From IMG/VR virus record IMGVR_UViG_2921119228_000004, positions 13,876 to 77,875 of that record: 64,000 nucleotides of DNA. One strand, written 5' to 3'. The number at the start of each line of letters is the position of its first letter. Within the stretch, counting starts at the first letter, position 1. A program made the translations under genes and the position numbers. Below the pieces are notes generated by a model. The model saw only the letters and a list, made by a program, of their open reading frames with translations, had not been told where the DNA came from and did not search any database. Origin of the DNA: a virus (taxonomy: Duplodnaviria > Caudoviricetes). Below are positions 1 through 64,000 of the stretch, one piece after another.

Positions 1-1845
1 ATCAATGTCAAATCCCAACCAACACGAATAATCATGATATTCCCGTATACCAGACAATAAACCTGATTGCAAAAAATGGGATTTGAGCCTATGATATTGC
101 TCTCTTGCAAATACTGAATCTATCTGCGTGAGGTATAGACAGTTTAATGCGGAGTACGAGCCTTTCACCGGGGCGGCTTTAAACGGTATGCCATCCTCAC
201 TCAAAAATGAGACAAGTAGGCCTGTTTCTTTGTCAAGCCATTCAGATTTAGCCTTTCGTACCCATTTACGTACCGTAGAAATATATTTTCCCTTGTTTAA
301 TTTCGAGTAATTATTCAGTGCGACAATCGCAACAAGCATATCAGGGACATATATACATTCGCTTGGATATGTTGGTAAGTTTAGACTTTTACTTCGAAGA
401 AGCCGACGATTCATAGTTCCGCAAAGATCATCAAACAAGTTATTATATTTATCATTTCCTCCGGCCATCTTATACTCGCTTATCATCCACGCAAGATGAC
501 TGATATATGAAATATGACTCCTGTCACCATCCAATGTTTCCAGAGGATCCTCGCCCCAACGCTCAGCATCATATTTTCTCAACTCAAAGGAAAGTACCAT
601 CTCAATAAGATTATCTATGTTCTCTAGATTCTCTGTTTTTGTTTCGGGATAAAGTTTCGACATATTGAATAAGGCTGCCGCCAGCATTGAACAAGAATAC
701 AACGCCCACTCACCTTGAAATTGCGTTCCAATTCCTTCTGGCATTTCACACAACAACGCACGTGGTGAAGTTACTACACGATCGATCAGGAAATCCCGAC
801 GTTGAATGAGTTCCCCCTTCTCATCCTCCCATGTACCATTATCAGTACACGACCAGTAAACCCATAATATTTTGACCAATATAAATGCAACCATCACCAC
901 TGCGATTTTAATTGATTTGTGTATCAAATCAATATTGTCTCGTATAATATCTACATATTTCTCAGGCTCAACCGTTTCACGCTTGGGTTGCAAGCACGAA
1001 CAGGGCAAACTAATCTTATTTTGCCATTCATTGTCAAGATAATCCTCAAAACGGATGACGACCTTCAACAGATCATCGGATAAACGTTTCTGGCACTCTT
1101 TAATAATGTATTCAGGAATTGGATAAACACAAGCCGCTATTGCGCCAGCTATAGCACCTTGCGTATCAGCGTCACCACCGAGTGACACGGCATTTCTTAT
1201 CGCATCTTCATAACTATCGGCTTCTAAAAATGCGATGATAGCCTCAGGCACGCTACCTTGGCAAGATACATCAAATTCATATCGGGGCCGAATCTCATTC
1301 AATGTACGGTTCATGTTATATTCGAACTGATTGGTAACAAAATCTCTTATGTGTACTTTTAATTCGTCTATTTCCCCAGTCCAATGTAGCGCAATGAATA
1401 TACTTGCAGCTACAGCCTGCGCTCCCTTTATAGCTTCCGGATGATTGTGTGATACTGCGGCTGTTTGTTTCGCTAAGCGCAAGCATTCATCCAAAGTCTT
1501 AGCAACAAGGCCTACCGCACTAACACGCATAGCGGAACCATTCCCCCATGAGTTATAGGGGGTTGGATCATTACATAACCAATTGCAGAAAAGGCCACCG
1601 TAGCCAACAGCCGGATAACGGTTGCCAAATTCACACATAGTGTCTACAAGCGTGTATTCTGAGCGGGTGACATCCTCCATTAGCCATCGTGCGATAGCTA
1701 ATGTCATCACCGTATCGTCTGTAAAACAGGCACCATACGGAAATAACTCGAAGTCTTTGCTCTTGACAGAACGAAACTCATACATCGAACCTATAATATC
1801 ACCAGCAATCGCTCCATAGATAGTTCTGTAAGTATTTTTCATCAT
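1..1845 (-). CDS. ADP-ribosylglycohydrolase fused via a TM segment to an uncharacterised C-terminal domain (3'-partial, runs off window)
   Basis: Manually translated; absent from the ORF track because it has no stop in the window. MMKNTYRTIYGAIAGDIIGS, FTDDT, WGNGSAMRVS, HNHPE, LGGDADTQGAIAG are ARH motifs; frame stays open to base 1 (615 codons). Confidence 0.85.
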   Translation of the reverse strand, partial: MMKNTYRTIYGAIAGDIIGSMYEFRSVKSKDFELFPYGACFTDDTVMTLAIARWLMEDVTRSEYTLVDTMCEFGNRYPAVGYGGLFCNWLCNDPTPYNSWGNGSAMRVSAVGLVAKTLDECLRLAKQTAAVSHNHPEAIKGAQAVAASIFIALHWTGEIDELKVHIRDFVTNQFEYNMNRTLNEIRPRYEFDVSCQGSVPEAIIAFLEADSYEDAIRNAVSLGGDADTQGAIAGAIAACVYPIPEYIIKECQKRLSDDLLKVVIRFEDYLDNEWQNKISLPCSCLQPKRETVEPEKYVDIIRDNIDLIHKSIKIAVVMVAFILVKILWVYWSCTDNGTWEDEKGELIQRRDFLIDRVVTSPRALLCEMPEGIGTQFQGEWALYSCSMLAAALFNMSKLYPETKTENLENIDNLIEMVLSFELRKYDAERWGEDPLETLDGDRSHISYISHLAWMISEYKMAGGNDKYNNLFDDLCGTMNRRLLRSKSLNLPTYPSECIYVPDMLVAIVALNNYSKLNKGKYISTVRKWVRKAKSEWLDKETGLLVSFLSEDGIPFKAAPVKGSYSALNCLYLTQIDSVFAREQYHRLKSHFLQSGLLSGIREYHDYSCWLGFDID

Positions 1846-2119
1846 GGCTAACTTCTCTCTATACATAAATTCTTTAACACAAAGATTGCAAAAAACCTCG
1901 ATTTACCATCGGTAACTTGTTTCATTTTCGACCTACCACCAAGGATCTTGTATGGCGAAAATCATTCCGACTCCAATTATCGAAGTCCCTCCATATCACA
2001 TATATGCCTTATTCTCTCTAGGATCTATATCCATAAAGAAGTAAATTCCATCATCTAATTCTCATCGAATGGGAAATCACCATCTTCCGATATACTCCAA
2101 TGAGCCGGGGGATTCGTCT

Positions 2120-2683
2120 TCATCCTTTGTTGGAACTCTCCGTTTCACTACCCGAATCAAGCCTAATGTCAACCTCATCCGTATCCCCATTTCGGCCATG
2201 AGAATTTACAATCTTGTATGCTGCCCCTATCCCTACCTTGCTTGAAAGATCTCTTCGGTTATAGAAAGGCTTATTGACGCACTTACATACCAATGAACAG
2301 ATATATACTAAGTAAATAAGAGAGATTAGAGATAACAGCGTATCAATCCCTGTCCAGTCTCTATTAATAGCATTGAGATCTATTATCAGGCTATCAAGGT
2401 TATGGATGAAGCGATGCGGATCGAGCGTACAGGCATCCACCAAGAAAAGAAAAGAGACTGGGGATAACAGCACAAATAGCGCCCTTCTTAGACTAGCCTG
2501 CCGCCACTTCCGCTCAATCCATACGTACAATGGTGGAAAACAACACCACGAGACCAAAGAAACCAACCAAAGACAAAAAGACTTAAATGTCCATCGCACC
2601 GGCCTTGTCTTAAATGCAAGGATTATAAAAACCGATAATTCAAAGATAATCAAACTTATACAAGCTAACACCAAAAACACCAT
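2120..2683 (-). CDS. hypothetical membrane protein
   Basis: 187-aa ORF with several hydrophobic stretches. Confidence 0.55.
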   Translation of the reverse strand: MVFLVLACISLIIFELSVFIILAFKTRPVRWTFKSFCLWLVSLVSWCCFPPLYVWIERKWRQASLRRALFVLLSPVSFLFLVDACTLDPHRFIHNLDSLIIDLNAINRDWTGIDTLLSLISLIYLVYICSLVCKCVNKPFYNRRDLSSKVGIGAAYKIVNSHGRNGDTDEVDIRLDSGSETESSNKG

Positions 2684-3048
2684 AACGCCTCAAATTAGGA
2701 ACAACTTATTTAATACCATAGTACACACTATCGAATAGAAGATCAAAAACCTCGTTTTTACCATATTCACAACTTTACCGCTTTCTTTTAATTAGTGTTA
2801 TTTGCATTCAGGCCGTTTCTTTTGCCCTCTAAGACACGATATAGGACGGATCTATAAATAACCCCTTTATCAGTTATCACCCCTTATTCGCAAGGAATAG
2901 GCTCATGTTTCATATCCTCATCGCCAAGCACCACAAGAGAAAACGGGGCTGGTGTCCCCGCCGCCGCCTTCCGCATCCACTCGCAGCCTCCTCCTTTGGT
3001 GCCGCCCCGATCCACGCCAAATAAAGCCATTCGTACCCCAAATACCTC

Positions 3049-3250
3049 CTAAAGATCATCCTTGAATATAGTAGGATTCAATTCAACCGGGGATCTCCAC
3101 TCTATTCGATAGTCCTCCCATAAAAAACGTTTCATCACTTGCCAATACTCAAAACATGAGACCGGGGTACGAAACCAGCTACCAGAATCAATTTTTTATC
3201 AGAGAAGTAAGATCGTAGCTTTTCCGCCAACTCCTTCTCTATTGGCAAAC
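3049..3250 (-). pseudogene. possible frameshifted small hypothetical gene
   Basis: One frame reads IEKELAEKLRSYFSDKK; after an A6 run another frame reads SCFEYWQVMKRFLWEDYRIEWRSPVELNP-stop, which looks like a protein C-terminus. Confidence 0.3.
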
Positions 3251-3253
3251 ACC

Positions 3254-3802
3254 TTAACTGTGATCTATTTGTTGACGTAAACGTTTCACAAGCCAACTAT
3301 GATGATCGTAAAAAGCTCCAACAAATAAAATATCCTCATTACTATTTTTATTCTCCTCATAAAGTCGCGCTAATCTATAGAAACATTCTCCCATATCATA
3401 TAACATAAAAGGTTCTACAACTATACATAAATATAAATATCTCGAGATATATTGCTTTGTTCTAGGGTAATCGGAATGAAGCAAATGATATAAATCATAA
3501 TCCCAGCCTTCTTGTCGAAGAAGGTATAGAGCTTCAAAGCCTCCATTAGTAGGCAAATGTAACTTTTCAGCTATTTGTGTCAAGAAAGAATCTATCTTTT
3601 TTAACTTCAAATCAAAATCAAAGTCAAGACCTCGTTTTTCTACAAATATTGTTCCAAACCATATATCAAACATCAATAGTTCAAATTTGCCCGCATTGGT
3701 AAGCCCCCCAGGAAAATTAAAGTTCTCCATTCCCTCTAATGCCACTTTAAATATAGCATTCAATGTAGCCTCTTCTATCTTTCTTCTTAAAAAGCCAAAC
3801 AT
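3254..3802 (-). CDS. hypothetical protein
   Basis: 182-aa ORF in a co-oriented run of ORFs. Confidence 0.65.
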   Translation of the reverse strand: MFGFLRRKIEEATLNAIFKVALEGMENFNFPGGLTNAGKFELLMFDIWFGTIFVEKRGLDFDFDLKLKKIDSFLTQIAEKLHLPTNGGFEALYLLRQEGWDYDLYHLLHSDYPRTKQYISRYLYLCIVVEPFMLYDMGECFYRLARLYEENKNSNEDILFVGAFYDHHSWLVKRLRQQIDHS

Positions 3803-3827
3803 ATCTATATATTTTTACAAATAATCA

Positions 3828-4109
3828 TCAAACATGTCCATTACAAGCATAACCTATTGATAAGCAAATCGCAGCTAATATCATAGAAAAAACAAGCGCT
3901 CTAAAAATGTTCCATAAAGGCCCAATCTTTCGTTCTGCGGTAGTATCTATTTCATCTATCTTATTCATGATACCTTTTGTGCTTTCTGTGTGAATATTAG
4001 AGATCTCTTTCGCTGATCCAAGGATAGATTCCATCTTACAAAGATCTTGATATTCACATTGCATACAATCTTTTACATTCGGGTTTGATAAGTTCTTTCT
4101 ACATTTCAT
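3828..4109 (-). CDS. hypothetical protein with N-terminal Cys cluster and C-terminal TM helix
   Basis: CxxCxxxxxC near N-terminus; hydrophobic C-terminus. Confidence 0.6.
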   Translation of the reverse strand: MKCRKNLSNPNVKDCMQCEYQDLCKMESILGSAKEISNIHTESTKGIMNKIDEIDTTAERKIGPLWNIFRALVFSMILAAICLSIGYACNGHV

Positions 4110-4120
4110 AAGTACTATAT

Positions 4121-4468
4121 TTAAAATGTTATATTAAGTTGTTCCTTTACTTGTTCTTTTATATTCAATAACTGTTGATAGTCTGTCTTATATTTAGTGA
4201 TATTTTGATATATCCCTGTTGCTATCTCTTTTTGTGTTGGCTCAATAAATCGATCTGGATGGCACTTCACTTTCAAAAGATCATATAATCGTTTTGATAG
4301 AAAAAGATTATTCATAACGGCATCCATACTGATTTCTTGATTTCTACATGACATTATCTTTTCTTTAAAAGAATCGTCTTTATGATTCTCTCTTTTCTTA
4401 CTAAAATTCCTCAATATCTTCCACACGACAATGCTCCTCCTATATTTGAAAATTTCTTTAATTCCCAT
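4121..4468 (-). CDS. small J-domain-like protein
   Basis: LYDLLKVKCHPDRF contains the HPD motif in a helical context. Confidence 0.6.
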   Translation of the reverse strand: MGIKEIFKYRRSIVVWKILRNFSKKRENHKDDSFKEKIMSCRNQEISMDAVMNNLFLSKRLYDLLKVKCHPDRFIEPTQKEIATGIYQNITKYKTDYQQLLNIKEQVKEQLNITF

Positions 4469-4821
4469 TTGAGTCCCCTTTTCCCTACTGAATCATGAAC
4501 CTCTAAAGTATCCCAACCTAATGAAATCAAGTGCCTCACTAACATTTCATCCGATAGTATGACAAGACCTATTTGCATTTGTTCCTCACGAGTAAGAGCT
4601 GTTCCTGAAAGTGCTTTGATTCTAAATCCTCCAGATAAGAATTTTGAGAATTCATGTCGATAACTAATTTCGCCAACAGATGTTCTTGCCTCAATTAAAG
4701 TTGGGGTTATACCCAATATATAAGCATTTTTAGCTGCATTATTAAACGAAGATAACAGTTCTCTTCTATCTGTTACGTTAGAGAACCAATCCACAATACG
4801 AGACCAGATATTTTGAATCAT
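4411..4821 (-). CDS. hypothetical protein (start more likely MIQNIW at 4821 than 4950)
   Basis: The upstream ORF extension overlaps a structured leader. Confidence 0.6.
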   Translation of the reverse strand: MIQNIWSRIVDWFSNVTDRRELLSSFNNAAKNAYILGITPTLIEARTSVGEISYRHEFSKFLSGGFRIKALSGTALTREEQMQIGLVILSDEMLVRHLISLGWDTLEVHDSVGKRGLKWELKKFSNIGGALSCGRY

Positions 4822-4871
4822 AAAAAAACAAGTTGTTCCTCCCTGTCCCCTTCGTTCGGTGGTTTTTAAAT

Positions 4872-5059
4872 AAAAAGCGTAGGGACTATTGATATTATCA
4901 CATTTGAGGCTCTGGACTGCCCATCGAACGATAATATACAATAGCCCCACGCTTTATGAGCGTATATAGTTCTCCCGTAAAGGAAATATATAACGACATA
5001 AGCGCAGGAGCATCTTGGCTATTATCCCGCTCGATGAAATTGTCCAGATTCCAAATGTG
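4872..5059 (-). promoter_or_regulatory. candidate structured 5' leader (nested hairpin with alternative terminator-like pairing)
   Basis: Nested inverted repeats CACATTTG/CAAATGTG, TCTGGAC/GTCCAGA, CATCGA/TCGATG, GATAATA/TATTATC; GCGTGGGGCTATTG can alternatively pair with CAATAGTCCCTACGC followed by T5; TAnnTTTG promoter at 5101-5108. Confidence 0.55.
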
Positions 5060-5330
5060 AGATAATATCTTAACGCTTCTACGTTATTTTCAATACATCG
5101 CAAATGTATTACATATAAAACAAAAGGCAAAGAAAATCGCAGAGAATCTTATTTAAAGCTACTCACAAAACATTTCAAGAAAACATATAGGAATATAGGG
5201 GCGGGGTTATATAGCCTAAAACGGGCTTAAAAACGCCTTATACGCCAACGATACACTATCGTATAGCAGTTTGCCGAAAAGTACGAGATTGGTAACTTGG
5301 TTGATAGTGATCGTATTAAAAATGAGAGAG

Positions 5331-5383
5331 GCGAAAGATACCACCTCCTCGGAAATATCCCCCACCTCTCTAAATTTATTTGA
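5331..5383. repeat. 53-bp direct repeat, copy 1
   Basis: gcgaaagataccacctcctcggaaatatcccccacctctctaaatttatttga; 51/53 identical to 6161-6213. Confidence 0.9.
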
Positions 5384-5427
5384 TATCCCCCCCAATAAAG
5401 GGTTATTTTCTAAAACAATACATTGAG

Positions 5428-5769
5428 TTATTTACAGAGCAACCGTTCTATCTTATCCTTAAGCGGAAATAGATCTGTTTGAATGGTTCCCCACACAATC
5501 TCATCCCGAATCTGATAATATCCATGCACCAACACATGGCGCATGCCTATGACCTCATTCCATGCGATCTCTTGATGTTCCTCCCGAAATTCCTTTGTAA
5601 TCAAATAAGCAGCCTCCCCTACAATCTCCAAATTCTTGATGACCGCAAAACGCAATATCTTGTTCCTTGAATACTCCTCAAAAGTCACATCTGTCGTGAA
5701 CTCAATGACATTATTTATCGCCTCCAGCATATGCCGTAGACGTGTATCGTCTTTAGGCTTCTCTCTCAT
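5428..5769 (-). CDS. HEPN (DUF86/HepT-like) RNase toxin
   Basis: LEIVGEAA and GMRHVLVHGY (RxxxxH); overlaps MNT gene. Confidence 0.9.
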   Translation of the reverse strand: MREKPKDDTRLRHMLEAINNVIEFTTDVTFEEYSRNKILRFAVIKNLEIVGEAAYLITKEFREEHQEIAWNEVIGMRHVLVHGYYQIRDEIVWGTIQTDLFPLKDKIERLLCK

Positions 5770-6049
5770 ATATCAATATTTTATCCCGATCTACAGAAGA
5801 AACGGCGAAATCCTTCAATTGTCCTTCCTCCACCAAGTCAACCTTACGATGCAACAATTGGCTTAGAGCTTCCACCATACCCGCATACTTGAATAATGTA
5901 ATACGAGCGTGGGAGTCAAAACGAACCAGAATATCAATATCGCTATCCTTCGTCTCCTCTCCACGTGAACAGGAACCAAACACCCATGCTTTCTCTATTG
6001 GTTGCAAAGAGAAAAAGCCTCTTAGCTTATTAATTATCTGTTGTTTCAT
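5753..6049 (-). CDS. minimal nucleotidyltransferase (MNT) antitoxin
   Basis: VFGSCSRGEETKDSDIDILV (GS..DxD) and RKVDLV motifs; TAnnTTTG promoter at 6071-6078. Confidence 0.9.
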   Translation of the reverse strand: MKQQIINKLRGFFSLQPIEKAWVFGSCSRGEETKDSDIDILVRFDSHARITLFKYAGMVEALSQLLHRKVDLVEEGQLKDFAVSSVDRDKILIYEREA

Positions 6050-6160
6050 CTTTTAGTGATTACCTCACGCAAATATAACGAACATTTTCTAAATTCCGTT
6101 TTATCGTGATTCTTTTTTGGAAAATCATTTACAGAACAATATCCTCTAAAAACAAAAGAA

Positions 6161-6213
6161 GCGAGAGATACCACCTCCCCGGAAATATCCCCCACCTCTC
6201 TAAATTTATTTGA
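6161..6213. repeat. 53-bp direct repeat, copy 2
   Basis: gcgagagataccacctccccggaaatatcccccacctctctaaatttatttga. Confidence 0.9.
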
Positions 6214-6309
6214 CAGATCCCCGACAAGGGTATTATTTCCTACATTTTATTAGGAAAAAACTAAGCCTAAATACGTTGTAAGCCTCAAATATGGGCAAAA
6301 CAATGATAT

Positions 6310-7323
6310 TTAATCAAATCTCTTTAACTTCAAAAATGACCTGAATTTCACATCAAATTCTTCTATCTCTGGGCCAACGTCTTTTCCTTGAGAAGAGAAA
6401 CAACACCTCTTGATCTTCTCTATAATAGACTTGTAGGCTCTTTGCGTCAATTTTCCATCACGCACACGAGCCTTCAATCTAGACCTCAACGGATCAAATC
6501 CATTACGATTAACAGACTCACGTAAGGTACTATTTAGCAAACTTCTTACTCCATCTATCTTATCAAGCGGCAAAGACTCTTTACTCACCTTGACTTTGGA
6601 ATAACAAGACAAGAACCGATCCAGCAAATCATTCCAAAAGCTAGGATCATATAACATTGACGCAGTAACCGATTTCCCAAAGCACTTCCTAACTTTCTTT
6701 ATCCGAAACTCGCATCGAGCTATATTCTTATTATTACTCCCCTGTTCCTTTCCTTTATCGTAAAACGAAAGTTCTTTCTCTGCTGTTTGAAACGTAATTC
6801 CTGTAGGATATGAAAGACGCCTAAAATAAGGTAAATCTAACATCCGATTGAAATATTCTATTGGAGACCGCTGTAACTCCAAATCCATTGCTGAATCCAT
6901 TCTAGTCACAGTGACCTTATCCATAGGGATGTTTAAATCCTCTCCTATCCCCTCAATGGCTTTCCGTACGTCCTCTAAAGGGAAATCGTGCATGTTGGTA
7001 CCGTAGTAATACTTACATAAGCTACAAGCATTGATTTTTAGAATATGAGTATTTACATACACATTATACCCCTTATATTTCCCACGTACATAAGGGAGGC
7101 CATCATTACCAATACAATCACTTCTATCCATCAAATATGGCGACACTTCCGCTAACAAATCTATTTCTGGAACATCTTTCTGATTAAGAACAAAGTCAAC
7201 CGTATCATATAACATATGACCATGTACCATATCATGAACCATACTACTATATTCAGTACATGAATCATGTCCTTCCTTACAGCTTGATAGATACACATAG
7301 TATTTAGAAGCTATCTCATCCAT
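6310..7323 (-). CDS. Rep_trans / gene II-X-like rolling-circle replication initiator
   Basis: VTRMDSAMDL, LSFYDKGKE and IARCEFRI match Rep_trans-type motifs. Confidence 0.7.
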   Translation of the reverse strand: MDEIASKYYVYLSSCKEGHDSCTEYSSMVHDMVHGHMLYDTVDFVLNQKDVPEIDLLAEVSPYLMDRSDCIGNDGLPYVRGKYKGYNVYVNTHILKINACSLCKYYYGTNMHDFPLEDVRKAIEGIGEDLNIPMDKVTVTRMDSAMDLELQRSPIEYFNRMLDLPYFRRLSYPTGITFQTAEKELSFYDKGKEQGSNNKNIARCEFRIKKVRKCFGKSVTASMLYDPSFWNDLLDRFLSCYSKVKVSKESLPLDKIDGVRSLLNSTLRESVNRNGFDPLRSRLKARVRDGKLTQRAYKSIIEKIKRCCFSSQGKDVGPEIEEFDVKFRSFLKLKRFD

Positions 7324-7609
7324 TCTTACGTCCTCCCTTCTTTCCTTCTAAAGTATTCTCGATATCGGAAATAGCATAAAGGACACGTCTTCCTATTCGT
7401 TGAGCGGGAATCATTCCTTGTCTTGTCCAATCGGCCAAAGTTGGCAAAGAAATCCGCAACATCTTCGCAGCCTCCGTACGAGTAAGAAGCCGGATAGAAT
7501 CTTCGCTCTTCTGAAGCTTTAGATCATCTAATATATCATCTAATACTTTACGTACTACAGCTTCAATATCTGAAAGTGAAGCCTGTTGGATTAATATACT
7601 TTGTTTCAT
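7316..7609 (-). CDS. helix-turn-helix excisionase-like protein (start likely MKQSIL)
   Basis: LLTRTEAAKMLRISLPTLADWTRQGMIPAQRIGRRVLY (HTH_17 type). Confidence 0.85.
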   Translation of the reverse strand: MKQSILIQQASLSDIEAVVRKVLDDILDDLKLQKSEDSIRLLTRTEAAKMLRISLPTLADWTRQGMIPAQRIGRRVLYAISDIENTLEGKKGGRKNG

Positions 7610-7689
7610 TAACAAATAATTTAAATTAATGGCACAAAGTTTATCAATCACACATTTCCACTTTTTCCATTATTTCCAAATGGAAATAA

Positions 7690-8958
7690 CTATTTAGAGA
7701 AATGAGCACAAATAAGCTTAAAATTCGAGATTTCTTCTTTCGAAAGTCCTTCAATCCCCTTTTTCTCTATCTCACGTAAATTTCTCTCAGTAACACTATT
7801 TTCTCCTATTGACGCTTTACTAACTACGACATTAAAATAGTCATAAAAGATGCGTGCTACAATTATCATTTTACTATATCTAAGAATCTCCTGGTCTTTC
7901 ATGAATATTATTAATTTGGCCAAATGATTCTTCGTCTTATGGACATACCGCTGTTCTCTTACGATATTAAACTCCTCCAGTTTCTCTATCAGTTTATGTA
8001 CAACATCCTCGTTATAGCCGTTAAATAGGTTGTAGAACCTATCTTCCTTATATGATGATTTATCGCCACCCTTATCAGAAACATTTGACAGTTCACTTTG
8101 AGAGTAATTCAACGGTTCTTTTTGAGAAACACCCGACGAATCATCAAGAATATCATTTTCACCATAGCTTGATGACCTATCGCTACCCTTATCAGAAACA
8201 TTTGACAGTTCACTTTGAGAGTAATTCAACGGTTCTTTTTGAGAAATATCCAACGAATTATCATGAATATCACTTTCACCATAGCTTGATGATCTATCGC
8301 TACCGTTATCAGAAACATTTGACAGTTCACTTTGAGAGTAATTCAATAGTTCATCTTGAGAATCATCTGACGAATCATCAATAATATCACTTTCACTATA
8401 AATACATCTTTGTACCCCTATCGTATCAGAATGGGGTTTGAAGAACTTTAACCAATAGCAAAAGAACGTACCATGCCTTTTTTGGCAATCAATTAGAACA
8501 TTTCGCAAATTAATATCATATCGTTCAAAAGCTTCTGTGACATCTGAGAAGAAAATTGGTATAACAAACTTTTGAAATACTTTGGAATGAAAAATGGGAT
8601 GATTTAGCTGTATTTCATATAAACGCTGTAATATTTCCTCCGCATAGACCATTCTAGCTTTAGGATCCATCCCTAACAATCGAGATTTTATTGCATCTAC
8701 ATATTTTACACGTAATTTCTCACAATGTTGACCAACCGCAAAAGTTAAACCCAAATTCACACAAGCCTCATTCGATCTATTGTCCGAATCATCAGAGTAT
8801 GCAATATCGTTATTGATATTATTATCAACAGAAACAAACAAATCTTTCCCATCAATGATTTTAGTTCTGGGGTCATAGATATACTCTTCCCCAAATTTAT
8901 GTATAACATCTAGAATATCATCACAATACGATCTTACATTTTCCATAAAAATAATCAA
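7690..8958 (-). CDS. hypothetical protein with three 39-aa Ser/Asp-rich tandem repeats
   Basis: 422-aa ORF between integrase and excisionase. Confidence 0.75.
   Translation of the reverse strand: MIIFMENVRSYCDDILDVIHKFGEEYIYDPRTKIIDGKDLFVSVDNNINNDIAYSDDSDNRSNEACVNLGLTFAVGQHCEKLRVKYVDAIKSRLLGMDPKARMVYAEEILQRLYEIQLNHPIFHSKVFQKFVIPIFFSDVTEAFERYDINLRNVLIDCQKRHGTFFCYWLKFFKPHSDTIGVQRCIYSESDIIDDSSDDSQDELLNYSQSELSNVSDNGSDRSSSYGESDIHDNSLDISQKEPLNYSQSELSNVSDKGSDRSSSYGENDILDDSSGVSQKEPLNYSQSELSNVSDKGGDKSSYKEDRFYNLFNGYNEDVVHKLIEKLEEFNIVREQRYVHKTKNHLAKLIIFMKDQEILRYSKMIIVARIFYDYFNVVVSKASIGENSVTERNLREIEKKGIEGLSKEEISNFKLICAHFSK
8050..8400. repeat. 117-bp coding tandem repeat, about 3 copies
   Basis: acatttgacagttcactttgagagtaattcaa recurs at 8081, 8198 and 8315. 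Confidence 0.9.
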
Positions 8959-10260
8959 TTAGCAAGTTACTATCTGATTAAAAAATTCATGTCCTTTCAA
9001 CTGTATAGCATTCTCCTTCTCCGAGATCTTAATATACTTCATGAATGAAGATTCCGTCTTGTGTCCCGTTATCTTCATTATACTAATGGGTGGCAATCCT
9101 GCTAAATAAGCATTCGTGGCAAAAGAACGCCGAGCCGTGTGACTCGTTACAAGATCATATTTAGGCTTCGTTTCAGCATAAGTTAAAGTACCTTTTGTTC
9201 TTTGCAATAAGATTGGCTCATTAATCTCAGCCTTCTTCGCAATCTCTTTGATATAATCATTAAATTTTTGATTTGAAGGAACACGAGGCAACTCATTATC
9301 ATATTTCTGCAATATCTGCCGAACTATCGCATGCAAAGGGATAACTACAGTCCTACCGGTTTTCACAGTCTTTATAGTAATTACACTCTCTACATTATCA
9401 ATATTATCAGAACTCAACAAAGACAAATCACTAAAACGTAATCCTGTACAGCAGCCTATCAAAAACAAATCCCGAACCCGATCCAATCGAGGTTCATCAC
9501 TTAAGTCACACTTATAGATTTTCTTTAGCTCATCACTATTGAGGTAGACAGAATAGGTTTCCTCTTTAGGCTTACTAAAACGCTTCTTTTTGAAATCCAT
9601 ATTTGTATGTAGATTACGTTCATAAGCCTCATTCATAAACATTTTCAAATCCTTTATACGAGCACCAACCGTATTTGGAGAATAACCTTTATTCGTTAAA
9701 TATTCAACAAATGACAAATAAAAATCCAAGTCTACATTCTCAAATTGTAGCCTTTTCCCTGTTAATGCAATATACCCCTCAATCTCACGAGCTGTTTGCT
9801 TATACCCCTTCACAGTATTAGGTTTCTTATCAGTTTTCTCTATAAAGGATTTGACAAAACAAAGTAAATCCTTGACATCTCTATCCGGTTCTATCTCCTT
9901 GTAACCTTTAAATATCTTATCCAACTCCTTTGTTAGTAGCTCATTCGTTGGCAGGATACCGTCATTCTCCAACCGACGTAGCACATCTTTAGCCGTAACT
10001 TCGATATTATCCAAAGCCGCTTTCAGTTCTCTATACTCACCAGCGTTCATCCGGTGATTCCTCGCTGTAGGAGCGATCGGAGCACCAACTTTCGTATCCC
10101 ATCTTTCCGGCAAAATTGTCTCATTAGTATAATACTTCAACGGTAAGTACTTTTTCTTCCCATCGGGTAAAATAGTATATGCACCGTAATTCATCAGAAA
10201 AAAAATAGCGGTAGGCTTATCTGACTTCGGACGTGTCAAATAGAATTTTACTGTTGCCAT
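8959..10260 (-). CDS. tyrosine recombinase/integrase (Bacteroidales Arm-SAM-catalytic type)
   Basis: TGLRFSD, KTVKT, HTARRSFATN, TGHKTE, FMKYI catalytic R-K-H-R-H-Y set. Confidence 0.95.
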   Translation of the reverse strand: MATVKFYLTRPKSDKPTAIFFLMNYGAYTILPDGKKKYLPLKYYTNETILPERWDTKVGAPIAPTARNHRMNAGEYRELKAALDNIEVTAKDVLRRLENDGILPTNELLTKELDKIFKGYKEIEPDRDVKDLLCFVKSFIEKTDKKPNTVKGYKQTAREIEGYIALTGKRLQFENVDLDFYLSFVEYLTNKGYSPNTVGARIKDLKMFMNEAYERNLHTNMDFKKKRFSKPKEETYSVYLNSDELKKIYKCDLSDEPRLDRVRDLFLIGCCTGLRFSDLSLLSSDNIDNVESVITIKTVKTGRTVVIPLHAIVRQILQKYDNELPRVPSNQKFNDYIKEIAKKAEINEPILLQRTKGTLTYAETKPKYDLVTSHTARRSFATNAYLAGLPPISIMKITGHKTESSFMKYIKISEKENAIQLKGHEFFNQIVTC

Positions 10261-10320
10261 AATATATCTGTTTATTTAACTTACGCAAATATAGACAATA
10301 TTTTATCGACAAAACAAGGA

Positions 10321-10342
10321 TGCGGTAAGAATTGCGGTAAGA
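10321..10342. repeat. TGCGGTAAGA x2, candidate arm-type integrase sites of the small element
   Basis: Exact 10-bp direct repeat with a 12-bp period between integrase start and tRNA end. Confidence 0.5.
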
Positions 10343-10457
10343 AAAAATCTTCTTTTATTTATTTTCTCTTTACAAAAACGATATACAAAACACTCAAAAG
10401 TCAAATATAACTCGCTATCTATTAATAAAATAAGATAAAAAGAAAGAAGGACAAAAG

Positions 10458-10499
10458 TAGTCTCGCCGGGAATCGAACCCGGATCTAAAGTTTAGGAAA
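10458..10499 (-). tRNA. 3' half of tRNA-Arg(CCT): prophage att remnant, not a complete tRNA
   Basis: - strand TTTCCTAAACTTTAGATCCGGGTTCGATTCCCGGCGAGACTA gives anticodon loop CCT, T-arm CCGGG-TTCGATT-CCCGG and acceptor 3' strand; the matching 5' acceptor strand is absent upstream. Confidence 0.8.
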
Positions 10500-10548
10500 G
10501 TCTTGTTCTAACTCTAATAATCAGTGGATTACAACGGATATTGTGATT

Positions 10549-10738
10549 TTTGTAGAATATTTGTAGAAATAGTATAATAATTAGGCTTTCTACAAAGAAA
10601 ATGGAAAACCCCACTTCTACAAAAAGAAGCGAGGTTTTCACTAATGCAACACCGATATAAATTCGGCACTGCAAAGATACAAAAAACGTGCGTACTTCTC
10701 AGTATGCACGTTCTGAAATGAAAAAAGTATTCTACAAA
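10549..10738. repeat. five TTTGTAGAA/TTCTACAAA copies, candidate phage arm-type sites
   Basis: At 10549, 10560 (direct) and 10588, 10615, 10730 (inverted). Confidence 0.55.
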
Positions 10739-10740
10739 AG

Positions 10741-11328
10741 CTATTTTTTTAGCTCTATATATTCAGTATATGTAATTTTGTTGTGTGGATTTGAATTTAC
10801 AACATCCATCTTTATAGCCTTCACCCCAAATCGGAAGAAAAGAAACTTTTTCGGTATCTTGTGTATGATATGGTGTAATGTATCGGCACTTTCTATCTTA
10901 GCGAATAATACCCCTTTATCAATAGTTCCTCTTAAATCTATCCAAGAATCACGCCATCGAAAATTTAAAAGAGTATCAAGCTGGTTGCGATACACTATGC
11001 TATCACGTACTTTTGTTTCTATTTCTATTTCCGTTTTAGTGGCTGTTGTTGTAGCTGCCTGAATGCGTTTGAGCTTTATATTCAAATCATCTACTGTTTT
11101 GGTAAGATCCTTGTTTTTCTTTTCCAACTCATTTTTCGTCAATTCCAGCCTTAAAACAGAAGTAGCGTTTTTCCCTGCTTCCGTTTTGTAGTGTTCCACA
11201 TCTGAAAGTAATGCTGCTTGATTACTATCCAAGCGATCACGTTCTTTCCTTACGCTATCCAATCGTTTAAACAGAAAGATATTTGTTCCTACGAGTAAAA
11301 CAAGCGCAATAAATAAAAATTTACGCAT
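10741..11328 (-). CDS. spanin/Rz-like lysis protein
   Basis: N-terminal TM helix plus coiled coil, directly after the endolysin. Confidence 0.65.
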   Translation of the reverse strand: MRKFLFIALVLLVGTNIFLFKRLDSVRKERDRLDSNQAALLSDVEHYKTEAGKNATSVLRLELTKNELEKKNKDLTKTVDDLNIKLKRIQAATTTATKTEIEIETKVRDSIVYRNQLDTLLNFRWRDSWIDLRGTIDKGVLFAKIESADTLHHIIHKIPKKFLFFRFGVKAIKMDVVNSNPHNKITYTEYIELKK

Positions 11329-11920
11329 ACTCTTCTATATATTTAAGGATTGAATCAACGTGCAACTGGATAATTTGAGCCTTTCCTTCAGGAGATAGTA
11401 GAAACTTGCAATCTGTTTCATTATCCATAAAGAAGTTTTCCGTTAAAACAGCCGGGCATGAAGTCTTTTTGAGAATGTAGAAATTATTTTCCCAATCTCC
11501 ATCCCCATCCGACCAATCACCTCTAATTTTCCAAGTTCCTCCAAACATTCTATTAGCCATATCCCAGAAAACTTGCGCCAAATCATCAGCTTTTGTTTTT
11601 CCAGGACTGGTATGTATTTCCCATCCTGTACCCTTGCCAGTTCCAGAAGCGTTACAATGAATAGAAACAAGAAGCGTTTTTGTCTTACCGTATCGGGCTG
11701 CTATCTCGTTTGCTCTTCTGGCTCTTTCTGCTAAAGGTACGTCTATATTTTCCTTTACCAACAATTCGGCATCTATACCTTTTGCTCGTAATTGGTTATA
11801 TACGCCTTTGGCAATTTCTCTGGCATATTCCCACTCAAATAACTGTGATCCGTCCGACCACTTCGGAGATCTTTTACCTGGTGTATTTTCTCCGTGTCCG
11901 TTGTCTAATAATACTTTCAT
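11321..11920 (-). CDS. endolysin, N-acetylmuramoyl-L-alanine amidase (Amidase_3)
   Basis: LDNGHG, E at YAREIA, VSIHCNA, AVLTENFFMDN. Confidence 0.95.
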   Translation of the reverse strand: MKVLLDNGHGENTPGKRSPKWSDGSQLFEWEYAREIAKGVYNQLRAKGIDAELLVKENIDVPLAERARRANEIAARYGKTKTLLVSIHCNASGTGKGTGWEIHTSPGKTKADDLAQVFWDMANRMFGGTWKIRGDWSDGDGDWENNFYILKKTSCPAVLTENFFMDNETDCKFLLSPEGKAQIIQLHVDSILKYIEEYA

Positions 11921-12183
11921 ACGTTTTTATTTTCATTTTTTTCGCTTAAACATTTAGTTACTCCAGCCGAAGCAAACAAAGCAGTGATAGCACCGACAAA
12001 AGCCGATAATCCCATAAGATCGGTTTTGATAGACTTGTTTACGATTACTTCATAAACCAAAATAAAACCGACAATAAGCAGAAGGAAGCACCCCATTAAG
12101 GTAACGGCAACAAGAAAAAAACTCTTGCTACTGTGCCCTGATCCATTTTTGATAAGTTCTTTCAGATATTCTGTTACTCTCAT
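11917..12183 (-). CDS. holin-like 2-TM protein
   Basis: 88 aa, two hydrophobic helices, charged C-terminus, upstream of endolysin. Confidence 0.7.
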   Translation of the reverse strand: MRVTEYLKELIKNGSGHSSKSFFLVAVTLMGCFLLLIVGFILVYEVIVNKSIKTDLMGLSAFVGAITALFASAGVTKCLSEKNENKNV

Positions 12184-12794
12184 AACTTGCGCTCTTTTAC
12201 TTCTGGAAGGATATACTGAATGTGCATGGCTGCAAAATGAAGTTTTTTCCTGATTGCTTCCTCATCAAAATCATCAGGGATGGATTCTGTAAAATCACAG
12301 ACCAAAGAACCAACCCAATCATGGGTAGTATCATGTAATTTTTGAACGATTAAAGACTGTGTTCCATTGGAGCTAAACATAGCCTTTGCACGTGTTCCAT
12401 CCAAACTATCAATATCACGTATCAGCATAAGTTCATTTCGAGCCATTGAAGCCGTAAACTTTGGAAGTTCAGACATCTTAATATCTTGCCAAAAGTCACT
12501 AATACGGGCAACCCCTTTAGCGGTAACTTCATACAAGATTGTGAGATAATGATTATCTCCTAAAGGATATGGTTGTATAATATACACACGATCACATGAA
12601 AGATCATTCAACACTTTATGAATTTCACCATACACACGAGCAGAGTTTTCACTTCTGCGAGTGCTTTTTCTTTCTAATTGTCTTTCAAGTTCTTTAGCCT
12701 TAATATCAGCAAGCCGATTATGCTTTAACTGATTATACGCAAACCAGCCCGTACCCAAAGCTGTTATACACGCAAATAATGCTGCCCAATCCAT
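12180..12794 (-). CDS. lysis-module membrane protein (N-terminal TM plus soluble, possibly GAF-like domain)
   Basis: N-terminal TM; position in lysis cassette. Confidence 0.6.
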   Translation of the reverse strand: MDWAALFACITALGTGWFAYNQLKHNRLADIKAKELERQLERKSTRRSENSARVYGEIHKVLNDLSCDRVYIIQPYPLGDNHYLTILYEVTAKGVARISDFWQDIKMSELPKFTASMARNELMLIRDIDSLDGTRAKAMFSSNGTQSLIVQKLHDTTHDWVGSLVCDFTESIPDDFDEEAIRKKLHFAAMHIQYILPEVKERKL

Positions 12795-12869
12795 ATTTTA
12801 TTAAGTTATTGATTAATAACTGCAAATATAATTTATTTGGCGTACATATACACCATTTAATACAGAGAA

Positions 12870-13352
12870 TTATATTTTTGAAGCTATTAAGGCTTCCAAT
12901 TTGTTTATTTCATCCCGTACACTCTGCCTTTGCTGGTGAAGATTCTCTATATCATACGGCATATCAAGCCCGATTAAAGAAGCCTCATAACATTTCGTTA
13001 TACGATAATCACCTATAACGCTGTCATTGCTGGTAAGAGAGGCTTTCAGTTCATCTATCTTATTCCGAACAAGTTTAGCGTTAAATCTTTGCTCGTATTT
13101 ATAGCTTATTTTATCTCCAGCGTCATAAGGTACAATACGAACGCTATAGTATTCAGGACATTGTAATTTAGTATCATCCACAAGCTCTACATTTTTCCAT
13201 CCTAAAGCGGACAACTCAGCTTGTTGCTCCTGGATTGATACTATTCTCGTTTCAATCTCTCCAGTTTCTTCATTTTTAAACTTCTCACTGTATTCCTCTA
13301 AAAATTTAGAAACAAGAGATCCGTTTTCGTCTATATAGCCATATTCAATCAT
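12870..13352 (-). CDS. hypothetical tail-associated protein
   Basis: 160-aa ORF following the large tail protein. Confidence 0.65.
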   Translation of the reverse strand: MIEYGYIDENGSLVSKFLEEYSEKFKNEETGEIETRIVSIQEQQAELSALGWKNVELVDDTKLQCPEYYSVRIVPYDAGDKISYKYEQRFNAKLVRNKIDELKASLTSNDSVIGDYRITKCYEASLIGLDMPYDIENLHQQRQSVRDEINKLEALIASKI

Positions 13353-13356
13353 AATA

Positions 13357-16300
13357 TTAAAATTTATATCTACTAACTAACCATGCTGATTTTTTTACAC
13401 CATCGACATACCCCACTGTAAAATGGAATATAGCACCCTGACCTTCGCCAATATCATAATAATCATTTTGGGTGTGATCATCATACAACTCATTTCCGCT
13501 ACGTGGGTAAACTCTCATATATCCTGTCCACCATTGCTTAAAAAATATAGTCCTACCAATCACACCATCAGAAGGGAGGTAAACGATTTGCCGGTTTCTT
13601 GAATATCCAATAACCAAGCTGTCTGTTTCAGACAAATAAACAGAAGAAGAGCTTTCTTCTATAGCCTTTCTATGTAAAAATAGACCTGCTGCCATCAAAT
13701 TCTGGAAGAAGCCACCATAAGCGGGGGCTGTGCCACTGTTTGAAGCTCTACCATATACGCCAGCTAAAAAGTTTTCATTGTTCCAATCACTTTTATTCAC
13801 AGTACCAAATCCAAGCCCTACGATAGAAGCCTTATGCGTATAACCCAAAATAGCCGAAACAGCTTGTGTTTCTGCATTATTACAAAAGATACCCGTAGGC
13901 GACATATAGGCTACACGGCTATTGCTTTTACTTCGGACTTCAATCAAGCCGTTATTCGCATCTATCGTAATTTTAGATCCCTGATATTGGCTTTCTGAAT
14001 AATCACCACCAGAACGGCTGGATTCTATCAATATACAAGCCATAGAAGCATCAAGAATGATCTTATTACCATCCAAGAGTGTAGAAACAATCTTTCCACC
14101 ACTCATAAACCAATCTCCGATATTAGCACCCTCAGCCAATAGCAAATTAGTTGCTATACTCTCAAACTCAGCACCGAAATCATTCCAATAAGCAGTATCG
14201 GTAGGTACATGATTTTGAAAGCCATTTCCGGCATCCACTCTGGCAACATAATAGTGTCCGTTATATTTTACTGCATCTACACGCTTTGAAGTACCATAGT
14301 AAACTTTAGAGCTGCCATAGACACCACGATAAACCATAGTCGGACCAGTATCTCCATTTCTACCATCCACTCCATCATACGGAGTTTGCCGGGCTGGTGT
14401 ACTCCAGTTCTGTATCAATGAATTTGTTTCACCATTGATTTTTGCTACTGTAAACCATAAGTATTGCAAGTTTCCTACAGTTGGAACGGTTGTGCTCCAT
14501 CCCGAAGGATTACGGCTCGTTTTACTCAGTGAAGGCGGTGTACTTCTGGAGCCATTAACAGCGTACCGATATTCAAAATAATCACCATTTATACCATCAT
14601 CCCCAGTTTCTCCTTTTTCTCCAGTAACACAAATAGCCTCTGTAGTAATGCTGTTGCCGTTTGTGTAATTAATAACGGATCGTGTCCATATATACCAACC
14701 ATTTTTCCAAGTTGGACGTGAATTAGACCAGCTACCATTTAAAAGGGAAGTTGCAGAGGATGATAAATAATATTGCTCAATTATTGAACTTATACCATTG
14801 CCTGTTTCTCCCTTGCCACCTGTGATACAAGCTGCATCTGTATATACTATGTCGCCATCCGTGTAAACAACTTTAGTTTTACTCCAAATGTAATATCCAT
14901 CTTTCCAGGCTGGAGCTGTTGTCTGCCAACCGGATGTTGGTGCTGTAGTATTACTGGATGATATGGCATACAGAACGTCTGTATTTGAAATACCCACACC
15001 TCTTTGGGCTACAATAATCCAATAGTTACTATTATTTGGAGAAATACCTTTAACGGGATTCTTTGATACAAAACGATACATAGAATAGCCAGTTCCATCA
15101 TCATAGATAACCTCATCACCCCAATAATAGGTATAAGAGTTGTCATATACGCCACGAAAACAACCTATAGGGCTTTCATCGCCACTTTCACTTTGCACGA
15201 TTGTGCCTTTCAGACGTAATTTTTTATCTCCTTTGGTATTCCAATCAAAATAGCTGTCTGAATTTCCTACACGAAAAGCGTTATTCACAAAGTCCATGAA
15301 ATTTAGCCCATCGCTTGAAACGATTCTGTCTGTAGTTATTCTTCCTGGAAGTATCTCTGTAAATCCGAATAGTTCGACAAAAGAACGATCCTCTTCAAAT
15401 TCACTGTTTAGAATACCTACAAGGAAATGATAATAACCCTCTACACCTTCCAGCTTGATAGCGTTTTTACTTAAGACGTATGATCCAGTAGTGCCATTTT
15501 TATTAGCCTTCACATAGAGATAATACCCTACTGTTTCTGTTAAGGTTGGAGAAGTATATTTTTCAATATCCCAAAACTTATACTCACTGGCTTTATGCCC
15601 AGAGGAAAGTGTATCAATCCCGATAGTCATGTGCTGTAATATTCCACCTGGAGCCGAAAGCACTTTCTTTTTGCTGTCATAGGTAACGAGATATTCTACT
15701 TGTGTCGGATTGGTTTTGTTGTTCACGAAACGGAACTGCAAACTTTCATCGCCAACAAGCAAACTCATTGTTTGTACCGAAATCGGACTGATAGAACCTG
15801 AGAAATGCAAAAGAGCGTCATTCAACATTGAAATAGTTTCTTTTGCATCCCTGAAACGTCTTTTTGTAAACTGAATAGAGTTTTTATATTGGTTATCAGT
15901 TTTAACCTCGTTACTCTCTATCTTGTTTAATTCGCTTGAAACCGTTGCGCCAGTAGTCGTATTGGATAATTCAATAATCGGGCTGTAAGGTCTGTGTATA
16001 TACTCCTTAATACTGGTAATCCTTATCTTTATACCTTCTGGTATGAATTGCGGATCTTTAAAGAGTATGTAACCGCCCAATTTTATTTTGCCACCAATAG
16101 AGAGCCAACGCTTTTTGGAATAAATGCTATCCAATTCTCCTTTGAATGTGAATTTTGGATCTTCATTCTCATAAAGATATTTGGCTGCTTCCCTGAACAT
16201 ATCCCAGCTTGCACCTTCTTTCGTTGAGTTATTGCAAATGTACGCATCCGGCAACTGTATTCCGAACACAGCGTATTTATCCCCCAGGTTAGGCTTATAT

Positions 16301-17373
16301 ATGTCATTGGGCATAATCTGACCGTCTATTTCTTGTGGAGTTATCAAGAATTTACGTTCTTTATGAACGTATTTAACTTCAAATTCTTTATTACTACCAG
16401 CAAGCATACCAGACTGAAATATAACAGTCATGTTATTACCTTCTATCACATAATCCTCAAAATTCAGATCATCAGGAATAGAACTATCTATAAAATCATA
16501 GAAATTCTTTTCTTTATCGGAAACAACAACATTAGAAACACTGCCTACTCTTTTAGGTGAAATATGAGAACAATCCAAACTATCCTCTTGAACATCCGTA
16601 AGGGTTGTATCAGCCCGTTTTATATACAAGCCTTCCGCATCCGAAACGTAAGCACGCCCTTCATACTCCAATCTTTGATTTTTGGGCAAAAGCAATTCCT
16701 TAGATCCATATTTGCTAAAGTCTATATTCTGCTCCCCACCTTGAACGTACAATATGGTAACTGGTCTATTTCCGTCCTTGTTGGAGCGTCCTAAACCTGG
16801 AACAAAACCTTTATCTTTCCCATATTCAAGAGGCAAAGGTTCACCCTTGTTATATTCAACTTTACGCAAGTGTATTGTTTTGATAGCCGGATCTATTTCA
16901 TACTCCGTCTTAAAGGTATCGGCAATAGTAGGCAAAGCTTCACTACAAAAGATATGGTTGTAGTTAATAGTCTTTTCTTCTGCTTCAATACATTCGCCAA
17001 CTTTCCAACCGCTATCTCTCATGTTGAGATTATCTACAATCAACTGTAGATGCTCGTGAGGCTTTGCAGTGTAATCGAACTTCAAACGTTTAGAAACAAT
17101 ATCCCGGCATTTGTATTTACCCAATATTGCGCCTATGTCATACATTACAAGAGTGTATTCAAAATTCCGACTGCTTTTCTTCTTGAAGTCGTCAGGATCC
17201 ATAAGGTAGTAAGTGATATTCTTGTAGATACAATAAGCTCCTACGGGAATGTTTATGAACTCTTCACTGGCAAAGTACAGATAAAGAGTGCCTACATTCT
17301 GTAAAGCCGTATATCGGTAGCTGCTTGTATCTACCAGAATATCAATCTCCTTGTTGTTGAAATGTATTTTCAT
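13357..17373 (-). CDS. large tail/host-specificity protein
   Basis: 1338 aa; repeated beta-rich modules joined by collagen-like GxxGxxG linkers; tail-module position. Confidence 0.85.
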   Translation of the reverse strand: MKIHFNNKEIDILVDTSSYRYTALQNVGTLYLYFASEEFINIPVGAYCIYKNITYYLMDPDDFKKKSSRNFEYTLVMYDIGAILGKYKCRDIVSKRLKFDYTAKPHEHLQLIVDNLNMRDSGWKVGECIEAEEKTINYNHIFCSEALPTIADTFKTEYEIDPAIKTIHLRKVEYNKGEPLPLEYGKDKGFVPGLGRSNKDGNRPVTILYVQGGEQNIDFSKYGSKELLLPKNQRLEYEGRAYVSDAEGLYIKRADTTLTDVQEDSLDCSHISPKRVGSVSNVVVSDKEKNFYDFIDSSIPDDLNFEDYVIEGNNMTVIFQSGMLAGSNKEFEVKYVHKERKFLITPQEIDGQIMPNDIYKPNLGDKYAVFGIQLPDAYICNNSTKEGASWDMFREAAKYLYENEDPKFTFKGELDSIYSKKRWLSIGGKIKLGGYILFKDPQFIPEGIKIRITSIKEYIHRPYSPIIELSNTTTGATVSSELNKIESNEVKTDNQYKNSIQFTKRRFRDAKETISMLNDALLHFSGSISPISVQTMSLLVGDESLQFRFVNNKTNPTQVEYLVTYDSKKKVLSAPGGILQHMTIGIDTLSSGHKASEYKFWDIEKYTSPTLTETVGYYLYVKANKNGTTGSYVLSKNAIKLEGVEGYYHFLVGILNSEFEEDRSFVELFGFTEILPGRITTDRIVSSDGLNFMDFVNNAFRVGNSDSYFDWNTKGDKKLRLKGTIVQSESGDESPIGCFRGVYDNSYTYYWGDEVIYDDGTGYSMYRFVSKNPVKGISPNNSNYWIIVAQRGVGISNTDVLYAISSSNTTAPTSGWQTTAPAWKDGYYIWSKTKVVYTDGDIVYTDAACITGGKGETGNGISSIIEQYYLSSSATSLLNGSWSNSRPTWKNGWYIWTRSVINYTNGNSITTEAICVTGEKGETGDDGINGDYFEYRYAVNGSRSTPPSLSKTSRNPSGWSTTVPTVGNLQYLWFTVAKINGETNSLIQNWSTPARQTPYDGVDGRNGDTGPTMVYRGVYGSSKVYYGTSKRVDAVKYNGHYYVARVDAGNGFQNHVPTDTAYWNDFGAEFESIATNLLLAEGANIGDWFMSGGKIVSTLLDGNKIILDASMACILIESSRSGGDYSESQYQGSKITIDANNGLIEVRSKSNSRVAYMSPTGIFCNNAETQAVSAILGYTHKASIVGLGFGTVNKSDWNNENFLAGVYGRASNSGTAPAYGGFFQNLMAAGLFLHRKAIEESSSSVYLSETDSLVIGYSRNRQIVYLPSDGVIGRTIFFKQWWTGYMRVYPRSGNELYDDHTQNDYYDIGEGQGAIFHFTVGYVDGVKKSAWLVSRYKF

Positions 17374-17378
17374 GTTTA

Positions 17379-17696
17379 CTAAGTGAATTGATATATCTTA
17401 CCATTTCCGCATTTCATCCCTTTAATCGTAGTGCTGAAAGGGAAAGCGTCTTTGGGGATCTGATCCAAAGTTTTCTTTAAAGAAGCTGCGTTTGTGAAAA
17501 ACTTACCATCCGCACCATTGCTATGTTTAAATTTCACAAGGTATCTTCCTTCACCGTGCGAAGTCTTTACATCTGGAATGAAATCTTCTACAATGATCTC
17601 ACAGTTCAGCACGTCCGAAATAGAAACCTGGCTACAGTTGAACATTTTACGTTCATCTTGTACGGTTACACCTAACTCACTAAACTTTCTCATCAC
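17379..17696 (-). CDS. hypothetical protein in DGR cassette
   Basis: Translationally coupled ORF downstream of RT. Confidence 0.7.
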   Translation of the reverse strand: MMRKFSELGVTVQDERKMFNCSQVSISDVLNCEIIVEDFIPDVKTSHGEGRYLVKFKHSNGADGKFFTNAASLKKTLDQIPKDAFPFSTTIKGMKCGNGKIYQFT

Positions 17697-18070
17697 AATA
17701 TAATATTAAGTTCCTTACAATCGTTATCTATCATTTCTTTGATAGCTTTTCTCTTTTGCAAATATTCCTTGTAATCATTGGTAGCTGATTTTTCAGTGAG
17801 AATACCGAGCTGGGCAGCGTTATAATCATTGATAATTTTGGCTTCTTTATCCGAATTCCACAAATGGGTAATAACTGCCTTTTTTAGCTTATCATTTGTA
17901 ACCATTCCCCAAACAACAACTTCGTTACAAGTCCATTTTGTAGTTTGCCCATTATCTCCAGCTTCTCCAAAATGGTTTTCTACTTGAACTTCCTGAATAT
18001 CCCAACGGTATGTGTAAGAACCATTCCCGTTAGCCTCTAACTTAGAAGGCTTAAAATCGTAGTGTATCAT
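17693..18070 (-). CDS. hypothetical protein in DGR cassette
   Basis: Overlaps the RT stop. Confidence 0.7.
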   Translation of the reverse strand: MIHYDFKPSKLEANGNGSYTYRWDIQEVQVENHFGEAGDNGQTTKWTCNEVVVWGMVTNDKLKKAVITHLWNSDKEAKIINDYNAAQLGILTEKSATNDYKEYLQKRKAIKEMIDNDCKELNIIL

Positions 18071-19091
18071 ATACTTGCTTTTTAATTATTGTTTTTAATA
18101 GATGCTTAGAATTACTGTATTTAACCCAGCCAAACCAACTGCAAATAACTTGCTTGTATTCCATATCGGAAATGTGCTTTTTCTTATTCAGCTTGGCTGC
18201 CTTCCTACATAGGTTCTTTTTGATTCCCTTCCGAATAAGGGTATGGGTATGGTAAAAGACATACCCGACAAAATCAATACCTCTATGGCTATCAATTTTG
18301 AATACTTGAAACTTCCATTTCTTTTTTCCAGTTTTAGGATCCACTTTACGAAGTGATAGCTTTAAATTGTCATGCAGATATTCTTCAATCTCTATACGGA
18401 GTTTGTGAAGCTGTTTAGGATCATCGCCTAAAATCACAATATCATCTGCATACCTAAAGTAATATCTTACCTTCTTAACCTCCTTTATCCAGTGATCGAA
18501 GTAAGCCAGATAAATATTAGCAAAATACTGACTTAGATAGTTCCCTATGGGTACGCCATCGGCACTGTCTATAATCACGTCAAGCAACCAAAGCAGATCT
18601 TTATCTTTGATTTTCTTCCGTAATATTGTTTTCAAAATATCATGGTCTATACTTGGATAGAACTTCACTATATCCATTTTCAAGCAGTAAGTAGTGTGTT
18701 CTGGATCTTCTTTCAAAGCCTTCTTTACTTTATCTGCTGCTTTATGAATACCACGATCCTTAATGCAAGAATAGGTATCTTCTGTAAATAAGGACACCCA
18801 TATAGGCTCCAGAATATTCATAATGGCATGGTGCAAGATTCTATCAGGATAATAAGGCAAACGGTAAATAAGCCGTTCTTTGGGATCTCTGATTATAAAT
18901 ACTTCATATTTAGAATTTACAAAAGTCTTGTTTTTCAAAGATTCGTGAAGAGCCAGTATGTTTGCTTCCCTATTCCTATCGTGTCGTTTGACACCATAAG
19001 AACGCAACTTGCCTTTTCTGGCTTTTTCATCAGCCAGGCGCAAGTTGTCAAGTGAAATAATTTGCTCGTATAAATTACTTAATCTCTTCAT
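18051..19091 (-). CDS. DGR reverse transcriptase
   Basis: PKERLI, PDRILHHA, LKMDIVKFYPSI, GVPIGNYLSQYFAN, RYADD, GIDFVGY; adjacent TR/VR pair. Confidence 0.97.
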   Translation of the reverse strand: MKRLSNLYEQIISLDNLRLADEKARKGKLRSYGVKRHDRNREANILALHESLKNKTFVNSKYEVFIIRDPKERLIYRLPYYPDRILHHAIMNILEPIWVSLFTEDTYSCIKDRGIHKAADKVKKALKEDPEHTTYCLKMDIVKFYPSIDHDILKTILRKKIKDKDLLWLLDVIIDSADGVPIGNYLSQYFANIYLAYFDHWIKEVKKVRYYFRYADDIVILGDDPKQLHKLRIEIEEYLHDNLKLSLRKVDPKTGKKKWKFQVFKIDSHRGIDFVGYVFYHTHTLIRKGIKKNLCRKAAKLNKKKHISDMEYKQVICSWFGWVKYSNSKHLLKTIIKKQVYDTLRF

Positions 19092-19205
19092 ATTCTTTGT
19101 TTTTCGTACTCAGAGCCTTCGGTTTCCCAACCAGCACCTTTATGAGTTATGTTATCTTCTACCAATAGGTAAGGTCGTTGCTTCGTATGTTGAGTTAATT
19201 TTGAA

Positions 19206-19320
19206 AAATCATAGCTGAGAGCTGACATTCGCATTCGTATTCGAGGGGGTGTTATTCGTATTCGCATAACCGAAGCCTGCATGATCGCCATTATTCGTAT
19301 TACCGCTGAAAAGGACACCC
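19206..19320 (-). ncRNA. DGR template repeat (TR)
   Basis: AAT-rich 115-bp copy of the target gene 3' end; differs from VR1 only at adenines; has an in-frame TGA. Confidence 0.95.
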
Positions 19321-19388
19321 ACCAGCAACCAACCTATATTTATTTGTTTATTAATCATTTAAGTCTTGCAGTCTAAACCTGGCTCGCT

Positions 19389-20816
19389 TCACGATTCAGG
19401 AATAAAACAAAGCCGAGAGCCGACATCCGCATCCGTAGACGAGGGGGCGCTACGCGTATGCGCACAACCGAAGCCCGCACGATCGCCATCATACGTAGCA
19501 CCGCCGAAAAGGACACCCCTAAGAGCGTTAGATCCTATATTGGTATAGAAGTAATCACACCAATAGGTAGTAGATCCACCTCCGACTACAGAAGCAATCA
19601 AATCGCCAAATTCACCGAAAATCATTTCTTTTGCATAACCTTCTGCACGTGCAGCCAATCCTCTAAGCGTATAGCCTGTGTAGTTACTATCGTTGTATTT
19701 AGAAGGATCATCGCAAACATACACTTTAGAAGTTCCTCCGTCTGAATTGGTTTTCACTTCTATATTTACTCCATCCGTCCATTTCCAGACGTGCCCGAAG
19801 GGATTTTCAATACCACGATAGCGAGGTACGGTAAATACTTTGCTGTTTTCTCCTTCTGCTTTCTCTAAAGTGTAAGCTACTTCACCAGAAGCATTTCCCA
19901 ATTCATCACTCGTACCGCAAGGAATAATAGGATAATAACCACTAAAATTGTTCCACTTTGTACCATCCCATGTAGTTACACCATTACCCAAACCACCCTG
20001 AGCATACCCGTTGCTATCTTTCTGGGCATTGAAAGCCAACTGGCAGTTAAGGTTTCCATACTCTATGTAATAGAGCCATGCCAAAGTGATATAAGCGTTA
20101 TAGTCCATGCAGTTCCATTGCGTACCAGCCCCCCTTTTACGAGCAGCAGCACGAAAGTTTGTTCTACTCGTAGATGTAGCTGGCTTGCCTAATTGGGATT
20201 TAGGCAAAGCATCCCAATCTGCTTGGTTGTTACCACCTCTGTAATCAGCCGAAGTATTTACTACAGAAGCCAGTTTACCAGTGCTACGTTGGATTGTTGC
20301 CTCATAAGCCGAGATATAGCATTTCTTTACGAAATGATAACCAGGTATCGGGTATTCACTGATTCGTACACCTCTTTTGTTTCCATTGGTATAAAATCTT
20401 CTCCAGTGAGCAGGGATTTCCACCATAACCATACCATTGGAACCATCCCTTTTATGCGCTTTCCAGTTGGTAGGGTTTAGGTATTCAATAACCTTGCCTT
20501 CATCTGATAGCAAACACCCTTTCATCTTGCTTTGAATTGGCAATGTTTTATGCAGTGTCATATTGCCAGTACGGGTAAGAACCGAAGAAGATACTGTTAC
20601 ATCTAATTCTACGCCATAACTACATTGATCCTCTGCATAAGGTAGCATAGCAGCCAGACCAGCTTGTTTGCTTTCTCCGCTTTTATCCAATACCTCAGTT
20701 GTGAGGTCAAAAGGGTTACTGCTGTCTGCTACTGGTAATTCATTTAATCTTTTGCCATTGTCGTAAGCTGTAATAATCTTTTTTACTTTAGCTTCCTCTT
20801 CTGCTGTAAGTGCCAT
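19389..20816 (-). CDS. DGR target 1: tail/adhesin protein with C-terminal C-type-lectin-like variable domain
   Basis: RGIENPFGHVWKW and C-terminal GVLFGG...VGSRLCF containing VR1. Confidence 0.9.
   Translation of the reverse strand: MALTAEEEAKVKKIITAYDNGKRLNELPVADSSNPFDLTTEVLDKSGESKQAGLAAMLPYAEDQCSYGVELDVTVSSSVLTRTGNMTLHKTLPIQSKMKGCLLSDEGKVIEYLNPTNWKAHKRDGSNGMVMVEIPAHWRRFYTNGNKRGVRISEYPIPGYHFVKKCYISAYEATIQRSTGKLASVVNTSADYRGGNNQADWDALPKSQLGKPATSTSRTNFRAAARKRGAGTQWNCMDYNAYITLAWLYYIEYGNLNCQLAFNAQKDSNGYAQGGLGNGVTTWDGTKWNNFSGYYPIIPCGTSDELGNASGEVAYTLEKAEGENSKVFTVPRYRGIENPFGHVWKWTDGVNIEVKTNSDGGTSKVYVCDDPSKYNDSNYTGYTLRGLAARAEGYAKEMIFGEFGDLIASVVGGGSTTYWCDYFYTNIGSNALRGVLFGGATYDGDRAGFGCAHTRSAPSSTDADVGSRLCFIPES
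19404..19518 (-). repeat. DGR variable repeat VR1
   Basis: 21 mismatches to TR in 115 bp, all at TR adenines (manual alignment). Confidence 0.95.
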
Positions 20817-20854
20817 ATTTTTTATAGTGTTAAGAAGTTAAACAATAAAATTTA

Positions 20855-21616
20855 CTAAGTTAATATGATACCACCAGAGCCGGATAAACGCATACCCTTA
20901 CCAGAAGTAAACCTTATTCCTGGCTCCTGTACTTCAATCTGTATAGTTTGATAAATACCCGTATTTTCCGTTGGGATAACGTGAATTTTACTCATTCCTA
21001 CACCGTTAATCATAAATACGCCATCAGGAGTGATAGACACCGCCCGATCATCACCGAGAAACAATACATTCCTACCAGTATCTACGGGAAGTAATTCTAC
21101 CTCAACTTTGAAAGGCTGGGTATTCCTGTAAGTAACTTTTTTCGGGTAGTTTAGCTTCATGGAAGTAGGGATCAGCTTGTATTTTGAGATTAGCGATTCT
21201 TCCAGTTCCTCCAGCCTTGCGATAACTACCCTTGCATCGCCAGTAGCTTCATTTGCATTATCTTTAGCAGTATTGGCTTCTTCCGCCTTTTCGTGAGCTT
21301 CATTAGCTTTTGCGTTGGCATTGTTGGTAGCCTCTACTGCCTTACCTGCTGCGCTATCGGCTGCTGTAGCTTTTTCATTAGCCAGTTTAGCAGCGTCCTC
21401 AGCCTTTTTAGCTGCTGCTGTGGCAGTTGTTCCACGAGCAATACATTTCCACCAGGTAGTTTCGGTTAAAGCGTGTCCTTTGTTCCCGTCCTTGATACAG
21501 AGATAGCAACTATCATCCGTAGTAATGAAATCAAATGTATTATATGTGGTAGCTGATGAATAAGTTCCCTTATCCACGAAAGCAACCTTTCCTAATCTTA
21601 TGTTTCCTTCTGCCAT
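20855..21616 (-). CDS. tail fibre-associated protein (Ala-rich coiled coil, Ig-like C-terminus)
   Basis: AxxAxxxA repeats; tail context. Confidence 0.7.
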   Translation of the reverse strand: MAEGNIRLGKVAFVDKGTYSSATTYNTFDFITTDDSCYLCIKDGNKGHALTETTWWKCIARGTTATAAAKKAEDAAKLANEKATAADSAAGKAVEATNNANAKANEAHEKAEEANTAKDNANEATGDARVVIARLEELEESLISKYKLIPTSMKLNYPKKVTYRNTQPFKVEVELLPVDTGRNVLFLGDDRAVSITPDGVFMINGVGMSKIHVIPTENTGIYQTIQIEVQEPGIRFTSGKGMRLSGSGGIILT

Positions 21617-21617
21617 A

Positions 21618-22355
21618 TCACTTGGGGTTAAAAATTAAAAATCCTTCATTGTCAATATCAAACATATCAGCAGCTATATCATCCTGGTAATACATGATCA
21701 GTTCCATTGTATCGGGATCAATCGTAAAAGTAGGATAGAGAATACCGCCTTTTGCCAAAATCCCGGTATCTACATACTTCTTTTGCGTTTCATCCCATTT
21801 CCACCAGTTGCCATTTTCACCCATTTTCGGGGGATTATCCGCTTGTTCTTTTGCCCTATTTGCCTGAGTATTTGCATTGTTAGCTGCTGTTTCTGCCTTT
21901 TGTGCTTTCTCATTCGCATTAGTAGCTGCTTTATTGGCATTGGCTGTAGCACTTTCAGTTGCACTTTTTATCTCTTCCAATCCTTTTCGTGCATTATCCG
22001 CATTGGTAGCTGCTGTATTCGCTTTTTGAGTAGCCAAGTTTGCGTTGGAAGTAGCAGTTTTAGCCTGTTGGGCAGCCTCATTAGCATTATTGGTAGCCGT
22101 TTTCGCTGCCTCAGTCGCTTTATTTGCGTTTGAGGTTGCAGTGTTGGCACTTGAAGCAGCATTGTTAGCAGACTTGGCAGCTTCATTTGCACTGTTGGTT
22201 GCTTTTACAGCGTTCTCGTATGCCGTTTGAATGTATTCCAAACTTACTTTCACGCTGGTTTGTACCCCATTGATTAATTTAACTCCAATAGTGTACAATC
22301 CTTTCAGGTTATCCGAAAGTGTCAGCTCGCTTATTTTCTTCTTTTTAATAGCCAT
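21618..22355 (-). CDS. tail fibre-associated protein with A/N/T-rich coiled-coil repeats
   Basis: Repeats such as ANTATSNANKATEAA; NGNWWKWD motif. Confidence 0.7.
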   Translation of the reverse strand: MAIKKKKISELTLSDNLKGLYTIGVKLINGVQTSVKVSLEYIQTAYENAVKATNSANEAAKSANNAASSANTATSNANKATEAAKTATNNANEAAQQAKTATSNANLATQKANTAATNADNARKGLEEIKSATESATANANKAATNANEKAQKAETAANNANTQANRAKEQADNPPKMGENGNWWKWDETQKKYVDTGILAKGGILYPTFTIDPDTMELIMYYQDDIAADMFDIDNEGFLIFNPK

Positions 22356-23313
22356 AGCTTTTCAAATCTATATAAAACTCACCATCTTCTGTAACTATCA
22401 ATTCTCCAGCCTCAGAAGCAAGTAAATATTCATCCCCTCCAACTCTAAAGGCAGTAAATACCAACGTTAAGGTAAAAACGCACCAAACTTGATCGTCAGG
22501 GGAAAACAGACTTACTTTTGAGCTTTTGTAGTAACATGGGTATTCCTCGTAAGTGCTTTCAACGAACAAGGATCTTTCAGCCGTTTGTACCTTCACGCCT
22601 TCGCCTTCGTCTATTTCCACAACCTTTATCAGATCGTGAAGGAAAGCATTGTAATTTCTCCAGAACTCCGTTAGATTCTTAGCGATTAAGCAACAATTCA
22701 AGGCAACTTCTTTATGTTGGTACACTACTTGTTTGCCATCATAAATAGCCCCATTTTGGGTAGAAAGGTTACGTAACATATTTTTCTTCACTGCTGGAGC
22801 TTTAAGTATTTGTGCCTCGCTTCCTTCCAATACACGAATACCGTAAACGGAGAAATCTATCCTGTCTATTTCATACCCCTGCGTAGGTATATTGGTTGTC
22901 GATAAAGGAGCCGTATATTTATAATCTCTCAAAGGGAAATCATCTGCGAATTTTAACGAGAAACTTTTAGCACCGATATACAGAGCTACATTTACCTCTG
23001 AAACCAATCGGAGTTTACAAGTATATCCGATTCTTTTAAACTCAAAGGTATGGTAAGCTCCATCGGACAACAGAGAAATGAAATCTCCAGTCTGATACAT
23101 ACCTACTGCGTTGAACTTTATTTCAAGTTCTTTAGTATCAAGTTTAGGATCCGACAAATCCACTTCGATACCGTCATACTCTGCCCAATCATTAGAAACT
23201 TCTGGTGCTTTTAATGCCGGGAAAGCAACAACTTCATTATGCCCACCCTCAGCAATAAAAACCCCGAACCGAGTAAAAGCGTCCGTACCGTCTATGTATA
23301 AGTTATTTTTCAT
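22345..23313 (-). CDS. distal tail (Dit)-like protein
   Basis: Immediately downstream of tape measure; two internally similar halves. Confidence 0.65.
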   Translation of the reverse strand: MKNNLYIDGTDAFTRFGVFIAEGGHNEVVAFPALKAPEVSNDWAEYDGIEVDLSDPKLDTKELEIKFNAVGMYQTGDFISLLSDGAYHTFEFKRIGYTCKLRLVSEVNVALYIGAKSFSLKFADDFPLRDYKYTAPLSTTNIPTQGYEIDRIDFSVYGIRVLEGSEAQILKAPAVKKNMLRNLSTQNGAIYDGKQVVYQHKEVALNCCLIAKNLTEFWRNYNAFLHDLIKVVEIDEGEGVKVQTAERSLFVESTYEEYPCYYKSSKVSLFSPDDQVWCVFTLTLVFTAFRVGGDEYLLASEAGELIVTEDGEFYIDLKSYGY

Positions 23314-26300
23314 TTCCTCATTATTACACCTTTATCGTTCATGTTACCTATGCTTTCTTTCATTTCCTTTATATTGGAATTGATAGATTCCAGATTCTTG
23401 CAATAGCTTGTATTTTCTCTGATACCAGTTAATACCTCAAGAAATTTGGCACAATGGCTAACCAATGATTTAATACCTTCATTTATAGAATAGGTATGCC
23501 CTTGAATTGCAGTTGTTCTTCCGTTCAGCTCGTTTACGCTGTCCTGGCTTGCTGCTATGCCGTTATTGCTGGAAACCTCACGATTCTCTGTTTCCCAAAG
23601 GTGAAAGCCTTGTTTGTTTGCTTCTTCTTTCCAATGCTCCATCCATTGTTGGGCATTATTCATATCCGTACCGATACCTTGATAGAAAGAGGAAACCAAA
23701 TCCCTTGCTTCCTTAGCTATTTCTTCTTCTGTTTTGCCGGATCCATAGATTTTCTCCAAATCCGCTTGTAGTCTTTTGAACTTATCAGAGAAGAATAAAG
23801 AGTAGGCAATCTGTTTACCCAAATCTTCCAATACAGAAGATCCTTTTTCTCCAAACTTTTCCCACGCATCTACACCGTCATTTTCAATAGCCTCAGTGAT
23901 ACTATCCATTATACTATCACCTAAAGAGCCAAAAGTACCCTCTAAGTAATCTCTTAGTGCTTGTTGGGCTTCTTCCGCTTGTTCTTGAAGATCTATAAGG
24001 TTTTGCAACAAATTCCGATTCTCATCGCTCATTGTTTGAGTGTCAAGAATGGCTTGCGCTCTTTCTTTGTTCAGATTTTTTTCACCATCTATTAAATCCG
24101 GGTAAACCTGGAGTACCGAAGTATAAATATCATGCTGCTTTTTCCAAAACCAAGCACCAGTAGTGTAACTTCCCGTTTTTATGGTTATATCATTAAGCGC
24201 ACCTATACCCTGATTGTACGCATTTAATTTTGCATTGTATTCATCAAGCCCCCAGTTCCCTTTAGGGTTAAACTGAAACTGATAAGTTGGTTTATCCCCC
24301 TTTAGGACTTCTTTGTATTCAGCTATCGCATCACGATATACCTCTATTGCATTGATAGCTTTTTCTATTTGATCTGTACCAAAAATAGATGTTGCTTCCT
24401 CCAAAAGTAAATTTTGCTCCATGAGCAATAAGTTGTACTGGCGTTGCATTTCCAGTTTGTTCTCGGCTACTTCTTTAAGTGCCTCTTGGTGTTCCTTTTC
24501 AGCCTTAGAGGACAACCCAAACAATGAAGTGATAAGGGAAACGGCTGTACCGACTATGGAAAGGATAACCGAAGCTCTTTCTACTCCTTTGATAGCTTCT
24601 GCACCAGTAACCGCCAACGCTTGAATACCCGTTATCATAGAAATTATACCTCCTGCGATATTGGTAGCAGCAGACAAAGCAGCTTTGGTTGCATCATCCA
24701 TCCCGTCAAAGTCTGAAATGATATTATTAACAGTATCATCTACCTCATTCATCACCTTTAGGGTATCGCTCCACTTCTTTTTGTTTTTTTCAGCAGATGA
24801 AATGCTTGCGTCTTTTGCCTCAGCAACCTCTACTTTTTTCTCCAGGGTTTTAATTTGCGCACGAAGAGTAGCTTTTTCTTTATCATCCAGCTTGCCACCT
24901 TCTTTTTTCAGCGTGTCTTGGGCTGTTTGTAAAGCCTCCTTTAGCTGTCTTAACCCCATAGAGGATATTTGTTCTACCCATACATTAAAAGTCGCTTCAC
25001 GAGTAGCTATCTCTTGATCTAAAGCGTCCAAAGCATCTTGTTTATCACTTTCAGCCTGAGCGATATTTTCTTCGGAGAAAGTAACTTGCCTTCCGGCTTT
25101 TTTATCTTTCTCATTAACAGCTCGCATTTCGTCAATATCTTGCTGAAAATTTTCCTCTATCTCCTTGCGCTTTTCCGCATAGGTCTGATACTGCTTTAGC
25201 ATTTCTTCTATTGCAGTCTGATTGCCAGTAGACAATTTCTTTCCAGCAGCATTTTCAAGAGCTTTAAATTGTTGCTCATCCTGCTCTGATAATTGGGTGG
25301 TAGTTGGCTTAAACGTACCTTTTTTGCCCTGAGATTCCCATATAGTTTTTTCCCACTCTTGAATTTTGGTTAGCTTATCCTCCTTTTGACGTTTGATCTG
25401 CTCCATTTCCTGCTCATAGTTGAGCTGGTTTTGTTTCAATGTTTTAGAAAGTCCTTCCTTATAGGTGTTGATCTCAGCTTGCCTTACAGCAAATTCCATA
25501 TCCTTTTTAATACGGATCTGCTCTTGTGCATTACGTTTTATCTCATCGGAATAATCCTTTTGAGAAGAGGACGTTTTTCTATCTGGTAACTTTTTACTCA
25601 GTGAATCTATACGTCTTTGATAGTCGTTGTATTCAGCACTACCCTTAACGGTTTCTTTCTGCTCCTGTTTCAGCTTAGAAATACGGCTCTCTACTTGGCT
25701 AATAATTTGCAGCTCGTTTTCACGTTCAAGAACGGTAGCCTTTAATTTAGCTATATAGCTTTCCTGCCCTTTTACAACAGCATCGGTTACTACTTTGCCA
25801 TCAGACATTAAGCCGTTGTTCTCTTTGAGAGCCTTTTTGAAAGCCTCCAGTTTTTCTTGACCTTTAGTAATGGCTGCTTCTATCTCAGAAATGGATTTAC
25901 CTTTGGTATAAAATACCTCTTCCTGATTACCCGTTTTCTGATTTTGGTTAGGATTCTCCCCGAAGCGTTTTTGAGCCTCTTTTATGATATTATTATAAAT
26001 GCCACGAGCTTTGAATACTTTGGTTATTTCATCTTGCAAGTCATTAGCTATGTAGGTTTGCGCACCTATACCAGTCATGGGATCGCCAGGCAAGTATTTG
26101 GTTTCGTCAAACTGCTTTATAATATCCTGGATTTCTTTAGTAATTTCCCCCTTACCTTCCAGCACTGGCTTAATCTTCCAGTAATAAGTTTCCGCAAGGT
26201 CGATACCGTCTTTATCCTTCTTTCCCTTGAACTTATCTTTTAGTAGCTCTTCTACAGTTTCTTTGGCTTCTACCTCCTTATCCATGTAGTCATTAGAAGC

Positions 26301-28148
26301 CTCATTAACCGCTTTATCCATAGCTCTTGCACGAGCTGATTTTTCGGCTTCTTGCGTAATGATACGATAAGCCTTAGCCAGATCATCCAAAGCGTTCTTT
26401 TCATCCCCCAGCCCCTTCAAATACTCACCGTATTTGCTCATTATGGCTTCCTTTGCAGAACGGTATTCATCCGTACCTTCTTTGGCTGCTTTCAAACGTG
26501 CAAACATCGCATCAATTTGCAATCTTTCAGCTCCAATAACCTTTTCACTCTCAGATATGGCGTTATTTAGTTTTTCTTGCGCCTTTTCTGCGTCAGTCTG
26601 ATAAGTGATAAGTTTATAAATACCATAACCGAGAGCTGCTATGGCTGCTGCTGCCAAAGTATAAGGATTTGCCAGCATAACGGCTTTCAACCTGGTAGCT
26701 ACAGCCGTAAGCCTGAGCTTTGCAGTTGCCAACAAGTTTGTTGTAGTTACATTGGCTGCTTGTGCTGCTGTGTTGGCTGCTGTCTGAGTGGTATTCAATG
26801 TTTTAGCAGCCGTTTCTACCGCTACTTTCTTGGTGCTAAAATCACGTGTGGCTGCTTGGTATTGTAAGGCTGCTGTTTCTCTGGCTGTTTCGGCTGCGAC
26901 TAATTTTCTTTCTGCTGCTTCTACTTGTTTTGCGGAGCCAGTAGCACCGATAGACATAAGTTCTGCTAATCTTTGCTTCTCCAACTCTTTAGCAGCAAGG
27001 TATTCGGTTCTCTTGGCTGCTACGGCTTGGCTGGCTGCTGAAACCTCTGTACGAGCTTTAGCTAAAGCTGCGGTTTGAGCCTCTATATTTGCTGCCATTT
27101 CAGCTTTTACGGCAGTTGCATACTCTAACGTGCCTTTGGTTAAATTCTGCTTTGAAATGGCTGCTTGCTGCTCTACAGTAAGCAATTTGCTTAGTTCCTC
27201 AGCTTCTCCAGTGGCTTTAATGGTAGTAACGGCATTTTTTGTAGCAGCAACTGAAATTACAGCAGCTTTGTACAAGCCATAAGTAACAATCAATTCTTGT
27301 ATAGTTTCACCGATAGCCTCGTAGTTCTCTATAGCGGAGATACCAGTTTCCAGTATTGAATTGATTGTTCCCTCGTTAGCTTTCCCTACTTCGTTAAGCA
27401 TTACAGAAATAGCATCGCTCATGTTGGAGATCTTACCCGTAATAGTCTTACTTTGCTCTTCCATCAGGTTGTAGAACATACCGCCAGAATTTGTAAGGTT
27501 TTCTATAACCTTCTGAACTTCGGGGAATCCTACCTTTCCTTCGGAAACCAAAGCCTTAACTTCATTTTCAGCTACACCCAACTCTTTAGCCAATTCACGA
27601 ATCATCGGAATACCTCTACCCGTAAATTGGTTAAGATCCTCAGCGTATAATCTGCCTTGTGTCATGGTTGTACCGTATAACCAGGCTATATCTTGTAATG
27701 GAATAGATAAGCCAGCAGCGATATTTCCTAACCGTACCAAAGTGTCATTCACTTTGTCAGCAGCTATACCATAAGCAAGTAATTGTTTTGCGCTACTTGA
27801 CACACCAACGAGATCAAACGGAGTTTTAGCAGCAGTATTAACAAGCTGTGTCATTAAAGCATCAGCTTTAGCCTTACTGCCCAACATGGTATTGAAGGCA
27901 ACCTCTAATTGTTGGTATTCACCTCTTACCTGAGCTATCTTTTGAGCATATCCCAACGCTTGTTGAGCCGTGAAAAATCCAGTTGCAGCAACCGTTATTT
28001 TACGGAAAATATTGTCTATCCTGCTGCCTTCCTTTTCGGCTGTGTTGCCTATGCTTCGGAAAAGAGAGTTAGATTTCGCCACATCGCTTTCAAATTTGGC
28101 GTTATCCAATCCTAAAGCCCACCATGTTGTACCTTCGTTGTTATTCAT
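23310..28148 (-). CDS. tail tape measure protein
   Basis: 1612 aa helical protein with tape-measure N-domain (AAKTPFDL..LLAYG..GRGIP). Confidence 0.95.
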   Translation of the reverse strand: MNNNEGTTWWALGLDNAKFESDVAKSNSLFRSIGNTAEKEGSRIDNIFRKITVAATGFFTAQQALGYAQKIAQVRGEYQQLEVAFNTMLGSKAKADALMTQLVNTAAKTPFDLVGVSSSAKQLLAYGIAADKVNDTLVRLGNIAAGLSIPLQDIAWLYGTTMTQGRLYAEDLNQFTGRGIPMIRELAKELGVAENEVKALVSEGKVGFPEVQKVIENLTNSGGMFYNLMEEQSKTITGKISNMSDAISVMLNEVGKANEGTINSILETGISAIENYEAIGETIQELIVTYGLYKAAVISVAATKNAVTTIKATGEAEELSKLLTVEQQAAISKQNLTKGTLEYATAVKAEMAANIEAQTAALAKARTEVSAASQAVAAKRTEYLAAKELEKQRLAELMSIGATGSAKQVEAAERKLVAAETARETAALQYQAATRDFSTKKVAVETAAKTLNTTQTAANTAAQAANVTTTNLLATAKLRLTAVATRLKAVMLANPYTLAAAAIAALGYGIYKLITYQTDAEKAQEKLNNAISESEKVIGAERLQIDAMFARLKAAKEGTDEYRSAKEAIMSKYGEYLKGLGDEKNALDDLAKAYRIITQEAEKSARARAMDKAVNEASNDYMDKEVEAKETVEELLKDKFKGKKDKDGIDLAETYYWKIKPVLEGKGEITKEIQDIIKQFDETKYLPGDPMTGIGAQTYIANDLQDEITKVFKARGIYNNIIKEAQKRFGENPNQNQKTGNQEEVFYTKGKSISEIEAAITKGQEKLEAFKKALKENNGLMSDGKVVTDAVVKGQESYIAKLKATVLERENELQIISQVESRISKLKQEQKETVKGSAEYNDYQRRIDSLSKKLPDRKTSSSQKDYSDEIKRNAQEQIRIKKDMEFAVRQAEINTYKEGLSKTLKQNQLNYEQEMEQIKRQKEDKLTKIQEWEKTIWESQGKKGTFKPTTTQLSEQDEQQFKALENAAGKKLSTGNQTAIEEMLKQYQTYAEKRKEIEENFQQDIDEMRAVNEKDKKAGRQVTFSEENIAQAESDKQDALDALDQEIATREATFNVWVEQISSMGLRQLKEALQTAQDTLKKEGGKLDDKEKATLRAQIKTLEKKVEVAEAKDASISSAEKNKKKWSDTLKVMNEVDDTVNNIISDFDGMDDATKAALSAATNIAGGIISMITGIQALAVTGAEAIKGVERASVILSIVGTAVSLITSLFGLSSKAEKEHQEALKEVAENKLEMQRQYNLLLMEQNLLLEEATSIFGTDQIEKAINAIEVYRDAIAEYKEVLKGDKPTYQFQFNPKGNWGLDEYNAKLNAYNQGIGALNDITIKTGSYTTGAWFWKKQHDIYTSVLQVYPDLIDGEKNLNKERAQAILDTQTMSDENRNLLQNLIDLQEQAEEAQQALRDYLEGTFGSLGDSIMDSITEAIENDGVDAWEKFGEKGSSVLEDLGKQIAYSLFFSDKFKRLQADLEKIYGSGKTEEEIAKEARDLVSSFYQGIGTDMNNAQQWMEHWKEEANKQGFHLWETENREVSSNNGIAASQDSVNELNGRTTAIQGHTYSINEGIKSLVSHCAKFLEVLTGIRENTSYCKNLESINSNIKEMKESIGNMNDKGVIMRK

Positions 28149-28344
28149 CTTCGTTTACGTCAAATATTGCGTTATTTACTGCATCCTGATTATTAGGATC
28201 ATCACCATTTAGAATAATGCCAGTATCTTTTTTACCATCCTTCTTTGCTGAGAAAGAAGGCAGAACCGCATTATACAGACGAACATTCGCAAAACTCATT
28301 TTATATAGGATATAATCAAAAGTCAGATTATAAGCCTTTGCCAT
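28141..28344 (-). CDS. tail assembly chaperone second part (probable -1 frameshift extension)
   Basis: The -1 frame is open across the end of the upstream chaperone gene. Confidence 0.6.
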   Translation of the reverse strand: MAKAYNLTFDYILYKMSFANVRLYNAVLPSFSAKKDGKKDTGIILNGDDPNNQDAVNNAIFDVNEDE

Positions 28345-28352
28345 TCCTGCTA

Positions 28353-28886
28353 CTACCGCCCAGATGCTATCGTTTCCTTCGGATCCGCTTCTCCTGCTTT
28401 TGTCGGTTTGAGAAGGTTTATCTCTATCAGGGAAGCGGTAAGCCCGAAAAAATCTCCTATCTCCATTCTGTTTATGATTTTTAGGGTAAGAGCGTTCACT
28501 TTACTTGGTGAAAGTTGTTTCAAGATCTTATCGGATAAAACAGCCCTGTTATCAATCGTAACCTTTTTGCGTGTGCGTACCAAACCGAATAAAGACTTTT
28601 GAACTACGGTTGCTTCTGTTGTTATATTCTCAGCTCCTAAAATGAGAGTAGCTACAATATCGCCTAAAACCTTACACTCTTTCGCAATACGGAGCGATTC
28701 AAATGTAACCAGGCTTTTATCTAACTCTACTTTAGGAAGCTGAGAAATAAGTTCAGAGGCAAGGATAAGAGTAGCAATAGAAGGAGGTGCAACCTCGTAT
28801 GTTTCTTGTCCTATCTGTATAGAATACGGCTTTTGTAAGATCGTATCAGACACAAGCCCTTCTATGTTGTCTTTTTCCTTGTTCAT
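28353..28886 (-). CDS. tail assembly chaperone
   Basis: Between tail tube and tape measure genes. Confidence 0.75.
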   Translation of the reverse strand: MNKEKDNIEGLVSDTILQKPYSIQIGQETYEVAPPSIATLILASELISQLPKVELDKSLVTFESLRIAKECKVLGDIVATLILGAENITTEATVVQKSLFGLVRTRKKVTIDNRAVLSDKILKQLSPSKVNALTLKIINRMEIGDFFGLTASLIEINLLKPTKAGEADPKETIASGR

Positions 28887-28893
28887 AGTTCAA

Positions 28894-29367
28894 TTAACCT
28901 ACAGCTAATGAATTTGCTTTTTTATACTTCTCAATCATTTTACCCGTCTTGGGCTTCAATGAGCTAAAGATGTATTTTAGCATTTTACCCTTTGCGGACG
29001 ACCATTCTTCTTCAACCTCAACAGAGCATTTACGCATGATGAATCCATCCAGCGTATCATCTTCAGGAGTAAGGCGTACTGCATATTCATCTTTTACAAC
29101 TCCGTCCTCTTCTGGAATAGGATCCCCTGTGCCAGAAGGAATAAACACACTCATAGCAAGCTGCTTATAAGACTTTTGCATTTTTCGAGCTACCAGTTCA
29201 TGCCCTTCTCCGTACAATTCTTGCGCACTTCCTTTTACAGTTGTAAGAAGAACTGTATTTTCTTCGGCTGTGGGCATTGTTTTGAAACTGGAAGGAGCTG
29301 CATCTTCAGCACCAGTTAGCCCAAATTCGACCAGGGGTTTACCCCATGTAATACCACTGTTTGCCAT
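28894..29367 (-). CDS. major tail tube protein
   Basis: Synteny, 157 aa, beta-rich. Confidence 0.7.
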   Translation of the reverse strand: MANSGITWGKPLVEFGLTGAEDAAPSSFKTMPTAEENTVLLTTVKGSAQELYGEGHELVARKMQKSYKQLAMSVFIPSGTGDPIPEEDGVVKDEYAVRLTPEDDTLDGFIMRKCSVEVEEEWSSAKGKMLKYIFSSLKPKTGKMIEKYKKANSLAVG

Positions 29368-29370
29368 AAC

Positions 29371-29778
29371 TTAAAATGTTTTTAGTTCAAAATTGATCTT
29401 TACGTTTACAAAGTGCATAGCTACCTTTTCTGCTTTGTAGCTTTTAATTGTTGCACCTAAAGAAAATCTGTAATCAGTAGGTTTCAAGGATCTAACAACC
29501 TCATCGGCTTTGCGTGCCAGATAACGGCATCTGCCAACATCTTTAACCAATACCTTACTGCCATTGTCTTTGTCGGGAACATAAATATTTACCGTTACGG
29601 AGCCAGTTTGAAACTGCCCATCCAAACCAGTAAGAAATGATACAATTATATCCTCTTCCATAGGGTTTAGATCTCGTGTTCCTTCACGATAAACGTTACC
29701 TTTTATTTCCTTTGCAAGTTGGCTGTTTGTGATAATGTTGAAAACGTCCAGCTCTATTTCATCACCTGTCTTATTCAT
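29371..29778 (-). CDS. tail terminator/completion protein
   Basis: Synteny. Confidence 0.6.
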   Translation of the reverse strand: MNKTGDEIELDVFNIITNSQLAKEIKGNVYREGTRDLNPMEEDIIVSFLTGLDGQFQTGSVTVNIYVPDKDNGSKVLVKDVGRCRYLARKADEVVRSLKPTDYRFSLGATIKSYKAEKVAMHFVNVKINFELKTF

Positions 29779-30212
29779 TTCATTTCAAAGCCTAATTGTT
29801 TCATAATCTGAGGTACAAGTTTGTTAGCCAGCAGTTCGGAAGAAGTAAGGACATTATAATTACGGGCTTCTACATAAGCTGCGTAACTCATTCCAGTAGA
29901 TACAATCAAGACAATACCGTTTTGATAGTTCTTTTTCAAGCTATCCAAATGCTTCTTTCCGTTTTGCCCACCTTTTGTGTTGGCAAAAGCACTTTCTTCC
30001 ATAACTTCACCATTAAAAAGCACGGCATAACCGATAGAGTTTCTAAGGTTTCCCGTTCTGTCTGTATAGTTGCCGTTTAAACGGGCTTCTTTCAGACACG
30101 CTTCACCGACATAGATAAAAGCCTTAATAGCTCTACCTATAATGGCTTTCTTGGTATCATCAAGAAAGTTGCTAAAAGCACTATCCGGCGTTTTCTTCGT
30201 GAATCCCATCAA
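29775..30212 (-). CDS. HK97 gp10-like tail completion protein
   Basis: YTDRTGNLRNSI and YAAYVE motifs. Confidence 0.75.
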   Translation of the reverse strand: MMGFTKKTPDSAFSNFLDDTKKAIIGRAIKAFIYVGEACLKEARLNGNYTDRTGNLRNSIGYAVLFNGEVMEESAFANTKGGQNGKKHLDSLKKNYQNGIVLIVSTGMSYAAYVEARNYNVLTSSELLANKLVPQIMKQLGFEMK

Positions 30213-30520
30213 ACCGTAATCTTTACTCTTCCTGAGCGATTAACAAACTCAATATCCTGTACTTCAAACTCACCCAAAAACTGTGTTCTATCATTGGTAA
30301 GTTTTACCGTATCAGCTTGAAAATCCCTACTTTCAATTAGGATCTCATAGCTTTTATCAGTAAACTTACCTTGTTGATAGATTGTGTTGCTATGCTTTAC
30401 CGTTTTGTACAGACAACGTATAGGCTCACTCCATGATACGGTAGAGATAATCGGCTCACCGTTACCATCCAAACCGCCACCAGATAAAACCTTATACTGT
30501 ATTGTTCCGTTGTATTGCAT
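30209..30520 (-). CDS. head closure protein
   Basis: Synteny. Confidence 0.6.
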   Translation of the reverse strand: MQYNGTIQYKVLSGGGLDGNGEPIISTVSWSEPIRCLYKTVKHSNTIYQQGKFTDKSYEILIESRDFQADTVKLTNDRTQFLGEFEVQDIEFVNRSGRVKITV

Positions 30521-30523
30521 AAC

Positions 30524-30850
30524 TTACCATTGGTTAGAACCGTCTGATACAGAAGATTCTTCGACAAAATCAGAGCTATCTATATTGTACTCCCTACAAA
30601 TAGCGGAGATACTTTTATTAATACGATCCGCATCCCACCCGTCAGAAATTCCACTTTCCGAATGGCTGTTTTCAGTCATTCCCTTAACGACACTGATAGC
30701 AGCCTTCACCAGTTCAACATCTTTGGGGATGAAGTTTTTAGAAGGATCTATACCATTATCCAAAAGGGTAAATTCAAGTACATTCTGATCCGGGTAGAAG
30801 CCGGAACATATTTTAGTGCATAAAGCACGGATAGCGTCTAAATTCGTCAT
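30524..30850 (-). CDS. head-tail connector protein
   Basis: Synteny, helical ~108 aa. Confidence 0.6.
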   Translation of the reverse strand: MTNLDAIRALCTKICSGFYPDQNVLEFTLLDNGIDPSKNFIPKDVELVKAAISVVKGMTENSHSESGISDGWDADRINKSISAICREYNIDSSDFVEESSVSDGSNQW

Positions 30851-30853
30851 AGG

Positions 30854-31201
30854 TTACTCTTTACATAAGATTTCAGAAAGAGCCTTGTTTTGCTCTTCTG
30901 TAAGTTCACCGAGCTTGTTGGTGATTGCTTGAACGCCAGCATTTTTATTGATTGAAACGCCAATCTCAGCCAAAGCACCTTTTACAGCACCGATTTCAAA
31001 CTCTTTATCAAAAAGGCTAATTTTTTCGGGTTTCTTTTCTTCTTTGTTAGCCTCCTTGATAGCAGAAATACTGCAAATTCCTCGTGAAACAAGATTATTT
31101 ACACGATCCAAATCGCTTGTTGATAGAGTTTCACCGACTTGGTAGATTTTCTCCTTGTTGTCCTTGTCTTGGAACTTCTTTAATACTTTTAATGTTACCA
31201 T
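30854..31201 (-). CDS. hypothetical head-module protein
   Basis: ORF downstream of capsid gene. Confidence 0.65.
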   Translation of the reverse strand: MVTLKVLKKFQDKDNKEKIYQVGETLSTSDLDRVNNLVSRGICSISAIKEANKEEKKPEKISLFDKEFEIGAVKGALAEIGVSINKNAGVQAITNKLGELTEEQNKALSEILCKE

Positions 31202-31213
31202 ATTGCATCGTTT

Positions 31214-32443
31214 TTAGCCGACCAAAGAAGCTGCTGCTGCCTTCTGATCGAATTGTTCTTTCGTATAAAAAGTTACTCCCTCTACTGCTTCTTCCGGCTC
31301 TTCAAAGCCTCTAACTTGCAAGCAGACAATACCGTTAATTTCAGTGATAACCGGGATCAAACGGGCAGATCCTTGTGTATATTCACCAGCCTTTTGCCCT
31401 GTAGATTCACCAGTACGCCATTTGGCTATACGAATACCGTTACCAGCATTCATGTAATCTACATTGTCCTCTTCAAACAGCTCGTTATCTTCAATAGAAG
31501 GCTGGATAAAGCCAATCTTTCCAGCAGGTTTAAATACAATCATATTGTGATTCCAGGGATCTAACGGCTCACGTTCTCCGTCCTTTTCAATACCCACAAG
31601 ACGGGTGATCTCACGAACTTTAGGCAGACCGTTATCAGCAAACAAGGTGTTCAAGTCTGGGATAGTAACAACCTTGCCGGATTTGTCCTTACCGTAGGCT
31701 GCTTCTCGAATTGTAATATCTCTTCGGATAAATGCAAGCAGTTCAGGAGCCATCAGTAACTCTTCAAATACGACACCTTTGTTTTTGAACAAGGTAACGA
31801 TCATGGTAAGAGTTAGAATAATATCCAACTTGCCAGCTTTTGAGTTAGCGTCATTCCACAATAAGGCTGAAACGAGTTTGTTAGCTTCATCCATCAGGTA
31901 ATCAATTTCAAACTCACGTCCACCAGGATTGTTGATAGAAGGAATGAAACGACAAACACCGAAGTTTGATATAGCTTTCAGAATCATAAAATCAGCAGTA
32001 TCTTTGCAGCCCAGATAAGCGTTTTCCACATCGTTACGCAAAGTCTTTTCAATCTGCTTAACCTTTTGACCGTCTTTCAAGAACGGAGATTTATAAACTT
32101 CCAACAACTTGCGGTAAGTGGAAGCCTTCATAAAGAACTTATGTCCGACACGTGGAATTTCTTCATTCCAAATATCAAAACCGTCAGAACGTCTTAACGG
32201 AGTGGGGGATTCATCACCGATCAGGGTTGCCATCACACGCAAATGATATTTGCCCATAATACCCTCAGCTCTCAAAGAGAGTTGCGGAGCCTCCCAATCA
32301 AACCACTCATCCGAATAAGTTTTCTGGAATAATGCTACTTCACGTTCTGAAGCCTTATCCAGTGTCTTTTTCCACGTTGCGAGAAAATCAATAGGTTTGC
32401 CATCTTTAAACAAACCAGTAAAAGTTGAATAAATAGATTTCAT
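31214..32443 (-). CDS. major capsid protein
   Basis: 409 aa following scaffold and decoration genes. Confidence 0.8.
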   Translation of the reverse strand: MKSIYSTFTGLFKDGKPIDFLATWKKTLDKASEREVALFQKTYSDEWFDWEAPQLSLRAEGIMGKYHLRVMATLIGDESPTPLRRSDGFDIWNEEIPRVGHKFFMKASTYRKLLEVYKSPFLKDGQKVKQIEKTLRNDVENAYLGCKDTADFMILKAISNFGVCRFIPSINNPGGREFEIDYLMDEANKLVSALLWNDANSKAGKLDIILTLTMIVTLFKNKGVVFEELLMAPELLAFIRRDITIREAAYGKDKSGKVVTIPDLNTLFADNGLPKVREITRLVGIEKDGEREPLDPWNHNMIVFKPAGKIGFIQPSIEDNELFEEDNVDYMNAGNGIRIAKWRTGESTGQKAGEYTQGSARLIPVITEINGIVCLQVRGFEEPEEAVEGVTFYTKEQFDQKAAAASLVG

Positions 32444-32456
32444 TTAGCACCTCCTT

Positions 32457-33104
32457 TTAATAAGTTTGCGACAATCGAATGTGAGAGTTCGCTTTTAAAT
32501 AGCGTTTCGTGCTATCCTTCATGCTGTCGGGAATAGGCAAAACACGTCTTTCCATTACAGCATATTGCATAGTGTCCTCTGTAACATCTATGGCTGTTTC
32601 AAACTCTTTTACAGTAACTTCTTCGATTGTTAAAGAGTTAGGTTCACCAATAACAGCAGCATTAGTAGAGCTTTCAACAACCTCTACAAGCACATCATCT
32701 ACTGCCAAACCTGAGATCTCAGCAGAAAGTGTAATTACATACGGAGCGTTTGACACACCAGGCTTTTCAATAGACACAATAGAAGGTGCATTTTCAAAAG
32801 TTCCACTAACGGATTTAGCTTGTAACAGCTTATCTCCAACAGAAAAGCAGGGTGAACAATAGCCATTTGAATACAAAGTGATAACTTTCTTATCCTTTGT
32901 GCCGATAGCTTTAACCTTCGCTGTTTTTACAATCTGTACCTTTCTTGTAACTTCATCGAAAATAGCGAGTGTTCCGGCAGGGATAATATCACCTACAGAA
33001 AAACGCTGTTTCTCCCGATCCAGATTAAAACCGCCTGGTACAATTTGCGGACTGCCTGTGAAAATCGGTTTTTCACCGACAAATGAGATTTTTGTTCGTT
33101 TCAT
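32457..33104 (-). CDS. head decoration protein
   Basis: Between scaffold and capsid genes. Confidence 0.6.
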   Translation of the reverse strand: MKRTKISFVGEKPIFTGSPQIVPGGFNLDREKQRFSVGDIIPAGTLAIFDEVTRKVQIVKTAKVKAIGTKDKKVITLYSNGYCSPCFSVGDKLLQAKSVSGTFENAPSIVSIEKPGVSNAPYVITLSAEISGLAVDDVLVEVVESSTNAAVIGEPNSLTIEEVTVKEFETAIDVTEDTMQYAVMERRVLPIPDSMKDSTKRYLKANSHIRLSQTY

Positions 33105-33115
33105 TGTAAAATGAT

Positions 33116-33703
33116 TTATTTAACAATAATTGATTCCAGCAACGCATCAGAAGCCTCTTCAACATTCTTTGCGTTTGCTGTTTTTACACTCTCTGGATCT
33201 TCCGAAATAAGGTTTTGAGTTATTAAGTCTTGTTTCAGACCAGCGCAATAAGCATCTGGATCCTCTTCATCAGGAATAACCAAACCTTTTCTTCTCCATT
33301 CGGGAATACCATGCTTGTTAAGAGCTGCTTGAACGGCTGTTTCACGATCTTTCTTAGCTTGCTCTTGTTTCATTTTATCCATTTCCGCTTGAAGTTCGGA
33401 GATCCGTTTGTTTGGATCGTTATCAGGTTCCTTTGGCTCCTTCGGTTCTTTAGGTTCTTTGGGTTCCTTCGGTTCTTTTGGCTCCTTTGGTTCCTTCGCT
33501 TTGTTAGCCCACCTGGTAGCTTCTCCTTGACTTTCTTTTGCCACATCCGCTATTTGGTTTGCTACTTTTTCGATTTCCGCTTCATCAGTAGAATCATCCT
33601 CAATGCTGCCACCCATTTTTTCGGTTATCGCAGTAAGGTACTTCTCTGATAAACCAGTGTCCTTACATAAGTCTTTGACTTTCTTAAAGAGTGTCTTATT
33701 CAT
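33116..33703 (-). CDS. capsid scaffolding protein with (KEP)7 tract
   Basis: Acidic coiled-coil protein first in head operon; imperfect 9-bp repeats ~33426-33498. Confidence 0.7.
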   Translation of the reverse strand: MNKTLFKKVKDLCKDTGLSEKYLTAITEKMGGSIEDDSTDEAEIEKVANQIADVAKESQGEATRWANKAKEPKEPKEPKEPKEPKEPKEPKEPDNDPNKRISELQAEMDKMKQEQAKKDRETAVQAALNKHGIPEWRRKGLVIPDEEDPDAYCAGLKQDLITQNLISEDPESVKTANAKNVEEASDALLESIIVK

Positions 33704-33727
33704 ATCAATATTACTTTAGTTATACTG

Positions 33728-34027
33728 CAAATGTAGGTAATATTTTCAATAACGGTGTATATATACGCCAGTGTTTTTTATACTTGTTTTCTTCAAAATC
33801 AGAGCTATAATCCTAAAATATCTATTTTAATAAGTAGAATAAATCAAAAAGCGTACATTCCCACAATGTTAAAAAATGCTTTTTCTGAAATTATTTTGCA
33901 GTGTTTTTGAAAAGCTATATATCTGATAATGATAATATTTCTATGTTTTACTTGGTAAATATTGGTAATATCACTTGAAAATATTACCTATTTCATTTGG
34001 TAATATTACCAATGTTACATATATTTG
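33728..34027. promoter_or_regulatory. divergent promoter pair with repeated GGTAATAT operator-like sites
   Basis: TAnnTTTG at 33728-33735 (-) and 34020-34027 (+); perfect palindrome TTGGTAATATTACCAA at 33997-34012 plus half-sites at 33736, 33964, 33981. Confidence 0.6.
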
Positions 34028-34081
34028 CAACGTAATAAAAACAGTTACACGAAAAGAATATAAAACTAAATACATTCAGAT

Positions 34082-34447
34082 ATGACACAGAAAGAATTTG
34101 AAGAAAGAACGGGTTTAAAACTATCGGCAGATGGTTATACGGAAGTAGAAGAGTGCTACATGAATACAGACCTTGATAAAGACGCTTTTTGTAAGTTGTG
34201 GATGGAGAACCCAACAGCCCTAAAAGAGATAGAGCGAAAGACGGTATTAGTACGTGAACTTTACGAAGAAAGAAAGTGCCTTACAAACCTTCTGATAGAT
34301 CAAGCTGAAAAGTGGAGCGCATCAGATTTGAGAGAAAAGGCAATCGCCATGATCGGGGAAAAAGAGTATCTAAGAAGAAAGATCGCCAAAGGGTACAATC
34401 TTTGGGATGCTGATAAAAAATTACTTGATGAAATTCTAAAAAAATAA
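34082..34447 (+). CDS. hypothetical protein
   Basis: First ORF after the + strand promoter. Confidence 0.75.
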   Translation: MTQKEFEERTGLKLSADGYTEVEECYMNTDLDKDAFCKLWMENPTALKEIERKTVLVRELYEERKCLTNLLIDQAEKWSASDLREKAIAMIGEKEYLRRKIAKGYNLWDADKKLLDEILKK

Positions 34448-34450
34448 ACT

Positions 34451-34591
34451 ATGAAACGATACTTCATAAACGGAAAAGAAATTAGCGAACAAGAAGCAAA
34501 AGCTATTGAAGCAAGAAACAAAGAATACATAAACAGTAACGACATTTCGCTTTGGGCTAAATGTAAGTTTATAACAGTTATCAATAAATAA
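34451..34591 (+). CDS. small hypothetical protein (46 aa)
   Basis: Manually translated MKRYFINGKEISEQEAKAI..., tightly packed. Confidence 0.55.
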   Translation: MKRYFINGKEISEQEAKAIEARNKEYINSNDISLWAKCKFITVINK

Positions 34592-34632
34592 TAACCAGTG
34601 GAGCTAAAGCCCCACATAATGCAACATCGGAT

Positions 34633-34872
34633 ATGAAAAACTTAATCAACATCAGAGTTTTACAGCATGATACAAACGATCAGATCCGTATCGGCATGGC
34701 TTATCCTATTATTGATCTGGATAAAGCGGAAAAGGATATAGTAGATAATTATGAGAAGAAAACCGCTTGGTGTGGTGGTTTTAAAGCTGCTTGTGAGAAA
34801 TATTACCAACGTATTGCTATTGTTCGTGCGGACACGCTGGAAGTGATACGCCCAATTTACCCCAATAAATAA
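34633..34872 (+). CDS. hypothetical protein
   Basis: 79-aa ORF in operon. Confidence 0.65.
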   Translation: MKNLINIRVLQHDTNDQIRIGMAYPIIDLDKAEKDIVDNYEKKTAWCGGFKAACEKYYQRIAIVRADTLEVIRPIYPNK

Positions 34873-34882
34873 TTATAGCCCT

Positions 34883-35062
34883 ATGAATGAATACACATAT
34901 ATAATTTTCGATCACAAGGGAAAACGCTTGGGCAAAATTGAATTTGGGAAACGAATAAGTGTACCATCAGCCAGCGAGATTGAAGAAGCCATAAAAGACG
35001 GTTTCCCCAATGGAGCGACTTATAAATTAATCGTGCCTATAAACGTATGTATAAGCCAATAG
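34883..35062 (+). CDS. small hypothetical protein (59 aa)
   Basis: Manually translated MNEYTYIIFDHKGK..., fills operon gap. Confidence 0.5.
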   Translation: MNEYTYIIFDHKGKRLGKIEFGKRISVPSASEIEEAIKDGFPNGATYKLIVPINVCISQ

Positions 35063-35066
35063 AGAT

Positions 35067-35594
35067 ATGAAAAGCAATGTTTTGAGGTTTGATTACTGGT
35101 TTTCTTTCAATTATAAACGGTTGCGAAGTATCTTAGGATGGCAGCTAAATGAGGACGTTTTTCACGATACTTATTTGCTTCTGAGAAAGGATCTACTATT
35201 TATAGACTTGCCAATAATAGACTTTGAGCCTTTATTTTGGGGAATTTATAAAAGAGCCAGGCTTCGGAACATAGCTAAAGAAAACCGATACTACAGACCT
35301 AATGAGATATTTTTCCAGTTAATAAGTATGGAAGAAGGTTTATCGGTTGAGGAGCTTGTAGAGCCGGATAAACTTGCAAAAGATATTCTTTCCTTCATTA
35401 AGCATAAATACCCGAAAAATGATTATAGGCTATTTAAGTTAAAAGTTTATGATACCGGGTGCTCTTATAAGGATCTTTCAGATTATACGGGTGTTTCAGT
35501 AAGCACCATATACCGTAAAATCAATTCAATAAATAATGCTATCCGAAGTAATATAAGTTTTGTAAACCGATATTCATGTATAGCAATCGTATAA
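35067..35594 (+). CDS. ECF-sigma-like / sigma-70 region 4 HTH regulator
   Basis: EDVFHDTYL (region 2-like) and SYKDLSDYTGVSVSTIYRKINSI HTH. Confidence 0.65.
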   Translation: MKSNVLRFDYWFSFNYKRLRSILGWQLNEDVFHDTYLLLRKDLLFIDLPIIDFEPLFWGIYKRARLRNIAKENRYYRPNEIFFQLISMEEGLSVEELVEPDKLAKDILSFIKHKYPKNDYRLFKLKVYDTGCSYKDLSDYTGVSVSTIYRKINSINNAIRSNISFVNRYSCIAIV

Positions 35595-35612
35595 TATTAA
35601 AATTTACCAATT

Positions 35613-36044
35613 ATGAAACTTGTAATATACAATAAAGAAAACAGCCAGCCAGTAGGACAACGCAACGGAGAAAGGACTTTGAGATTTAATCGTGAAAATG
35701 GTATGATCTACATTTCTAAGTCTTTTGCTGCTGAATTAGGCATTAAGGATATAGATAAAGTTCAGTTTGCCAATGATGAAGAAAATACAAAGGACTGGTT
35801 TATTTGCAAAACCGATAGCGAACAAGGTTTTTCTATCAAGTACGACAAAGGCGGTATTCGCTTTATGAATAAGTTCCTAAGTAATAAGATACTTGATTGT
35901 GCAAAAGTAAAGGATAACGCTTCCTTCCTTATGGAGAAGGAGCCTATTACAGTCGATGGTACTAAGTATTTTAAGATAATGCTTTCTTCTCCCATAATTG
36001 TAAAGCGTTCACCGAGTAAAAAGGCAACTATAGATAAACGCTAA
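35613..36044 (+). CDS. hypothetical protein
   Basis: 143-aa ORF. Confidence 0.7.
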   Translation: MKLVIYNKENSQPVGQRNGERTLRFNRENGMIYISKSFAAELGIKDIDKVQFANDEENTKDWFICKTDSEQGFSIKYDKGGIRFMNKFLSNKILDCAKVKDNASFLMEKEPITVDGTKYFKIMLSSPIIVKRSPSKKATIDKR

Positions 36045-36055
36045 ATAGAAAAGGT

Positions 36056-36262
36056 ATGAATACATTTTACATGGTATTTGTGGAAGGGTGTGCTACCCCA
36101 GCTTGCAAACATGATAGCTTGGATAGTGCGGAAAAAGAAGCGAAAAGGCTTGCAACTCTTTTAAAAAAGAAAGCATACGTTTTGTGTACTATAAAATCAG
36201 TTGAAGATACTCAATACAAAATTGAGGATTGCCGACCTGGTGAAAGTGATTTACCATTTTAA
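36056..36262 (+). CDS. hypothetical protein
   Basis: 68-aa ORF ending in DLPF. Confidence 0.65.
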   Translation: MNTFYMVFVEGCATPACKHDSLDSAEKEAKRLATLLKKKAYVLCTIKSVEDTQYKIEDCRPGESDLPF

Positions 36263-36274
36263 TTTATATGGAAA

Positions 36275-37347
36275 ATGCAAAAACATAAATTCCCCTATAA
36301 TTGGAGGCTTTCAGAAGCCAAATTCACGAAAGATAAAGGCAAAGTGTTCTCTTGTTTTGCGTGTGGTGGTGGCTCTACAATGGGTTACAAGTTAGCCGGA
36401 TTTGATGTAATTGGCTGCAATGAGATAGACGCAAAGGTTAATCGGTGTTATGTGGCTAACCACTCACCCCGATATAATTTTTTGGAAGATATACGAACAT
36501 TGAGAGAGAGAGAGAGAGAGAGCTACCGCCCGATCTTTACAATTTGGATATTTTGGACGGTTCTCCCCCATGCTCCACCTTCTCCATTGCCGGAAATCGT
36601 GAAAAGGATTGGGGTAAAGAAAAGAAATTCAGAGAGGGGCAATCTGCACAAGTTCTTGATACGCTTTTCTTTGATTTCATAGCTTTAGCAAGGGTATTAC
36701 AACCAAAAGTTGTAGTAGCCGAAAATGTGAAAGGTTTACTTATGGGAAGTGCAATAGACTATGTTAGGCGCATATATAAAGATTTTGATAACGCTGGCTA
36801 TTATTGTCAGCATTTCCTTCTTGATGCGTCAAAAATGGGTGTTCCTCAGAAAAGAGAACGGATCTTCTTTATTTGCATTAGACATGATTTAGGGATCAAT
36901 TTTTTGAAGGTATCTAATCTGTTTAACGTAGAGCCATATATAAACATGGAGTTTAACGAGGATCCTATAGTATATGGTGCTTTTGCGGATTATAAAGGAA
37001 GAGCCTATGAAGGCAGAATGAGAGAACTTTTTGAACTCAGGGAACAAGGGGATATAGCACTATCGGAAGCCTATAAAAAACTCACTGGTAAACGTGGCTT
37101 TTTTAACCAGCAGTTCTGTTATGAAGATAGAGTTTGTTATACATTGTCTGCACACCTGGATTCATTGATACCATTTAAGCAGCCCGTCTATCTATCCACT
37201 TCTGAGGTATGTAATATATCCACGTTCCCACAAGATTATAATTTTTGTGGTTTATCGCCACACTACATTTGTGGTATGAGTGTTCCACCCGTAATGATGG
37301 CTCAGATAGCCACACGTATTTATGAACAATGGTTGTCGAAATTATGA
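36275..37347 (+). CDS. C5-cytosine DNA methyltransferase frameshifted at an (AG)10 tract (probably phase-variable, OFF as sequenced)
   Basis: Motif I FACGGG in the first ORF; GSPPC, ENVKG, PQKRER, GMSVPP in the second; removing one AG unit joins them into 356 aa. Confidence 0.9.
36502..36522 (+). repeat. GA dinucleotide SSR (21 nt)
   Basis: gagagagagagagagagagag inside the methyltransferase gene. Confidence 0.95.
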
Positions 37348-37529
37348 AAGGAATAACTAAAGCAGCAAAGCAAGCCAACGGACGAAGCCAGGCTTGCACT
37401 ACGTGTCCTCTAAATCGAAGTAGAGGTGTTTGTTTACCCGAAATACAAAGGGTTTGCTCAGATGCGTTTGTAGAAGGATTTAAAAAAGGTGTAAAATGGC
37501 TGCAAAAGCAGCAGGAAAACAACTGTTGA
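37329..37529 (+). CDS. small Cys-rich hypothetical protein
   Basis: CTTCP..C..C; coupled ORF. Confidence 0.55.
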   Translation: MVVEIMKGITKAAKQANGRSQACTTCPLNRSRGVCLPEIQRVCSDAFVEGFKKGVKWLQKQQENNC

Positions 37530-37530
37530 A

Positions 37531-38055
37531 ATGGCACAAGAAAGCATAGACTACTTTATACAGATGGCAAAGGACTACGCCAAAGCTAAAAAGGATTTAG
37601 AGGTTCAGCATTGGGTTTTTGTGAATTTCGAGCGCAAAGATGAAAGTAATAACTATGTACGCTTATTCAGTTACGATTTACCACGTGAAGTTTACGAACA
37701 TAGAAAGTGGGTAGTAGAATGGAGAAAGGCAAAACTTGTTTGCCAATATCCAAAAGGGTGTGTACGATACACGTTGCATTTCTATGATAAGCGTTTGGGT
37801 AACAACATACAACTGAATAAGGATTTGAATCGGCTTATATCGGCAAAGGCTCAGGTTACAAAGGCTCAACGCAATATTGATAAATATGTAGCCTACAATA
37901 AGGCTCATAATCTGTTTTTCGATGAGAGTACCGATACGGATTTATTGAAAGCTCGTGAGAAACTTGAAGCTAAAATAATCAACGTAAAGGAGGCAGAAGA
38001 AAGAATGAGATTAAAAATCAAACAAATACAGGAGGGAAGAAATGACAAAAATTAA
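37531..38055 (+). CDS. hypothetical protein
   Basis: 174-aa ORF. Confidence 0.7.
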   Translation: MAQESIDYFIQMAKDYAKAKKDLEVQHWVFVNFERKDESNNYVRLFSYDLPREVYEHRKWVVEWRKAKLVCQYPKGCVRYTLHFYDKRLGNNIQLNKDLNRLISAKAQVTKAQRNIDKYVAYNKAHNLFFDESTDTDLLKAREKLEAKIINVKEAEERMRLKIKQIQEGRNDKN

Positions 38056-38512
38056 ATTGAATTGGACATACGCCAAAGGTGAGTTAGATACTGATACATT
38101 GAAACTTATTTGCCTACCAGCACGAGGTAAACGCTCGTTTGGTGCGGATGAATTGGATGCAGAACTTTGTATAAAGGACGGGATGAATTACCAAATAGCC
38201 GAAATTCATTTAGGCGATGTGGAAAGCTCAAACATTCTTTGTGAAGAAATCGCAAGACGGTTTAATGAATTTGAGAACTGGCACGAGTGTAAAGATGATA
38301 CGGAAGCTATGCCAGAAATAGGAACAAATTGCATCCTTCGTGTGGAATATCAGAATTTAGATGATGGCGAATGGTACACTGATTACTTAACATCTACTTG
38401 GGGAAAATTTGGTTGGGCAGAAGACTATTTGGAACGAATAGCAGACATTGCCAATGAATATAGGATAACCCACTGGAAACCCATAAACAAACCGAAAGGA
38501 GTTGAAGAATGA
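38042..38512 (+). CDS. hypothetical protein with DUF551-like C-terminus
   Basis: WHEC...MPE...ITHWKPI pattern. Confidence 0.6.
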   Translation: MTKIKLNWTYAKGELDTDTLKLICLPARGKRSFGADELDAELCIKDGMNYQIAEIHLGDVESSNILCEEIARRFNEFENWHECKDDTEAMPEIGTNCILRVEYQNLDDGEWYTDYLTSTWGKFGWAEDYLERIADIANEYRITHWKPINKPKGVEE

Positions 38513-38748
38513 GAAAGTTACGTGCAATATGGAATATCATTAAGGCTAACAAATGGGCGGTGTTCACGTATGAAGAAGCCCCCAATGATCCTGAATGGGC
38601 TACATTCCCATTTTTTCGATGGAATGTATCAGAGAAAGATTTAGGCTTTTTTCGACTTATAAGAGAACGATTGTTTAGTATTGAGGAATATAATACTTCA
38701 ACAGTACATAATAAGAAAGTCTATGATTATGAAAAGAGAACAGATTGA
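38509..38748 (+). CDS. hypothetical protein
   Basis: Coupled 79-aa ORF. Confidence 0.55.
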   Translation: MRKLRAIWNIIKANKWAVFTYEEAPNDPEWATFPFFRWNVSEKDLGFFRLIRERLFSIEEYNTSTVHNKKVYDYEKRTD

Positions 38749-38829
38749 AATGCACCTTACTTTACTAAGTAAAAAGAAGTAGCATTTTATTTGTTATACT
38801 TAATAGAATAAACTATATTTGTATTTGAC

Positions 38830-40017
38830 ATGAGAATAATTAGAACACATTCAGGAAAGGAAGTCAAGATCTTTGCTGAAACTTTTGAGAACGAAGCATA
38901 CGATCAGATTAAGAGGCTGGCTAATTATCCTGCCTATGAAAACTCTATTATACGAATAATGCCGGATAGCCATGCTGGTAAGGGGTGTACTGTAGGTACT
39001 ACAATGACAATAACCGATAAAGTAACGCCAAACTTGGTAGGTGTTGATATTGGTTGCGGTATGCTTACTGTAGAATTGGCAGATCAATATATAGACTGTG
39101 AGAAATTGGATTCCGTTATAAGGGAAATGGTTCCCAATGGGTTTAATATACATGATACTCAAAAGGCAAATTTTGATTTTTCAAACCTACGATGTGCGAA
39201 GCAAGTAGATTTAAATAGAGCTTATCTCTCACTCGGTACACTTGGAGGCGGTAATCATTTTATAGAGGTGGACTATTCAGAAAGAAACCATAGGTACTAT
39301 TTGGTTATTCACTCTGGTAGTAGAAAGTTGGGAGGCGATGTTTGTAAACACTATCAAAATTTGGCTGCAAATACAGAAAGCGATCGGGCGATTGAAGTAC
39401 GCAATACTATTGCCAGATTGAAAGCAGAAGGCAGGGAAAGGGATATTCAGGAAGCGATTAAGAATATTTCAATTCCTGGTAAGAACAAAGAGCTGGCACA
39501 TCTTTCAGGTGGTGATTTTCACGACTATATTAATGACATGGCAATAGTGCAACGTTTTGCTGTACTTAATCGTGCTACTATGGCAGCGATTATCATTAAG
39601 GGGATGGGATTTACTGAGGTAAATAGATTTGAAACCATACACAACTATATTGATTTTAGCCGTATGATCCTTAGAAAAGGTGCTGTGAGTGCTGAATTAG
39701 GCGAGAAGCTATTAATACCTATAAATATGCGTGATGGTTCCCTTATCTGTGTTGGGAAAGGAAACCTGGACTGGAACTATTCAGCCCCACATGGAGCCGG
39801 ACGTTTGATGAGTAGGAGTAAAGCAAAGGAGTTACTTAGTATGGAGGAATACCAAGAATCTATGAACGGAATATATACCACTTCTGTAAGTAGAGCGACA
39901 ATAGATGAAGCCCCACAAGCGTATAAGTCTATGGAAGAGATTAAAAATGCTATCACTGATACAGTTGAGATCATTGATACGATAAAGCCAATATATAATT
40001 TTAAAGCATCAGATTAG
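38830..40017 (+). CDS. rtcB: RtcB-family RNA 3'-phosphate ligase
   Basis: MPDSHAGKG, GVDIGCG, GTLGGGNHFIE, HSGSR, HNY, RKGA, PHGAGR, DEAPQAYK; own TAnnTTTG promoter at 38814-38821. Confidence 0.95.
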   Translation: MRIIRTHSGKEVKIFAETFENEAYDQIKRLANYPAYENSIIRIMPDSHAGKGCTVGTTMTITDKVTPNLVGVDIGCGMLTVELADQYIDCEKLDSVIREMVPNGFNIHDTQKANFDFSNLRCAKQVDLNRAYLSLGTLGGGNHFIEVDYSERNHRYYLVIHSGSRKLGGDVCKHYQNLAANTESDRAIEVRNTIARLKAEGRERDIQEAIKNISIPGKNKELAHLSGGDFHDYINDMAIVQRFAVLNRATMAAIIIKGMGFTEVNRFETIHNYIDFSRMILRKGAVSAELGEKLLIPINMRDGSLICVGKGNLDWNYSAPHGAGRLMSRSKAKELLSMEEYQESMNGIYTTSVSRATIDEAPQAYKSMEEIKNAITDTVEIIDTIKPIYNFKASD

Positions 40018-40030
40018 AACGCTTTAATAA

Positions 40031-40288
40031 ATGGAATGGATTATGAAGTTACCGAAAGTTATTCATGTAGAATTGAGAGAGCCGTACAATGGAAAAAGAC
40101 ACTTCTATTTTGGATCTATTGCTGCGATCTTTGACGAGCTTTCAGAGGAACAAATAGGTATCAAGAAAGAAAGTCTTTGGAATGTAGATCTAAGTCGGGT
40201 TGAGTATCAAAACAAGTATTGTACAATCCGTATGGGCGTGCTTATAAGGAAGAAAACATTTAGAGGTAATACTAAAATTGGAGGTTAA
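40031..40288 (+). CDS. hypothetical protein
   Basis: Between rtcB and hydrolase. Confidence 0.7.
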   Translation: MEWIMKLPKVIHVELREPYNGKRHFYFGSIAAIFDELSEEQIGIKKESLWNVDLSRVEYQNKYCTIRMGVLIRKKTFRGNTKIGG

Positions 40289-40289
40289 T

Positions 40290-41054
40290 ATGTTAGGTGC
40301 AATAATAGGCGATATTGTAGGCTCACGGTTTGAGTTTAACAATACAGATAACTATAACTTTGAGTTGTTTACGGAAGAAAGCACTTTTACAGATGATACG
40401 ATTTGTACTATTGCTATTGCGGACGCTATCAACAATGGGGAACACTACGAAGATACGTTACTGAAATGGTGTAGAAAATATCCAAACCCTAAAGGAGCAT
40501 ACGGAAGCAGCTTTGCACGTTGGATAGCCTCAGATACACCACAACCATATAATAGCTTCGGTAACGGTTCTGCAATGAGGGTTAGCCCCGTAGCTTGGTT
40601 CTTTGACGACTTATATAGAGTGAAGAAAGAAGCGGAAGAAACCGCTATCGTAACCCATAACCACCCGGAAGGCATAAAAGGAGCTGTAGCGATTGCGCAC
40701 GCTATTTACTATTTGCGTACTACCAAAAACCTATCCGGGCTTGAAAACGAAATGCAAACGTACTATCCTATGTTTATGATCGGAAACTATTACTCTGGAG
40801 TATTTGATGAAACTTGCCAGGGAACTGTACCTATTTGCCTGAAAATTATCATTTCCAGTAATTCTTTTGAGGATGCAATAAGGAAGGCTATTTCGTGGGG
40901 AGGTGATAGCGACACTATCGGTGCTATTGTAGGATCTATGGCAGCAGCTATCTATGAGATCCCTAAAGAAATAGTAGATCATGTATTCAATTTGTTGCCT
41001 ATTGATATGCTTGATGTTATAGGTAACTTCTATCATAACTTAAACAATAAATAA
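40290..41054 (+). CDS. ADP-ribosylglycohydrolase (DraG/ARH family)
   Basis: GAIIGDIVGS, FTDDT, GNGSAMR, THNHPEG, GGDSDTIG; start MLGAII more likely than 40278. Confidence 0.92.
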   Translation: MLGAIIGDIVGSRFEFNNTDNYNFELFTEESTFTDDTICTIAIADAINNGEHYEDTLLKWCRKYPNPKGAYGSSFARWIASDTPQPYNSFGNGSAMRVSPVAWFFDDLYRVKKEAEETAIVTHNHPEGIKGAVAIAHAIYYLRTTKNLSGLENEMQTYYPMFMIGNYYSGVFDETCQGTVPICLKIIISSNSFEDAIRKAISWGGDSDTIGAIVGSMAAAIYEIPKEIVDHVFNLLPIDMLDVIGNFYHNLNNK

Positions 41055-41055
41055 G

Positions 41056-41376
41056 ATGGCTGATAACTGGAACAAAGCCGGATTCTTTTCTGGCATAACG
41101 GAAGATTATTCAAATTACCATTGGTACAAAGGAGAAAAAGAGAATCCGTATAAAAGTGATACTTTTCACCCTTTGGCAGCTTCTTTTTGGGAGTATGAGA
41201 AGGAGTTTCATTATTCCTACTTGGATGCTTGCGACACAAAAAAGCCTTTAGATGAAGCGTACAAGGAATGGAAAGAGCAACTATTATCAGAGCATTTACC
41301 AGGTAAAAGCCCGAATCCAGAAGGAGATACAACCAACTGGGAAAAATCGTTTGAAACAGGTAAGAGGGAGGTGTAA
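41056..41376 (+). CDS. hypothetical protein
   Basis: Starts 1 bp after the hydrolase stop. Confidence 0.7.
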   Translation: MADNWNKAGFFSGITEDYSNYHWYKGEKENPYKSDTFHPLAASFWEYEKEFHYSYLDACDTKKPLDEAYKEWKEQLLSEHLPGKSPNPEGDTTNWEKSFETGKREV

Positions 41377-41392
41377 AGCCTTCCTCTTTTTT
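41362..41392 (+). terminator. intrinsic terminator
   Basis: AAGAGGGAGG-loop-CCTTCCTCTT plus T run. Confidence 0.7.
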
Positions 41393-41502
41393 GTGTCGTG
41401 CCTAAATTAATAACATAAACGGATTAATTTTCTCATAAATAGCACTATATTTGCAGTTAGAAATAAAATATGAACTAATATAGCATTGGCTATTGTTGCG
41501 AG

Positions 41503-41650
41503 GATCAAGAAAACGACCAAAATTTCAAACAGCCCTCAGAAACAATGTGCTAATGCCTGCGCTATGGCGTGGGCATTACTCTTGTATGGGCTGTTGGGTA
41601 CTTGGTCGTCCCTCTTGATCGTGCAGAGTAAGCCCACGTTTTTTTGTGGG
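41503..41650 (+). promoter_or_regulatory. candidate structured 5' leader with mutually exclusive pairings
   Basis: GATCAAGA/TCTTGATC, ACGACCAA/TTGGTCGT, AACAGCCC/GGGCTGTT, TAATGCC/GGCATTA; alternative CGTGGGCATTACTC/GAGTAAGCCCACG plus T7; promoter at 41446-41453. Confidence 0.6.
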
Positions 41651-41699
41651 TTTATGGGTAGCCATTTTTAATGGATTATTAACCTATAAATTGCACGAT

Positions 41700-42203
41700 A
41701 TGAAAAATTTATTCTTATTTTTAATGTGTCTTATAACTTGTAACTCTATTCATGCTCAAAAAATTGTCAAAGACGAAATAGATGAGTTTACAGGTAATCG
41801 AATAACTGAAACAAATTACATTAGCTTTAGTGATGGTTTTACTTGCGCTTTGCATAAAGTTAATAATACAATACTTTTAAAGACTACCTATAATTGCGGT
41901 GATAAAGTTTATAGCATGGAAAAAGGAGCCGATTTAATGCTCAAATTAGAAAATGATAGTATCATTACATTAAACAACGAAGAGGATGCCGTTGCTGAAT
42001 ATTGGAGTCTAAATCTTGGAAAAACCTTTATTGAGCATTTTAATCTTAAAACAAGATATATTATTCCAGATGAAGTATATACTTTGTTGAAAACGAATAA
42101 AATTCGGACGGTTAGATTTTACACTACAGATGGCTATATAACTGAAACTGTATCAGAAAAACGAGCAAAAAAAATACTGAAGCTATTTAGTTTGTTGAAG
42201 TAA
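41700..42203 (+). CDS. secreted hypothetical protein (moron-like)
   Basis: Signal peptide MKNLFLFLMCLITCNSIHA-Q; own promoter and terminator. Confidence 0.75.
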   Translation: MKNLFLFLMCLITCNSIHAQKIVKDEIDEFTGNRITETNYISFSDGFTCALHKVNNTILLKTTYNCGDKVYSMEKGADLMLKLENDSIITLNNEEDAVAEYWSLNLGKTFIEHFNLKTRYIIPDEVYTLLKTNKIRTVRFYTTDGYITETVSEKRAKKILKLFSLLK

Positions 42204-42256
42204 AATTGTATGTTTTCATCTGTTGAGAGCTGATGATAGCTGCTTTAAGGCAGTTC

Positions 42257-42290
42257 AGAGCCATTGCCAGCGTTGGTAATGGCTCTTTAT
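42257..42290 (+). terminator. intrinsic terminator
   Basis: AGAGCCATTGCC-loop-GGTAATGGCTCT plus TTAT. Confidence 0.65.
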
Positions 42291-42369
42291 GTTTTTAGGC
42301 ATTGTTTAAAATCTTGCTATATATAATAATTATAACCATATTTGCACACATAATCAAAATTTTATCATT

Positions 42370-42705
42370 ATGAATATTCAAGATTGTTATTGTAATACGT
42401 GCAAGCGTCATTTGCCGTACTATGATGCACAGCGCAATAAATGGAAATGCCCTACTTGTGGTAATCCTGCATTCCTAAAAGTATTAGGCAAAGATCAATA
42501 CTTTTTTCAATGCAGATATATTCCTATAGAAGATATGAAGTATGGAGATCTAATAGTCATAGATCCATTACATGATTTTACCCCCAGTATTCTAAATATA
42601 GAGGTAATAGGGAATCAATATTTTGTAGCATTAAAAGGATATAGGCGTGTTAGTTATGATAAAGGCACATTAGTTCCCATTGTTGATGGTTGTTGGGGAT
42701 GGTAA
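42370..42705 (+). CDS. zinc-ribbon hypothetical protein
   Basis: CYCNTC and CPTCG motifs. Confidence 0.6.
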   Translation: MNIQDCYCNTCKRHLPYYDAQRNKWKCPTCGNPAFLKVLGKDQYFFQCRYIPIEDMKYGDLIVIDPLHDFTPSILNIEVIGNQYFVALKGYRRVSYDKGTLVPIVDGCWGW

Positions 42706-42710
42706 TTATT

Positions 42711-42733
42711 AAGGTAGCTCAATAGGCTACCTT
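42711..42733. terminator. hairpin between convergent genes
   Basis: AAGGTAGC-TCAATAG-GCTACCTT. Confidence 0.5.
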
Positions 42734-45195
42734 TATATTTCTTCCAGCTCAACTACCCAGCCTTTTCCAAAGCCGTATTTTCGTGTTTCTTCCTGATAAA
42801 CATTCAGCACCTTAAAACGGGATCCGGCACGAAACACAATTTCATCTTCACTTGCATAATGGGAAATGGCTTTTACATCTACACCCTTCTTGCTTTTGAT
42901 AACCAGCATTAGGTTATCTCCAAAGATAGCAGTTCTATCAATATTGGTAGTAGAGGACATGAAGGCTTTGTTTACATAGGGCTGCCCGGATGATAGACAC
43001 GCTTTCATTTCTTGAATATACTTATCCAGCTTCATTGCGTCAAAGCTGATCCCTGAGAATACAGTACCATTATAGCGAGGCATTTTTTCTAAGGCAGCAT
43101 TACAAGCCGGATAATATTTTTGGCATAATCCCCCATAATCTTGTATTTTGCCAAAGTACGGATCTACAATACCATAACCGTAATTATTACACCACTTAGA
43201 GCCGTATGTATAACGGTTTATCAAAGCAAGTTCATCTACGGATATACCCGTTTTTTTGCTATAACGCTCCATTGCTCCAGCTTCACTACTATAGTTCTGC
43301 CAACGTCCACCGATGGCGTTATTAGCACTATGATTAACTGGCGCATTTATATACTCTTCCAGTGCTTTTTTTGCCAGTTCCTCAGTTTCTCCATTCAGTT
43401 TAACCAACTTGCCTTGTTTTGATACATACTTTAAAGCCAACTCCTTTTTATAATCAGCAAGCCGGACATAACAAGCACTTACTTCACTATTCCACTGACT
43501 GCCGTATAGATCCATAGCCTTATCATATTCAGATTGGAGCCTTGCTATTTCCAGCTTTTCTTTTTCTGTTGCGTAAAGATCCAAAGTGGATCCGTCCGCA
43601 CCTTGTTTAACCAGCTTTGCGAGCCGAGCCTTTTCTATCTCTTGTATTTTGGCAGTCGCTTTTGCTGTCAAGGCTTGTATCTCATTTGCAGTTGCTTCAT
43701 TGGCTATAGCCTCATTCAGTTCTGCCAGAACCGAATTTAACGGTTTACTCTTGCTTTTATAGTTCAAAATAGGCTTGGCAGCATTTACGGCTTGCTGGTA
43801 TTGAAATTTTGCCTCAACTATAGCCAGCTCTTTTTTAAGCATTTTCACCATTTCGGGAGAAGTCGGAAATTTATTCTTTTCCTCAACCCAATTAGCCTCA
43901 AACTTTAGCTTCTTGATTTGGTACTCCAAATCACCAGTAGAGATTTTGGCTTTGAATGAATCGAAAGCCTCATATAGCTTTTGTACGTTTTCTTCCCCAT
44001 ATTGAGCAACCAGCCCTTTGTAGTGTTTTTGCTCAGGTGTGAGAGGATGCAAGATTTCTTCTATATCCGTATAGTTATCCTTGACGAAATAGGGTAGAGT
44101 GCCTTTTGTTTTGGCTTCATTCATGCGATCTTCGTTATCCTTTACCCATTGCACAAATTCATCTGAAAACTCCGTTATTTGCCCTTTCTTGCTTATTTCT
44201 TCATCTTCTCCAGCCAGGATCTTGTTAAGCATATCCTCTATATCATCTTCACCAGCTAAAATAGGAATCATGTAGCACCGACAATTCGGATGCCAACCAG
44301 TCCATTTAAACGTTTTGGGATATTTGCCAGCAAGCTCATCGCAAATATCATGGCATGGGTGGTTGTTTGACAGCTTGATTTCATAGCCAATTATAAAATC
44401 TAATTGCCCCCATCGTTCAAAATCAGCAGTTCTGTAGGCTATATTGGTTTCTGTACGTGCCAAACGTTGGGCATTACGGTATGAAGATCTATATACACCA
44501 CGTCCAGGATGATATTTCTTTGGGTTATCATCTACCCATTTATAACTTTCGGTTTCTTTGTCATATACCCTACGTTTCCATACACGACCATACACAGTAT
44601 TTCCGTTTTCATCCTCACCGACCTTTATTCTGAATCTTCTGTAAAAGCGATCAGGATCTTGTAGGTAGGTCTGTATTTTGGAAGCTAACTTGTTGGCTCC
44701 TGTACCCTCTCCTATAGCCAAATCCAAGCAGTTTTCAAGCTCTTCTTTAAATTGTCCTGTGTACCTCCATACCTTTTGCGATAGGCTTAGCCCTTCTTCT
44801 CCAGTTTTCCGAGCAAAGAAAGCGTCCATAGCCTCCATATTGCGCTTAAAGAATCGGGCAAAGTGGTTATCATTGATAGAGTTTTCACCGAACACACTTT
44901 TTACCAGCTCATCGTTATGTTGGTTGGAAAGCAGCCATTCATTTTGCACGTCATTCCTTATTTCTTGATACAAACGGCTGTACATTTCTCTAAATATGGC
45001 TGTAGCCTCATCACTATAGCCATATTCGGAGAAAGAGAACGGTTTACCTTCTTCCAACTCCGTACCTTTTACCATGTTAATAATCTGGAGTAAGTAGTTT
45101 TGATAAATCGCACGTACATTAGCTGCGTACCCTTCTGTACGTTTAAACAGCTCTTTTTGTAACTGCGTGGAATTGACGTATTTAGTTTTTGCCAT
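42733..45195 (-). CDS. MuF/minor head morphogenesis protein with C-terminal VIP2-like ADP-ribosyltransferase domain
   Basis: RLARTETN..CDELAGKYPK..GWHPNCRC (MuF) and AFMSSTT...SEDEIVFRAGSRFKV (S-x-S, ExE); next to portal. Confidence 0.9.
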   Translation of the reverse strand: MAKTKYVNSTQLQKELFKRTEGYAANVRAIYQNYLLQIINMVKGTELEEGKPFSFSEYGYSDEATAIFREMYSRLYQEIRNDVQNEWLLSNQHNDELVKSVFGENSINDNHFARFFKRNMEAMDAFFARKTGEEGLSLSQKVWRYTGQFKEELENCLDLAIGEGTGANKLASKIQTYLQDPDRFYRRFRIKVGEDENGNTVYGRVWKRRVYDKETESYKWVDDNPKKYHPGRGVYRSSYRNAQRLARTETNIAYRTADFERWGQLDFIIGYEIKLSNNHPCHDICDELAGKYPKTFKWTGWHPNCRCYMIPILAGEDDIEDMLNKILAGEDEEISKKGQITEFSDEFVQWVKDNEDRMNEAKTKGTLPYFVKDNYTDIEEILHPLTPEQKHYKGLVAQYGEENVQKLYEAFDSFKAKISTGDLEYQIKKLKFEANWVEEKNKFPTSPEMVKMLKKELAIVEAKFQYQQAVNAAKPILNYKSKSKPLNSVLAELNEAIANEATANEIQALTAKATAKIQEIEKARLAKLVKQGADGSTLDLYATEKEKLEIARLQSEYDKAMDLYGSQWNSEVSACYVRLADYKKELALKYVSKQGKLVKLNGETEELAKKALEEYINAPVNHSANNAIGGRWQNYSSEAGAMERYSKKTGISVDELALINRYTYGSKWCNNYGYGIVDPYFGKIQDYGGLCQKYYPACNAALEKMPRYNGTVFSGISFDAMKLDKYIQEMKACLSSGQPYVNKAFMSSTTNIDRTAIFGDNLMLVIKSKKGVDVKAISHYASEDEIVFRAGSRFKVLNVYQEETRKYGFGKGWVVELEEI

Positions 45196-45370
45196 TGCGC
45201 TTTAACTCAAAGTGTTCACAGTGATCTTTGTTTAAGAATTTAGAGTATTTGAAGAAAGGACACCGACAAAGGAAGAACTCACCTTTATAATCCTTCTCGT
45301 GCCAGTCGTAAGAGTGCTTGCAATCCCTACAATGGTACTTTGTTTCTGATGGTTTTACTTTCTTTGCCAT
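45182..45370 (-). CDS. small Cys/His-rich hypothetical protein
   Basis: HCRDCKH..CRCP..CEH. Confidence 0.6.
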   Translation of the reverse strand: MAKKVKPSETKYHCRDCKHSYDWHEKDYKGEFFLCRCPFFKYSKFLNKDHCEHFELKRNGKN

Positions 45371-46794
45371 TATTCACCTCCACCGAACACATCTATTCTG
45401 TTTAACTCCTGCTGTTTAGCTATGGCTTCTAAATCTTCCTGCTTCAAACGCTCAATTTCCGTTTTTGCATCTTTGATAAGGTAGCTCATTTCCACATAAG
45501 TTTGTCGGCTTATCGCTCCATCGTTATACTGCTTTGATATATCAGCAAGAATATCGCTCACATCTTCACCGAATGGTTCTTGAAACTCATGCCCTAACTG
45601 TAATGCTTCATATTCGGCTTTGTGTTGGTAGTCCAAAACATTACCAAGAATAGCACGTAGCAAATTACCCGTTCTATTCATGTAATTATCGTGGGTTTCC
45701 TTTCGTTTCTCAGCCTTAATCACTGCAAGCAGCATTACTTTTCTGATAGCTTTAGCAGACAGGTTGCCTAAACTCTTCATATTGTCAAAATCTATGTTAG
45801 GAGTGAAAGATTTTGAAAGAATATGCTTATCCAGCCGTTCATATTCATTTGCCTTGCTTTGTGAAGCCTGATCCCATGTAAGATATTCAACCTTGCCACC
45901 CTCCTTTAGAATGAATAGTTTTGCCTCTTCTTCTGCTTTAGGCAAGCTGTTAAGCACTTCTGCGGTTGCTACCATTGCCGGGTTAGCAAATCTATCATTT
46001 ACATCTGCATCTGTTGATTCCATGCTTTCTACACGGTGTATCATGGGCTGTGTTCCTTCATGCTCTAACTCTTGTTCAAAGAGGATAACGGGAATTTTCC
46101 CTATCACATTAGGGATTGCCTTCACTTCCCAACCTACACTAACACGCTTACAGTAGTAAACCGTATCATCTTTGTAAATATCCACATGGTAGATGCTCCG
46201 ATTGCCGGATTCATTCAGATAATACCCCCAAGCAAAAGCAGTCATACGCTTATACTGATCTTTGATAAGGTAAATATCATCACCGTTTTGTTTAGATAAC
46301 ACATTCAATAATACATCTGGTTTTCCTTCTTTATTTCGGAACACATGAAATAGCATAGCGGAAGTACCCTCAGCACCAGCAACACGTTTAGCCTCTCTTA
46401 CATTGGCGTTGAAGCGTAAATGCTCCAGCAGTTTTATATATTGCTCAAAAGCATAATCAGTACCTTTGCTTCTTTGCGTCCATTTTACGGGTCTGCCATA
46501 TAAGAAAACAAGCGCAATTTCATTGATGAAAGACTGATAGGGGATAGGAATTTTCCAACGCTTTTGCCATCTAAGGAAATTCCCTTTCTTATCATAAACG
46601 GCTTTATCTTGCCTTTTCATAACCTCATGGTTTTCTACCTTGTACTCCAGCAAGGCTTTTTCAGCAAAGCCGGAACGATCTTGCATATAGTTCAAGGCTC
46701 TTGAAATATCCTTAGCCTCCAACAAAGACGTAAAATTTTGCTGATAGCCTACAGCAGCTTTTACTTCATTCTTGATAACATTAAAAAATCCCAT
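45370..46794 (-). CDS. portal protein (SPP1 gp6-like)
   Basis: 474 aa after TerL; FLYGRPV, SFTPN, GNLSAKAI. Confidence 0.85.
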   Translation of the reverse strand: MGFFNVIKNEVKAAVGYQQNFTSLLEAKDISRALNYMQDRSGFAEKALLEYKVENHEVMKRQDKAVYDKKGNFLRWQKRWKIPIPYQSFINEIALVFLYGRPVKWTQRSKGTDYAFEQYIKLLEHLRFNANVREAKRVAGAEGTSAMLFHVFRNKEGKPDVLLNVLSKQNGDDIYLIKDQYKRMTAFAWGYYLNESGNRSIYHVDIYKDDTVYYCKRVSVGWEVKAIPNVIGKIPVILFEQELEHEGTQPMIHRVESMESTDADVNDRFANPAMVATAEVLNSLPKAEEEAKLFILKEGGKVEYLTWDQASQSKANEYERLDKHILSKSFTPNIDFDNMKSLGNLSAKAIRKVMLLAVIKAEKRKETHDNYMNRTGNLLRAILGNVLDYQHKAEYEALQLGHEFQEPFGEDVSDILADISKQYNDGAISRQTYVEMSYLIKDAKTEIERLKQEDLEAIAKQQELNRIDVFGGGE

Positions 46795-46805
46795 AATTCA
46801 AATTT

Positions 46806-48233
46806 TTAAATAACTCCTAATCTTGCTTCTATATCATCTGGTATATCATACTCGTTATAGTCAAACCAACAGCGCATTAAAAACACATCTCGCCAGTCTG
46901 GAGAACATCTAATTTCCTGCTTGATTTCCTCTTTCGGTTTTAGCTTTAATTTGCCTTCTCCGTCCACATCCCATGTTTGCAACTGCTCCAGTTCAAGGAT
47001 AATTTGCTCTTTGTCTGCCGAGCTTAACAGTTCCTCATTGATCCCAATCTCTGAGGCGTTTATGTGTTCTGCCAGCTTGTAACCGCATTGTGTTTGCAAG
47101 TTCTGGTAGTTCTCATCCTTTAAAGCACGACTGTTATTTACAAAGCCTTGTATGTCGCAATTATCCACCACGCCACCGCCTACACCGTCCTCATCAGCGA
47201 TACACCGCCATTTAGGTATTCTGTACTTTTTCTGGAAGTGTTGAATACATTTCTGTATGTCCGTAGTTTTACTTAGTGGAAAGCATTTTAAGTCTATGAT
47301 CGTATAACCATCCCAAACGCAAATCCGGGCGTAATCGGATCCAAATCGGGCTATATCTGCCGTTAGATAGTTCCTGCCGTTAGTTATGGATAACAGATTA
47401 TTAAAAATGGCTGTGATCGCATCGTGAGAACAAAGCGCATTGGGGTTATCGTCATATTCCCAGTTACCCTTTAACAAACGCTCTCTTTTAACCTTATCTT
47501 TGGTTGTTCTCAAACCTTCTATGTAGTCTGGATCTATGAAGGGGTTTTCTTGTACCAAACAACCCAGATAGTACATATACTCAGGAAGTGTACCTTTCTT
47601 GAATGGAGTGTAAAAGGTATCATACATCCAGTTCTTTTTAGGGTTACACGTGATAAACAACTTTCGTTTTAACCCTAACTCATTATTCAAGTGGCGACCT
47701 ACACGAGTTTTAAGAGTGTCATAAGCACCAAAGTTTACTTCTCCACCTTCTTCTATCCAACCGCCAGTATATTCTATAGATCCGTATCTTTCATAAAAAG
47801 GATCTCCAGGCTTATACATCAAGTCCAGCAAATCTATACGGGATCCGTTGTAAAATTCTATATAGTTATACTGCCCATTGTATTTGTATAAAGTATCTTC
47901 TACTCCGTATTGGTTACAAACCTTATAGAAAGTTATTAAGGTAGATTGGGTAATACGCTTCAACTCAGCCCGACCAATAAACCATTTGGAACCTGGATAA
48001 CAAAGGCACATAAAAAGAAGCCAGGCAGCACCAGTCCATGACTTAGCACCACCAGCACCACCGCCATACAAAAACTCTGCGTGTTCATTGTCGGTAAGGA
48101 TCTTCAAAGCCTTTTCCTGCTTTTCGTGCTTCTTTCCATCCTTAACAGTAATGAAGTCAAAACAGCCACGTTTAAACAGCTCTATTTTGACTGCAAGAGC
48201 CATTGGTATTTGTATGTTTTTATTTTTTGCCAT
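46806..48233 (-). CDS. terminase large subunit
   Basis: Walker A GGGAGGAKS, IEEGGE, TCNP, nuclease ADIAR...PDWRD. Confidence 0.95.
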   Translation of the reverse strand: MAKNKNIQIPMALAVKIELFKRGCFDFITVKDGKKHEKQEKALKILTDNEHAEFLYGGGAGGAKSWTGAAWLLFMCLCYPGSKWFIGRAELKRITQSTLITFYKVCNQYGVEDTLYKYNGQYNYIEFYNGSRIDLLDLMYKPGDPFYERYGSIEYTGGWIEEGGEVNFGAYDTLKTRVGRHLNNELGLKRKLFITCNPKKNWMYDTFYTPFKKGTLPEYMYYLGCLVQENPFIDPDYIEGLRTTKDKVKRERLLKGNWEYDDNPNALCSHDAITAIFNNLLSITNGRNYLTADIARFGSDYARICVWDGYTIIDLKCFPLSKTTDIQKCIQHFQKKYRIPKWRCIADEDGVGGGVVDNCDIQGFVNNSRALKDENYQNLQTQCGYKLAEHINASEIGINEELLSSADKEQIILELEQLQTWDVDGEGKLKLKPKEEIKQEIRCSPDWRDVFLMRCWFDYNEYDIPDDIEARLGVI

Positions 48234-48687
48234 TCATTTTTTCCAATAGTCCATGATAAACCAAAAGATCTTCGGTTGAAAGTTTGGATAGATCCGGCTC
48301 CAGTCCACCAGACACATTAGCGTTTATATCCCCTTCTATCGGTTGGGCTGCTTTGCCAAAAATTCTATCGAATATCATTTCAACCGTTGAAGTCCGACCA
48401 AAGCGAATATCTGTGAAGATTGCACTGATAATATTGCACACCCAAATAGGAGTAGTGCTATCTTCTCTGTTTGCGTCAGCCATGATTTTATTTAGCTCTC
48501 CTTTGGAGCGTTCAAGAAGAAACCGAATTGTTTTATAATAGTCCTCTTTGCTCAGCTCATAATCTACTTTTTTACCTGTAAGCTCTTTGAGCTGTTTATA
48601 CATTGAGGGCTTCCGACCATTTTTCTTTGGCTGGTTTTCGCTTGTGAATCTATTCCCTATGTTATTGCCTTTCTCAAAGAGTGCCAT
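48220..48687 (-). CDS. terminase small subunit (start likely MALFEKG)
   Basis: GNRF..ENQP..GRKP N-terminus directly upstream of TerL. Confidence 0.75.
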   Translation of the reverse strand: MALFEKGNNIGNRFTSENQPKKNGRKPSMYKQLKELTGKKVDYELSKEDYYKTIRFLLERSKGELNKIMADANREDSTTPIWVCNIISAIFTDIRFGRTSTVEMIFDRIFGKAAQPIEGDINANVSGGLEPDLSKLSTEDLLVYHGLLEKMNGKK

Positions 48688-48791
48688 TCCGTTGTTTATT
48701 CGTTGTTTTTTGGCGTATATATACACCAATTAAGGAAAGAAAAAATCAGATAGGAACTCCCACCTGATTAATTCTTTACCTGGTTAATTTA

Positions 48792-49031
48792 TCATTGTTC
48801 CTTTTGTTCCTGCTCTTGGTACTTTGCCCAAAACCAGGCTATCATATCACCGTTGTAGTTGTCTATGTAATCATCTACAGCGTCCAACTCATCCGATAAT
48901 GCTTCGGCTTTGTCTATTACGTCATTGAAGGCTTCTTGTTCTTCTTCCGTAGCCATAAACGGATCGTACTTTTCATTTAGCTGCTTTTGAATAAGCTGCT
49001 TTTGCAAATCGGTTAATTCTATTTTATCCAT
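48792..49031 (-). CDS. acidic hypothetical protein
   Basis: 79-aa ORF with own TAnnTTTG at 49058-49065. Confidence 0.65.
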   Translation of the reverse strand: MDKIELTDLQKQLIQKQLNEKYDPFMATEEEQEAFNDVIDKAEALSDELDAVDDYIDNYNGDMIAWFWAKYQEQEQKEQ

Positions 49032-49067
49032 AGCTCAATATTTTATTGCGTTTTCCGCAAATATACG

Positions 49068-49679
49068 TTATAATTTATACTTCTTGATTATATCTTTAGC
49101 TGCTTTTGTGTACTTATCTCCCTTACCATGAACGGCTTTTGTACATACTTCTGCCCAGAACTCGTTTACATTGGTTTTGGCATATTTACCATAACCTTGT
49201 TTCGACTTATCATTACCCCATTTCTTATAAAGGCTGTTTATGCTTTTACTTGCTGCCTTTGCATTGGGGCTTGTTAAATGGTTGTTCCAAGTTGCGTGCG
49301 CCAGCTCGTGAGTAACAATATGTGCTACTGGCTTGTTGGTTTTCGTCAAGTGTCCGCTTTTGTAGCCTTTTTCAGCCCATTTAGCAACGCTTTGGGTTGT
49401 GGTGTTTTTCCCATTGAAAACGGATTTATTCAAAACGACTTGTTTAGATACTCCATTTTGGGAAATATGCACCCCACCCGTACCAGCCTCCAGTTGCCCG
49501 ATCTTAATATCTTTCTGTCTTACTCCCAAAACAGAGTGAAAACGTGAGATACTTTCTTTTACAGTCTTGTACACCTTCGGGTTCTTAATTGAAGCCAAAG
49601 GTTCCAGTTTGCCTACCGTACCTTTGTAGTTTGAATCGCCATTCGGCAAACCTCCATTACTTCCGCTTGTTTTTGCCAT
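49068..49679 (-). CDS. basic protein with HExxH zincin-like motif
   Basis: IVTHELAHA and NEFWAE. Confidence 0.65.
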   Translation of the reverse strand: MAKTSGSNGGLPNGDSNYKGTVGKLEPLASIKNPKVYKTVKESISRFHSVLGVRQKDIKIGQLEAGTGGVHISQNGVSKQVVLNKSVFNGKNTTTQSVAKWAEKGYKSGHLTKTNKPVAHIVTHELAHATWNNHLTSPNAKAASKSINSLYKKWGNDKSKQGYGKYAKTNVNEFWAEVCTKAVHGKGDKYTKAAKDIIKKYKL

Positions 49680-50775
49680 CTTTTTTTGAACTTTTATCGT
49701 TAATAAAGTCCTGGACGTAAACCAGGCTGTTATCTATGCAAAACTTTCTGATCTCATCACCACCGCCATACACAAGCAAGTTAGGAGTTTGCAAGCCGGA
49801 TATTTCTTTGGCTACTTCAAGCTCTCCTTTCAGATATTCCAACCGACCAGCATAGCCACGAGTGAAAAAAGCGTTATACCCTTTTGGTAAGCCCAGTTTA
49901 TTATACTCTTTGAACTTCACAGAAACATTCAGATCTGCGTACACCTTGATACCGCACTCTTGAAAGTATCGGCTTATCCAACGTTTCTTGTAAATCTGTT
50001 GTAAACCGTAAGCTATCGGGGTTGTATCGTAAACGGAAAGGTTCGGCTCTACCAACGCTTTTACACCACTGGTTAGCACCTTGATCGGATCTTTCCAAAT
50101 AGCTTCAAAGCGATAATCATCTACATAGAAGTGGTAAGTAGCAACATCTTTCCTTAATCGGCTATCAGCTCCCCAGGGGGCAAAAGGCAAAAGAAGTTTT
50201 CCGGCTTGTTCTTCCAGCAACAAATTAGGAATGTCAAACTCATTATTGCTCTCATACAAACAATCGTTAAGCATGGATCTGTAAAAATCCTCTTTTTCAT
50301 CCGCTATCGGATCATCTTCCGAGCCTTCCTCTTTCTCGTTGTCCTCTTGTTCTTCATCGGCTGCTTCCTCATCTTCCGGCTGTTTATCCTCTACTGGAAT
50401 ATCTAAACCGATAAAAGAGAAATCAGCCTTGTTGCTCCAATCTCCAAGCTGTAGCTTTTCAAAATCCCATTCACCATTGTTGATGTTATCCCTTAGAACT
50501 ATATCCGCTTCCTGCTCTTCGGTCAGGTTGTGGTACAAGATTGTCGGCACTTCCGATATTTTCAGCTTCTTTGCAGCCTTTATCCGTTGGTGTCCTGCCA
50601 GTACATATAACTTTCCTTCACGCTCAGATAAGGCAATAGGGCGGTGCTTCCAGAAACCATTTATGCGGATGGAATCTACCAAACGCTCTAAATCTCTCTT
50701 GCTTATCTTTCGTGGGTTATCATCCAACAGAGTTAGATCCGAGATTTTACGGTAAACAATCTCTATCTCTTCCAT
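49657..50775 (-). CDS. ParB/Srx N-terminal domain plus DUF4417-like C-terminal domain (start likely MEEIEI)
   Basis: DNPRKI..LAGHQRIKAA..DN (ParB); HFYVDDYRFE..VEPNLS..(DUF4417-like). Confidence 0.7.
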   Translation of the reverse strand: MEEIEIVYRKISDLTLLDDNPRKISKRDLERLVDSIRINGFWKHRPIALSEREGKLYVLAGHQRIKAAKKLKISEVPTILYHNLTEEQEADIVLRDNINNGEWDFEKLQLGDWSNKADFSFIGLDIPVEDKQPEDEEAADEEQEDNEKEEGSEDDPIADEKEDFYRSMLNDCLYESNNEFDIPNLLLEEQAGKLLLPFAPWGADSRLRKDVATYHFYVDDYRFEAIWKDPIKVLTSGVKALVEPNLSVYDTTPIAYGLQQIYKKRWISRYFQECGIKVYADLNVSVKFKEYNKLGLPKGYNAFFTRGYAGRLEYLKGELEVAKEISGLQTPNLLVYGGGDEIRKFCIDNSLVYVQDFINDKSSKKDGKNKRK

Positions 50776-50776
50776 G

Positions 50777-51199
50777 TTAAACCTCCTTTTCAAATTCAGG
50801 AATACGGGCAATCTTTCTGAAAGCCTCCACAAAGCGCATCAACAGATAAAGTTTCCGCTTCCCTAAAAACATAACCTTATGCCCGTCCGTCATTCTGCCT
50901 ACAGCATAAAATTTTCCTCTATAATGCAATGGCAACGGGAATTTATCATATACATAGATACAACCGTTCTCTATACTCGTGATCGTTGCCACCCTATTAA
51001 ACTTACCATCCAGATATACGGTAATAGATTTACCTGGTGTAATCGGATCATACGGTAGGAAAAGATTTGCAAAGTGCATAGCGGTAATGAATACCGCTAA
51101 AGCACCTGCTACTATAAAGATAGTTGTCGTAATAGTCATAATATCAATGTTATCAATTAATGCAAAGATATAAATTTTGGTGTATATATACACCAACAA
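50777..51199 (-). CDS. hypothetical membrane-anchored protein
   Basis: N-terminal TM; real start probably at the internal MTIT. Confidence 0.55.
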   Translation of the reverse strand: MLVYIYTKIYIFALIDNIDIMTITTTIFIVAGALAVFITAMHFANLFLPYDPITPGKSITVYLDGKFNRVATITSIENGCIYVYDKFPLPLHYRGKFYAVGRMTDGHKVMFLGKRKLYLLMRFVEAFRKIARIPEFEKEV

Positions 51200-51213
51200 A
51201 GAGCAAAAAACAT

Positions 51214-51654
51214 CTAAAAGCCAAATACTAACATGGCAGCATCCCTACTATGCTCGTTGGTTTGCTTTTTCCATCCCGTAAGCTGCTTGAAATATTCCTG
51301 GCTCATCTTTGTTATATTCCGTTTAGGAGCAACCATTTCAAACTCAACACCAAGTTCGGTAAGGTAATCTTCCCAAATTGTAGCATCACGTTTTACGGAT
51401 CCTACACCTTGTAGCCTCTTCCGTTCCTCTTCACGTGTCATTCTCTCTGTACCAAACCAGGTGCGTTGTCGTGGATCTTCCACTCTTACTATGATTTTAT
51501 CGCCTACACCCGTCTTTTGCATATCCGCATAAGACTGAACAACCGCCATAGCCCTATGAATAGGCATTTGTTTTACCATTTCCAAAGAACGCTTTCGGTT
51601 ATCCCAGATAGCAATCCCGGTATGTACACCTGTATCAATCCCTATATAGATCAT
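51214..51654 (-). CDS. RuvC-like Holliday junction resolvase/endonuclease
   Basis: YIGIDTG, RVEDPR, EHSRDAA acidic RNase H-fold residues. Confidence 0.75.
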   Translation of the reverse strand: MIYIGIDTGVHTGIAIWDNRKRSLEMVKQMPIHRAMAVVQSYADMQKTGVGDKIIVRVEDPRQRTWFGTERMTREEERKRLQGVGSVKRDATIWEDYLTELGVEFEMVAPKRNITKMSQEYFKQLTGWKKQTNEHSRDAAMLVFGF

Positions 51655-52043
51655 TCTTTCCCTTCCTCAAATTCAACATCTGTCGTATCGCTAAAAGATC
51701 CTGGAATCTGATAAAGCACTACGGTATTATCGCTAATCTGCTGTTCCCTTGAAGGCATTAGCATTGTCATAAGACAATTATTCGGAGCGTATTTATAGCG
51801 AATCTCCTTAATCATTGGCAAACCTATAGGATGTTGGCTGTGAATAGCAACGCTCAGAAGGTTATCAGTCATTTCAACTTTGACAATAGCGCAACCATGA
51901 AGAAATGTACCAAACCGATATTCCCCGAACTCATCTTTTGTAAACGGATCGCTTTTTGCAGTTGATTCAAGTTCTTTTATAAACTCCGGGTTAAGTTTCT
52001 TCTTTTTCCAATACTGAGGAAGTTGAATATTAATCTTTTCCAT
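51651..52043 (-). CDS. hypothetical protein (start likely MEKINI)
   Basis: Avoids overlap with the exonuclease gene. Confidence 0.6.
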   Translation of the reverse strand: MEKINIQLPQYWKKKKLNPEFIKELESTAKSDPFTKDEFGEYRFGTFLHGCAIVKVEMTDNLLSVAIHSQHPIGLPMIKEIRYKYAPNNCLMTMLMPSREQQISDNTVVLYQIPGSFSDTTDVEFEEGKE

Positions 52044-52047
52044 AACA

Positions 52048-52620
52048 TTACATTTTATATGGTGAAACAATATCGTAAATAGATTTGCATACTTGAATGT
52101 CATACAAGGCATCATGTAGCCGGCTTTCGTCTATTTCTATACCGAGTGCCTTTGCTACAGTTCCTTGCTTGAAATTTTCCATCTGTGAGCGTTGAGAAGC
52201 CAGATAAGGAGTTGCCAAAACCATTACATCTATAGAATTACTCCAGAAGTAAGATCCGAAATATTTATCCCCATTCTGTAAAAACCATGCACGGAGAAAC
52301 TGGTTATCAAATGAAGCATTATTATAACCAGCAAGGAAAAACTTATCCTGCTTATTGTACTTATCCACGTATTTGTTCAAAATAGCCGTAAATTGTCCGT
52401 ACACATACCCCATTGCCGGATAAGATAGAATCTGCTCTTTGGTTACACCAGCCACATCTAAAGCCTCTTGCACTATTTCCGCTTTAGGGTTAGGCTGTAC
52501 CTTGAAATCAAAGGTTTCTTTTACTTCACCGTCTATAACGATCATACCGCTAATTTGGTGGATCCCATGTTTGTTTACTAACGTTCCTGTAGTTTCCAGG
52601 TCAAAAAACACTACTTTCAT
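52048..52620 (-). CDS. DEDDh 3'-5' exonuclease (DnaQ-like)
   Basis: FFDLETTG, AGYNNASFD, LHDALYD. Confidence 0.9.
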   Translation of the reverse strand: MKVVFFDLETTGTLVNKHGIHQISGMIVIDGEVKETFDFKVQPNPKAEIVQEALDVAGVTKEQILSYPAMGYVYGQFTAILNKYVDKYNKQDKFFLAGYNNASFDNQFLRAWFLQNGDKYFGSYFWSNSIDVMVLATPYLASQRSQMENFKQGTVAKALGIEIDESRLHDALYDIQVCKSIYDIVSPYKM

Positions 52621-53435
52621 TTACTCAATTTTTTATATTGTTTCATTGCATTACTCAAACTCTCTGTTTTATCCAGAAGGATAGCCAGCTTATCCACATC
52701 TACCATAACACCGCCATCCAGATAAGCCCACACCTTACGGAGTGCCTGAGCTATCTCTTTGGCTTCCTTAGCCTCTTTCTGTACAGCGTTAATCTCTTTA
52801 TTGGTAACAGTCCTTTTCCCTTGCTTTTCGGCTAATTCTACGGCTTTTCTCGTGGCGTTTACTTGTTCCTCTTCCGTATCGTAATTGGCTACAATGTCCT
52901 TAGCAGCAGAAGCCGATATTTGTTTGTTTATAATACGTTCCTGAATCTCTATAGGGAGATCCATTAGGGATAAACATTTACTCACAAAAGCCGGAGATTT
53001 TTTAAACTTTTCAGCTATCTCATTTTGGGTATATCCGAACTCTTCTTTAAAGCGTTTGAACATGATACCGCATTCATATTCAGAAAAACGCTTTCCCTCA
53101 TTTCTCATCATTTGCTCGATTAGAAGCTCTTCCGTACTTGTGTCTTTAGGCAGCTTCAAAGCCTTAATGTAAGGAATGTTTGTACCCTCTTCAATCGCAA
53201 GCATAGTAGCCCGATAGCGTCTTTCACCATCCACCAGCTTGTACCGTTCTATACCGTCCTCATCTTTGAAAGGAAGTACGGTAATAGGGTTAAGAACTCC
53301 TTTAACCTTGATTTGCTCCTTTAATTCCTCTAAATCGAAATCTCTACGAGCATTGAAATCATCCATTACCACTATGTTACGTGGATCTATCTGGAAAATA
53401 TCAGTTCTTTTTGTTGCATTAGTTTCCATAATCAT
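52617..53435 (-). CDS. ParB/RepB/Spo0J-family protein
   Basis: GVLNPI..LVDGERRYRA plus HTH. Confidence 0.9.
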   Translation of the reverse strand: MIMETNATKRTDIFQIDPRNIVVMDDFNARRDFDLEELKEQIKVKGVLNPITVLPFKDEDGIERYKLVDGERRYRATMLAIEEGTNIPYIKALKLPKDTSTEELLIEQMMRNEGKRFSEYECGIMFKRFKEEFGYTQNEIAEKFKKSPAFVSKCLSLMDLPIEIQERIINKQISASAAKDIVANYDTEEEQVNATRKAVELAEKQGKRTVTNKEINAVQKEAKEAKEIAQALRKVWAYLDGGVMVDVDKLAILLDKTESLSNAMKQYKKLSK

Positions 53436-53938
53436 TAATTTATTTTCCTTTCTACTGTTACTATTGTATCATTATGCCAGCCACCATGAGCTACGAGCAA
53501 TATTTCCATAATCTCAAAACCATATTTTTTGCCTATACCACCAGAGTTCCAACCACAAGTGATAACTATACCATCTTTTTTAACAATTCTGCTAATAGCT
53601 TCTTTTTGTTTACTCCAATATGAAGCCTGAGTAGTTTGCATATTTACTGTTATCCCTAATTTTTTATAGCATTCTGAAACTTGACGAGGAGAATATGGGG
53701 GATCATACAAAACAGTATCTATACTATTGGGAGCGAACATATTTAAAAAGTCTATAGCATCCATGTGGTAAGTTGTTTCAAATTGCGTATCTATATCATT
53801 AGTTATTGTAGCAATTCTGCTATTGTTAGCAAAAGGATCAATGATACACCCATGAGCATACTTTTCAATAATACTACTTATAGCTTTTATGTTAAAAGTT
53901 CTACTGTTAGGCATTTCCCAAACTCTTTTTATTTCCAT
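53435..53938 (-). CDS. amino (N6A/N4C) DNA methyltransferase-like protein, intact
   Basis: IDPFAN and VLYDPPYS motifs. Confidence 0.75.
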   Translation of the reverse strand: MEIKRVWEMPNSRTFNIKAISSIIEKYAHGCIIDPFANNSRIATITNDIDTQFETTYHMDAIDFLNMFAPNSIDTVLYDPPYSPRQVSECYKKLGITVNMQTTQASYWSKQKEAISRIVKKDGIVITCGWNSGGIGKKYGFEIMEILLVAHGGWHNDTIVTVERKIN

Positions 53939-53940
53939 TG

Positions 53941-54396
53941 TTAATACCTAAAATCTGTAAAATGAATAACTACACCTTCAAAAACATTCTCTTTGTTGTT
54001 CCCGAAAAACCATTCTACAAAGTCCTCCACGCTCAGACCATCATTTTTCGCTACTTCATGGATTGAAACTTTCTTGTTGTCTATCCATATTTCAGGGTAA
54101 GCATCCTCAGAGCTATATGTCATGGTTACGTGTTGCAGTCCGATTTTGGGTAATTGGGCTATTTCCTTTTGCTCCGAATTATACGGTCTGCCAGTCCATT
54201 CACGTATTGAAAGATATTTTTTACCAGAAACAATATCTTTATACCGTCCATTCCATACATTTTTTGCGTTGTATCGGATTGTATGGATCTTACTTTTGTC
54301 TTTCAGCTTCTTTTCAAAGTCTGTAGCCTCGCCAGCTTTGCTATGAGTTACGGGGAAAGACTTGCATAAGGTCAATATTACTTTTTTCTTTTCCAT
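53941..54396 (-). CDS. hypothetical protein (possibly ASCH/PUA-like)
   Basis: KIHTIR..W..P..NDGL..F..WF pattern. Confidence 0.5.
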   Translation of the reverse strand: MEKKKVILTLCKSFPVTHSKAGEATDFEKKLKDKSKIHTIRYNAKNVWNGRYKDIVSGKKYLSIREWTGRPYNSEQKEIAQLPKIGLQHVTMTYSSEDAYPEIWIDNKKVSIHEVAKNDGLSVEDFVEWFFGNNKENVFEGVVIHFTDFRY

Positions 54397-54397
54397 C

Positions 54398-54888
54398 TTA
54401 ATTGTTGAGTTTTATATATTTACCAGGTATATTAGAATATTCCAGTATTTTTGCGTTTTCCTCACCAAAGGCTATAAGAACGCTACCGCACCCTGGGCTA
54501 TCTCCTTGTGTACCATCTGGTCGATAGAATTTTATTCTACCCTTCACAAACATTATTGCGCTTGCATTTGGGAAAATGAGATCTTGAAACATCTTGCTAT
54601 CACAGCGATTAAAAAGCAATGCTATCCCGTTATTGTTCCTTACCATCTTTTCCACAAACCGCTCAATAAGAGGACGTGAATACGGAGGATTTAACCATAC
54701 TCTTACCCCCCCCCCCATTCAGTTTTTAAACCATCCTCAGAAGGCGTTATATGTCTTTTGGCGGTGTTCCACAAACGATTTTCAGGAGCGCATGGATCAA
54801 GATCAAAACTCCCTAAAGCGTCCACTATCCATTTGGGAGTGTACCACTCATCCGTTGTCTGCTTACTTCGTTCAAAACTCGTATTCAT
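54398..54888 (-). CDS. phage Dam-type N6-adenine methyltransferase frameshifted at a G11 tract (probably phase-variable, OFF as sequenced)
   Basis: DEWYTP..FDLDPCA..EDGL..W in the upstream part; WLNPPYS..FVKGRIKF in the downstream part; G9 or G12 joins them. Confidence 0.88.
54706..54716 (-). repeat. poly-G11 SSR
   Basis: 11 consecutive C on the + strand. Confidence 0.95.
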
Positions 54889-54907
54889 AATGTTTACTTG
54901 GTAAATT

Positions 54908-55471
54908 TTAATATTCCTTTCCGTGTTTATTTTCCCTACCTTCGTTGTAATACATCTTTTGCTCAATATGCCACAGTAAGTTAATTTTGAGAATTTCGGA
55001 TAATCTTCGTATCTGGTGAAGAGCATAGTTAATCTGTTCTTCCTGAGAATATTTATAGTTCACCAAATCTTTTACGATAGCATATATATTTTCTGTAAAA
55101 CTTTTCTTAGGAGTAACTACGTGTTGCAAACAGAATCTATTTAAATTCAGATTATTTGCTCCGGCAAGATCCAGTAATCGAATAGCAGCATCCGCTAATT
55201 CATCTTCTACTGTATCTTTCACATACTCTTCAAAGTTTTCTCTGAAATACTTGTTTTCATGGTGGAAAGTACGATCATCGAATATTGTTTCTTTTCTGTT
55301 GGCTGGTACTCTTGCAAACTTATTTCTTCTATGGGCGTTCACAGCTTCCATAAGCTCCGAAATAACCAGGCAAAGAAAGTGCTTATCGCTTGGTCTGCCT
55401 TCCCAAAATCCATGTTTTACAGCGTTGGAATGGGCTTTGTCTTTTAACTCGTTCCAATTTATCTCACTCAT
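54908..55471 (-). CDS. MazG-like nucleotide pyrophosphohydrolase
   Basis: LVISELMEAV and VEDELADAAIRLLD (ExxE/ExxD). Confidence 0.75.
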   Translation of the reverse strand: MSEINWNELKDKAHSNAVKHGFWEGRPSDKHFLCLVISELMEAVNAHRRNKFARVPANRKETIFDDRTFHHENKYFRENFEEYVKDTVEDELADAAIRLLDLAGANNLNLNRFCLQHVVTPKKSFTENIYAIVKDLVNYKYSQEEQINYALHQIRRLSEILKINLLWHIEQKMYYNEGRENKHGKEY

Positions 55472-56124
55472 TTTCTATAACTCTTGTTTTGGTAATAAAT
55501 ACGTTCAAACATTTCTTCCATCCGATCAGCTATTCTTATACCGTAACGTTCCCCAAAATCGGAATCTTTGAGATTGGAAGTTGCGATAGTGAATAACTGT
55601 CTATCATATCTGGCATAAAGCAGTTCTACCACTGGTGAGAACTCGTTACCCCAACTTTTTACACTTGCTGGTTCAGTTCCTATATCATCAATAAAAAGCA
55701 GTTCTTGATTTTTGAGCTTATTGAAGTACATAGGATCATTAGCCACATTTTTTGCCAAATCCAAAGCTGAAACCCGGAATACACCTTTTCGCTCACTGGA
55801 TATGGAGCTATTGTGTAGAATACCGATAAGGTTACAAATCGCCTTGCCTAAAGTAGATTTGCCGGATCCCACTATTCCATATAGCAGCAATCCTACTTTA
55901 TAATCGCCAGTAAGCCATTTTGCAGCCTTTTCTATTTTCTCCAGTGTTTCCTTATCTTCCTGAAACGGAATACGCCTTTTACGCACCTCATGCTGATAGC
56001 ACATAAGCAGCATTTCCTGAACCGTTTCCTTAGAATATCCTTCTATTCTAAATCGTGTTTCTGTAGTCGTTTCCAGTTGCCGTTCCAGGATCTTTTGAAG
56101 CTGATTCTTTATGTTTATATCCAT
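55468..56124 (-). CDS. DnaC/IstB-like helicase loader ATPase
   Basis: GIVGSGKST, LLFIDDIG, ATSNL, RIADRM. Confidence 0.9.
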   Translation of the reverse strand: MDINIKNQLQKILERQLETTTETRFRIEGYSKETVQEMLLMCYQHEVRKRRIPFQEDKETLEKIEKAAKWLTGDYKVGLLLYGIVGSGKSTLGKAICNLIGILHNSSISSERKGVFRVSALDLAKNVANDPMYFNKLKNQELLFIDDIGTEPASVKSWGNEFSPVVELLYARYDRQLFTIATSNLKDSDFGERYGIRIADRMEEMFERIYYQNKSYRK

Positions 56125-56830
56125 ACTTTTGTATTTCTTCGTTATATCTATTTACTACCCAGTTTAGTATGGCTCTATAGTCAGAACTATACTTTTTCCC
56201 TTTTGATCCTTTATAGTTATCAAGTATTTCAATCATCCGTTTGGCTCCTTCCTCAGAATATTCAGCGCATAACTTAGCGTATTCATCCCTTGTTAGTGTT
56301 ACGAACTCAGCATACTTGTATTTTTTTGCCTTCTCAGCCTTTTTTTGCTGCTCTGGCGTTAAAGGTGGTGGGCTTTCTTGTGGAAACAGTAAAACTTCCT
56401 GTTGCGGTTGTTGGGGCTGCTCTTGTAGGATCGTTTCTGCTTCTGCTTTTGGAATGAAAACCCTTGCCTTAGTGATCTCACCCCCTTTCTTACCTGCCAG
56501 CCTTCTTTTCTCACTTATCAGGTTGTCTTTTACCATACGCCTACTATAAATAGCTCCATCTTCCCGAACTTCACACACCTTGTTTTCTATCAAAGAATCC
56601 ACCCATTTAGAAGATCCTGAGCAATCCGTACCTATTATACGGGCTATATCTTCTTTCGTACAAGGCTGTCCGTTTGGCATAACCATAACACCACGTTCTA
56701 CACTTTCCCACATATAGCATAACATATCCATCCACAAACCCCTAACGTCTGGTGGAAGTACCCTTAATTCAGGACACCTCAACCAATCGCCAACATAGAA
56801 AGGCATAGGAGTTTCTTGTTTTCTTGCCAT
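56048..56830 (-). CDS. phage replication initiator (start likely MARKQE)
   Basis: MPFYVGDW..GLWMDMLCYMW N-terminus; upstream of loader. Confidence 0.75.
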   Translation of the reverse strand: MARKQETPMPFYVGDWLRCPELRVLPPDVRGLWMDMLCYMWESVERGVMVMPNGQPCTKEDIARIIGTDCSGSSKWVDSLIENKVCEVREDGAIYSRRMVKDNLISEKRRLAGKKGGEITKARVFIPKAEAETILQEQPQQPQQEVLLFPQESPPPLTPEQQKKAEKAKKYKYAEFVTLTRDEYAKLCAEYSEEGAKRMIEILDNYKGSKGKKYSSDYRAILNWVVNRYNEEIQKYGYKHKESASKDPGTATGNDYRNTI

Positions 56831-56891
56831 AGAGAGAATTTTTAAGGAAGCCGGGATAATTCCCAGCTTTCCTATAATCATGTTTGAACGG

Positions 56892-57650
56892 TTACACTTC
56901 CAGAATTGCAATATCGGGGGCAATATCCTTGATCTTATCCAGCACTTCATCAATACACTTATCTCTGTAACTTTCCATCACTTCATTTGCTCCTGGCGAA
57001 ACAAGTTGCAAAAACACTTCTCCATTTGTCAGATAATGATCGAACTCTATTTCGATAGGCTGTTTTGCAGTTCCCTTGAAGATAGCCATGTTTACGGTAA
57101 AGCTCTTCGGTAAATTACTTTCTACCTGGCAACGGTAAACATCAGCAACGGAGCCAGAAGGATCTCTTTGTTTCTCAATCTCTGCCTTTGCTTTTGCATT
57201 GAAGTTTTTGAGATTGGAAACAAGCACCATGCACTTTTCTTTATCTTCAAACAAACCACGATTCAGACGCAAGAATTGTCCTAATTTGGCAGGGATCCAG
57301 CCCTTTTCACCATCATTAATACCGAACTTCTCAAATGTTTCAGATACTTCAACCGTACCAGTGAACGTGTTTTTATTGTAATAATCATCTTCGTTTACAG
57401 TGAGCTGAATTGTCATTTTCTCACGATTCACAACGACATTTGCACGTTTCTGATCTACAGTATCTATTCGCTTGGAAAGCCATTCATACGGAGTGGAGAT
57501 AGTGCCGGAAACACTGATCTTTTCCGGGGCTTTGGTTGCAAGCGGTTGTTGTGCTTGCGCTGCGTCACCAAGTCTATAAACTACTTCAATAGGTTTCTCT
57601 CCAGTGTAATGTTCGATGTTAATGTTCAAACCTTTGTTTTTTTCTTCCAT
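56892..57650 (-). CDS. hypothetical protein
   Basis: 252-aa ORF. Confidence 0.75.
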   Translation of the reverse strand: MEEKNKGLNINIEHYTGEKPIEVVYRLGDAAQAQQPLATKAPEKISVSGTISTPYEWLSKRIDTVDQKRANVVVNREKMTIQLTVNEDDYYNKNTFTGTVEVSETFEKFGINDGEKGWIPAKLGQFLRLNRGLFEDKEKCMVLVSNLKNFNAKAKAEIEKQRDPSGSVADVYRCQVESNLPKSFTVNMAIFKGTAKQPIEIEFDHYLTNGEVFLQLVSPGANEVMESYRDKCIDEVLDKIKDIAPDIAILEV

Positions 57651-57679
57651 AATGTTTTAAAAATTAAGATGTTAATAAA

Positions 57680-58108
57680 TTAATTATCTGTGCCAGTCAA
57701 GCGCACTGCCATTTGAATTGTTTTCTGCCTTTCTTCCGGCTTCATAGGTCTTTCCTCCAGCAAATAACCGTCTGGCGTATAGTAACCTACTCTTCCTTCG
57801 TCTTGATCTATGAACTTGTAGCACTCACCTTTAATGTACTCACCGCCTTTTCTCAAATCATCAAGCATTTTTCCGATCCGTTCTTGCAGTGGCTTCATTT
57901 TTCCTTTGAAGTCAGCTTTAACTACATCAAAATTTTCTGTCAGTTCTTGCATCTGTATCTGAATTTCTACAAGGTTAGCTCGAAGCTCATTAGTTTCTTC
58001 CTGAGAGAACTTTGAGAGATAACTTTTCTCTACGACCTCATCGCAGCTATCACGTAAAATTTGTGCTCTTTGCTCCACTGGAGTATCAGCCAACATTATA
58101 TCTTTCAT
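57680..58108 (-). CDS. hypothetical protein
   Basis: 142-aa coiled-coil ORF. Confidence 0.75.
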   Translation of the reverse strand: MKDIMLADTPVEQRAQILRDSCDEVVEKSYLSKFSQEETNELRANLVEIQIQMQELTENFDVVKADFKGKMKPLQERIGKMLDDLRKGGEYIKGECYKFIDQDEGRVGYYTPDGYLLEERPMKPEERQKTIQMAVRLTGTDN

Positions 58109-58479
58109 TGCAAAATAAGTTTGATTATTAATGAATTGAAGTCTATTTGAAAGTGGTACTTATTCAAGAGAACAAACAGTAAGATTGCGATTCCTAATAT
58201 GTTATCTATAATTCTCCATGTAAACCACTTCTTAGGGATAAGGCTTAAAACAATCAATGCAAGAAAACCTATCCATTGCGAGCTTATTAAACCTATGAAG
58301 CACAATATAAGGTAGATCCAGTTGCACATTCTCCAAACAGCGAAAACCGGGCTTATCTCAGTGAGATCGTTTTTGTCCTTATACTTTTCCACAGCAGCGA
58401 AAACTTTTTTGCAAGCTGCCAAATTCAGCACTTCAAAGAAAAGGCAGAAGGCTATCAGTATATAAAATATTGTTGTCAT
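58105..58479 (-). CDS. hypothetical membrane protein
   Basis: Several TM helices. Confidence 0.7.
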   Translation of the reverse strand: MTTIFYILIAFCLFFEVLNLAACKKVFAAVEKYKDKNDLTEISPVFAVWRMCNWIYLILCFIGLISSQWIGFLALIVLSLIPKKWFTWRIIDNILGIAILLFVLLNKYHFQIDFNSLIIKLILQ

Positions 58480-59057
58480 TCTTGCACCTTCTTTACATTA
58501 AACATCAAATAATCAAACCACAATTCAATGAATTGCTGCCCGAAATACTTTGCTTTCTCTCTTGATTCTTGCCAAAGCCGAGAGCCGACATGCGCATGCG
58601 TAGTCGAGGGGGCGTTACGCGCATACGCATAACCGAAGCCCGCAAGATTGTTTAGAGCGTCAATAATTGGAATATACACAAGCCCTTCTGTTTCTTTGAT
58701 TTCTCTCTCAGTCCACAAAGCAAACCAGGGGAAATAGAAACGGCTGCTACCGCTTGCATCCGGTTTAGGCTGGTAATTCTTACCCCACAAAGCCCGGCTG
58801 ATTGTTTCAAGTTTGATTAAGGCAATAATCCCTTTTCTTACTCCAGCAGAACGCAAAGCCTTCTCATCAATAGGGGAACACTTTAAAGCAGCACACGCAT
58901 CCTCATAACTTCGGATTGTCGTGTAATCATCAAGGGTAGGGGTTGGTTTCTTTTCACCTTTGCAGAACAAGGCTACCAACACGTTTTTCACTTCTTCACT
59001 TTTAGCAACGTCTAAAGCTGCCTTTACTTCAATCTCAGTAATTTCAATTACTTTCAT
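58476..59057 (-). CDS. DGR target 2: small early-region protein carrying a remote variable repeat
   Basis: Contains LAGFGYAYARNAPSTTHAHVGSRLW matching TR. Confidence 0.88.
   Translation of the reverse strand: MKVIEITEIEVKAALDVAKSEEVKNVLVALFCKGEKKPTPTLDDYTTIRSYEDACAALKCSPIDEKALRSAGVRKGIIALIKLETISRALWGKNYQPKPDASGSSRFYFPWFALWTEREIKETEGLVYIPIIDALNNLAGFGYAYARNAPSTTHAHVGSRLWQESREKAKYFGQQFIELWFDYLMFNVKKVQE
58572..58648 (-). repeat. remote DGR variable repeat VR2
   Basis: 77 bp aligned to TR 19209-19285, 14 mismatches, all at TR adenines. Confidence 0.9.
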
Positions 59058-59176
59058 CTTTTAAAGATTTTAATCGTTTGACAATTTTGTTAGTTAATCG
59101 TATCGCATTATCCACTCTGGTACTTCTACCTTCGTGTGGGATATTTTCTATTAGCACTGGAATAAGCCGGATAAGC

Positions 59177-59629
59177 TCATTTACCAAGTGATTGGGTATT
59201 TTCTTCATCGGCTTTCCTCCAGTTAGGATCGGGATCAGGTATTTCTATATTCAAGTATTCCAAAGCATACTCTCTGAGCTTCTCGCAATATGTTGAGAAT
59301 GTTAACGTGTCCATTGTTGCAGTTGATCCGGGAAATTCTATAATCTCACCCGTATGTTTGTTTACTACTTTGTCTTTAGTCATTTGAGCCTTAAAAAACT
59401 CGTGTACTTGTTCCACGCTTGTAAACTCCCATCCGGCATTAAGCAACCCATCTAACAGCATTGGATAGATACACCCCCATAGCCAGCCGTTTTGATCGTT
59501 GGAACGTGGCTTCCTAACCTTTTTCACTATTACCTGGTAAATCCCATCTACCGAATGAGAAAACAAGTCGTATAACGGTCTAAGGTTGAATAGCCCACCC
59601 TTCTTTTCTATCAAAACTTTATTTGTCAT
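59177..59629 (-). CDS. NinB/Orf-like recombination accessory protein
   Basis: PRSNDQNGWLW..STATM..FSTY pattern. Confidence 0.65.
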   Translation of the reverse strand: MTNKVLIEKKGGLFNLRPLYDLFSHSVDGIYQVIVKKVRKPRSNDQNGWLWGCIYPMLLDGLLNAGWEFTSVEQVHEFFKAQMTKDKVVNKHTGEIIEFPGSTATMDTLTFSTYCEKLREYALEYLNIEIPDPDPNWRKADEENTQSLGK

Positions 59630-59984
59630 ATAGCTGTAGCTGTTTTTCTAAACTCTTTCTAACTGCGTGTATAGCTCCTTCTCTACCTTCAAGGCTTCTC
59701 AGGTAATCTTCCAGCTCCTTACGTGTTTCTGCGATATAGTAGCCTTCACTTGTGGCGATCAGCCCAATCACCATACCCGAAAGTCTAATATGGTTGATAA
59801 TCTTTCTTATTCGTGGACTATCAATTTTACACCCATAAGACTTTAAAGCCGAACACATCGCTTTATTTGTAATCGCTTTATATTTACCCACTTTACCGTG
59901 AAGCCCTTGTACTATGAGAGGCAGAATAACTTTGTCCTCATAATCGGTTAGAGGTTTTGTTTGCTCTGAAAATCCTTGTATCAT
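59619..59984 (-). CDS. hypothetical DNA-binding protein
   Basis: Winged-helix-like RIRKIINHIR..GYYIA. Confidence 0.55.
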   Translation of the reverse strand: MIQGFSEQTKPLTDYEDKVILPLIVQGLHGKVGKYKAITNKAMCSALKSYGCKIDSPRIRKIINHIRLSGMVIGLIATSEGYYIAETRKELEDYLRSLEGREGAIHAVRKSLEKQLQLYDK

Positions 59985-59986
59985 AC

Positions 59987-60721
59987 CTAAAAATTGTTTA
60001 AGGTTATACTCAAACCTGGTTTAGCAGCATAAACCGCCTTTCCAGTAATTTTTTGCACCTCAGATACAAATAAATGCTCATCGCTGTTATTAGATGAGAG
60101 GTGTAAAAGAACTATGTTTGCAACGTTGCTCAAATCGTTTTCTTTTAGAGCTTGTTTGCAACTTTCCAGCTCCATGTGAGAAACCATTAATCTGTTTCTT
60201 TGTGTAGGAAGGACACGCCCGGCATTAATGCTTTCTATCAGTTTTGTATCAGAGTAATTACATTCAATCAGTATATGATTCAATCCAGAAAAAGTATATC
60301 CAGACTGGCAACTATCCGTTAAAAACATAATACTACCACAATCCGGGTGCTTAATGAAATAGCCAACACAAGGTACATCATGGAAAGCAGGGAAGGGGAT
60401 CACCCGAAAACCACCAAGCAGATAGCCCGATCCTATTTTAATGGCTTTTACTCTGGAACCTTTCAATTCCTTGCTTTCTATCACTTCTGGAAGAGCCAAT
60501 ACATGAAAGCCACAATCTACCATTGCCTTAGCATATTTAGCATGATCGTTATGTTGATGAGTTATTAAGCAGCCTACGACTTTGCGAATATTGAAATCCA
60601 AAGCCTTTTTTACGTCTATGAAACGTATTCCAGCCTCGATAATCAAAGCCTCATTGCCGTTATCCAGTATGTAGCAATTACCACTGGACGAGCTGCCCAA
60701 AACTCTTAATTCCATTCCCAT
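59987..60721 (-). CDS. metallo-beta-lactamase-fold nuclease (RecT partner)
   Basis: GSSSSGN, THQHNDH, HDVP, IECNY, SHM, LHLS. Confidence 0.85.
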   Translation of the reverse strand: MGMELRVLGSSSSGNCYILDNGNEALIIEAGIRFIDVKKALDFNIRKVVGCLITHQHNDHAKYAKAMVDCGFHVLALPEVIESKELKGSRVKAIKIGSGYLLGGFRVIPFPAFHDVPCVGYFIKHPDCGSIMFLTDSCQSGYTFSGLNHILIECNYSDTKLIESINAGRVLPTQRNRLMVSHMELESCKQALKENDLSNVANIVLLHLSSNNSDEHLFVSEVQKITGKAVYAAKPGLSITLNNF

Positions 60722-61710
60722 TAGAAACCTGGCTTATTTTCATTGGAAGCCGTTGCAGTATTGGCACTGGTATTAGAAACTTCCTCAAAGCTAACATCTG
60801 ATACATCAAAACGTTGTGTTCCCATTGTGGGCATAGCGTCTGTATGCTCTTCCGCACCCTCAACATCATTTTCAAATGCTTGTTGCATTTCTATAGAGAG
60901 ATAGCCGTATTTACTAAGTAAATTTCTGATAACGGTTTTGATAGCCATCCCATGAAAATTACCGAGCCATCCAACGGTTTTACTGTCTGCCGAGAAAGGC
61001 AGTTCGGCAAGTTTCATAAGGCTTTCTACGGTTGTTTCCTTCTTTAACCCTTTGGAGTAGCGTTTGGCGTGGGTAGCCATTTGTTCAACAGTCATGTACA
61101 ACGTCTTAGAGAAGCCGTTAAGCAATTCAAAATAGCAGAAGTAACCTATGATCTTATCAGACTTCTTTTCTCCGTCAAAAGCGATCTCGCCAGTAAGTTT
61201 GTTCACTTTACGAACTTCACCATCAAAAACGACATCTGCGTTAATGGTACGGTATTGGTTGGATCTTTCCGCAAGCTGAATATAACCCTTGTACCCCAGT
61301 TGAAACGTTGGCTCCATAACCTTGATATACTTTTGGATAGGCTTACCGTCTGAGCCTATTTGGGGCTTACCTTTTTCGTCCAAATCATCTACTTTTTTGC
61401 TATTATTGAAGGGGATAATGAAAGCGTACCCCAAAGCCTTATTGATTGGCAACTTCAAAACAGCAGCTTTCAGACATTCCGCTACAACCGCTTTCGGCTC
61501 GCATAATTGTAAATTTGAATCCGAGTTGTATAGATCAATAATGGAAGCAACAAATGTGGAAGCATTCTTAGAAAGCGCATTTTTAAATTGTTCCATTACA
61601 GAAGGAGCGTTAAGCATAGTTTTCAACACATCTATTTTTTTTGCCTGTGCTGGCATTTTCGTTGATTGGGTACTAACTACTTGTGTACCACTTGAATTTT
61701 CTTGTGTCAT
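60721..61710 (-). CDS. recT: RecT-family single-strand annealing recombinase
   Basis: LGYAFIIPF, FQLGYKGYIQLAERS, MAIKTVIR. Confidence 0.9.
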   Translation of the reverse strand: MTQENSSGTQVVSTQSTKMPAQAKKIDVLKTMLNAPSVMEQFKNALSKNASTFVASIIDLYNSDSNLQLCEPKAVVAECLKAAVLKLPINKALGYAFIIPFNNSKKVDDLDEKGKPQIGSDGKPIQKYIKVMEPTFQLGYKGYIQLAERSNQYRTINADVVFDGEVRKVNKLTGEIAFDGEKKSDKIIGYFCYFELLNGFSKTLYMTVEQMATHAKRYSKGLKKETTVESLMKLAELPFSADSKTVGWLGNFHGMAIKTVIRNLLSKYGYLSIEMQQAFENDVEGAEEHTDAMPTMGTQRFDVSDVSFEEVSNTSANTATASNENKPGF

Positions 61711-61721
61711 AAAATTATTAT

Positions 61722-63716
61722 TTAAAGTTGTTTGTATTCTTCCATTGTTCCATTTCCGGCAACACGTATCATCAAAGATTTATCTTTGCTAACCACGAGG
61801 TTTATTACTTGCGACATGGTAGGTATAAGATCGTTCACACTTTCCCGATTATCAATGAAAATGGGTGCTGTGATACCTACAGATCGACATATAGCGTTTA
61901 TTATATCCAGCCCGGCATTGATTTTTGAAGCATTGTTTACATCGGCAAACGGCACACCATCTACAGAGCAAAAGCAGGTTATAGCCTCATTCCCATTCAA
62001 CTTCTCGCTAATAAACGAGAACTTAACCAAAGAGAACATTCCGTTAATACGTTCCATCAACTTGTTGTCTTTTTCTTTCTGGAAGTCTTGTACCAAAAAC
62101 TCCAAACGTTCTTGTTCTGCCAGAGCTTCATTGTTTTTATCTCTTCTATCCTCCAGATCCTCAATAACTTTATTGGAACGTTCTATAGTATCACGTTTAC
62201 CCAGCTTCTTATTCAGCTCATCTATAGCCTCAGAAAGAATAGCCTTAGCTTCTTTCAACTCTGTTGTGTCTATAGGTTTGGCTTCTGCCTTTAACTGGTT
62301 TTCAAGATCTACGATTTCATTACTGAGAGAAAGCCAGGTAGGATCGGAAAGAATGATCTTTTGTGTATCTTGTTCTTCCGGCATATTCCCTTTACATTCA
62401 TTGATATTATGCACCAATATTTCTTTCTCGTTACTCAACTGAGTTATAGCAGCTTGAATAATTGAACACTGCTTTTTAAGCTCTTCAACTTTTGCAGCTT
62501 TTTCCTTGCCTTCATTTTGCACTGCTTTCAGTCGGTTTGCCTTGTTGAGATTAAAGTTGTCCTGTAATTCTTGTTGCTTGGCTTGAATATCTTCTACCTC
62601 CAACTCTCTTTTACAAGTCGGGCAAATAAAAGCTCCTTCCGGGTACTGTAACGTTTCCGCATCTATGGCATAGAACTTACCTCTCAATACTTCCAAATCA
62701 TTATTTAGAGCTTCGATAGTAGCTTTGATACGAGAATGATCCTCTTGTTTACGGGATATTTCAGCATCCTTGCTTTTAACTTGATATTCCAGCTTTGAAA
62801 TATTATCCAGTACGTCATGGTAGGATTTATTGGCATTTTGTCTTATCTCATTTTCTCTTTGCGACTTGGCAAGTTTTTTGTTCCCGATTTGCTTTTGCAA
62901 CTCAGATTTGGCTTTGAACTCTGCTTCTATCTGTTTGCTTTTATCGGCTAACTGGCTATCAATATCTTTAATTTTCTCTTTTTTGTCGGCTATTTCCTTC
63001 TCCAAAACCGCCCAGTCCTCACTTTCAGGCATTGCATCACGTACCGAATCAATTCTACCAGGAATACCCTTTAACTCATCTTTGATAGCTGATTTCTTAG
63101 AGGCTATTTCTTTTGCTAATTGCTCTAAGGTTCTGCCTGAAATAAGACTAATCAGCTCTTGAAACTTTGGATTGATATTGGCTACTTCCTCATTCGTAAC
63201 GTTACCAGCCATTTCAAGCAACATAGCTTTCTGATCTTGCGCCTTCATGGTCGGGAAATATAACGGGTTAGTAATCATTCTAAAAACATCTTCCGGCAAG
63301 ATCGCTGCTACTTCCGCATCATACTCCTTTTTCGTTTTGAGTTTTACACCATTCAAATAAAACTCTGTAGCATGGTTTTGAAGGACACCAGCGTTTACAC
63401 CACTTCCCCATTTTTCAACATAGTTACGTTGCAGTTCAACATCTCTGCCATTGATAGACAATACACCAGTTACGCTATGTACAAGGTGTAAGATTGTTTT
63501 TCCATCTTCTCCCAACGTTTTAATGTTAAAGTTGGTATCAGCCCTATTCGTGCTGTCCTTCCCAAATAACAGCCACAAGAACGCATCTTGAAGCGTTGTC
63601 TTTCCTGTGCCATTTCCACCACAGATAAAGGTATTTTTATCTGTAAACTCTACTGTTAGATCCTGAATTTTCTTGAAATTCTTTAGGATCAATTTCTTTA
63701 AGAATACTTCTTTCAT
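61722..63716 (-). CDS. SMC/AAA-like coiled-coil ATPase
   Basis: GGNGTGKTT, long coiled coil with central CPTC, PIFIDNRES. Confidence 0.85.
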   Translation of the reverse strand: MKEVFLKKLILKNFKKIQDLTVEFTDKNTFICGGNGTGKTTLQDAFLWLLFGKDSTNRADTNFNIKTLGEDGKTILHLVHSVTGVLSINGRDVELQRNYVEKWGSGVNAGVLQNHATEFYLNGVKLKTKKEYDAEVAAILPEDVFRMITNPLYFPTMKAQDQKAMLLEMAGNVTNEEVANINPKFQELISLISGRTLEQLAKEIASKKSAIKDELKGIPGRIDSVRDAMPESEDWAVLEKEIADKKEKIKDIDSQLADKSKQIEAEFKAKSELQKQIGNKKLAKSQRENEIRQNANKSYHDVLDNISKLEYQVKSKDAEISRKQEDHSRIKATIEALNNDLEVLRGKFYAIDAETLQYPEGAFICPTCKRELEVEDIQAKQQELQDNFNLNKANRLKAVQNEGKEKAAKVEELKKQCSIIQAAITQLSNEKEILVHNINECKGNMPEEQDTQKIILSDPTWLSLSNEIVDLENQLKAEAKPIDTTELKEAKAILSEAIDELNKKLGKRDTIERSNKVIEDLEDRRDKNNEALAEQERLEFLVQDFQKEKDNKLMERINGMFSLVKFSFISEKLNGNEAITCFCSVDGVPFADVNNASKINAGLDIINAICRSVGITAPIFIDNRESVNDLIPTMSQVINLVVSKDKSLMIRVAGNGTMEEYKQL

Positions 63717-64000
63717 AATTTGTTTATATAAGTGTCTATTTTCTCTGTCTTTTCGATAGTTAATAATTCAGCTCTGGAGTATAGTATTTTGGAGCGTTTC
63801 TCTGCTCCATTCCTTGTAGGGTGTACAAGTTGCTGGCGTACCCACCGTTTTACACGAGCCTCACCGAATGATTTATAAGCCTCCCTTTGGGAAATGAGAT
63901 CTTTTGCCGGAAATACCATTTTTGCGTAATTGGCAGCTCCAAGCTCAGCCATATCTTTACAGAGATTTTTAAGCTCGTATAGCTCCAGTACAATACCCAT
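63713..64000 (-). CDS. hypothetical small DNA-binding protein
   Basis: 95-aa ORF, ISQREAY..RVKRW (MerR/Xis-like). Confidence 0.55.
   Translation of the reverse strand: MGIVLELYELKNLCKDMAELGAANYAKMVFPAKDLISQREAYKSFGEARVKRWVRQQLVHPTRNGAEKRSKILYSRAELLTIEKTEKIDTYINKL

Follow-up and report, generated by a model that had tools for sequence, protein, structure and literature searches.

The C5-cytosine methyltransferase-family gene at positions 36275-37347 is very likely a repeat-switched orphan methylase of a temperate Bacteroides/Phocaeicola phage from the human gut, in which slippage at an (AG)n tract generates a mixture of ON and OFF copies, and a G run in a Dam-like methylase gene of the same phage very likely acts as an independent second switch. 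The window, which is the whole stretch of 64,000 nucleotides that was analysed, comprises bases 13876-77875 of a 77,875-base IMG/VR provirus record. The record type and the tyrosine integrase encoded in the window (Table 1) bear out the term prophage, which the first-pass annotation had chosen for this DNA.

Table 1. Features of the switched methylase genes and of the provirus, in window coordinates
Feature	Position	Strand	Remarks
N-terminal coding part of the C5-cytosine methyltransferase-family gene	36275..36502	+	ATG at 36275; motif I FSCFACGGGS; PF00145 positions 2-56
(AG)10 simple sequence repeat, frame switch	36503..36522	+	encodes Arg-Glu repeats when in frame; 4-20 units in homologs
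C-terminal coding part, in the other frame	36523..37347	+	SPPC, ENV, QKRER, target-recognition region, motif X GMSVPP; PF00145 positions 61-323
Codon of the catalytic Cys in motif IV (SPPC)	36571..36573		
Stop codon of the C5-methylase gene	37345..37347		
ORF that is open in the OFF copy	36275..36682	+	135 aa: 82 native residues including the tract-encoded Arg-Glu, then a 53-residue out-of-frame tail
Dam-like N6-adenine methyltransferase gene (EWYTP ... NPPY), split into two ORFs	54398..54888	-	PF05869 positions 5-59 and 62-144
G11 run (C11 on the plus strand), frame switch of the Dam-like gene	54706..54716	-	G9 or G12 in frame; G7-G12 in relatives
Tyrosine integrase (phage temperate)	8959..10260	-	PF00589, E 2.6e-17
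Accessory block containing the C5 gene	34082..42203	+	HTH/sigma-like gene, small unknown genes, DUF551, RtcB, ADP-ribosylglycohydrolase

The repeat is embedded in the sequence ...CATTG(AG)10CTACCGCC... and was called by Tandem Repeats Finder at 36502-36522 with a period of 2, 10.5 copies and 100% matches. It is the sole dinucleotide repeat of at least five units in the 64-kb window, and the chance expectation for (AG)6 was 0.00 in 100 dinucleotide-preserving shuffles. The Pfam profile PF00145 matches both the ORF at 36275-36682, where the match includes motif I (FxCGGG), and the frame at 36523-37347 (E 3.4e-34). As the matched profile positions adjoin each other (Table 1), the two pieces abut in the profile. 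The frame from 36523 encodes LPPDLYNLDILDGSPPC... and is open to the stop at 37347. Because the two frames are offset by two extra bases, 9 or 12 AG units would join both. The reading given in the first-pass annotation could thus be confirmed in several respects. Motif I and the later motifs are split between the frames exactly at the tract, as is evident from the sequence and from the PF00145 pieces, and motifs IV, VI, VIII and X were found in the downstream frame (SPPC, ENV, QxRxR and a motif X that reads GMSVPP). The copy in the window is OFF, since (AG)10 leaves motif I and motifs IV-X in separate frames. Moreover, the proposal that (AG)9 or (AG)12 restores the full ORF agrees with the offset of the frames, and the junction that had been predicted for it (..TLRERERELPPDLYNLDILDGSPPC..) is encoded exactly by the natural 9-unit allele L004:2755-3825. 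The locus therefore has the structure by which phase-variable loci are recognised, namely an intra-ORF repeat whose unit number sets the reading frame.

Natural alleles were surveyed by a protein-based scan of viral contigs (80 loci), a one-genome-per-species scan (45 loci) and a DNA-pattern scan of metagenome contigs (80 human-gut loci). Complete tracts could be measured in 116 cases from viral contigs, Bacteroides genomes and human-gut metagenomes, a number in which some IMG/VR and ENA loci may be one sample assembled twice. The tracts contain 5-17 units in the window-type clade (n=52), 4-14 units in the Versailles-type clade (n=56) and 8-20 units in a third flank type, the L029 type (n=8). 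The gene is in frame in 43 cases, and the out-of-frame tracts are divided into 38 and 35; the share of ON alleles (43/116) is not significantly above the one third that chance would give (binomial p 0.43). Among the loci, 89 genes are complete and represent 45 distinct tract-less coding sequences. For instance, eleven loci whose coding sequences are nucleotide-identical outside the tract carry 8, 9, 9, 9, 10, 10, 11, 12, 12, 12 and 13 units, and further nucleotide-identical groups span 6-12, 9-14, 8-20, 5-7 and 8-13 units. The tract thus changes far faster than the flank of about 1 kb gains one substitution. By contrast with the long tracts, three (AG)4 alleles (that of the phage Versailles and two others) are invariant at 4 units and all OFF, and they look locked rather than switching. 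Variation of long tracts among identical coding sequences and stability of short ones is what slipped-strand mispairing, being dependent on length, predicts. Furthermore, 9 of the 50 whole-contig loci have a contig end within 60 nt of the tract, compared with 2.1 expected (P 3e-4). This excess fits mixed lengths within samples, and it could equally be an effect of the repeat on assembly. A comparison of tract lengths in homologous prophages had been proposed as a check of the switch, and it yielded the predicted picture of 4-20 units in all three frames and in genes that are otherwise intact. Neither a single in-frame length nor an invariant tract accompanied by further lesions was seen among the natural alleles. 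The tract is polymorphic among identical or near-identical alleles and the rest of the gene is intact, which is a further hallmark of phase-variable loci.

The C-terminal part of the C5-methylase gene is intact in 62 of 65 OFF alleles and in 38 of 40 ON alleles, and the N-terminal part in 69 of 72 and 38 of 39, respectively; several of the non-intact alleles are low-coverage or chimeric contigs. OFF alleles carry no excess of further lesions over ON alleles. Within the window-type clade, pN is 0-0.005 and pS is 0.014-0.046. Between the tract-bearing clades, a pN of 0.11-0.13 (about 0.12) stands against a pS of 0.67-0.78 (about 0.75). Both halves of the gene are thus under purifying selection, and a fixed pseudogene was rejected on the basis of the allele integrity counts and dN/dS. 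When a tree was built from the C-terminal parts, all 33 distinct sequences with a tract grouped together (one change, SH-aLRT 86), next to the tract-less LoVEphage type. In the tract-less relatives, which belong to the LoVEphage type, Flavobacterium, Cellulophaga and others, the spacing between motif I and motif IV is 204 nt, or in a few cases 201 or 213 nt, and all of them are in frame except for the MAG locus L124 (206 nt, out of frame). The topology shows a single origin of the AG tract. Since the tract-bearing genes form one clade, the pure tract has been kept through a divergence that saturates synonymous sites. The spread of lengths over all frames, the intact and near-identical genes and the signature of purifying selection support the original proposal of a prophage C5 methylase that is switched by a simple sequence repeat, and the comparison of alleles supports the assignment of the C5 locus to the contingency (phase-variation) loci.

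A second repeat, on which the first-pass annotation had made no claim, interrupts the Dam-like gene. The halves of this gene read ...DEWYTP...GLKTEWGGG-stop and then MGGGVRVWLNPPY..., and the G9 allele in the viral locus L210 is a single intact Dam-like ORF of 208 aa. Among 80 related viral loci, the tract-bearing relatives are in frame with G9 in 25 cases and with G12 in one case, and they are out of frame with G8 in 7 cases and with the other run lengths. More distant Dam-like relatives lack the G run and have a fixed spacing of 153 nt. The window contains no long simple repeats apart from (AG)10 and the G11 run. Moreover, searches with PF00145, PF01555 and PF02086 revealed no further DNA methylases in the provirus. 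Both recognisable methylases of the provirus, and only those, hold the long simple repeats of the window. All four ON/OFF combinations of (AG)n and Gn occur on single contigs: both genes are ON in contigs 093160 and 077429 (AG9 and G9 in each), only the Dam-like gene is ON in contigs 096202 (AG10, G9), 152421 (AG7, G9) and 029358_000005 (AG10, G9), only the C5 gene is ON in contig 095747 (AG15, G8), and both are OFF in contig 116280 (AG13, G8) and in the window (AG10, G11).

The plus-strand accessory block with the C5 gene (34.1-42.2 kb) is flanked by minus-strand modules. Searches with Pfam, PHROGs and PADLOC gave no nuclease match among the neighbours at 35613-36044, 36056-36262, 37329-37529, 37531-38055 and 38042-38512, so that no adjacent cognate restriction enzyme is apparent from these three resources; the neighbours include small genes of unknown function. 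The neighbours of the C5 methylase differ in the phages Versailles and LoVEphage. With no restriction enzyme recognised nearby and with neighbours that vary between phages, the C5 methylase seems to travel alone. The earlier description as an orphan without an adjacent restriction gene thus holds as far as Pfam, PHROGs, PADLOC and the varying neighbours of related phages can test it. Related C5-methylase genes are present in the Bacteroides phages Versailles and LoVEphage as well as in Bacteroides genomes and MAGs, including that of B. acidifaciens DSM 15896, and the cluster names of related proteins point to Phocaeicola vulgatus, B. stercoris and B. intestinalis. Versailles is an induced prophage of the OMM12 mouse consortium, in which it resides in B. 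caecimuris (PMC10197239). A scan for sigma-70 promoters and terminators around the C5 gene was uninformative, with 18 promoter-like sites compared with 16.7 expected.

The natural 9-unit ON allele encodes the protein P0003 of 356 aa, which scores 118.7 bits against TIGR00675 (dcm; cut-off 100.65) and matches PHROG 116, 'DNA methyltransferase'. In-frame products of 354, 356, 358, 360 and 362 aa were found. The residues F28..G31-G33, S96-P-P-C99, E149-N-V151 and Q191-K-R-E-R195 are invariant in alignment A1, and the C5-family motifs I (FxGxG), IV (PC, with the catalytic Cys), VI (ENV) and VIII (QxRxR) are all present. An AlphaFold model of the ON protein, for which 53 homologs were used, has a pLDDT of 89.6 and a pTM of 0.90. 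In the model, the Arg-Glu repeat (residues 77-82) forms a helix/turn between the strands 67-70 and 92-95, before the SPPC strand, and it is plausible that an insert of variable length would be structurally acceptable at this site. The best fold match found with Foldseek is PDB 8YF3 (E 4e-22, TM 0.70-0.75), which also matches the C5 protein over its full length in phmmer (E 1.2e-46), followed by M.HhaI and M.HaeIII; DNMT1 is matched as well. Motif X reads G333-M334-S-V-P-P, and the canonical Gly-Asn (Asn304 of M.HhaI) is absent. The Met is present in 118 of 119 sequences with a recognisable motif X, the remaining one having Arg, and it is invariant in alignment A1. The fold and the other motifs argue for placing the protein in the C5 family, and its cofactor pocket appears to depart from the canon. 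The product is likely to be 5mC.

The best-matching structure, 8YF3, is that of SpCmoX, a DNA cytosine C5-carboxymethyltransferase encoded by Synechococcus phage S-B43; in this enzyme, Arg350 takes the place of Asn304 of M.HhaI and is the residue that binds the Cx-SAM carboxymethyl group (PMC12783734). SpCmoX is the closest solved structure by sequence and by fold, and both enzymes have the SPPC catalytic motif. However, Arg350 of SpCmoX pairs with Met334 of the C5 protein in the HMMER alignment. Moreover, no match to TIGR00740 for CmoA, the Cx-SAM synthase, was found in the 77.9-kb provirus. Judged by the features set out for SpCmoX (PMC12783734), a carboxymethyltransferase of the CmoX type was rejected because of the Met334 in place of Arg350 and the lack of CmoA in the provirus.

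The proposed switch would operate as follows. The (AG)n tract lies in a linker that separates motifs I-III from the catalytic motif IV. At replication, slipped-strand mispairing would cause the gain and loss of AG units much faster than point mutation changes the sequence. Tracts with a unit number divisible by three (6, 9, 12, 15 and so on) would give the full-length enzyme, in which a short stretch of Arg-Glu repeats occupies a surface helix/turn, and with other unit numbers translation would stop after motif I, as in the (AG)10 copy. A population of phages or lysogens would then consist of modifying and non-modifying genomes, and the change would presumably be reversible within a lineage. 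The G run of the Dam-like gene would work likewise and independently, which would result in four modification states. The most likely benefit would be bet-hedging of phage DNA modification: methylation would guard against restriction that is blocked by modification, and its cost might be the exposure to methyl-dependent restriction or a burden or regulatory effects in the lysogen. A wider reading, which we put forward tentatively, is that a widespread family of temperate phages of human-gut Bacteroides plays a two-switch, four-state lottery with the modification of phage and lysogen DNA. In this lottery, the family might hedge its bets between modification-blocked and modification-dependent host defences. 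The C5 enzyme might be part of a large clade with the GMSVPP motif that neighbours CmoX and has an altered cofactor pocket, and the mark made by this clade might be other than 5mC.

Several other explanations have to be considered. The switch could primarily serve the lysogen as a prophage-borne phasevarion, in which ON/OFF methylation alters host gene expression and makes subpopulations, the protection of phage DNA being secondary. Both states are indeed found in integrated copies on contigs of more than 100 kb and up to 1 Mb (7 of 19 ON in a hand tally), the C5 enzyme is an orphan for which no restriction partner was found, and a passage of PMC13076061 cites a precedent, the S. aureus prophage methylase PamA, which alters host traits. 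However, the accessory block with its genes for RNA repair and ADP-ribose removal looks more like counter-defence during the infection stage, and we regard a phasevarion as a conceivable but rather unlikely main function. It is less probable still that the tract is a non-adaptive hypermutable microsatellite in a useful methylase, in which frameshifts are frequent accidents and selection restores or re-samples the ON copies. The near-equal frames (43:38:35, p 0.43) are those that neutral length drift would give, and the frame ratio alone is compatible with an adaptive switch or with a tolerated mutational hotspot. However, a costly hotspot could easily be removed by synonymous changes, whereas the pure tract was kept in one clade through a pS of about 0.75. 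Moreover, a second repeat is present in the only other methylase, and the two are the only long repeats of the window.

It is very improbable that programmed recoding, by ribosomal frameshifting or transcriptional slippage, or a two-polypeptide enzyme yields an active methylase from the split frames. The gene of phage Versailles (74% nucleotide identity, (AG)4) shows the same two-base frame offset and its annotated CDS begins after the tract, the TTG codon at 36544 could serve as the start of a product of 267 aa, and gene callers report such a product in about 1000 sequences. However, all three frames occur, no frame is conserved and 37% of the alleles are simple in-frame fusions. Thus, a conserved recoding site, which was first suspected from Versailles, was rejected by the survey of 116 alleles. 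As regards two polypeptides, the 267-aa product lacks motif I, and the out-of-frame tail of the N-terminal fragment is not conserved. Finally, a sequencing or assembly artefact, with a true tract in frame and (AG)10 as a consensus error, is almost certainly not the explanation: errors are frequent in repeats and there is an excess of contig breaks at the C5 tract, but the spread of 4-20 units far exceeds the one unit more or less that is due to stutter, the same tract lengths recur across independent assemblies, and out-of-frame tracts are likewise present in records of cultured strains (4 units in phage Versailles, 11 units in B. acidifaciens DSM 15896).

In bacterial pathogens, the ON/OFF switching of DNA methylases by repeats is a classic phenomenon. 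Phasevarions depend on methyltransferases of the Type III mod and Type I hsd kinds whose genes contain repeat tracts (PMC5909438, PMC7383803, PMC3498834), and an AG tract, (AG)12, switches the Type III mod gene M.MmyCI (PMC3498834). As in the phage gene, a frameshift caused by the repeat length turns a DNA methyltransferase on or off. However, the phasevarion enzymes are N6-adenine enzymes that belong to restriction-modification systems of bacterial pathogens and have regulons that have been shown, whereas the genes described here are prophage orphans. Closer to the C5 gene is hpyAVIBM of Helicobacter pylori, a solitary C5 methyltransferase with an intra-ORF AG repeat, in which changes of the unit number truncate the protein and which has been called phase variable (PMC3411764). 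Both are solitary C5-cytosine methyltransferases that are switched by an AG repeat within the ORF. However, hpyAVIBM is chromosomal, has 4-5 units and varies partly by substitution (PMC3411764), whereas the phage locus has 4-20 units in 116 natural alleles, belongs to a different C5 subfamily and is carried by phages of Bacteroidota. The CpG-specific C5-methyltransferases of Mycoplasma pulmonis, M. crocodyli and M. agalactiae have poly(GA) or poly(G) tracts, of which active length variation was detected by fragment-length analysis (PMC9465063). They resemble the phage gene in the mid-gene position of a GA or G tract, which immediately precedes the part that encodes the catalytic domain of an enzyme of the Dcm type. 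They differ from it in being chromosomal genes of Mollicutes with CpG specificity, whereas the switch described here belongs to a temperate Bacteroides phage and is proposed from natural sequence alleles.

In phages, the adenine runs of T2 agt and T4 rIIA have been described as contingency loci in a 2025 preprint (Gomez, Barrick & Waters, bioRxiv 10.1101/2025.10.21.683753), which states that no phage contingency loci had been reported previously and in which temperate phages, dinucleotide repeats and methyltransferases are not mentioned. Hypermutable repeats are common to these loci and to the one presented here, where they would likewise give reversible frameshifts and bet-hedging against host defence, and agt is also a DNA-modification gene. 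However, T2 and T4 are virulent coliphages with homopolymers, whereas a dinucleotide tract and a G run are found here in methylases of temperate gut phages. A large Bacteroides methylome study noted about 1000 prophage methylases, and the passages of it that were available do not include repeat switching. In the literature searched, which did not cover every journal, no report of a phage-borne repeat-switched methylase in Bacteroides phages was found. SSR switching of C5 methylases is already known in H. pylori and mycoplasmas; what appears to be new is the pairing of a phage-borne dinucleotide-repeat switch with a G-run switch, in a gut prophage family that is abundant and has cultured carriers.

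This prophage family inhabits the dominant gut genus, and the evidence from natural populations is unusually dense. The switching may help to explain the mosaic methylomes of Bacteroides isolates, and it suggests random cell-to-cell variation in the host range of phages and in the epigenomes of lysogens in the gut. The idea is directly testable in cultured carriers, namely with Versailles in B. caecimuris (OMM12) and with B. acidifaciens DSM 15896. In some close relatives, the tract appears to be degenerate as judged from the proteins, and these products, P0005 (..LKEKELPP..) and P0010/P0012 (..LKYRELP..), might be locked-ON derivatives.

Contig ends close to the (AG)n tract of the C5-cytosine methyltransferase-family gene were about four-fold more frequent than expected. 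Among 50 metagenome contigs carrying this gene, nine (L129, L135, L147, L149, L155, L160, L174, L180 and L193) end within 60 nt of the tract, as against 2.1 expected, and this excess fits the presence of several tract lengths per sample. Tract length is constant in three loci, L002 (phage Versailles, which is inducible and resides as a prophage in B. caecimuris, an OMM12 strain), L085 and L146, which have identical coding sequences. All three carry (AG)4, which is out of frame, and may be locked OFF. In five close relatives of the C5 protein with 74-88% identity (P0005, P0010, P0012, P0016 and P0021), the linker where the tract would lie is degenerate and reads LKEKELPP, LKYRELP, LKERNLPP or LKETELPK at the protein level. 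The five proteins may derive from the switch by being locked ON, or may represent a precursor state of the tract.

The window also contains a Dam-like N6-adenine methyltransferase gene that is split by a run of G residues (see the table below). In relatives of this gene the run varies from G7 to G12, the commonest length being G9, which is in frame. On single contigs, all four ON/OFF combinations of the (AG)n and G-run switches were seen.

In motif X of the joined C5 protein, Met334 occupies the position equivalent to Asn304 of M.HhaI and to the Cx-SAM-binding Arg350 of the C5-carboxymethyltransferase SpCmoX. Of the 119 sequences in which motif X can be recognised, 118 have methionine here and one (P0024) has arginine. 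These enzymes make up a large clade from Bacteroidota phages.

Two other tandem repeats lie within ORFs of the window, one of which adjoins the integrase.

Features in the window
Feature	Position	Strand	Remarks
Met334 codon	37276-37278		GMSVPP
Dam-like gene, split	54398-54888	-	EWYTP ... NPPY
G11 run	54706-54716	-	
117-bp repeat	8053-8400		3 copies, 90% matches
ORF with 117-bp repeat	7690-8958	-	422 aa; adjoins integrase
9-bp/27-bp repeat	33425-33498		units GGTTCCTTT
ORF with GGTTCCTTT repeat	33116-33703	-	PHROG 5824, unknown function

Follow-up and report, generated by a model that had tools for sequence, protein, structure and literature searches.

Phage DGRs are usually explained as receptor-switching devices. 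The 64,000-nucleotide stretch of viral DNA analysed here, referred to throughout as the window, raises the question of whether one such element may also rewrite a protein that acts inside the cell. The window carries a DGR cassette next to a tail protein gene and, approximately 39.3 kb from the template repeat (TR), a gene encoding a small protein in which a second segment resembles the template. The source phage is a gut Bacteroidales prophage and is temperate, as indicated by its IMG/VR provirus class. Two things had to be established: whether the remote gene is a target of the DGR at all, and what its product might do.

Remote second targets have precedents. Benler et al. (2021, Microbiome 9:78; PMC8008677) described two variable repeats (VRs) in Quimbyvirus, the second in a non-structural protein, 'ORF 80/84', near methyltransferases and a tRNA ligase, and considered it without precedent for hypervariable targets to be nested in defence-related genes. 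Dahlman et al. (2025, Nature 647:698; PMC12629997), who cite Benler et al. for LoVEphage, reported four inducible prophage species in which a second, distal VR lies near counter-defence genes; no function or structure was given there for the double-VR targets, while literature linking bacterial DGRs to defence-like systems was cited. In the Roseburia phage Shimadzu (Cornuault 2019, bioRxiv 10.1101/575076), which has one reverse transcriptase (RT) and one TR, VR1 belongs to a tail gene and VR2 to orf43/44, whose function is unknown. Virion reads showed that both VRs are diversified, and the VR2 alleles were more diverse and under weaker selection than those of VR1 during infection. The sequence-only reading of the window, which set the remote gene apart from the receptor-binding targets classically diversified by phages, implied that such a target is new. 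This part of it is not supported, because the same protein family had already been reported as a non-structural DGR target (PMC8008677; cf. PMC12629997 and 10.1101/575076).

The DGR cassette

The elements of the DGR are listed in Table 1; all of them, including the gene that contains VR2, are on the minus strand.

Table 1. Features of the DGR and its two targets, in window coordinates
Feature	Position	Strand	Basis and remarks
Source record, 77.9 kb	window = bases 13876-77875 of the record		IMG/VR class provirus; CheckV rating complete
DGR reverse transcriptase, 346 aa	18051..19091	-	Pfam RVT_1, E 6e-18; phrog_1423, E 7e-129
Template repeat (TR), 115 nt	19206..19320	-	directly upstream of the RT gene; A-rich copy; repeat family D2
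VR1 target, 475-aa tail protein	19389..20816	-	phrog_5302 'tail protein', E 6e-157; 3216 homologues
VR1, cassette-proximal variable repeat	19404..19518	-	C-terminus of the tail protein
Second DGR variable protein gene, 193 aa, family phrog_11581	58476..59057	-	ORF; phrog_11581 match
VR2, remote variable repeat, codons 137-162	58572..58648	-	ungapped alignment to TR 19209-19285
IMH-like 3' end of VR2, 17 nt	58573..58589	-	identical to the VR1 3' end, differs from TR

The translation of the RT gene reads IGNYLSQ and YADD, in agreement with the [ILV]GxxxSQ and YxDD motifs of DGR-type reverse transcriptases. VR1 differs from TR at 21 of 115 positions and every one of the 21 is a TR adenine, an outcome with a chance probability of 8e-16. 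When the whole 77.9-kb provirus was searched with TR, only three copies were recovered, TR itself, VR1 and VR2, the last with an E value of 1e-17. No match to the Avd family (PF05635) was found anywhere in the record. Avd is not universal among DGRs, and with none recognised here, the two small ORFs that immediately follow the RT gene (17379-18070, minus strand; phrog_11557 and phrog_19665), the first of which overlaps the end of the RT gene, are candidate accessory factors. A megablast search of GenBank phages with the cassette gave no match.

A remote variable repeat

The alignment of VR2 with TR confirmed what had been read from the letters of the sequence, namely a gapless match over 77 nucleotides with 14 mismatches, all at TR adenines. 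The changes comprise seven A>G, four A>C and three A>T. The corresponding TR stretch has 23 adenines among its 77 bases, so that the probability of all 14 mismatches falling on adenines by chance is 9.7e-10. VR2 corresponds only to the 3' 77 nt of the 115-nt TR. The two VRs of the window differ from one another at nine positions, all of them in TR-adenine columns, as had also been stated; one of the nine lies at the very end of the homology, in its last column. Where VR1 reads TGT and AGC, VR2 retains the TAT and AAC of TR, and the reverse case, with VR1 like TR and VR2 mutated, was also seen.

In frame, TR supplies six AAY codons and several codons with a single adenine, all within codons 143-157. 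Adenine mutagenesis of this segment gives approximately 3e9 possible peptide variants and no stop codon can be reached. As the homology ends at codon 162 of 193, there are 31 residues after VR2 and not about 25, as first estimated. The protein was said to have no signal peptide, and a hydropathy scan likewise gave no sign of a membrane-spanning or signal-like segment; no stretch of 19 residues scored above 1.15 on the Kyte-Doolittle scale, indicating a soluble protein.

There is hardly any room for doubt that the single DGR of this prophage has the 193-aa gene as a second, remote target.

Variation of VR2 in natural populations

Natural variation was examined at the DNA level in 18 near-identical sequences, the window and 17 IMG/VR loci. 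Each of the 18 has its own VR2 allele. Variation was found in 18 of the 23 TR-adenine columns but in only one of the 54 other columns (Fisher p 3.6e-12), which is the adenine-confined polymorphism among homologous prophages that had been proposed as a check on the sequence-only reading. Among homologues more than 85% identical, the protein is nearly invariant save for residues 143, 145-148 and 152-156. An isolate-derived contig that spans the gene carries a further VR2 allele; of the 15 positions at which it differs, 10 fall within VR2. The two sites are of the same order in their natural diversity, with 27,402 VR2 protein sequences and 21,623 VR1 protein sequences in the respective 90%-identity clusters. 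Judged from this pattern of sequence variation, VR2 is an active target in natural populations.

The evidence from public runs consisted of Logan contigs (24 runs); four were examined and two gave no result. A metatranscriptome contig that was considered as evidence of expression was rejected, as it proved to be a cross-mapping VR1 of another phage. An assembly artefact was also considered and rejected, because 25 IMG/VR loci and many isolate runs contain the gene together with its unique flanks.

Origin of the VR2 alleles

TR, VR1 and VR2 were recovered together in seven genomes. TR is identical in four of these, whose VR1 and VR2 alleles all differ. In the other three, TR has a G at one former adenine site and both VRs carry G at the same site, which indicates that VR2 tracks its own template. 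The distance between VR1 and VR2 over the core positions has a mean of 8.4 within a genome compared with 8.8 (sd 2.1) between genomes (n = 7). Because the two values are about the same, VR1 and VR2 are rewritten independently of each other, and the variation does not stem from gene conversion between them. The sequence-only reading had likewise favoured independent retrohoming over a simple copy of VR1.

One relative (G008, loci L037 / L067) departs from the others in that its VR1 and VR2 differ at only three core positions, compared with a range of 5-14 between genomes; the similarity may reflect a recent conversion event or homing of both repeats from one cDNA.

Two other accounts of the VR2 alleles were weighed against direct retrohoming of cDNA. 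Variation of VR2 through recombination with VR1 is favoured by the 77 nucleotides and the identical 3' end that the repeats have in common, and by the outlying relative with its three core differences. Across the seven genomes, however, same-genome pairs are no closer than cross-genome pairs, and in the window the repeats differ at nine TR-adenine positions, each being TR-like where the other is mutated. Gene conversion was rejected on the distance test and is regarded as highly unlikely. The other account holds that VR2 is a fossil, an old copy of part of VR1 or TR that is no longer subject to rewriting by the DGR. The match of VR2 in the window lineage to just the 3' 77 nt of the 115-nt TR could be read in this way, and the public-run evidence on VR2 comes from contigs rather than raw reads. 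Against it, all 18 near-identical relatives have different VR2 alleles, with 18 of 23 TR-adenine columns changed as opposed to one of 54 others, four of the seven TRs recovered are identical, and the IMH-like end of VR2 is intact. A fossil is scarcely credible in the face of these observations. Taken as a whole, the evidence makes a second, remote target of the single DGR very probably the best explanation of the 193-aa gene.

The IMH-like end and a proposed mechanism

The 3' ends of VR1 and VR2 both read GTCGGCTCTCGGCTTTG, while that of TR reads GTCAGCTCTCAGCTATG. Of the positions that distinguish the VRs from TR in this segment, the last two are invariant in all 18 relatives and the first varies once. 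In both Versailles and LoVEphage, the 3' end is likewise common to the two VRs and two positions removed from TR. By analogy with known DGRs, the shared 17-nt end of the VRs would act as the IMH and its counterpart in TR as the IMH*. At the other end, the homology between VR2 and TR stops in an A-poor block, GGCTTCGGTT, which suggests that only the 3' 77 nt of TR is transferable in the window lineage.

No significant hairpin was detected downstream of the repeats. The DNA folds of the 106 nt past VR1 and past VR2 were no more stable than those of shuffled sequences (z = 0.21 each), and the fold following TR was also no better than shuffles. With neither Avd nor a significant hairpin, the cis and trans requirements of BPP-1 are not all visible here. 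Some 50 nt beyond VR2 lies a palindrome, CAATTC-N3-GAATTG, that seemed at first to be conserved between the window and LoVEphage. It was rejected as an element, since it is broken without compensation across 16 family members and is a by-product of the codons for QFxEL (QFIEL in the window).

On the analogy of BPP-1, the following course of events is proposed. The TR RNA would be made next to the RT, at 18-19.3 kb, and reverse-transcribed with misincorporation opposite adenines. The resulting cDNA would replace the adjacent VR1 in the tail protein gene and also VR2, 39 kb away. Targeting would depend on the 17-nt IMH-like 3' end, which VR1 and VR2 have in common and TR lacks, and the 5' junction at VR2 would be resolved in the A-poor block GGCTTCGGTT. 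The expected outcome would be some 3e9 peptide variants displayed on an otherwise strongly conserved scaffold.

The protein family

The 193-aa protein matches phrog_11581 over its full length (E 1.2e-77; profile positions 1-200 of 200). A protein search returned 2412 homologues, and a sensitive search of 1.8 billion cluster representatives gave 411 clusters, mostly of 150-220 aa. The GenBank phages with a member of the family are Bacteroides phage Versailles (53% identity) and LoVEphage with its relatives (36-38%). In eight of the nine lineages tested, the family member matches a TR of its own phage, with changes almost exclusively at template adenines. Six further IMG/VR phages with a member were examined and five of them match their own TR; the changes were confined to adenines in three, and each of the remaining two has one additional change at another base. 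Six records with a family member are at least 92% complete, and every one of them also encodes an RT. The layout common to the family is an internal VR followed by conserved C-terminal helices (YFGxQFxELW). These observations establish that divergent Bacteroidota phages share this conserved target family, in which each member follows the template of its own phage.

Several members depart from this description. In one phage (G006, loci L048 / L062), the region near the RT contains two copies matched by the family member, neither of which is A-rich, and the changes are not adenine-specific; either its TR has decayed or the true TR lies elsewhere. In a distant branch of the family, the segment equivalent to the VR is identical in four loci (L050, L051, L052 and L056), and neither an RT nor a second copy was found in the three records searched, which are only 54-77% complete. 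This may be a branch without diversification, and its invariance suggests that the scaffold may have a function for which diversification is not needed. Ten longer members (237-340 aa) gave no informative Pfam domain. A member 72% identical to the window protein lies on an 8-kb contig (CAAFQL010000303.1) of a metagenome-assembled genome labelled Ruminococcaceae; the label is probably a binning error, as all other hosts are Bacteroidales.

The predicted fold

An AlphaFold2 model of the 193-aa protein, calculated with 63 diverse members of the family, had a pLDDT of 83.5 and a pTM of 0.73. The model comprises a well-defined helical N-terminal half, three strands, a loop containing the VR with pLDDT values of 53-61, and two confidently predicted C-terminal helices. 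No match was found among solved structures (Foldseek, best E 0.19; VIA-align wide, best Z 2.8), and the only structural matches were uncharacterised phage proteins in BFVD, some from crAss-like viruses. A search of the ESM Atlas returned only the viral clusters of the protein itself.

The C-type lectin (CLec) fold is that of DGR variable proteins of the Mtd / TvpA type. CLec domains were reported by Benler et al. (2021; PMC8008677) on the basis of HHpred, which would make the scaffold a minimal C-type lectin, and a C-type-lectin-like fold had been anticipated for this protein. None of the 63 members matched the CLec-type Pfam families FGE-sulfatase or DUF1566, and no sequence link to a solved structure was found for either the VR1 target or the VR2 target. 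The model made as a control for the CLec fold, of the C-terminal 226 aa of the VR1 target, had a pLDDT of 44 and was too poor for a fold search. Comparison of the profile of the protein with that of the VR1 target of the same phage by hhalign gave a probability of 97% over 85 columns, extending approximately 35 residues upstream of the VR. This similarity, the sole sequence hint of a CLec fold that emerged, may reflect the shared template only.

Genomic context

The gene is embedded in an operon that encodes, in order, an SbcC-like protein, RecT, a metallo-hydrolase, phrog_2113, NinB, a 54-aa ORF, the VR2 protein, a membrane ORF, phrog_12688, phrog_11501, a replisome organizer and a DnaC-like loader. 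The annotation agrees with the earlier placement of the gene among NinB, RecT and replication genes. The start of the membrane ORF overlaps the end of the VR2 gene by 4 nt (ATGA).

The membrane ORF (58105-58479, minus strand) encodes 124 aa with about three or four hydrophobic segments. It has no match in Pfam, PHROG or NCBIfam and is absent at this position in Versailles.

A distant member of the family is located between a gene for a 305-aa protein of unknown function and a YqaJ exonuclease gene, followed by helicase and primase genes, which shows that an early recombination and replication position is recurrent. In none of the lineages examined is the gene near the structural genes, which lie far from it; it is invariably located in blocks of early recombination, replication or methyltransferase genes.

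Repeats of other kinds occur in the window. A motif of about 40 nt with a GGTGTATATATACACC-like palindrome is present in three copies at intergenic-looking positions (12835-12874, 48708-48747 and 51175-51214) and is a candidate operator or regulatory site. A 117-nt unit occurs in three tandem copies, 87-100% identical, at 8053-8403. Seven overlapping GGTTCCTTT-like copies with a 9-nt period at 33426-33510 probably encode a three-residue peptide repeat on one strand.

Possible functions of the VR2 protein

The position of the gene suggests that its product is not a virion protein. To go by the gene position, the solubility of the protein and analogy, we tentatively consider that it might be a soluble, early-expressed variable binder in the infected cell or lysogen, for which a role in phage-host or phage-phage conflict would be the likeliest. 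A variable host defence or nuclease component could serve as an example of what is bound.

Lambda and P22 keep inhibitors of the host RecBCD nuclease, Gam and Abc, in their recombination operons. A more specific conjecture is that the phrog_11581 proteins are dedicated, DGR-diversified intracellular binders, built on a scaffold other than the canonical CLec fold, that neutralise variable host nucleases or defence systems and would thus be the hypermutable counterpart of lambda Gam and P22 Abc. In this specific form the proposal is rather unlikely.

The main functional rivals are a virion-associated protein and a protein that serves the lysogen, and we consider the two about equally improbable. 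A minor tail-tip component, or a protein ejected with the virion, would put VR2 in the service of adsorption or entry. The VR2 segment does derive from the same TR as the VR of the tail protein, the 97% profile match to that protein over 85 columns reaches about 35 residues upstream of the VR, and the Versailles homologue is annotated 'tail protein'. That label, however, apparently comes from an HHpred match on PHROGs only, owing to the similarity of the VRs. In every lineage examined the gene lies in early or methyltransferase blocks, distant from the structural genes, the VR1 and VR2 alleles are uncorrelated, and in Shimadzu selection on VR2 during infection was weaker than that on VR1 (10.1101/575076), all of which argues against a part in adsorption. 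A protein working for the lysogen, for instance a variable protein that is made by the prophage and senses or blocks superinfecting phages, would suit a temperate phage (IMG/VR provirus) and the 4-nt overlap of the gene with a downstream gene whose product has several predicted membrane-spanning segments; bacterial DGRs have, moreover, been tied to defence-like systems (literature cited in PMC12629997). Yet the gene is part of a lytic early operon with RecT and NinB, outside the immunity and moron regions, and the membrane ORF is missing at this position in Versailles. Of these readings, the early-expressed binder described above is tentatively preferred.

The conservation of a small, soluble second target encoded in an early region suggests that hypermutation in these phages extends to an intracellular protein. 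If this is true, it would represent a rare case of programmed diversification in intracellular conflict. The idea has been in the literature since 2019-2021 and the present locus is another well-supported example. What is added here is the conservation of the family, with each member tracking its own template, the independence of VR1 and VR2, the finding of no solved structural relative, and one invariant branch. The question of the ligand can be tested in cultivable Bacteroides phages such as Versailles and LoVEphage.

Comparison with known systems

The window DGR resembles the mtd-avd-TR-brt system of BPP-1 in the adenine-specific transfer from TR to VR, in the SQ motif and YADD of the RT, and in the IMH/IMH*-like difference between the 3' ends of VR and TR. 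In BPP-1, by contrast, only the tail-fibre protein Mtd is targeted, and its VR lies at the extreme C-terminus; BPP-1 also possesses Avd and a hairpin following the VR, whereas neither was detected in the window. Shimadzu is closer in design, since a single RT and TR serve a VR in a tail gene together with one in a functionally uncharacterised gene, but its host, unlike that of the window phage, belongs to the Firmicutes.

The LoVEphage protein (MW660583, 33613-34197) is 37-38% identical to the window protein over 96% of the query. It has the VR at the same place and the conserved C-terminal tail, is non-structural, and its gene is remote from the RT cassette; compared with its own TR there are 19 changes at adenines and one other. 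The neighbouring genes encode methyltransferases and RtcB, which fits the description given by Benler et al. (PMC8008677). The differences are that the window gene is located in a RecT/NinB/replication operon, whereas those of LoVEphage and Quimbyvirus are in a methyltransferase/tRNA-ligase island, that the RT is one intact ORF in the window but is split over three frames in LoVEphage and Quimbyvirus, and that VR2 comprises 77 nt, the 3' part of TR, in the window as opposed to about 113 nt in LoVEphage.

The product of the Versailles gene WAK79127 (ON453897), annotated 'tail protein', is 53% identical to the window protein over 97% of the query. Apparently no DGR target is annotated at this homologue in the Versailles record, but it differs from its own TR by 15 changes at adenines and one in the IMH-like end. 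Its VR2 spans the whole TR, approximately 100 nt, and no membrane ORF follows the gene. The synteny is otherwise that of the window, with SbcC, RecT, the hydrolase, NinB, a small ORF, the homologue, phrog_12688, phrog_11501 and the replisome organizer in the same order.
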